Part shown: in pieces, positions 1 through 64,000 of the stretch | Layout of the letters: each line of letters opens with the position of its first letter | Numbering within the stretch: the stretch's first letter is position 1 | Virus record (IMG/VR): IMGVR_UViG_3300029705_000074 | Origin: a virus | Length of the DNA stretch: 64,000 nt | Reading direction: 5' to 3' (one strand) | The notes under the pieces: generated by a model | Told to the model about the DNA's origin: nothing | Database searches by the model: none | The model's input: the letters and a program-made list of their open reading frames with translations, nothing else | Made by a program: the position numbers and the translations under genes

Positions 1-10710: not shown

Positions 10711-10848
10711 ATGTGGGAATTTGAAGTGATTTGGAACAACGGCGAGAGAGACATCATTTTCGGTTACAATCTCAAAGATGCTTGCCGCCGCAGTAAGCGA
10801 GATACGAGCGAAGTCCAAAATGTTTTGATACAAGAATACATTGACTGA
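10711..10848 (+). CDS. small hypothetical protein (45 aa)
   Basis: SD AAAGGAGGCAGAG + ATG; followed by terminator 10853-10886. Confidence 0.35.
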   Translation: MWEFEVIWNNGERDIIFGYNLKDACRRSKRDTSEVQNVLIQEYID

Positions 10849-10852
10849 GATG

Positions 10853-10886
10853 AGCCGGCTGAGAAATCAGCCGGTTTCTTTTTTAT
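10853..10886 (+). terminator. rho-independent terminator
   Basis: AGCCGGCTGAGAAATCAGCCGGTT followed by TCTTTTTT. Confidence 0.6.
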
Positions 10887-11047
10887 CCCAAAACCTTGGC
10901 AGGCCGCGCACGCTCGGCGCGGCCTGTTTTTATGCTATTATTCATCCTGCACAATTTTCGCTATAAAGATTTGTGCAATTTGCCCACTTGACTTTCTCCC
11001 GAAACCATGCTATACTTTAGATACAATCAAGAGAGGAGAGAAAGCCA

Positions 11048-11200
11048 ATGACCACTTTCACAATCATCATTTTAGTCCTGTTTGTCGGTATGCTCGCCTA
11101 TCAGTTTGTGGCGGCTATTGACCGTGAGTGCTACGGCTTGTCCGTGATGTTCGCTCTGGAAATCATTTTCTTCGCTTACCTCGCAAAAACTTTGATGTAA
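11048..11200 (+). CDS. small membrane protein (50 aa)
   Basis: Promoter TTGACT 10988 / TATACT 11011; SD GAGAGGAGAG; two hydrophobic helices. Confidence 0.4.
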   Translation: MTTFTIIILVLFVGMLAYQFVAAIDRECYGLSVMFALEIIFFAYLAKTLM

Positions 11201-11204
11201 GGGC

Positions 11205-11233
11205 TTGACAAGCCGCCGCAAGTGTGCTATAAT
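11205..11233 (+). promoter_or_regulatory. early promoter (TTGACA-17-TGTGCTATAAT)
   Basis: Consensus with extended -10 upstream of 11283. Confidence 0.55.
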
Positions 11234-11282
11234 CTAATCAATAAAGGGTGACACCCTTAACAGTCAGAAAGGATGTTGAGTT

Positions 11283-11696
11283 ATGAGAGTTACCAAGACT
11301 ATCAGAGAGTTTATCGAGCGTGAGGTATCTACCCGCCTTGCTCCCAAGTATGAGGCAGAAAAGCAGGAAGCACAGCGTCAGAATGACATTGAGCAAAAGG
11401 TCTGGGAAGATGCCATGACCGCCGCTCAGGAAGCCTATGACAAAGTCATGGCAAAAGCCTTTGCCGATTATGACTTTCTGGAAAACCTGCACCATGATGA
11501 CCGCCGTTGTGTGGAACTGCGCAAGCATTGCGCCTTTACCATCAAGGACAGACAGAGTTATGCCAATGTTCATTGTTGGCAGCGCCGCATGACTGCTGAA
11601 GCCAAGAAAACCGTTGATGAAATCATCGTGGAACTGGAACTGGGCGGCACTAAGGCGGAGCTGATGGAAATGCTGGACAAGGTTGGGCGGGTTTAA
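11283..11696 (+). CDS. hypothetical early protein
   Basis: Promoter TTGACA 11205 / TGTGCTATAAT; stop TAA. Confidence 0.55.
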   Translation: MRVTKTIREFIEREVSTRLAPKYEAEKQEAQRQNDIEQKVWEDAMTAAQEAYDKVMAKAFADYDFLENLHHDDRRCVELRKHCAFTIKDRQSYANVHCWQRRMTAEAKKTVDEIIVELELGGTKAELMEMLDKVGRV

Positions 11697-11723
11697 TACC
11701 CCGCCCGCCGCAGGAGGTGTAAT

Positions 11724-12026
11724 ATGAAAGCAACAGGTATCGTTCGTCGTGTTGATGACCTCGGCAGGGTTGTCATACCCAAGGAAATCCGCAAGAGCTG
11801 CGGCATCAGAGAAGGTGACCCTCTGGAAATCTATATCGAGAAGATTGAAGGGATGCCGGCGGTTTGCTTCTGCAAATATGAAACCAGTTTTGTCGCTTCT
11901 CTGGCTCGTATGGCTGACCGCATTGACGATGAAATGATGGACAGCGCAACCAACAAACAGCGTGGCGAAGTGCGTGACCTCTTCAACGAAATCGCAAAAA
12001 TTCTCAAGGAGTGGGAAGAAAGCTGA
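11724..12026 (+). CDS. AbrB/SpoVT-family transcriptional regulator
   Basis: GIVRRVDDLGRVVIPKEIRKSCGIREGDPLEI is a textbook AbrB N-domain; SD GGAGGTG. Confidence 0.6.
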   Translation: MKATGIVRRVDDLGRVVIPKEIRKSCGIREGDPLEIYIEKIEGMPAVCFCKYETSFVASLARMADRIDDEMMDSATNKQRGEVRDLFNEIAKILKEWEES

Positions 12027-12283
12027 GGGGCAACCCTCGGCTTCTTTTTTTTGCTTTGTCGGCTTCTCGGCCGACCGCGCACGCCTGTGGCGGTCGGCAT
12101 TTTAGACAAACATTCTTCCAGCAATTTCCAATTCCATTTGCTCGTCAATTTGCACAATCACTGGCTTCCTAAAACCTTACACTTTGTGCAAAACGCCATG
12201 TTGACATTCTCTATTGTTTGTGGTATTATTATTACAGAAAGAGAGAGAAACACCACTACACAACACAGAAAGGATTTGTTACT

Positions 12284-12757
12284 ATGAACTTCTTGATTAC
12301 CTTTATCGTGCTATCCATCATCAACGTTATCTTCTCCACCATACGCTCCATTACCACTATCAAGAGTGGTAAAACCCTTGCAAGCCTTATCTCCGGCGGT
12401 TATTTCGCTTTCTACAATGTCATGCTCATCTATACCGTGGCAGACTTCCCCATGTGGCAGAAATGCCTTATCACTTTTGTTTGTAATGTCATAGGTGTGT
12501 GGATTGTCAAGTATGCAGAGCAGAAAATGCAGAAAGACAAGTTGTGGAAAGTTGAAGCCACGGTTAAGCCTGCCGAAGCATACGACATTGAGTTGTATTG
12601 TGCCAAGAATAACATTCCCATGTCTTATATTGACATTGAGAAATACATCATCTTTAACTTCTACTGTGCTACGCAGGAAGAGAGCCGCAAGGTGAAAGCA
12701 ATTCTTGACCAAGCCGACGCAAAATACTTTGTAAGCGAAAGCAAAACTCTCACATAA
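12284..12757 (+). CDS. membrane protein (3-4 TM helices)
   Basis: Promoter TTGACA 12201; ATG after AAAGGA; hydrophobic N-terminal half; stop TAA. Confidence 0.55.
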   Translation: MNFLITFIVLSIINVIFSTIRSITTIKSGKTLASLISGGYFAFYNVMLIYTVADFPMWQKCLITFVCNVIGVWIVKYAEQKMQKDKLWKVEATVKPAEAYDIELYCAKNNIPMSYIDIEKYIIFNFYCATQEESRKVKAILDQADAKYFVSESKTLT

Positions 12758-12760
12758 GGT

Positions 12761-12789
12761 ATTGACAAGCCGAAAGGTTTGTGATATAA
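12761..12789 (+). promoter_or_regulatory. early promoter (TTGACA-17-TGTGATATAAT)
   Basis: Upstream of 12847. Confidence 0.55.
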
Positions 12790-12846
12790 TACAATCATCA
12801 AGAGGGGAGTAACCCTCCCCTCTACACAAAGAAAGGATTTGAATGT

Positions 12847-13125
12847 ATGAATATTCCCGTCAAGATTTATGTCAACCACGCCTATGAAGAGGTGCTGACC
12901 GAGGAAGAGTACAAGACCAAGGTCGCGGAAGAGACCGCCGAAATCTACAAGGACAAGGAAGCGCTGGCCGAATGGCTCGATGATAACTTCGATGAAATCG
13001 ACATCTGGGACATGACGCCGGAACAGCGGGCCAAGGCTGAGGCCGACTGGGCAGAGTACAGCAAGAGACACGCTGAGGAAAAGCTCGATGATGATGGCTG
13101 GTGCCAGTATGAGCTGATGCTGTAA
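12847..13125 (+). CDS. hypothetical acidic protein
   Basis: Promoter TTGACA 12761 / TGTGATATAAT; SD AAAGGA; stop TAA. Confidence 0.5.
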   Translation: MNIPVKIYVNHAYEEVLTEEEYKTKVAEETAEIYKDKEALAEWLDDNFDEIDIWDMTPEQRAKAEADWAEYSKRHAEEKLDDDGWCQYELML

Positions 13126-13249
13126 ACGCTTCTGGAGGGGTTGAGCGCAATTCAGCCCCACCCCACTAACCTCCATCCTTTCTATCCTCTCTTCTCTTGG
13201 CAAAAGGCTCCAACGAAAGTTGGGGTCTTTTGTCATTTTCTTTTATCTG

Positions 13250-13295
13250 CGGCTGCCGGCCCGCTGGCGCTCGCAGCGGGCCGTATTTCTCTTTT
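13250..13295 (+). terminator. rho-independent terminator
   Basis: GGCCCGCTGGCGCTCGCAGCGGGCC followed by GTATTTCTCTTTT. Confidence 0.55.
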
Positions 13296-13310
13296 GTGCA
13301 AGCTGCACAA
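13294..13310. promoter_or_regulatory. palindromic operator-like site TTGTGCAAGCTGCACAA
   Basis: Same palindrome as 8965-8981, between a terminator and the promoter at 13342. Confidence 0.4.
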
Positions 13311-13451
13311 ATTTTACATCAAAACTTTGTGCATTTTGACAGTTGACTTTTATCCTAAAAGGTGGTATTCTATACTTGTCAAGAGGGAGTGGTCCCAATG
13401 GGCGAGGGTAATGCAATGTAAGTCCCACAGTTTAGATTGAGTCGCGACAAT

Positions 13452-13480
13452 TTGACAAGCTCTCTAAAGCGTGATATACT
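13452..13480 (+). promoter_or_regulatory. early promoter (TTGACA-17-GTGATATACT)
   Basis: Upstream of 13515. Confidence 0.55.
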
Positions 13481-13514
13481 AATACCATCAAGAGCAGAAA
13501 GGATTTGAGAGATT

Positions 13515-14294
13515 ATGATTGACCATCGCAAGCACTATGTTCTGGTAGTTGATACCGAAACCGCCAATACCCTTGTGACAGAGGACGGCAAAATGGATAT
13601 GTCCAATGTCCTTGTCTATGATTGCGGCTGGGCGGTAGTTGACACCAAAGGCGTGATTTATGAAACCGCTTCCTATGTGAATAGGGATATTTTCTGTGAC
13701 GAGCGTGACCTTATGCGTACCGCTTACTATAACTGGAAAATCCCCCGTTATGTTGAGGAACTGCGAGCCGGTCAGCGCATTATGGCAAGCACCTATGAAA
13801 TCCGGCAGGCCATGCTTGAAGTCATCGAGAAGTATGGCATTAGAGAGGTAGCCGCCTATAATGCCCGCTTTGATGATAACGCCCTGCGTGTCACTCAGCG
13901 ATACTGCACCGCTTCCAAGTGGCGTTACTGGTTCCCCTTTGACAGCGTGGAAATCTGGGACATTATGAAGATGGCGCAAGATGTTATCTGCAAAATGCCC
14001 ACCTATAAGAAGTTCTGTACCGAGAATGGCTACATCCTGCCCAACGGCGCACCTCGCAAGACTGCGGAAATCCTGTGGCGGTATATCTCCGGCAACAATG
14101 ACTTCGAGGAAAGCCATACTGGTCTGGAAGATGTGCTGATTGAAGCGGAAATCATGTGGTACTGCTTCCGACAGCATAAGCCTATGAGAAAGGCGCTGTA
14201 TGAGAACAAGCGAGAGTTCCCCGAAAGCACCCCATTTCAGCGTGACCTTATGGCAAGCCTGAAATCCACTCCGACCTTGAGGGGATGGGCGTAA
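13515..14294 (+). CDS. DEDD-family 3'-5' exonuclease (DnaQ-like)
   Basis: Exo motifs VVDTETAN, YNARFD and HTGLEDV; promoter TTGACA 13452 / GTGATATACT. Confidence 0.65.
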   Translation: MIDHRKHYVLVVDTETANTLVTEDGKMDMSNVLVYDCGWAVVDTKGVIYETASYVNRDIFCDERDLMRTAYYNWKIPRYVEELRAGQRIMASTYEIRQAMLEVIEKYGIREVAAYNARFDDNALRVTQRYCTASKWRYWFPFDSVEIWDIMKMAQDVICKMPTYKKFCTENGYILPNGAPRKTAEILWRYISGNNDFEESHTGLEDVLIEAEIMWYCFRQHKPMRKALYENKREFPESTPFQRDLMASLKSTPTLRGWA

Positions 14295-14321
14295 GCCCTC
14301 CCCTTCCGCAGGAGGTTTTTA

Positions 14322-14581
14322 TGAAAACTTTACAAGAAGAAATCCAGCGTATATGGTCAGAAGTCGCTGAAATTAGCTCCAATGTATTTTATGGCAAGAG
14401 TATCGCCGCCAGGGTTAAAGAGCGTTTCCCCTCTATCACTCCTTTAGAGTATGACGCAAGTGAGAAAATTTGGGACGAGCTCTACCGAGAACGCAGAAAG
14501 CTTCAAGAAGCTTTGGAACAAAATCGTTATCAAATCAAAGCTATTGAAGCGATTATTCAACGAGAAATCCAGGAGGGATAA
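14322..14581 (+). CDS. hypothetical protein
   Basis: SD GCAGGAGG + ATG; stop TAA. Confidence 0.5.
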
Positions 14582-14582
14582 C

Positions 14583-14765
14583 ATGAAAACTAAAACCCTT
14601 TACACAAGCTGTCTTTGTCCCGATGCCGTTTATATGGTCATTCAGGTTATTGAGCGGATGGGATGGGCGCATGATGAACCAGATGAATTTGGGGATATTT
14701 TGGTAAAAGTCCCTATCGACGAGGAACACCTGTTCGACTTTATCGACAACTGCATGTGTCAGTAA
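14583..14765 (+). CDS. small hypothetical protein (60 aa)
   Basis: ATG overlapping the previous stop, SD GGAGGGA; followed by a tandem terminator. Confidence 0.45.
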   Translation: MKTKTLYTSCLCPDAVYMVIQVIERMGWAHDEPDEFGDILVKVPIDEEHLFDFIDNCMCQ

Positions 14766-14766
14766 A

Positions 14767-14830
14767 GAGGGCTTCGGCCCTCTTTTTGCGTTTCGCCGGG
14801 CCGCCAGCGTGCGTGGCGGCCCGAATTTTA
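14767..14830 (+). terminator. tandem terminators
   Basis: GAGGGCTTCGGCCCTCTTTTT followed by GGGCCGCCAGCGTGCGTGGCGGCCCGAATTTT. Confidence 0.55.
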
Positions 14831-15039
14831 ACCTTTAATTGTATCACAAAATTTTCGTTTCGTCAAGTGGGCAAATTGCACAAACCTATACTTCCTAAAA
14901 CCTGTTATTTTGTGCAAAATCCCATCTTGCAATTCTGCTTGCCTTGTGCTACAATTAAGACAGTAAAGGACAGGACAACGAACGGCGGACAGCGACAGCG
15001 TTTGACCTCTTCGATACGAAAAAAAGTTGAAAAAACCTC

Positions 15040-15258
15040 TTGACAAACTCCGGCAGATGTGCTACAATAAAGAGGAAGTCAGGCAAGAACAACGGTTTTG
15101 AAACGGCGAGTAGCGACAGTCAAAAAAGTTGAAAAAAGGCTTGACAAACTCCGCAAGGTGTGGTACAATAGAGGTACAGTAAAGGTTATAGCATACCAAG
15201 CCAAGTTTGAAAAAAACTTGAAAAAGGGCTTGACAAGCAAGGCAAGGTGTGATATAAT
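15040..15258 (+). promoter_or_regulatory. three tandem consensus promoters at 15040-15068, 15141-15169 and 15230-15258
   Basis: Each copy: A-rich upstream AAGTTGAAAAAA, TTGACA, 17 nt, TG-TACAAT or TG-TATAAT; spaced about 90-100 nt upstream of 15306. Confidence 0.55.
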
Positions 15259-15305
15259 AAATACAACAAATGGGTGATGACCTACATCAGAAAGGAAGTA
15301 TTCCT

Positions 15306-15695
15306 ATGAGCGAAAAGAAAATCCGTATCACCAAGTCCCAGCGTTTCGAGGACATTATCGCCCTGCTGAATGGCGAGCCTGTCAAGTACGGCACTGATAC
15401 CGCTACTGCGGTGGAAGTTCTGGAGCATGAGATGGGTCTGCTCGCCAAGAAGAACTCCGGCGATAACAAGAAGCAGACCGCCGCCCAGAAGGAGAACGAG
15501 GGCTATAAGGAGCTGTTGGCTGAGTTCCTGGCTACCAAGCCCGAGGGTGCCACCTGCACCGAGTGCCTCAAGGGTATCCCTGCCCTGTCCGAGTATTCCA
15601 ATCAGAAAGTCAGCGCCCTGCTCCGTCAGATGAAGCTGGCTGGTCGTGTGACCTCTACTGAGGTCAAGGGCAAGACCTACTTCTCTCTGGCATAA
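15306..15695 (+). CDS. hypothetical protein driven by three tandem promoters
   Basis: ATG after AAAGGAAG; three consensus promoters at 15040, 15141 and 15230 upstream. Confidence 0.55.
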   Translation: MSEKKIRITKSQRFEDIIALLNGEPVKYGTDTATAVEVLEHEMGLLAKKNSGDNKKQTAAQKENEGYKELLAEFLATKPEGATCTECLKGIPALSEYSNQKVSALLRQMKLAGRVTSTEVKGKTYFSLA

Positions 15696-15804
15696 TCCCC
15701 ACGGGCAGGGGATAGCAATATCCCCTGCCCTGCCCCAAGGAAAGGTGGTGTAAGTTATCGCAAGCCGTATCACAGACGCAGAACGCCTTGCACGCTATGA
15801 CAAG

Positions 15805-16155
15805 TTGGGCTTGTCCGATAAGGAAAAGCAAGACTTGCTTGCTTATGACAAGGCGGTGGAGCGTGGCGAAAAGACCGAGTTTGACCTTGCCCCCGATAAG
15901 GCAAAAGCCGCTCAAAAGTTCGCCCACGCAGGAACGCGCAAAGCACCCACGGCGTACAAGTTTACGCCCCGACAGCGCAAGCCTAATGCCACTAAGGGCG
16001 GTATCATCGCAGAGTTGGCGGAGTTTCTGGAAAAGCATAGTCAATTCTCTATTGCTGAACTGGAAATCACGAACAAAGAGCGACAGATTGCCTTTAAGAT
16101 TGGCGAGGACGCTTTCGAGCTGACGCTGGTGCAGAAGCGCAAGCCTAAGAAATAA
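15805..16155 (+). CDS. hypothetical protein (N-terminus uncertain)
   Basis: The coding-like frame is open from 15754 with no ATG/GTG. A strong SD AAAGGTGGTG at 15742 is followed by in-frame ATC 15757; TTG 15805 is the supplied start. Confidence 0.4.
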   Translation: MGLSDKEKQDLLAYDKAVERGEKTEFDLAPDKAKAAQKFAHAGTRKAPTAYKFTPRQRKPNATKGGIIAELAEFLEKHSQFSIAELEITNKERQIAFKIGEDAFELTLVQKRKPKK

Positions 16156-16217
16156 GGGGACGGGCGGGGAACGCCTAACCCGTCCCCACCCACCCCATAC
16201 AGAGGGGAGGGAAAGTT

Positions 16218-16568
16218 ATACCCAAGACCGAGAAAGAGTTTCTGTATGTTGGGCACTATGTAGATGTTAAAGGTCGATACATTCTGAAAATCGGCACTAC
16301 TAACAATCTGGAACGCCGAGCCAAGGAACATACCCGAAACTATCGCCGAGCACCGGACTATACCATGCCGGAAGATGAAGTTTTCCACTATGACTGGTGG
16401 TTGCCCTTGTCCAAATACAACACCCTGCGATATGAGGACTTGAACCGGGCGCTCTGGCAGGAAATGGAAATCGGCCACTTTATCCGAAACGATAGGTTTT
16501 ATGTGACCGATAAGCTCGACATGGTAACTGTCACAATTCGCAAGACCTACTTCATTCCTTTAGCTTAA
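16218..16568 (+). CDS. GIY-YIG nuclease-domain protein (start uncertain)
   Basis: YVGHYVDVKGRYILKIGTTNNLERRAKEH is GIY-YIG-like. The frame is open from SD GGGGAGGG 16203 with in-frame ATA 16218; the first ATG (16365) would truncate the domain. Confidence 0.4.
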   Translation: MPKTEKEFLYVGHYVDVKGRYILKIGTTNNLERRAKEHTRNYRRAPDYTMPEDEVFHYDWWLPLSKYNTLRYEDLNRALWQEMEIGHFIRNDRFYVTDKLDMVTVTIRKTYFIPLA

Positions 16569-16791
16569 TAAAGCGCCGCTCCAATAGGGGCGGCGTTTTT
16601 CGTCATTTTGCACAAAGCCTCGGCCGGCCGCTTGCGTTCGCAGCGGCCGGAATTTTCTATTTATCCACTTTCCACAATTTTTCCATCGAAATTTTGTGCA
16701 ACTTGACGACTTGACTTTTTCCCGTATGTGTGCTATACTTTAGTTACAGTAAAGGGAACGAGAAACCCTGACAAGAAAGGACTTGACTTCT

Positions 16792-17256
16792 ATGATTTTC
16801 TGTTTTGACATGGATGGTACGATTGCTGACCTGTATGCAGTCCCCAACTGGAAACAAAAGCTCGAAAACGAGGACGCTTCTCCCTATCGCTTTGCTGCTC
16901 CCATCTGGGATATGCGGGAACTGAATGAAGCCCTCATGCTTCTGGCTAAGGAAGGACATGAAATCCGCGTCATCTCTTGGCTGGCTATGGACAGTAGCGA
17001 GGAATATAAAGACGCCGTCCGAGCCGCCAAAATGGAATGGCTTGAGCAGTATGACTTCCCGGTTGATAAATGCCATTTCGTAGCCTATGGCACAACAAAA
17101 GCAAATTGTGTGCGGAAGGCCGCCTGTGAGAACCCTGCCATCTTGATTGATGATAACGCCAAAGTGAGAAATGGGTGGCACTTGGGCGAAACCATCGACC
17201 CCACCGCAGTTGATGACCTGCCCGCAGTTTTGAGAAAGTATTTGAAGGAGGTGTGA
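16792..17256 (+). CDS. HAD-superfamily 5'(3')-deoxyribonucleotidase-like protein
   Basis: FCFDMDGTIADLY is the DxDGT motif I of NT5C-type HAD phosphatases; SD AAAGGA. Confidence 0.55.
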   Translation: MIFCFDMDGTIADLYAVPNWKQKLENEDASPYRFAAPIWDMRELNEALMLLAKEGHEIRVISWLAMDSSEEYKDAVRAAKMEWLEQYDFPVDKCHFVAYGTTKANCVRKAACENPAILIDDNAKVRNGWHLGETIDPTAVDDLPAVLRKYLKEV

Positions 17257-17259
17257 GAT

Positions 17260-17496
17260 ATGGATTTCGGAAATATGAGCAACGAGGAACTGCGCCAGCT
17301 TGCTTCCGCAGTTGAAAAAGAAATGGCTATCCGCCGCCAGTATAAGCAGGAACAGCTTTGGGGAGAAGTTCGTGAAGCTATCCGCAAATACTGTGAAGAG
17401 TTTGGTAGCATTACTTTCTACCTCGAATATTCTGACTCGGTATATCTGAACGAGAGATGCGATTTTTCCTCTATCGGAGAGATTACCACCGAGTAA
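17260..17496 (+). CDS. hypothetical protein
   Basis: ATG 4 nt after the previous stop; followed by terminator 17497-17524. Confidence 0.5.
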   Translation: MDFGNMSNEELRQLASAVEKEMAIRRQYKQEQLWGEVREAIRKYCEEFGSITFYLEYSDSVYLNERCDFSSIGEITTE

Positions 17497-17578
17497 GAGA
17501 GGCTTCGGCCTCTCTTTTTTTGGCTTCGTTTCAAGCCCTATGTCGGGCCGGTCGCGGGCGACTCGGCCCGTTTTACCA
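17497..17578 (+). terminator. tandem terminators ending the early region
   Basis: GAGAGGCTTCGGCCTCTCTTTTTTT followed by GGGCCGGTCGCGGGCGACTCGGCCCGTTTT. Confidence 0.55.
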
Positions 17579-17599
17579 AATTTTTTATCATATGGCAAA

Positions 17600-18130
17600 T
17601 TTTCGTTCAAAAACGCGACCCTATATCGCCACACCCATTTTCCCGAATCATAACCCGATCGGATTGACTCTCATATCGCCTCTAGCTCTTCAAAATTAGT
17701 CGGCTTAATCTGGTTTCGAAAATCTTATCCGACCCCATATACAATTAACTACAGCCTAGCTGTAGCTCTGCTTTTTCTAATCCAGAGAGAAATTTTATTG
17801 CGGCCCGATCGGATTTTCTGGATTTTTAGTCATTTTTTATCAAGATTCATAGCATTTTATACCTCGCTGGCCGCATTCCATCCACTTTTATTTCATATTG
17901 GTTTGATTTTATTATAAAAATATGTTATTATATAAAAAAAAGAAAAAAAATCGCCGCAATCGAAGCAAAAACGGCATAAAATGCCCTCTATTTCTTCAAA
18001 AATAGTAAAACTACCTTCGATTCGTATTTCCTATTTGATTACATATACCGCTCAATACATCCTACCTGTTGCTAAGCAAAAGCAGTAACTGAGAGAAATT
18101 TTTCCTGCGCGACCGATCGGATAAACTGGC
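17600..18130. repeat. AT-rich non-coding block with recurring CCGATCGG(A) motif
   Basis: CCCGATCGGATT at 17607 and 17796, GACCGATCGGATAA at 18104, GTCCGATCGG at 18790. The same motif occurs twice at 40614-40650. No ORFs, between the early and middle regions. Confidence 0.4.
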
Positions 18131-18216
18131 TCGCCGCAGGTTTGCAATATCATAATAAATATATTATAATAAATATAGAAAATGAATAGGAGGCAAGTAG
18201 CTCCTAAACAAGAGGA

Positions 18217-18714
18217 GTGAATACGAGATATATGGTTAATTTTGACGAGATTATCGCCCTTGCTATGAAGGAAGGCAAATCTATCGAGGAGATTGCCAAG
18301 GAGATGTCCAATGCTCTCAATGAGGCATCTAAGCCCAAGATTACCCCTCGTGATGCATACCTGGCCGAACTGCAGGATCAGGTTGAAGATGCCATGGACG
18401 ACGAAGAGTTCGACCTGTCTGACTCCATCGCAGTCCTGACCCTGTGCGTGGTAGAGAACCACGATGACTGGTCTCTGGAGGGTATCAAGGCATTTGTGGA
18501 TGGCATTACCGAGCAGGTCGCCATGACCGAGAAGACCATCGACTGTGTCGAGCATGGCGGCAACATTGTGGAAGTTCTGATGGGTTCTCTGGCCGATGCC
18601 CTGAAGAGCAAAAGCAAGAGCAATGAAGATAAGAGTGGCTGTACGTGCGGCAGCCAGTGTCACCGATCTGATGACGAGAAGTTGAATATGTTTCTCAAGA
18701 ACCTGGGGATTTAA
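18217..18714 (+). CDS. hypothetical acidic protein
   Basis: First gene after the AT-rich non-coding block; GTG 18217 or ATG 18232; followed by a bidirectional terminator. Confidence 0.5.
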   Translation: MNTRYMVNFDEIIALAMKEGKSIEEIAKEMSNALNEASKPKITPRDAYLAELQDQVEDAMDDEEFDLSDSIAVLTLCVVENHDDWSLEGIKAFVDGITEQVAMTEKTIDCVEHGGNIVEVLMGSLADALKSKSKSNEDKSGCTCGSQCHRSDDEKLNMFLKNLGI

Positions 18715-18732
18715 TTCTCCAGGTTTTTTCTT
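18697..18732. terminator. bidirectional terminator between convergent genes
   Basis: AACCTGGGGATTTAATTCTCCAGGTTTTTTC. Confidence 0.5.
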
Positions 18733-18864
18733 TTATATAGGTAGGATAACGGAGACGATGACGGGAGGTGAGAGCGAGGTGCTAGTGTGTCCGATCGGCA
18801 CCACACTTGCCTATTTTCATGCTATTTTACTATTCCACACCATCACTCTCACCTAATCCCGTTC

Positions 18865-19158
18865 TCACCACAGTATTTGAATAGGCTTACCCTCTGGTAT
18901 CTCGTATATCCCCATGTCTCTCAATACCTCTTCACCTATCCTATAATCCTCAAACACATTCCCTTTTACTCTACCAATGTTCTTCCCATTCGCGTCATAA
19001 ACCTCTTCCCATTTCTCGATATCTTCCATCAATATCCATTCATCACTCACATAAACATATACCTCTCCCTTATCTGATATTCCTACCATGCCATCTACCG
19101 GATTTTCATATGGATATCTTACAACTTTGAAATGAGTTTGCCGAATACTACTCTCCAT
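18865..19158 (-). CDS. hypothetical protein
   Basis: 97-aa ORF, stop TGA, ATG 2 nt after the upstream gene stop. Confidence 0.5.
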   Translation of the reverse strand: MESSIRQTHFKVVRYPYENPVDGMVGISDKGEVYVYVSDEWILMEDIEKWEEVYDANGKNIGRVKGNVFEDYRIGEEVLRDMGIYEIPEGKPIQILW

Positions 19159-19159
19159 T

Positions 19160-19480
19160 TCAAGTTCCCTCTGCCTGAGTTTCCTTCAACGCCTCATCAA
19201 ATAGCTAATATAACCCCTCTTTATCCATCTCACACCACCAATACTCATAAGCTTCGTATCCCTCATATTCAAATATTGTTCCATTGACCGCTTCCAGTAG
19301 AATTACATGTTCTAGCTTGGGAAACCAAGATATAAAAAGACTGCTAAGCAAAATGGGTAGCAACCCATCGGCTATTACATCTAAATCAAAACTAATTTCT
19401 CCATCTGAATATTTATCCCACGCACTTCTATACTATGCATATATCTCATAAAACCTATTCCATAGTGCTCTATCTATCAT
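19160..19480 (-). CDS. hypothetical protein (two in-frame TAG)
   Basis: ATG 19480 after TAAAGGAGAG; the frame is open through two TAG codons to TGA 19160-19162. Confidence 0.4.
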
Positions 19481-19494
19481 GTTTTGTCTCTCCT

Positions 19495-19905
19495 TTATTC
19501 CTATTCGGCAAGCTTAAAAATCTTGTCACCATTTCTTACATACCCGCCCTCTAAGTATTCTGGGTTCACAAATATCTGCTCCGCCACCTCTCGTAGAATA
19601 GACGGATATGTACTATCTTCTATTGTACTATCATGTACTATTGTATTATTTCTCTATGCTTTTTCAGACTAACTTGTCTGGTTTTCAGATAATGTTGTCG
19701 GTTTTTCAGACATTTCTGCCACTCCGATCGTCGGCTTTTCAGATTTTCCGCTTTCCGCAACAATCGGTTTTTCAGATTGAATCTGGTTTTCAGACAAAAT
19801 GCCTGTTGTCGGTTTTTCAGACAAAATTGTCTGAAATTCAGACTCCCCGGCCATCCGAGGATTTTCGTAGAATACTAAAATATTGCTACCCTCGCTCACT
19901 GGCAC
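19495..19905 (-). CDS. SEKPT-repeat protein (three in-frame TAG), low confidence
   Basis: Supplied ORF 19669-19905 continues through TAG 19669-19671 to TAA 19495-19497. The SEKPx repeats are the translation of the GGTTTTTCAGA DNA repeat, so coding status is uncertain. Confidence 0.3.
19655..19845. repeat. array of 8 direct repeats GG(T/C)TTTTCAGA(C/T), spaced 20-33 bp
   Basis: Copies at about 19659, 19680, 19700, 19733, 19766, 19785, 19811 and 19833, plus inverted partial copies (GTCTG). The array overlaps a low-confidence minus-strand ORF. Confidence 0.6.
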
Positions 19906-19920
19906 TAAATAGCCCAGTTC

Positions 19921-20169
19921 CTACATCTTCTTCTTTGCGCTCTGGTAAGCGTCTTTCTTCAAGCCCCAATCTGCCAAAACTTTTTGGCTTAACTCAAACT
20001 GAAATCCGTCTTGATTTTTATTGCAATACAACCAAAGTTTCAAAGACTCGCCCTTGAGATTACGCATAGCCTCTTGCAAGCTATCTAAATGCATCAATGC
20101 ATAAGTATTATTTTTATTAAAGGGTCTTCTAGGAGCTATCTTTACGATATACTGATTACTTGCTGACAT
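19921..20169 (-). CDS. hypothetical protein
   Basis: ATG after GGGGGTAGGA; 82 aa; stop TGA. Confidence 0.5.
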   Translation of the reverse strand: MSASNQYIVKIAPRRPFNKNNTYALMHLDSLQEAMRNLKGESLKLWLYCNKNQDGFQFELSQKVLADWGLKKDAYQSAKKKM

Positions 20170-20338
20170 AATCCTACCCCCCTAGAATTATATCCAAGTC
20201 TCTCTAAAACTTCTCTGTAACCTCAAAAATCCAGCAACTAAATTGCGGGAACTTGGGGTTTGGCATCGTAGAGATAGGTATATTTCCCTTCTCAACAAGC
20301 TATTCCATTACCTTAAGGGAGTAAATAATTTTGTTCAT
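20156..20338 (-). CDS. small hypothetical protein (60 aa, three in-frame TAG)
   Basis: ATG 20338 after GGAGG; open through TAGs to TAA 20156. Confidence 0.3.
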
Positions 20339-20354
20339 TTGCTAATTTGCCTCC

Positions 20355-20498
20355 TTACTCCTAGGTCTTAATATATTCTTTCAGAGCCTTTCTAATAACC
20401 TAAGACATGGTTAAATCATGCTCTTGAGCAAACTGCTCCAACTCTTTCTTTTCTTCTTCGGTGAGTCTAACCGATACAGTAGAATACTCTTTAGCCAC
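20355..20498 (-). CDS. ribbon-helix-helix (CopG/Arc-like) protein, 47 aa with two in-frame TAG
   Basis: GTG after AGGAGG. Reading through TAG restores the RHH C-terminus VIRKALKEYI, ending at TAA. Confidence 0.45.
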
Positions 20499-20744
20499 GA
20501 ATATTCCTCCTTTCATTATAATATACAAAATGCGATAGATACTTTAACCTGCGTTGTCCTAAAAATTTTTATCATTTATAGATAAATAATACTACATTAC
20601 ATCTCTTATGTCAACCTGCGGACTGGGAATTTTATTGGCATTTATTTTCCCATCTCGCACCTAATAGCAACCTCTTTATTTTTATAAATATATATATTAT
20701 AATATAAATACAAGGTAAGAAAACACCACAAAACATGAAAGAGG

Positions 20745-20936
20745 GTGAACAAGATAGACCCCTACACCATAGTCCTCAAGGTGAACGGATTTTCCGGCGC
20801 CGCAGTTAATGATTTCCTTTGCCGACAACTTATGAGTGAGATTGGCAACGTGGATATCCTGACCTGGAGTGTATACAATGAAGATGATGAAGAAGTTTCT
20901 GACGAGGGTCCTCTCAACGACTATTCTCACTGCTAA
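20745..20936 (+). CDS. hypothetical protein (start uncertain)
   Basis: First ORF after the family-B promoter at about 20690. GTG start has a poor SD; a 24-aa ATG ORF at 20735 in another frame is the alternative. Confidence 0.3.
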   Translation: MNKIDPYTIVLKVNGFSGAAVNDFLCRQLMSEIGNVDILTWSVYNEDDEEVSDEGPLNDYSHC

Positions 20937-20961
20937 AGATTATGAAAGGAAGTTATGTAGC

Positions 20962-21558
20962 ATGAACTTCAAGATTGGTGAAACCTTTAAGATTAAGGAT
21001 GTTGAACTCCTCACTCTCGATATCATCGACGGCAATCCTTTTGTCATCGCTCTTGATACCGGCATTGAGAGTAAGTTCGCAGAAGACAGCAACAACTACG
21101 ATGGCTCCACTCTGGAGGATGTTGTGGACGAGTGGTTCGAAGAGCTTGGTGTACCTGCCTTCTCTCGTGTACTCGACCTCACCACTATGGATGGCAGCAA
21201 GTGCTATGGCGCCCTTGAAGTTGAGGCTGCTCCTCTGACTTTCGACGAGTTCCGCAAGTATGCAGAAATTATCATTCCCAACATCAAACACTGGTTCTGG
21301 CTGGCTACCGGCTGGGCCGACCCTAAGTGGAAGAATTGGGGCTCGACCTACGTGTGCTTTGTCTACACTGGTGGTGGTGCGAGCTCCAACTCCTACAACA
21401 CCGCGACCGGCCGCGTGGCCCCGGCTTTTATTCTCGATAAGAAGTTCTTCGAGAACATCCAGCCTCATTACGGCAATAAACCTGACCCTCAGATGCTGGC
21501 TGGCTTCACTACTGATGAACTGCTTGCAGAGGTGTCCAGACGTGTAAAGGGGGCTTAA
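20962..21558 (+). CDS. hypothetical protein
   Basis: ATG after AAAGGAAG; the supplied ORF 20869-21558 was trimmed; followed by strong terminator 21561-21592. Confidence 0.5.
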   Translation: MNFKIGETFKIKDVELLTLDIIDGNPFVIALDTGIESKFAEDSNNYDGSTLEDVVDEWFEELGVPAFSRVLDLTTMDGSKCYGALEVEAAPLTFDEFRKYAEIIIPNIKHWFWLATGWADPKWKNWGSTYVCFVYTGGGASSNSYNTATGRVAPAFILDKKFFENIQPHYGNKPDPQMLAGFTTDELLAEVSRRVKGA

Positions 21559-21560
21559 TA

Positions 21561-21592
21561 AAAGAACTCCGCATTAGCGGAGTTCTTTTTTT
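21561..21592 (+). terminator. rho-independent terminator
   Basis: AAAAGAACTCCGCATTAGCGGAGTTCTTTTTTT. Confidence 0.65.
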
Positions 21593-21661
21593 AGTATCAA
21601 AAGTGATTAAGTGACTTAGTGTAAAAGTTATATATAATAGAAGAACAATAGGAGGGAATTA

Positions 21662-22543
21662 TATGCCTAAGAAAATAGATTTAACAGGTCAAACTTTTGG
21701 TCGCTTAACAGTCCTATATGAGCTACCAGAAAGAAAGAATGGGAAAGTGTAGTGGCACTGTAAATGTGAGTGTGGTAACGAAAAAGACGTGATATCTACA
21801 CAGCTTACTGGTGGGCGCACTTAGTCTTGTGGATGCCTACAAAAAGAAAGAACTTCAGAGGCTAACTCTAAAGGTATAGATTTAACAGGATAGACCTTTG
21901 GGCGTTTAACCGTATTGCATCGCAGTCCAAATAGTGCTAAATGGGTATGTTAGTGTGAATGCGGTAATAAAACAGAAGTAACGACCACCCACCTAAAAAC
22001 GGGCCACTCTAAATCTTGTGGTTGTTTATAGAAAGATAAAGCCTCGGAGACTCGTGGTATTAATCTAACCGGCAAGCGGTTTGGTATGTTAACCGTATAG
22101 GGATTAAACCTAGAAAAATCAACTACTCAAGTAAAATATTGGAATTGTTTGTGCGATTGCGGCAATTCTACAGTTGTGCCTACAGGCGCATTGCGCTCTG
22201 GCTCAACACAAACTTGTGGTTGCAAGAAAATGTCTCATGGAGAGATTAAAATAGCACAACTATTAGATGAGTATAATATACCATATGAAAGAGAAAAAAT
22301 CTTTAACTCGTGCATTAACCCAACTACAAATCGCCCTTTACGCTTTGACTTTTATGTAAACAATCAGTATTTAATCGAGTTTGATGGTAAGCAACATTTT
22401 GAACAAACGAACTGGGAACCACTAAGCGATGTGCAATATAGGGATGAATTGAAAAACAAGTGGTGCAAGGAAAATAATATACCCCTAATTAGGATACCCT
22501 ATACAAAACTAAATGTTCTTGACATCAACGATCTTCTACCTTA
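21662..22543 (+). CDS. homing-endonuclease-like protein: three zinc-finger repeats plus C-terminal DUF559/Vsr-like nuclease domain; six in-frame TAG
   Basis: ATG after GGAGGGAA. Repeat unit LTGxxFGRLTV...WxCxCxCGN...SCGC occurs three times. All six internal stops are TAG and several align with Q in sister repeats; C-terminus RPLRFDFYV...IEFDGKQHF. Confidence 0.55.
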
Positions 22544-22738
22544 ATCAGAAGCCCTCTGTATCTTAATACAGAGGGCTTCTTTTCTTTTGCAAAAAATTAA
22601 AAATTATGATATTATGTATATAGAAAGCAAGAGGATAGGCAACTTCTACCCTCACGATATTCGTGTGGGACGATTTTACGGAAGCGAGGCCATTTCTTCC
22701 GAAACCACCCATTTATTTTTAGAAAGGGAGTATTTAGG

Positions 22739-22954
22739 ATGAAGACGGTTGATATTTATATCTCTATTCGCAACCATTCCCATCATACGACGTTCAAATC
22801 GGACTGTCCAGAATATGCAATCGCCGACGAAGCCTACCGTTTGGCACTTTTGTTTGCGGAAACCTGTGTCCTGGCGGAGTATGGTCATGCCCTATCTGGC
22901 TATGAGTTTGGTCTGTTTCTGAGGGATATGGACTACAGCTACACCATTTCTTAA
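22739..22954 (+). CDS. hypothetical protein
   Basis: Family-B promoter at 22587; SD AGGGAG; stop TAA. Confidence 0.45.
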   Translation: MKTVDIYISIRNHSHHTTFKSDCPEYAIADEAYRLALLFAETCVLAEYGHALSGYEFGLFLRDMDYSYTIS

Positions 22955-22967
22955 GGAGGTAAGAAGA

Positions 22968-23276
22968 ATGGCATGGTTTAAGATTTATGCCGGTTCGTGC
23001 AACAGCGCCACTTATATTCGTACCGCGGAGTTCGCTGACGAAGAAGAAGCAATGCAGGCTGCTTTTGAGGAAGCTGTTGAAGACTACAAGTCTTACGAAG
23101 GATATCATGGCTTGCTCGACAGAGAAGAGTGCCGCGAGGATTTGATTGAATCTTTCGGTGAAGAGCCTACCGAAGAAGAGGTTGATGAACGCTATCAAGA
23201 GGAAATCGAGTCGTGGATTGAATACTATGTGCGGCCGGCCACCTCTGAGCATGACACTGATGACGAGGAAGCATGA
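22968..23276 (+). CDS. hypothetical acidic protein
   Basis: SD AAGGAGG; stop TGA. Confidence 0.5.
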   Translation: MAWFKIYAGSCNSATYIRTAEFADEEEAMQAAFEEAVEDYKSYEGYHGLLDREECREDLIESFGEEPTEEEVDERYQEEIESWIEYYVRPATSEHDTDDEEA

Positions 23277-23359
23277 TTTAACACGCTTTCCGCAGTTCTT
23301 GCAACACCTATAAATATATGTTATTATATTTATAGAAAGTGAGAAAGGAGTAATTCATT

Positions 23360-23620
23360 GTGAGTCGTCAACTCTCCGCCAAAGATAAGGCGTTCCTCGC
23401 TGAAAAGCAAAAGCTACAAAAGACGATTTCGTCTCTCGAAGTTACCCTTGCAACCCAAAAAGCCGCCAGTGACAAGGCAATCAAAGAGCTGATGGAAGAA
23501 ATTAAGCAGTTGCAAACTGTAATTGCGGGATTCGAGGCTCATAGCCACCTGTCGGCAAGCGAGATGGCAGCTCATGTTGAGCGTGAACAAAAGGGGCTCA
23601 AGCCCTCGACAAGCTATTGA
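23360..23620 (+). CDS. hypothetical coiled-coil protein
   Basis: GTG after AAAGGAG; promoter at about 23296. Confidence 0.45.
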   Translation: MSRQLSAKDKAFLAEKQKLQKTISSLEVTLATQKAASDKAIKELMEEIKQLQTVIAGFEAHSHLSASEMAAHVEREQKGLKPSTSY

Positions 23621-23654
23621 GTCTACCTAACGCATTGTATGGAGGTATGTTCTG

Positions 23655-23909
23655 ATGTGTCATTCTAATCATTGCCGTTTTGACCTGTGGGCACCTGAAC
23701 AGCGTACCAAGATTCACAACACGGCTTTCTCTCAATATACCAACTCTTTCAACCTTGCGGCAATGGAGCTGGCTCGCCACCCCGAATCTCAGTATGACGA
23801 GGATTTACAGGAAGCTATCTGCCGCAGATATGGCATTTTCCTTGACAGTATCACCAATGATGAGGCAGAGCATCTCTCTCGCCTTGTGGAAGAATATGCA
23901 AATGCTTAA
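23655..23909 (+). CDS. hypothetical protein
   Basis: SD GGAGGT + ATG; stop TAA. Confidence 0.5.
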   Translation: MCHSNHCRFDLWAPEQRTKIHNTAFSQYTNSFNLAAMELARHPESQYDEDLQEAICRRYGIFLDSITNDEAEHLSRLVEEYANA

Positions 23910-23923
23910 AGGAGGTCACTGAT

Positions 23924-24400
23924 ATGCCCTTAGCACCTAGTTTCGCAGAGTTCGAGCGCCTGAGTGAACCGTTCTATGAGAACGGCAAATACTACATGAA
24001 CGTTCGTAATCCCAAGACTGGGACCGAGCGTAAGGTTCGCTGGTACACCGATGCAGAGTATGCCAAGAATTATGGCAAGAAGCTGTCCACCGATGACGGT
24101 TTCGACGGCTTGAAGCACGCTCGTGGCTTTGATAACGGCCCCATTCTCGTTATCCGCGGCAATCGTGCAGATGATGAAGAGTGGCTGCGCGCTTCTATCG
24201 CCAGATATGCTGTGGGAATTGGCTGGTACATCGTATCTACCGACACTCTGCCGGAGGATGCTCCCAAGCATTTCAAGTATCTGCTTCTCGGTTGGCAGGA
24301 AGCTATCATCGACGAGCGTCATATGAAGAAGCCCAACGATCTCAACGCTCTTCTCGCCGAGAAAGCTCGTAAAAGAGAGTGGGTAAATTTTAACTCTTAA
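23924..24400 (+). CDS. hypothetical protein
   Basis: SD AAAGGAGG + ATG. Confidence 0.5.
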   Translation: MPLAPSFAEFERLSEPFYENGKYYMNVRNPKTGTERKVRWYTDAEYAKNYGKKLSTDDGFDGLKHARGFDNGPILVIRGNRADDEEWLRASIARYAVGIGWYIVSTDTLPEDAPKHFKYLLLGWQEAIIDERHMKKPNDLNALLAEKARKREWVNFNS

Positions 24401-24440
24401 TCCAGTCGCCAAATCTTTACCGCTGGCTTGAGGCCGAAGT

Positions 24441-24470
24441 TTGCAAAACCATGAAAAATATTGTATAATA
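24441..24470 (+). promoter_or_regulatory. family-B promoter (TTGCAAAACC...TGTATAAT)
   Basis: Member of the conserved roughly 45-nt promoter family. Confidence 0.5.
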
Positions 24471-24578
24471 TCTTTAGAAGCTAAGGAAAGAATTTCCTTG
24501 AACCACTGCCGGAAAGTTCTTGACGCAAGCTGAAATCATCAATACAATATGTAAATAAAAGAAAGGTAGGTCATCACA

Positions 24579-25019
24579 ATGACTAACACTGCTAAGAAAA
24601 TCACCAAGAAGACTCACTACAACGTTATCTCCGCTATCCTGGACTACGCCGAGAACCAGGGCGCTGCTATCGACGCCGAGGGCGTTACCTACGATTCCAT
24701 CCGCGAGTTTATCGCTCACGAAGTTGAGCTGCTGGACAACAAGGCTGCTGCTGCTGCCAAGCGTGCTGCTGACAAGCGCCAGGCTGGCGACGAGCTGCGC
24801 GAGAAGGTTTTCTCTGTCCTGAGCACCGACGAATTCATGACCATCAACCAGATTGTCAACGCCCTGGGCGACCCCGACATCTCTGCTCAGATGGTAACTG
24901 CTCGTCTGACCCAGCTGGCTTCTCCCGAGGTTGCTCGCGTTGAGAAGAGCTCTGTGACCGTTTCTGCTACCACTGAGGGCGGCAAGAGCCGTAAGGTGAG
25001 CGCATACCGCGCCATCTAA
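24579..25019 (+). CDS. hypothetical basic/Ala-rich protein, likely abundant
   Basis: Promoter TTGCAA 24441 / TGTATAAT; GC3-rich codon usage; followed by strong terminator 25037-25068. Confidence 0.55.
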   Translation: MTNTAKKITKKTHYNVISAILDYAENQGAAIDAEGVTYDSIREFIAHEVELLDNKAAAAAKRAADKRQAGDELREKVFSVLSTDEFMTINQIVNALGDPDISAQMVTARLTQLASPEVARVEKSSVTVSATTEGGKSRKVSAYRAI

Positions 25020-25036
25020 TAAATCCTCCCACTTCA

Positions 25037-25068
25037 AGGGCTTGGTCACAATGACCAAGCCCTTTTTC
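25037..25068 (+). terminator. rho-independent terminator
   Basis: GGGCTTGGTCACAATGACCAAGCCCTTTTTC. Confidence 0.65.
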
Positions 25069-25272
25069 TATGAAGAAAATAACAAGAGGAATAAATCCAC
25101 TGGCAATCAAAATATAAAATACATCTAGCATGGCTATTACTCCTTTTCTTTGTCTTATAAGTACATTATAGCAAATTTAATTAAAACTGTCAAACTGGGA
25201 ATTTTAATCCTTGACTTGTCATTGCTAAAGAGATATGCTATAATATAGTTATAAAATAAAGGAGTTGAGAAA

Positions 25273-26037
25273 ATGTTACTGAGCGTAAATAGCCAATCAC
25301 CATATAAAACTGCGGCCGGGGAGGTACGATGCGCCTCAAACCAACTTGGTACAATCTTTGACTTTGTTAAGAACAACCCTAACAAGAGATACAATGTACT
25401 GTTAAGGGAAGAAGAAGAAATTGGTAAAGCAATAGAGCAGATTGAGTTTATCAAAGCTGTGGCAGAAGATTATACCATTGAGTGCGGAAACATTACTTCC
25501 TTAAAGGCGCTTCTTGAGCTTGGATATAATGCCTATCTCCGCTTTCCTGTTTCCGATTGGGAGACATATCAAAGCCTGCGGGAACTCAAGGTTAGTGACA
25601 TCTATGTTGATGGAGCTTTGGGTTTTAGTGTAGACCTGCTCACTAAATCAAAAGAGAATATCAAGTTGAGAAGCACCCCTACTATCAGTCCTAACGCAAG
25701 CTTAAGCGCGCCCGCCGCGAACCATTTCTTTATCCGCCCCGAGGATATTGATAAATACGCATCTGCTATTGACGTGCTAGACCTGCGGCAGCCCACCCTT
25801 GAGAAGGAAAATGCCTTGTTCTCTGTCTACCAGAGAGGTACCTTCAATTTCGATATCGACAACCTCATTGAAAACGTTCCGGCTGGTATAAATAATGTGG
25901 CACTTGTTGATTTCGCAGAAAAGCGTTTGAATTGTGGGCAGCGTTGCAAGATTCCTGGCAATCATTGCAAGTGGTGCAACACACAATTTTATTTCGTAGA
26001 TAAAGCCACTAAATACGGGAAGTTAAGGACTAATTGA
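25273..26037 (+). CDS. hypothetical protein
   Basis: SD AAGGAG + ATG; 254 aa; stop TGA. Confidence 0.5.
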   Translation: MLLSVNSQSPYKTAAGEVRCASNQLGTIFDFVKNNPNKRYNVLLREEEEIGKAIEQIEFIKAVAEDYTIECGNITSLKALLELGYNAYLRFPVSDWETYQSLRELKVSDIYVDGALGFSVDLLTKSKENIKLRSTPTISPNASLSAPAANHFFIRPEDIDKYASAIDVLDLRQPTLEKENALFSVYQRGTFNFDIDNLIENVPAGINNVALVDFAEKRLNCGQRCKIPGNHCKWCNTQFYFVDKATKYGKLRTN

Positions 26038-26100
26038 TTTATATTTGTTTATATTGTATAATATAATTATAATATAGAAGAATGTAAAAGGAGTTTCTCT

Positions 26101-26820
26101 ATGAGTAAATGGTCAGAACTACTACCCCAAGAGGCTCTCAATCTCAGCGTGCAACTCGCTAACCATGCTCAAGAGGAGCGAGATAAGGGAAAAGTCCTAT
26201 TCCCTCCGCAGGATTAGATTTTCAGAGCATTGAACTTAACCAAGCCAGAAGATGTAAAAGTATGTCTGGTTGGACAAGACCCCTATCATACACCCGGCTA
26301 GGCCAACGGACTCGCATTCTCGGTCGCCGCAGGAAATAAACTTCAGCCCTCTCTGGTAAACATCTTCAAAGAGTTAGAGGATGACTTAGGCATCCCGAAA
26401 CCCGCCAATGGAGATTTGACCAAGTGGGCTGAAAATGGCGTCCTGTTGCTGAATACTAGCTTGACCGTATATGAGCATCAAGCAAACAGTTGCGTTGGCT
26501 GGGGATGGAATAAATTTACAAAAGCAGTATTACAGGCTGCTACAAAGCTACCTCAACCTGTTGTTTTCTTGCTGTGGGGTGCAAACGCGCAGGATTTGTT
26601 GAAAGATTTGATTTCATGCGCGGCAGTTTATGAAGATGGCGGACACGTTGTTAAGGAAAGCCTAATCAATAAGGCTTACGTTCTATCTTCACACCCAAGT
26701 CCCTTTAGCGCAACAAAACAGTGTAGAGGCACTCCTGCTTTCAGAGGAAGCAAACCTTTCTCTACGGCAAATAATCTATTAGTAAGTATGGGTGGTGAAG
26801 CTGTTGATTGGAGATTATAA
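26101..26820 (+). CDS. ung: uracil-DNA glycosylase (family 1) with two in-frame TAG codons
   Basis: PPQD, GQDPYH, LLLNTSLTV and HPSPFSA motifs. TAG 26296-26298 sits where E. coli UDG has Gln (GPGQAHG). The supplied ORF 26416-26820 is only the post-TAG fragment. Confidence 0.7.
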
Positions 26821-28135
26821 AGACCTTCAAGAGAGCATCGAAGAGATTATCGTGCGTTCTCAAGATTATCCTTTCGATGTAAATTGCACTGAACTAATGA
26901 ATAAATGGCAAGAAGCGAAAGCGCCATTTATCACTCTTTTTGGGGGTAGACTAATCGTTCGTAGTGAAACTCCAATCACGGTTACACTCTCCGAAGAGCA
27001 GCGTTCCCGCAGATTCAAAGAATTTCTTTCTGCTCTTGATGAAAATGACGTGTTGAATGAAGACCTAGAGAGTTTTCTCTATATCAACAAGGACGGTTTC
27101 TTTGATAATAAGGTTGTACTACCTTACCCATCTAAGCATATCAGTGCAGGCTCCAAAATCCTGCGTTCGTTTAAGCATTTTATCTCAGCCCCAGAGGTAA
27201 CAAGATGGGCACAGGATACCGCCTCGAGATACATCCAGGAGAACAAAATAGAAGGTTATTTATACCTATCTGTTGATCCCCGAGATTTCTTGACTCTCTC
27301 CGAAAACAATGCAAATTGGTCTTCTTGTCATTCACTCGATGGTGATTATCGAGCTGGCAATTTAAGTTACATGACAGATAGCTCCACAGTTATTGCTTAT
27401 CTTGCTAGTGAAAAACAAGAGAAGTTGAAGTGTCTGCCCATGGGAATGAAATGGAATAGTAAGAAGTGGAGAATGTTGGTACACACCGACTTGAAAAATT
27501 GTATCTATTATAATAGACAGTATCCATATGATTGCTCCACCTTGGTAGATGCAGTACACGAAATGATTGCGGCCATGCTGCCTGAAGTGACTTTTAGCGA
27601 GCCTAGAGATTTTGGCTACAAGATTGTCAGCTTCCCTACCGCAGGGCAGACAATGCTAAATTACAATCAAATCAACGCTGGTGGTCGTTCTTTTGATATG
27701 CGAGATGTCATAGATGCCAGCGATTATCGAGGTTATTGTGACCTCATATCTTCAAGTACTTACACCCCAATCATAGCTGTAAATCAGCCGCTTCTTGATG
27801 AACATAGTGATATCTATGCCACAAATGCTAGCTCGCTGTTTGAAGAGTTGCAATCATTTAGGAACATCTTTGGCCTTAAGGTAGGAGGCACAGTTCCATG
27901 CCCCTGTTGTGGCGAGAATACAATCAAGAGAGAAGATTCGCTGCTATGTGAAGAGTGCATAGCAGTACATGACGCGGATGAAGACTTTTTCTTGACTTGT
28001 GATAGTTGTTATCATAGAATATATGAAGAAGATGAAATTATGTTTGTCAATGGCATCCCGTATTGCAAGAGCTGCTATGAAGCAATGTTACGCGAGGATG
28101 AAATAACTTTAGAGGAGGACGAAGACATTGGCTAA
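26792..28135 (+). CDS. hypothetical protein with C-terminal Cys-rich (zinc-ribbon) region
   Basis: 447-aa ORF; start (GTG 26792 or TTG 26804) overlaps the ung end; CPCCGEN...CEEC...CDSC...CKSC. Confidence 0.45.
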   Translation: MVKLLIGDYKDLQESIEEIIVRSQDYPFDVNCTELMNKWQEAKAPFITLFGGRLIVRSETPITVTLSEEQRSRRFKEFLSALDENDVLNEDLESFLYINKDGFFDNKVVLPYPSKHISAGSKILRSFKHFISAPEVTRWAQDTASRYIQENKIEGYLYLSVDPRDFLTLSENNANWSSCHSLDGDYRAGNLSYMTDSSTVIAYLASEKQEKLKCLPMGMKWNSKKWRMLVHTDLKNCIYYNRQYPYDCSTLVDAVHEMIAAMLPEVTFSEPRDFGYKIVSFPTAGQTMLNYNQINAGGRSFDMRDVIDASDYRGYCDLISSSTYTPIIAVNQPLLDEHSDIYATNASSLFEELQSFRNIFGLKVGGTVPCPCCGENTIKREDSLLCEECIAVHDADEDFFLTCDSCYHRIYEEDEIMFVNGIPYCKSCYEAMLREDEITLEEDEDIG

Positions 28136-28424
28136 AAGAGGAGATACCGCACGCGAGGCGGTCAAGAATAAGATTATTGAAGCATTCGGAGAAGATTTCG
28201 TCGCTTTTGTTGACAAGAAAATCTACGTCCAGGCAAGTGATGGCGGGGAGATGATTCAGTTTGCTATCGCCATGACCATGCCCAAGAATCCCGTCGAAGC
28301 AGGAAACAATAGCAATGTGAGTGCGGCCGGCGGGTCTGTAGCGCCTGTAGCCACGCCTACTGAATTGTCCACCGAGGACAAGGAGAAGGTCGCCGGACTT
28401 ATGGCAAAACTTGGCCTTAACTAA
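28128..28424 (+). CDS. hypothetical protein
   Basis: ATG overlapping the previous stop. Confidence 0.5.
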   Translation: MAKRGDTAREAVKNKIIEAFGEDFVAFVDKKIYVQASDGGEMIQFAIAMTMPKNPVEAGNNSNVSAAGGSVAPVATPTELSTEDKEKVAGLMAKLGLN

Positions 28425-28508
28425 AAATTTTTGGTCAAGGTGCTTAAATAAGTCTTAAAGAATTTTCATAATAAGTACAACACCCTTTATCATAGGAGGC
28501 ATGATAGT

Positions 28509-28817
28509 GTGCGGAAACCACATTCAAGAGCATATAATCGTGATGTGAGTCGTCGCAAGGCGCTGCGCAAAAGACGCATCACCAAACAGTGGTATGGTTA
28601 CAACGATCCCGAATTTGAGTATTATAAGAATTTGCATCAGTACTCCAAGGGAAAGATCCATTGCTCCTGCCCCATGTGTTCTGCTAAAACCCGTAACAAG
28701 GGTAAACGCAGATATTTGGCCGGCAACTATTCTCCTTCTATTAACTATAAACATAGCGAACTGAAACGTCAGATTGCGATGGATATGAGTGAACAAGATT
28801 ACTACCTCTCTGCATAA
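28509..28817 (+). CDS. basic protein with CxxC zinc motif
   Basis: GTG after AGGAGGCATGATA; HCSCPMC motif. Confidence 0.45.
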   Translation: MRKPHSRAYNRDVSRRKALRKRRITKQWYGYNDPEFEYYKNLHQYSKGKIHCSCPMCSAKTRNKGKRRYLAGNYSPSINYKHSELKRQIAMDMSEQDYYLSA

Positions 28818-28838
28818 GAGGGGTAGTAATTTAATCTT

Positions 28839-28867
28839 TTTGCAAAAACTTAAAAATCATGGTATAA
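28839..28867 (+). promoter_or_regulatory. family-B promoter (TTGCAAAAACTTAAAAATCATGGTATAAT)
   Basis: Near-consensus copy followed by ATATATACAAGGTAAGAAAAG. Confidence 0.5.
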
Positions 28868-28904
28868 TATATATACAAGGTAAGAAAAGAAGGGAAGTTT
28901 GAGC

Positions 28905-64000: not shown

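Follow-up and report, generated by a model that had tools for sequence, protein, structure and literature searches.

The locus described here is an operon of five genes on the minus strand, close to 20 kb in a 64-kb stretch of phage DNA (the window, by which we mean the whole of the sequence that was analysed). The third gene of the operon (19495-20169, minus strand) encodes a putative replication initiator. It has 224 codons, four of which are in-frame TAG codons read as glutamine, it ends in a TAA stop, and it contains an array of short repeats. In a preliminary description the array was assigned to a possible ORF at 19495-19905. The true gene extends to 20169 and is continuous only with readthrough of the four TAGs (19921-19923, 19669-19671, 19654-19656 and 19501-19503, i.e. 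codons 83, 167, 172 and 223), which is why only part of it had been caught. With TAG as a sense codon in the window, the array sits in one 224-codon gene. The pair of ORFs given by the standard code (82 and 78 aa) was rejected: in relatives, sense codons carry the frame through position 83, and a product of 82 aa would miss the wing of the winged helix described below.

The operon opens with a gene for a ribbon-helix-helix (RHH; CopG/Arc-like) protein of 57 aa (20355-20528, minus strand; two in-frame TAGs), which matches Pfam DUF6290 (1e-9) and RHH_1 (1.3e-6) as well as a transcriptional repressor PHROG (1.9e-8). The same gene lies upstream in the relatives L005, L006, L007 and L009, and its product is probably the operon's regulator. 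The promoter-like site upstream of this gene (TTGACA-17-TATTAT; 20586-20614, minus strand) is an 11/12 consensus match only. Between the RHH and initiator genes is a 60-aa ORF (20156-20338, minus strand) with three in-frame TAGs and no Pfam or PHROG match, and a 57-aa ORF occupies the equivalent position in L005, L006 and L009. The two ORFs downstream of the initiator gene, 19160-19480 (106 aa) and 18865-19158 (97 aa), both on the minus strand, had no Pfam or PHROG match either, and neither a helicase nor a helicase-loader signature was found in them. No replisome family was matched by any of the window ORFs that were scanned. Around 20 kb, GC skew tracks gene orientation; it is uninformative and was not used as evidence.

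The initiator protein is laid out as a winged-helix N-terminal DNA-binding domain (aa 1-105; 19855-20169, minus strand), a disordered repeat linker and a small C-terminal domain (approximately aa 183-224, YPSILREVAEQIFVNPEYLEGGYVRNGDKIFKL; 19495-19620, minus strand), and the array lies in the DNA that codes for the linker. An AlphaFold2 model was made of P0001, which is 93% identical to the window protein. It has a confident winged helix at residues 1-105, disorder at 107-176, which is the repeat zone, and a small C-terminal domain composed of a helix and beta strands (pLDDT ~78) that is conserved in close relatives. The candidate recognition helix spans approximately aa 72-85 (KKDAYQSAKKKM), and the nearest folds of the model include replication initiators. 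By analogy with the C-terminal domain of lambda O, the C-terminal domain is a putative partner-recruiting module.

We found 95 homologues, mostly full length (200-250 aa), that share the N-terminal domain of ~100 aa, a variable number of SEKP-like units and a (Q/E)RN-N/T/I-rich segment. They were recovered from metagenomes of gut and rumen and from Clostridia MAGs, among them those of Oscillospiraceae and Acutalibacteraceae. Many of the distant long-form relatives end in ...LGF. The window protein itself matches the PHROG 'replication initiation O-like' (E=2e-4) and a second initiator PHROG (5e-4). Among 48 homologues, 34 match phrog_428 (best E-value 2e-7), 33 phrog_678 (2.3e-8), 20 phrog_345 (1.2e-7) and 13 phrog_186 (5e-8), and these matches are weak to moderate, to families whose names ('O-like' for phrog_678 and phrog_345, 'DnaD-like' for phrog_186) are annotations. 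A Pfam scan of the 224-aa protein gave no match even at E<=1, and tblastn and megablast searches of 50,697 GenBank phages returned no match to the protein or to positions 17-23 kb of the window. A profile search of PDB sequences yielded only low-complexity matches to chemoreceptors, which were dismissed.

Amber codons and the phage context

On the evidence of aligned glutamines, the window is that of a TAG-to-Gln recoded phage (code 15). In the uracil-DNA glycosylase (UDG) gene (26101-26820, plus strand), TAG takes the place of the conserved glutamine of GQDPYH..GQA (GQDPYH..G[TAG]A). Internal repeats of the protein encoded at 21663-22544 (plus strand) likewise pair TAG with CAR glutamine codons, as in DLTGQTFGRLTV / DLTG[TAG]TFGRLTV and CGCLQK / CGCL[TAG]K. 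A suppressor tRNA gene of 91 nt with the anticodon CTA is located at 46095-46185 (plus strand). It lies directly 3' of a tRNA-Ser(TGA) gene and has a ~16-nt extra arm in the variable region, together with a Gln-like D-arm and a G73 discriminator, as in the two tRNA-Gln genes of the window. The long extra arm hints at a serine or other identity for TAG, which was rejected in favour of glutamine on the alignment evidence. The suppressor belongs to a plus-strand region (30052-47806) of 31 tRNA genes and a tmRNA (35919-36257; tag peptide DNSYFENHLAA), interspersed with GIY-YIG/HNH homing-endonuclease-like genes.

In-frame TAGs occur in the genes for UDG and TerL, in homing-endonuclease-like genes and throughout the initiator operon, and most long plus-strand genes are without them; TAG-bearing examples include 33344-34120 and 46590-47225 (both plus strand). 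Standard-code ORF calling splits such genes. Nowhere in the window are amber codons denser than in the initiator operon (11 TAGs in ~450 codons). In the initiator family, 47 of 50 non-redundant members have at least one in-frame TAG. The invariant Gln6 is encoded by TAG in 21 of the 50 (in the window, codon 6 at 20152-20154 is CAA/CAG), and the residue preceding a conserved RN is TAG in 20 of 46 members. TAG accounts for 17% of glutamine codons in the N-terminal domains of the family, compared with 4.7% in the long genes of the window.

The TerL gene of the window (441-2186, minus strand) encodes a protein that is 43-49% identical to the TerL of Firmicute siphoviruses of 134-142 kb (Enterococcus EF1, VRE9_4 and H1, and Geobacillus E3) and of Phass-1. 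Auxiliary genes on the plus strand encode a microbial-type PARG (1e-19; 5367-6128) and a FolD-like methylene-THF dehydrogenase/cyclohydrolase (6e-40; 6125-6901), and a third product (56952-58235) has a weak RNA-ligase match (1.7e-5, below the Pfam cut-off). Also on the plus strand are genes for a 501-aa protein with DUF2828 and DUF7788 (47859-49364) and for an 800-aa protein with Major Vault Protein domains (49740-52142; MVP_shoulder 9e-20, Vault_3 3e-8), a vault-like pair that is unusual in a phage. A flotillin/SPFH protein is encoded at 62409-63932. An open frame of 1476 codons on the minus strand (47739-52169) runs antisense to the DUF2828/DUF7788 and vault-like genes, both of which have Pfam support, where the GC content is the highest of the window (~52%); it is probably a by-product of codon bias, not a gene.

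A repeat array selected as DNA

The eight-copy array reported at 19655-19845 in the preliminary description is present there, and its unit, its spacing and the extent of its ORF needed correction. The 11-mer GGTTTTTCAGA, on which that description was based, occurs in three exact copies (starts 19700, 19766 and 19811) and in two copies with one mismatch (19658 and 19733). The other three copies that had been counted have T4 rather than T5 (19679-19689 and 19784-19794) or are palindromic (19832-19842). Elsewhere in the 64 kb there is a single further match with one mismatch, and six matches were reached in none of 100 shuffles. Codon-by-codon reading of the units in the window and its relatives yields a better description of the repeat, as a 13-bp dyad-symmetric unit, TCKG-N5-CMGA, with a mostly A/T centre. 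The GTCTG sequences that had been listed as inverted partial copies exist, and are really the second half-site of each dyad unit.

The pattern TCKG-N5-CMGA has 12 matches in the window, where ~3.5 are expected, and eight of them fall within the 166 bp from 19677 to 19842 (starts 19677, 19698, 19715, 19731, 19764, 19782, 19809 and 19830). With a ninth, degenerate unit at its end (ATGCTTTTTCAGA, 19656-19668), the array spans 19656-19842. On the coding strand, representative units are TCTGAAAAACCGA, which encodes SEKP, TCTGAAAACCAGA (SENQ) and TCTGAATTTCAGA (SEFQ). The unit at 19715-19727 (TCTGCCACTCCGA) sits between regular units; because it lies out of frame, with a GC-rich centre, its status is uncertain, and it could be either a degenerate unit or a match by chance. 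Spacing had been put at 20-33 bp. For the eight units first counted, the start-to-start distances are 21, 21, 33, 33, 18, 27 and 21 bp, so the actual range is 18-33 bp. All of these distances are multiples of 3, and over this range the helical phasing of the units is only partial. No second array was seen in a TCKGN5CMGA scan of the 64 kb. An Rfam scan of 17-23 kb had no match at the array, so no known RNA family accounts for it. A terminator-like match at 19829-19843 is merely the palindromic iteron.

Directly past the last iteron is an AT-rich block (19609-19653) of 24% GC, compared with 39% for the gene, which carries short tandem repeats of the ATAGTACA type. This is not peculiar to the window: in 9 of 9 genomes examined, the 45 nt past the last unit have 18-27% GC, compared with 33-40% for the genes. 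The block is a candidate DNA-unwinding element. Ahead of it is a conserved junction at 19648-19659, (GCA/CCG) TAG AGA AAT, in which one of the amber codons of the gene is embedded.

Whether the repeat serves as a coding sequence or at the DNA level had been left undecided in the preliminary description. Both readings are true because the array lies within the initiator's own gene, where it is translated and would also be selected as DNA. The comparison proposed there was whether related genomes keep the amino-acid repeat and lose the nucleotide repeat; the opposite was found, the nucleotide repeat being kept. In the SE[KN]P units of eight genomes, serine is always TCT or TCG, glutamate is GAA in 35 of 35 cases and proline is CCG in 33 of 35. 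In the window at large, CCG is the rarest proline codon (11%) and AAA is the minor lysine codon (31%). Identical residues in the N-terminal domain of the same genes share their codon in only 39-51% of cases. Synonymous sites of the relatives are otherwise saturated, and the codons of the units are almost invariant.

The converse is seen in the peptide, which varies over conserved half-sites. TCKG and CMGA are kept under SEKPT, SENQT, SEFQT, SEIQT, SVFQI, SGFQI, SGFPT, SGIQK and qDFQK. When the linker of the window was resampled with synonymous codons in 20,000 trials, the number of sites averaged 1.1 and never exceeded 5, compared with the 8 observed (P<5e-5). Across 38 relatives, the strict motif occurs 12.3 times per kb of linker and 0.37 times per kb of flanks. 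The number of units ranges from 6 to 9 in close relatives, where it changes by whole in-frame units, and from 1 to 11 in most relatives.

Short-form relatives, which consist of the winged helix only, have the units in non-coding DNA just past the stop codon. In L081, 12 copies of TCTGAAAAACCGA with ~32-bp spacing lie 3' of the stop codon of a ~120-aa homologue, in a region where all three frames contain stops. In L015 and L016, 3-4 units lie out of frame, and L097, L087 and L092 have 8-13 non-coding copies of TCGC-N5-GCGA or GCGC-N5-GCGC. At the non-coding arrays of L015, L016, L081 and L092, the junction recurs as ATAGAGAAAT or in a closely similar form (ATAGAGTAAT in L081), and an AT-rich tract follows non-coding arrays as well, often with a GC-rich hairpin after it. 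The array regions of the short forms are at 2875-3400 in L081, 2850-3230 in L087, 2790-3450 in L092 and 2810-3130 in L097. A very AT-rich tract is present past the iterons in L087 and L097, and ATAGAG(A/T)AAT and a GC-rich hairpin in L081 and L092. The short-form proteins have ~100-120 aa, mostly with a conserved C-terminus (...DF or ...YIF). Judged by codon use, peptide variation, resampling and the non-coding arrays, the repeat is a DNA element that happens to be translated.

The sequence of the candidate recognition helix varies together with that of the half-site. Helices with ...DAY[Q/Y][S/T/K]... are paired with TCKG..CAGA, those with ...YYR... with TCGC..GCGA, those with ...YRR... with GCGC..GCGC, and those with ...YYA... 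with TCGG..CCGA. This co-variation is correlative, and is as expected if the winged helix reads its own iterons; it predicts that residues 76-77 contact half-site positions 3-4 (for example, in the site TCTGAAAAACAGA). The pairs of helix and half-site would amount to a small natural specificity code for a winged-helix initiator.

A candidate replication origin and its alternatives

The earlier suggestion that the repeats are replication-origin iterons or a binding-site array is supported by the conservation of the nucleotide repeat, by the relation of the family to initiator PHROGs and by the AT-rich block past the array. Of the readings considered, an origin is the best supported, because the gene family matches initiator PHROGs and because an AT-rich block follows the array. 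We consider it likely that the array provides the iterons of a theta-type origin of phage replication located inside its own initiator gene. The reading as an origin draws on the iterons, the AT-rich block, the position in linker-coding DNA and the variation in number by whole units, which together are the anatomy of the lambda and SPP1 origins.

We propose that the origin would function as follows. Translation of the initiator gene, with TAG read as glutamine, would give a protein composed of winged helix, disordered linker and C-terminal domain. Dimers of the N-terminal domain could then bind the eight or nine dyad-symmetric 13-bp sites in the linker-coding DNA. The resulting nucleoprotein complex, aided by the A-tracts, would destabilise the 24% GC block at 19609-19653, and the C-terminal domain would recruit a helicase or a helicase loader. 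From this arrangement we infer that the protein binds the sites, that the DNA melts, that a helicase is recruited and that the origin fires.

An alternative is that the array serves as an operator, or in handcuffing or copy control, with the winged-helix or RHH protein bound there to repress or roadblock transcription of the operon, and that no origin is involved. Iteron-binding initiators often autoregulate, the repressor-like RHH gene that opens the operon is conserved, and the short-form relatives have a DNA-binding domain only. However, the array lies inside or 3' of the gene, away from the promoter, and the promoter region (20530-20870) contains 0 TCKGN5CMGA sites. An operator also needs neither the AT-rich block nor the junction motif, which are conserved and always past the array, and the family matches replication initiators, not repressors. 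We therefore regard an operator function in place of an origin as unlikely.

It is very improbable that the array is instead the partition centromere (parC- or tubC-like) of a plasmid-prophage, with the winged-helix or RHH protein as adaptor. In partition systems of types II and III, the centromere consists of arrayed short repeats to which RHH or winged-helix proteins bind, and TubR is among the weak Foldseek matches of the model (rank 19, E=0.9). However, no ParA, ParM or TubZ NTPase was found in the six neighbouring ORFs scanned or in the neighbourhoods of the relatives, an AT-rich block would be unexpected at a centromere, and the PHROG matches are to initiators.

A pac site within a small-terminase gene, as in P22 and SPP1, is an even less credible identity for the array. 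Such sites may sit in the TerS gene with repeated boxes, TerS has an N-terminal HTH, and the small relatives L005 and L009 have the initiator gene 1.5-3.5 kb upstream of TerL. In the window, however, the TerL gene (441-2186) is 17 kb away, and the structural model has a disordered linker only, with no oligomerisation or helical core. L009 has a separate TerS-like HTH_Tnp_1_2 gene near TerL, and no terminase PHROG was matched.

Least credible of all is selection purely for a low-complexity SEKPT peptide linker, in which case recent duplication would have left the DNA repeat as a by-product. The repeat is in frame, its spacings are all multiples of 3 and disorder is predicted for the linker, but in relatives the same units are found out of frame and in non-coding DNA, half-sites are kept while the peptide varies, codon identity in the units is far above that of the conserved domain, and synonymous resampling does not reproduce the number of sites (P<5e-5).

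If the array is an origin, the dense amber codons of the initiator operon suggest a testable link between code switching and the timing of replication. Regulation of late and lytic genes by recoding is an existing idea. We raise as a tentative possibility, and one we think doubtful, that in this recoded lineage the initiation of replication is gated by the genetic-code switch. If so, full-length initiator would be made and the origin would fire only once the phage suppressor tRNA is expressed. Ribosomes that stop earlier could yield DNA-binding fragments that lack the C-terminal domain and occupy the iterons as inhibitors. Such an amber gate would stretch the idea of regulation by recoding to the onset of DNA replication.

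Comparison with known origins and phages

That an origin can lie within the gene for its initiator is a textbook principle. New here are a family that has no Pfam match and is split by standard gene callers, a 4-N5-4 iteron with a specificity code, and the TAG-recoded setting.

One parallel is found in phage lambda and in lambdoid and Stx phages. The middle part of lambda gene O contains ori (iterons and an AT-rich tract), additional iterons lengthen the O protein, and synonymous recoding of the units has been carried out in phage P27 (PMC7466680). The lambda iteron has the design TCCCTC-AAAAC-GAGGGA, and the units of the window (TCTG-AAAAC-CAGA or TCTG-AAAAA-CCGA) are likewise dyads with an A-tract centre. 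In both systems the iterons are in the middle of the initiator gene, in the coding sequence of a linker that joins a DNA-binding N-terminal domain to a C-terminal one, an AT-rich tract lies past them, and their number varies by in-frame indels of whole units (PMC7466680). The window differs in having units of 13 bp instead of 18-19 bp, 8-9 units instead of 4-6, no P-like gene downstream, a Clostridia-type Firmicute as host and four amber codons that encode glutamine. Alignment of the family profile with lambda O by hhalign gave a probability of 0.1%, which is not significant; together with the lack of a Pfam match, this leaves membership in the lambda O family unsupported. From the arrangement of its parts, the window system would work like lambda O and ori, while homology to O is not established.

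A comparable arrangement in a Firmicute phage is that of SPP1, in which oriL lies within gene 38, encoding the replisome organizer G38P (PMC6316719). [quoted passage not shown] DnaD-like and replication-initiation PHROGs are matched by members of the window's initiator family. Unlike the 64-kb window, in which no second array was seen, SPP1 has a second origin, oriR. It also has the adjoining helicase-loader and helicase genes 39 and 40, whereas the two downstream ORFs of the window match neither family.

Iteron origins located 3' of rep, as in PICI/SaPI-type elements and many iteron plasmids, resemble the short-form relatives L081, L087, L092 and L097, in which a non-coding array is followed by an AT-rich tract. 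The array of the window differs from these in being coding, and its winged-helix protein has no helicase or primase domain.

TAG-to-Gln recoded gut phages (code 15), such as the phAss-1 group, are also close to the window. The initiator and its region have no match in GenBank phages, and an origin goes unmentioned in the published account of phAss-1, whose text hardly uses the words 'origin' and 'repeats' (PMC10607447). The group and the window share a tRNA array, a CTA suppressor tRNA and TAG at conserved glutamine positions, with TerL proteins that are 43% identical between the window and Phass-1 (PMC10607447), and relatives of the initiator occur on contigs of ~140-150 kb, a further likeness to this group. 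The system described here provides a testable candidate origin and initiator for a large group of TAG-recoded phages and prophage-like elements, all uncultured, whose hosts are Clostridia of the gut and rumen (Oscillospiraceae and Acutalibacteraceae).

Follow-up and report, generated by a model that had tools for sequence, protein, structure and literature searches.

The virus studied here, a gut phage, very probably uses genetic code 15, in which TAG is translated as Gln and only TAA and TGA are stops. This assignment, together with the suppressor tRNA, the translational gate and the variable-arm pseudo-anticodon that we propose to go with it, is derived from sequence. The window, i.e. the whole 64,000-nucleotide stretch that was analysed, belongs to a large, uncultivated phage of siphovirus type from the EF1 / Geobacillus E3 / phAss-1 group. 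Its TAG-bearing genes are intact, and it encodes a tRNA with the anticodon CUA, whose variable arm forms a covarying hairpin.

In-frame TAG codons in conserved genes

The recoding was first noticed in one gene:

26101-26820, plus strand: family-1 uracil-DNA glycosylase (UDG) gene, 239 codons, with TAG at 26215-26217 (codon 39) and 26299-26301 (codon 67)

A first-pass annotation had proposed that this gene is intact only if two TAG codons are translated. This held, since the frame runs from the ATG at 26101 to the TAA at 26818-26820 with exactly two internal stops, both TAG. The product matched the Pfam UDG family (4.9e-14), and the family-1 UDGs of the PDB aligned over both TAGs (query residues 16-238, E 5e-48). 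The same annotation had placed one TAG on the Gln of a conserved GPGQAHG motif, and in the family-1 UDG alignment TAG67 indeed falls on the Gln of GP(G/N)QAHG. Q was found at this position in 104 of 149 UDG representatives with a mutual identity of 50% or less, and the closest homolog (P0241, 239 aa, 82% identity) has Q at both TAG39 and TAG67. Two orthologs that are 72% identical (L035 and L036) have Ala at TAG67, and the position is therefore not invariant within the clade.

In-frame TAG was also found in the following genes:

3353-4417, minus strand: sigma-factor-like gene heading the minus-strand packaging/structural operon; TAG at 4097-4099 and 3620-3622
2164-3348, minus strand: conserved phage gene of phrog_3314; TAG at 2830-2832 and 2191-2193
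441-2177, minus strand: terminase large subunit (TerL); TAG at 2031-2033 (codon 49)
21-377, minus strand: small nuclease, paralog of the C-terminal domain of the 21663-22544 product; TAG at 195-197
19160-20498, minus strand: four small genes (19160-19480, 19495-20169, 20156-20338 and 20355-20498), all affected, with 11 TAGs
20355-20498, minus strand: within this block, RHH/Arc-like repressor (phrog_876/7325/3180); TAG present
21663-22544, plus strand: triple-repeat Zn-finger nuclease; TAG at 21750, 21822, 21891, 21951, 22029 and 22098
33344-34120, plus strand: GIY-YIG homing endonuclease within the tRNA array; TAG at 33425 and 33515
41979-42512, plus strand: conserved 177-aa protein P10; TAG at 42426-42428
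46590-47225, plus strand: HNH endonuclease just 3' of the suppressor tRNA; TAG at 46752, 46761 and 46962

The window contains 31 in-frame TAGs in 13 genes. The earlier observation stood for the UDG gene and for every other gene that had been named (GIY-YIG, HNH, the repeat nuclease and its paralog at 21-377, TerL, the RHH protein and 41979-42512), each of which carries an in-frame TAG that homology crosses wherever this could be tested. It overshot in counting at least 15 affected genes, of which 13 are supported, and in holding that every internal stop is TAG (see below). Conserved homology runs across TAG in UDG, the TerL N-terminus, the sigma factor, the phrog_3314 gene, the portal, P10, HNH, GIY-YIG and the nucleases. 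The sigma factor matched phrog_5767 (4.7e-38) over residues 32-352, across both TAGs, and the Pfam GIY-YIG domain (residues 2-87) covers both TAGs of that endonuclease. In TerL, the 48 residues N-terminal of the TAG are kept in 20 relatives, with K or C at the TAG position. P10, whose "structural" label comes from the first-pass annotation, matched no Pfam family.

As had been claimed, every one of the 88 called genes terminates in TAA (61) or TGA (27), and none in TAG. In the TAG-free genes the triplet is absent in frame, against 95 and 91 occurrences in the two off-frames. Within conserved genes, the internal stops comprise 31 TAG, one TAA and no TGA. The single TAA lies in the following gene:

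28905-29801, plus strand: RNase_T/DEDD-like exonuclease; in-frame TAA at 28992-28994 (codon 30)

This codon falls outside the TAG-to-Gln model. An ortholog with 53% identity has Tyr at this position, and the codon is identical in four independent assemblies (L037, L038, L039 and L041). No ochre suppressor that could read it was found in the window. A tRNA(UUA) was called in the relative L045; its acceptor stem is poorly paired and the call may be spurious.

Under the standard code, the TAG genes would be amber-mutant pseudogenes or assembly artefacts. The conserved TAA at 28992 does look like a plain nonsense mutation, and the comparison of tables 15 and 11 that the first-pass annotation had suggested showed no gain, with coding densities of 0.617 and 0.612, respectively, by a crude home-made codon-usage gene caller. 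The two values are nearly equal because TAG is sparse and the TAG genes differ in codon usage; density is thus uninformative, and the support for recoding comes from homology. That support, with the 31:1:0 count of internal stops, effectively refutes the pseudogene explanation. The TAGs lie in the essential terminase and portal genes and are enriched on Gln columns, and the genes that carry them are not degraded. Eight other, independent assemblies from different samples, 99.7-100% identical to the window, showed no difference at any TAG and no TAG-to-CAG polymorphism. Moreover, the phage has the matching suppressor tRNA, and in-frame TAGs and CUA tRNAs are shared by the relatives L036, L045 and phAss-1.

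A scan for continuity of coding potential across stops picked up the TAA at 28992 and otherwise true gene boundaries alone, with no TAG site among them. A six-frame pseudo-protein tblastn search for stops within HSPs was swamped by off-frame HSPs and, after best-frame filtering, remained noisy at gene boundaries. Divergence is too great for inference at the level of codons in relatives with 50-70% protein identity, yet one of them (L003) has CAA at the TAG site of the small nuclease. In practice, the genome and its relatives need table 15; otherwise the terminase, portal, sigma factor, UDG and several nucleases fragment.

The residue at TAG and the suppressor tRNA

Gln had been named as the most likely residue, and the tabulation of residues aligned to TAG in homologs bore this out. 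Q made up 23% of the homolog columns at TAG sites. Its share was 33% where the codon is a true CAA or CAG, 5.7% and 2.3% at Lys and Ser sites, respectively, and 4.3% overall, and the column composition of the TAG sites was nearest to that of true Gln sites. The log2-odds summed over the 27 TAG sites with at least three homologs were +20.4 bits for Q, with every other residue lower (K -6.2, E -28.2, S -39.4, W -59.6). Q is invariant or nearly so at three TAG sites, where Ser occurs once: in P10 (52/52 homologs, DGTMTQKAITDEL), in the small nuclease (28/28 relatives, and also its paralog) and at the second TAG of the sigma factor (13/15 relatives). The nuclease site is the Q of an (E/D)G.QH motif, as the first-pass annotation had noted for these paralogs; its assignment of the family to DUF559 did not hold, the match being a weak one to Pfam DUF2726. 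In the repeat nuclease, Q is the first or second commonest residue at four of the six TAG sites (120 homologs). At many variable TAG sites the homologs have K, E, D or hydrophobic residues instead of Q, e.g. K in TerL (13/13), I/L/V at site 146 of the repeat nuclease, and T and L at HNH sites; the third HNH TAG aligns with E in 50 and Q in 17 of 68 homologs.

A tRNA able to read UAG, which is absent from the first-pass annotation, is encoded in the window, within a large array:

46095-46185, plus strand: amber suppressor tRNA, 91 nt, anticodon CTA at 46128-46130 (ARAGORN, Rfam)
30052-47806, plus strand: tRNA array of 31 tRNAs including the suppressor, in an otherwise TAG-poor plus-strand block
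31079-31152: tRNA-Gln (CTG), within the array
39592-39665: tRNA-Gln (TTG), within the array
35919-36257: tmRNA, within the array
35270-35425: ArfA-like gene, within the array

The suppressor has a U1.U72 mismatch, G73 and an encoded CCA. It matched the Rfam tRNA model over its full length (53 bits) with a 17-nt insertion in the variable region, which is 20 nt long and of the same size class as that of the tRNA-Ser(TGA) directly abutting it (46002-46094). The minimum free energy fold was like that of shuffled sequences (z = -0.88), with the T arm mispaired. This fold being uninformative, the cloverleaf rests on ARAGORN, Rfam and covariation. A search for loci related to the 110-aa protein adjoining the suppressor returned none.

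Compared with the E. coli GlnRS identity set from the literature, the suppressor has the Gln-type elements U1.U72, G10, U35 and G73, and departs from the set in having A36 (anticodon CUA) in place of G36 and C3-G70 in place of G3-C70. Its nearest tRNA in the window is tRNA-Asn (76%), followed by tRNA-Leu, the tRNA-Gln genes being at 56-59%. The 5' half resembles phage tRNA-Trp genes, the only match in a blastn search of GenBank phages. The body of the tRNA does not seem, from these comparisons, to be clearly Gln-derived.

Other tRNA types were considered. The standard cloverleaf and 20-nt variable region do not fit tRNA-Pyl, which has a 3-nt variable loop, a short D loop and a 6-bp anticodon stem; ARAGORN assigned that label from the anticodon alone, and no Pyl genes were present among the proteins scanned. 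A tRNA-Sec reading was rejected on architecture, and an allo-tRNA (8/4 or 9/3) on its 7-bp acceptor and 5-bp T stem in the ARAGORN and Rfam alignments. A tRNA-Ser identity was set aside on three features, namely a variable stem of 3 bp instead of at least 4-5, the U.U at 1:72 where tRNA-Ser has G1-C72 (with G2-C71), and a D arm of type I instead of type II, like that of the phage's own tRNA-Gln genes.

These features also bear on whether TAG could be a sense codon for a residue other than Gln. Ser would be the most plausible such residue, because SerRS ignores the anticodon and reads a long variable arm and G73; Lys, Glu or Trp could enter by mischarging of the CUA tRNA. The 20-nt variable region with G73, the Trp-like 5' half and the TAG sites occupied mainly by K or E would all be compatible with such a reading. 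We nonetheless regard it as improbable, given the strongly negative scores of S, W and E and the negative score of K, the Q-invariant sites, the lack of G1-C72 alongside the type-I D arm, and the shortness of a variable stem that bears a Gln anticodon loop. In addition, 28 of 29 phage tRNA-CUA tested in E. coli extracts inserted Gln (PMC12636597). Gln remains the best fit to the TAG sites.

The TAG codons are unevenly distributed. They occur in 8/8 minus-strand genes and in 5/80 plus-strand genes (p = 2e-8), and are concentrated in the sigma-led minus-strand operon (terminase, portal and virion-module genes), in a small minus-strand regulatory block and in mobile nuclease genes. The packaging/portal operon is TAG-rich, and the suppressor tRNA sits among plus-strand genes in which TAG is nearly absent. 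The window yielded no identifiable lysis genes. Decoding of UAG would depend on the suppressor encoded at 46095-46185, so that full-length products of the TAG genes would be made only once this tRNA is expressed and charged. Such a requirement may act as a translational gate on late genes, and the split between TAG-free genes with the suppressor on one strand and a sigma-led TAG operon on the other offers a clean system for studying late-gene gating.

Read-through could also be leaky. If TAG were only partly reassigned, host RF1 would still terminate at it and read-through would be tunable, a situation compatible with code 15 and differing from it in degree. The window gave no hit for a release factor, a synthetase or an anti-RF1 function, and the absence of an RF2 or anti-RF1 gene there would suit incomplete reassignment. 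So would the TAGs placed eight codons or fewer from the real stop in four genes (codon 386/394 in the phrog_3314 gene, 223/224 in 19495-20169, 46/47 in the RHH gene and 55/60 in 20156-20338), where TAG may still serve in part as a terminator, and the tmRNA and the ArfA-like rescue factor would help a cell under read-through. Most TAGs, however, lie deep in essential domains (TerL, portal, sigma factor, the active-site loop of UDG), and a viable phage therefore needs a high suppression efficiency; besides, TAG is the sole terminator of no gene. We consider partial reassignment rather unlikely.

An anticodon-like hairpin in the variable arm

The variable region of the suppressor contains a short hairpin:

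46139-46151, plus strand: variable-arm hairpin, stem GGC/GCC, 7-nt loop CUUUGAA

This loop corresponds to the anticodon loop of a tRNA-Gln(UUG) and is identical at 6/7 positions to that of the phage's own tRNA-Gln(UUG), CUUUGAC. Suppressors of the same class occur in L045, in phAss-1 and in over 90 further unique sequences. The loop reads CUCUGAA or CUUUGAA in 76 of 88 class members, position 1:72 is U:A, U:U, A:C or A:U, and G73 is present in 73/89. The variable-arm stem gave a covariation score of 0.484, against 0.18 for shuffled controls (0/500), and its two inner pairs are paired in 100% of cases, with CG, GC, UA and AU all used. Covariation was counted on fixed 17-nt hairpin windows because MAFFT alignment of the full-length suppressors misaligned the variable stems. 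Class members such as the 88-nt tRNA-Sup-CTA of phAss-1 are already deposited in GenBank, and ARAGORN reports the amber form as "Pyl" and the opal form as "SeC".

Unbiased scans extended the pattern to opal suppressors. A Gln anticodon was present in the variable arm of 38/57 long-arm amber suppressors and a Trp anticodon in that of 45/81 long-arm opal suppressors. The association of amber with YUG and of opal with CCA was highly significant (p = 8e-21), and the acceptor signatures match. We found no description of a pseudo-anticodon in natural suppressors in the searchable literature.

The pseudo-anticodon may allow the cognate synthetase, presumably GlnRS in the present case, to recognise the tRNA, and would then supply the G36 identity element that is lost from the decoding anticodon CUA. 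More generally, we tentatively suggest that phage suppressors could separate the stop anticodon read by the ribosome from a variable-arm anticodon read by the synthetase, with YUG/Gln on CUA tRNAs and CCA/Trp on UCA tRNAs. The hairpin would in that case be a transplanted identity or affinity element for unmodified host GlnRS or TrpRS, or for Gln- or Trp-specific tRNA-binding enzymes. Such a division would account for the near-exclusive recoding of TAG to Gln and of TGA to Trp in phages.

It is also quite conceivable, if short of probable, that the hairpin is not an identity element, and is instead a relic of a duplicated anticodon arm or serves another role; it could be an anticodon-nuclease decoy, a modification-enzyme site, or an element that competes with RF1 on the ribosome. 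The hairpin loop is one base away from the tRNA's own anticodon loop (CUUUGAA/CUCUGAA vs CUCUAAA), which is exactly what a partial duplication of the anticodon arm would give. In the known class I synthetase complexes the variable region faces the solvent, and contact between a 3-bp hairpin and an anticodon-binding domain is not obvious. Phages also carry short, armless CUA tRNAs, phAss-1 having both forms. On the other hand, very divergent tRNAs keep the loop and show covariation in the stem, a sign of selection on the loop. The pairing of amber with Gln and of opal with Trp, with matching acceptor sets, is what an identity function predicts, and an engineered variable-arm pseudo-anticodon can enhance aminoacylation (PMC7590224).

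The recoding itself is ordinary, and the suppressor tRNA arm could matter more. A conserved hairpin that re-presents the cognate anticodon makes directly testable how anticodon-dependent host synthetases charge stop-reading tRNAs, a question raised in the recoded-phage literature. A functional hairpin would mean that nature uses a design so far only engineered, that the inserted amino acid could be predicted from the tRNA sequence alone, and that new parts for genetic-code expansion would become available.

Comparison with known systems

Recoding of TAG to Gln (code 15) is already established, including in the phAss-1 group (Babkin et al. 2023, PMC10607447; GenBank OQ749652; proposed Phassvirus). 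The YonF-type TerL of the window is 43-49% identical to its relatives over 90-95% of its length (phAss-1, 43%; Enterococcus phages EF1, H1 and VRE9_4, 48-49%), and the relatives' contigs measure 114-131 kb. Like the window, the phAss-1/EF1/PMBT10 group (genomes of 114-141 kb) has large tRNA arrays and TAG in TerL, portal and other genes, and phAss-1 has tRNA-Sup-CTA genes, the 88-nt one with a CUCUGAA variable-arm hairpin, a feature that the phAss-1 paper does not mention. However, phAss-1 is a separate lineage with no nucleotide-level similarity to the window, and has three suppressor tRNAs, compared with one here. A megablast search with 24 kb of the window against GenBank phages returned tRNA matches only.

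Code 15 has been validated by proteomics in crAss-like phages (Peters et al., PMC9523058), and the late-gene TAG bias and the gating model were put forward by Borges et al. (bioRxiv 10.1101/2021.08.26.457843). The window resembles the code-15 Caudoviricetes (crAss-like, Lak, Agate and others; Ivanova 2014) in having TAG on Gln positions, a tRNA-CUA and TAA/TGA stops, and perhaps also in a bias of recoded codons towards structural and late genes, with the suppressor among standard-code genes. In those clades the bias is reported to extend to lysis genes, of which none was seen in the window. It differs from those clades in its GC content of 45.8%, low GC being emphasised there, and in its sparse recoding (31 codons in 13 of ~88 genes) with no RF2 or synthetase in the window.

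As for the tRNA, parallels are offered by the E. coli amber suppressors supE, a tRNA-Gln with anticodon CUA, and su+7, a tRNA-Trp with anticodon CUA that is charged with Gln. Like these, the phage tRNA combines CUA with weak pairing at 1:72, G73 and a retained U35, and both supE and su+7 are glutaminylated. Both, however, derive from type-I tRNAs by a single base change in the anticodon and are less good substrates of GlnRS; the phage tRNA has in addition a 13-nt hairpin re-presenting the lost YUG anticodon.

An anticodon-like stem-loop placed elsewhere, and meant to recruit the anticodon-binding domain of a synthetase, is also known from engineered tRNAs with a variable-arm pseudo-anticodon arm (Mukai 2020, PMC7590224) and from anticodon mimics that occur naturally in mRNA, the thrS operator among them (review: PMC9976931). 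The engineered tRNAs are synthetic, start from an allo-tRNA chassis and required the synthetase to be fused with a further binding domain, whereas the phage tRNAs are natural, have 7/5 acceptor/T-stem geometry and would depend on host enzymes in their unmodified form. Finally, the ~20-nt variable arm is shared with type-II tRNAs (Ser, Leu, bacterial Tyr), tRNA-Sec and allo-tRNAs (PMC5389517), from all of which the phage tRNA is set apart by its 7/5 geometry, type-I D arm, U1.U72, 3-bp variable stem and anticodon-like loop.

In-frame TAG codons and the residue they specify

Read through TAG, the window contained 31 in-frame TAG codons spread over 13 genes:

21-377, minus: small nuclease, paralog of the repeat nuclease C-terminal domain; 1 TAG
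441-2177, minus: TerL, first 48 residues conserved in 20 relatives; 1 TAG
2164-3348, minus: phrog_3314 gene (match over residues 5-326); 2 TAGs
3353-4417, minus: sigma-factor-like gene (phrog_5767, sigma factor, match over residues 32-352); 2 TAGs
19160-19480, minus: gene with 2 TAGs
19495-20169, minus: gene with 4 TAGs
20156-20338, minus: gene with 3 TAGs
20355-20498, minus: RHH repressor; 2 TAGs
21663-22544, plus: triple-repeat nuclease; 6 TAGs
26101-26820, plus: UDG; 2 TAGs
33344-34120, plus: GIY-YIG; 2 TAGs
41979-42512, plus: gene with 1 TAG
46590-47225, plus: HNH; 3 TAGs

Homology or profile matches crossed TAG in every testable gene. All 88 called genes ended in TAA (61) or TGA (27), as the first-pass annotation had stated, and the 75 TAG-free genes had 0 TAGs in frame and 95 and 91 off frame. 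In L001, an assembly of the same phage reaching 9.5 kb left of the window, the portal match spanned 61-525 and about 14 further TAGs lay in 7 genes beside the portal. Four TAGs sat 1-8 codons ahead of the true stop; these may be former terminators and, given their position, TAG may keep partial terminator function. The window, which covers about half of the genome, yielded neither a release factor nor a synthetase gene.

The UDG frame ran from ATG 26101 to TAA 26818-26820 (239 codons), and inspection revealed two internal stops, both TAG:

26215-26217, plus: UDG in-frame TAG, codon 39
26299-26301, plus: UDG in-frame TAG, codon 67

With X at these sites the protein matched Pfam UDG (4.9e-14), and residues 16-238 aligned to solved family-1 UDG structures across both TAGs (E 5e-48), with the full set of catalytic motifs (GQDPYH, GLAFSV, LLLNTSLTV, HPSPFS). 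This bore out the earlier proposal that the gene is whole only if both TAGs are translated, as well as the placement of one TAG at the Gln of GPGQAHG: codon 67 is the Gln position of the GP(G/N)QAHG motif and was Q in 104 of 149 aligned representatives. Position 39 varied among them (D 35, Q 26, E 18). The closest homolog, P0241 (82% identical, 239 aa; best match among 1.84 billion cluster representatives), has Gln at both sites (PPQEQIF, HTPGQANG). The UDG orthologs of loci L035 and L036 (72% identical) carry Ala at position 67 and have an additional in-frame stop, which aligns to a Gln of the window protein and lies two residues upstream of TAG39.

Four sources supplied homologs covering 27 TAG sites: related loci (left-hand operon), 120 repeat-nuclease homologs, 120 for the HNH and 41979-42512 proteins, and 150 UDG representatives. 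The summed log2-odds were +20.4 for Q, -6.2 for K, -28.2 for E, -30.2 for N, -39.4 for S and -59.6 for W, and the mean BLOSUM62 sums were +26.0 (Q), +13.6 (E), +11.3 (K) and -3.6 (S). Tabulating the residues aligned to TAG, a check proposed in the first-pass annotation, revealed the expected Gln enrichment, with 23.4% Q in the homolog columns against 4.3% overall. Genuine CAA/CAG sites in these proteins, used as internal calibration, reached 33.0%, and Lys, Glu and Ser sites 5.7%, 6.6% and 2.3%; the TAG-site profile was nearest to the Gln class. In the 41979-42512 protein, Q occupied the TAG position of DGTMT-Q-KAITDEL in 52/52 homologs; the EYQG(K/I)-Q-HY site had Q in 28/28 (codon CAA in the nearest relative, L003) and the NxEI-Q site in 13/15. 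As judged from these alignments, the conserved sites (52/52, 28/28, 13/15 and 104/149 in UDG) are decisive for Gln. At the variable sites the residues were K, E, D or T, and hydrophobic at two of them, as expected if TAG arose mostly from CAG at tolerant positions. In crAss-like phages TAG was read as Gln by proteomics (PMC9523058), and in E. coli extracts Gln was the residue inserted by 28 of 29 tested phage tRNA-CUA (PMC12636597). The initial observation was essentially right, with UDG, TerL and other genes bridged across TAG; TAG as a sense codon, with Gln as the predicted residue, is well supported.

The assertion that every internal stop is TAG was falsified by a single gene:

28905-29801, plus: RNase_T/DEDD-like exonuclease
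28992-28994, plus: its in-frame TAA, codon 30 (GDEF-TAA-SLIRP)

Located past the DxE motif, this TAA aligned to Tyr in a 338-residue, 53%-identical match to L036 (E 8e-90) and was the same in four independent assemblies. Among the TAA and TGA codons of the window, it alone had coding signal on either side and lacked a start codon nearby. No ochre suppressor tRNA was found within the window, and the TAA may mark a pseudogene or reinitiation.

Relatives of the phage and layout of the recoded genes

The window (45.8% GC) had no nucleotide-level relative among 50,697 GenBank phage records. The same phage (99.7-100% identity) was present in at least 8 assemblies of different samples, and related IMG/VR and ENA contigs measured 114-131 kb. 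TerL was 48-49% identical to that of Enterococcus phages VRE9_4, H1 and EF1, 45% to Geobacillus virus E3 and 43% to phAss-1 (OQ749652). Based on these identities, we place the phage in the large tRNA-rich Bacillota phage group of Babkin et al. (PMC10607447), who reported genes interrupted by TAG, and tRNA-Sup-CTA, in phAss-1 and some of its relatives. It is another code-15 (TAG to Gln) phage in a group with recoding already reported.

In the relatives L004/L005/L006 (58% TerL identity; one contig of 123.6 kb) TerL contains in-frame TGA codons that align to Trp, and therefore one phage family holds both TAG-recoded and TGA-recoded members:

L004 9839-10423: TerL
L004 9929 and 10235: in-frame TGAs, aligned to Trp

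TerL of the relatives L012, L015, L016 and L018-L023 is split by introns, inteins or homing endonucleases, as insertions of ~1-1.5 kb, and the EF1 TerL match fell in three pieces around an HNH gene.

TAG-bearing genes made up 8/8 of the minus-strand and 5/80 of the plus-strand genes of the window (Fisher p = 2e-8), three of the latter five being homing-endonuclease-type. The TAG-rich minus-strand operon starts with the sigma-factor-like gene and continues with the phrog_3314 gene, TerL, a nuclease, the portal and, in the same module, the further conserved genes phrog_3313 and phrog_4088. The TAG-free plus-strand block comprises nucleotide, NAD and RNA-repair genes (FolD-like, PARG-like, RNA ligase, nucleotidyltransferase, NAD synthetase), a vault-protein-like pair and the tRNA array with the suppressor. 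The window has 31 tRNA genes, suppressor included, and a tmRNA, all at 30-48 kb on the plus strand. Among Gln codons, the TAG genes used CAA 61, CAG 45 and TAG 31 times, and the TAG-free genes CAA 98 and CAG 283 times; a codon model from the TAG-free majority scored the TAG genes poorly, and therefore the two transcription blocks differ in codon usage. This layout, with the suppressor in a TAG-free block and TAG in the packaging operon, agrees with the model of Borges et al. Standard-code genes, the suppressor included, would come on first; suppression would then license translation of the late genes and of the sigma factor, which may transcribe them.

Further features of the plus-strand block were observed:

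34983-35075, plus: tRNA-like gene (Rfam, 37 bits; missed by ARAGORN), enlarged anticodon loop, extra variable region
35270-35425, plus: ArfA-like ribosome-rescue factor, 51 aa (Pfam 26.6 bits, above cut-off), ~500 nt upstream of the tmRNA
35919-36257, plus: tmRNA, tag DNSYFENHLAA
39668-39780, plus: tRNA-like gene (Rfam, 46 bits; missed by ARAGORN), ~40-nt insertion in the anticodon-arm region
47859-49364 and 49740-52142, plus: vault-like region, two adjoining genes
47739-52169, minus: stop-free antisense ORF, 1476 codons, over the vault-like pair

As a ribosome-rescue pair, the ArfA-like factor and tmRNA could compensate for read-through of host mRNAs ending in TAG while suppression is active. 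One of the pair encodes an 800-aa major-vault-protein-like product, in a phage, with Pfam MVP_shoulder (9e-20) and a Vault_3 repeat; its neighbour is a 501-aa DUF2828/DUF7788 protein (phrog_850, "RNA-binding protein"), with the gene conserved in L045. Since the Pfam and PHROG matches of this region are on the plus strand, the antisense ORF probably reflects local avoidance of TTA/CTA/TCA codons.

The suppressor tRNA and its variable-arm hairpin

The decoding mechanism, overlooked in the first-pass annotation, is an amber suppressor tRNA:

46095-46185, plus: suppressor tRNA, anticodon CTA (ARAGORN; Rfam tRNA model 53 bits, full length)

It adjoins tRNA-Ser(TGA) with zero spacer, encodes its CCA end, and is labelled "Pyl" by ARAGORN from the anticodon only. 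Overall sequence similarity gave no isotype assignment. The acceptor has a U1.U72 mismatch, G2-C71 and G73, accompanied by G10 and U35, a set of the tRNA-Gln/tRNA-Trp identity type according to published E. coli work, and the D arm, GUGU-AAUGGCUA-GCAC, is similar to the D arms of the tRNA-Gln genes that the phage itself encodes. A Ser identity was also considered and is unlikely, as G1-C72 is absent, the D arm is type-I and the variable stem has 3 bp.

The variable region is unusually long (20 nt) and folds as GGC (CUUUGAA) GCC, the loop having anticodon-loop form (C32 U33 U34 U35 G36 A37 A38) with anticodon UUG. This loop is 6/7 identical to that of the phage tRNA-Gln(UUG) and one base off the suppressor's own anticodon loop, CUCUAAA. 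An IMG/VR scan that fixed only the D arm and CUA anticodon arm retrieved other long suppressors (L047/51/54, L052), all with CU(C/U)UGAA and differing stems; L045, a syntenic 131-kb relative, has such a suppressor and loop too. ARAGORN also called an ochre suppressor (anticodon TTA) at L045 7740-7813 and L046 4505-4578; the L045 call may be spurious, given its poorly paired acceptor stem.

A scan of metagenomes in which YTGAA in the variable region was the sole constraint, pooled with earlier viral-contig hits, gave at least 91 unique long-arm sequences. Among the matches listed from this YTGAA-constrained sample, the loops were CUCUGAA (63), CUUUGAA (13) and near variants, pair 1:72 was U:A 33, U:U 30, A:C 14 or A:U 6, and G73 occurred in 73/89. 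Across 45 distinct hairpins both pairs next to the loop were 100% paired, one using CG 20, GC 17, UA 6 and AU 2. The stem covariation score was 0.484; shuffles scored 0.18 ± 0.03 (0/500) and slid registers no higher than 0.147. Ordinary tRNA-Gln genes of the fetched loci had no long arm (0/78). phAss-1 (L391, OQ749652.1) carries two adjacent tRNA-Sup-CTA genes:

L391 62445-62532: 88 nt, CUCUGAA variable-arm hairpin, A1-U72, G73
L391 62539-62610: 72 nt, without hairpin, U1.C72, G73

Pseudo-anticodons of amber and opal suppressors

We have then scanned IMG/VR without bias for the arm, using patterns whose sole fixed elements were the suppressor anticodon arm and, after a long gap, the T arm.

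Variable-region motifs of unique long-arm suppressors
Amber (CUA), 57 unique: U-YUG-R in 38, U-CCA-R in 2
Opal (UCA), 81 unique: U-YUG-R in 1, U-CCA-R in 45

The association of YUG with amber and CCA with opal was strong (Fisher p = 8e-21). When every U-NNN-R triplet of the variable regions was enumerated, CUG was found in 31 amber sequences and GAA in 32, the latter being that UGAAG motif read in an overlapping register; CCA was the top opal triplet (45). In the opal hairpins the loop was typically CUCCAAA, as in the anticodon loop of tRNA-Trp, closed by a stem of 5-6 bp. The CCA-bearing suppressors had A1:U72 in 36/45 and G73 in 44/45, which together form the bacterial tRNA-Trp acceptor signature, and long-arm suppressors with neither motif had other ends (G1:C72 with A73, or C73). 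Examples of the CUCCAAA hairpin occur in IMG/VR loci L266-L364 (L279 12405-12453, L301, L317, L321), labelled tRNA-SeC by ARAGORN.

With YUG on amber, CCA on opal and matching acceptors, the extra arm therefore bears the anticodon of exactly the amino acid that phage recoding gives that stop (TAG/Gln in code 15, TGA/Trp in code 4). The hairpin may thereby restore the anticodon identity element missing from the decoding anticodon, although the route from a short variable-arm hairpin to the synthetase anticodon-binding domain is unclear. A partial duplication of the anticodon arm, retained for some other function, is a live alternative. The pseudo-anticodon arm, with Gln on amber and Trp on opal suppressors, holds most of the interest of the finding and seems to be a variant, not described before, of the known mechanism: no description of natural tRNAs with such an arm was found in the PMC and bioRxiv literature. 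The nearest known system is an engineered pseudo-anticodon arm (PMC7590224), whereas the phage arm is a feature of natural tRNAs.
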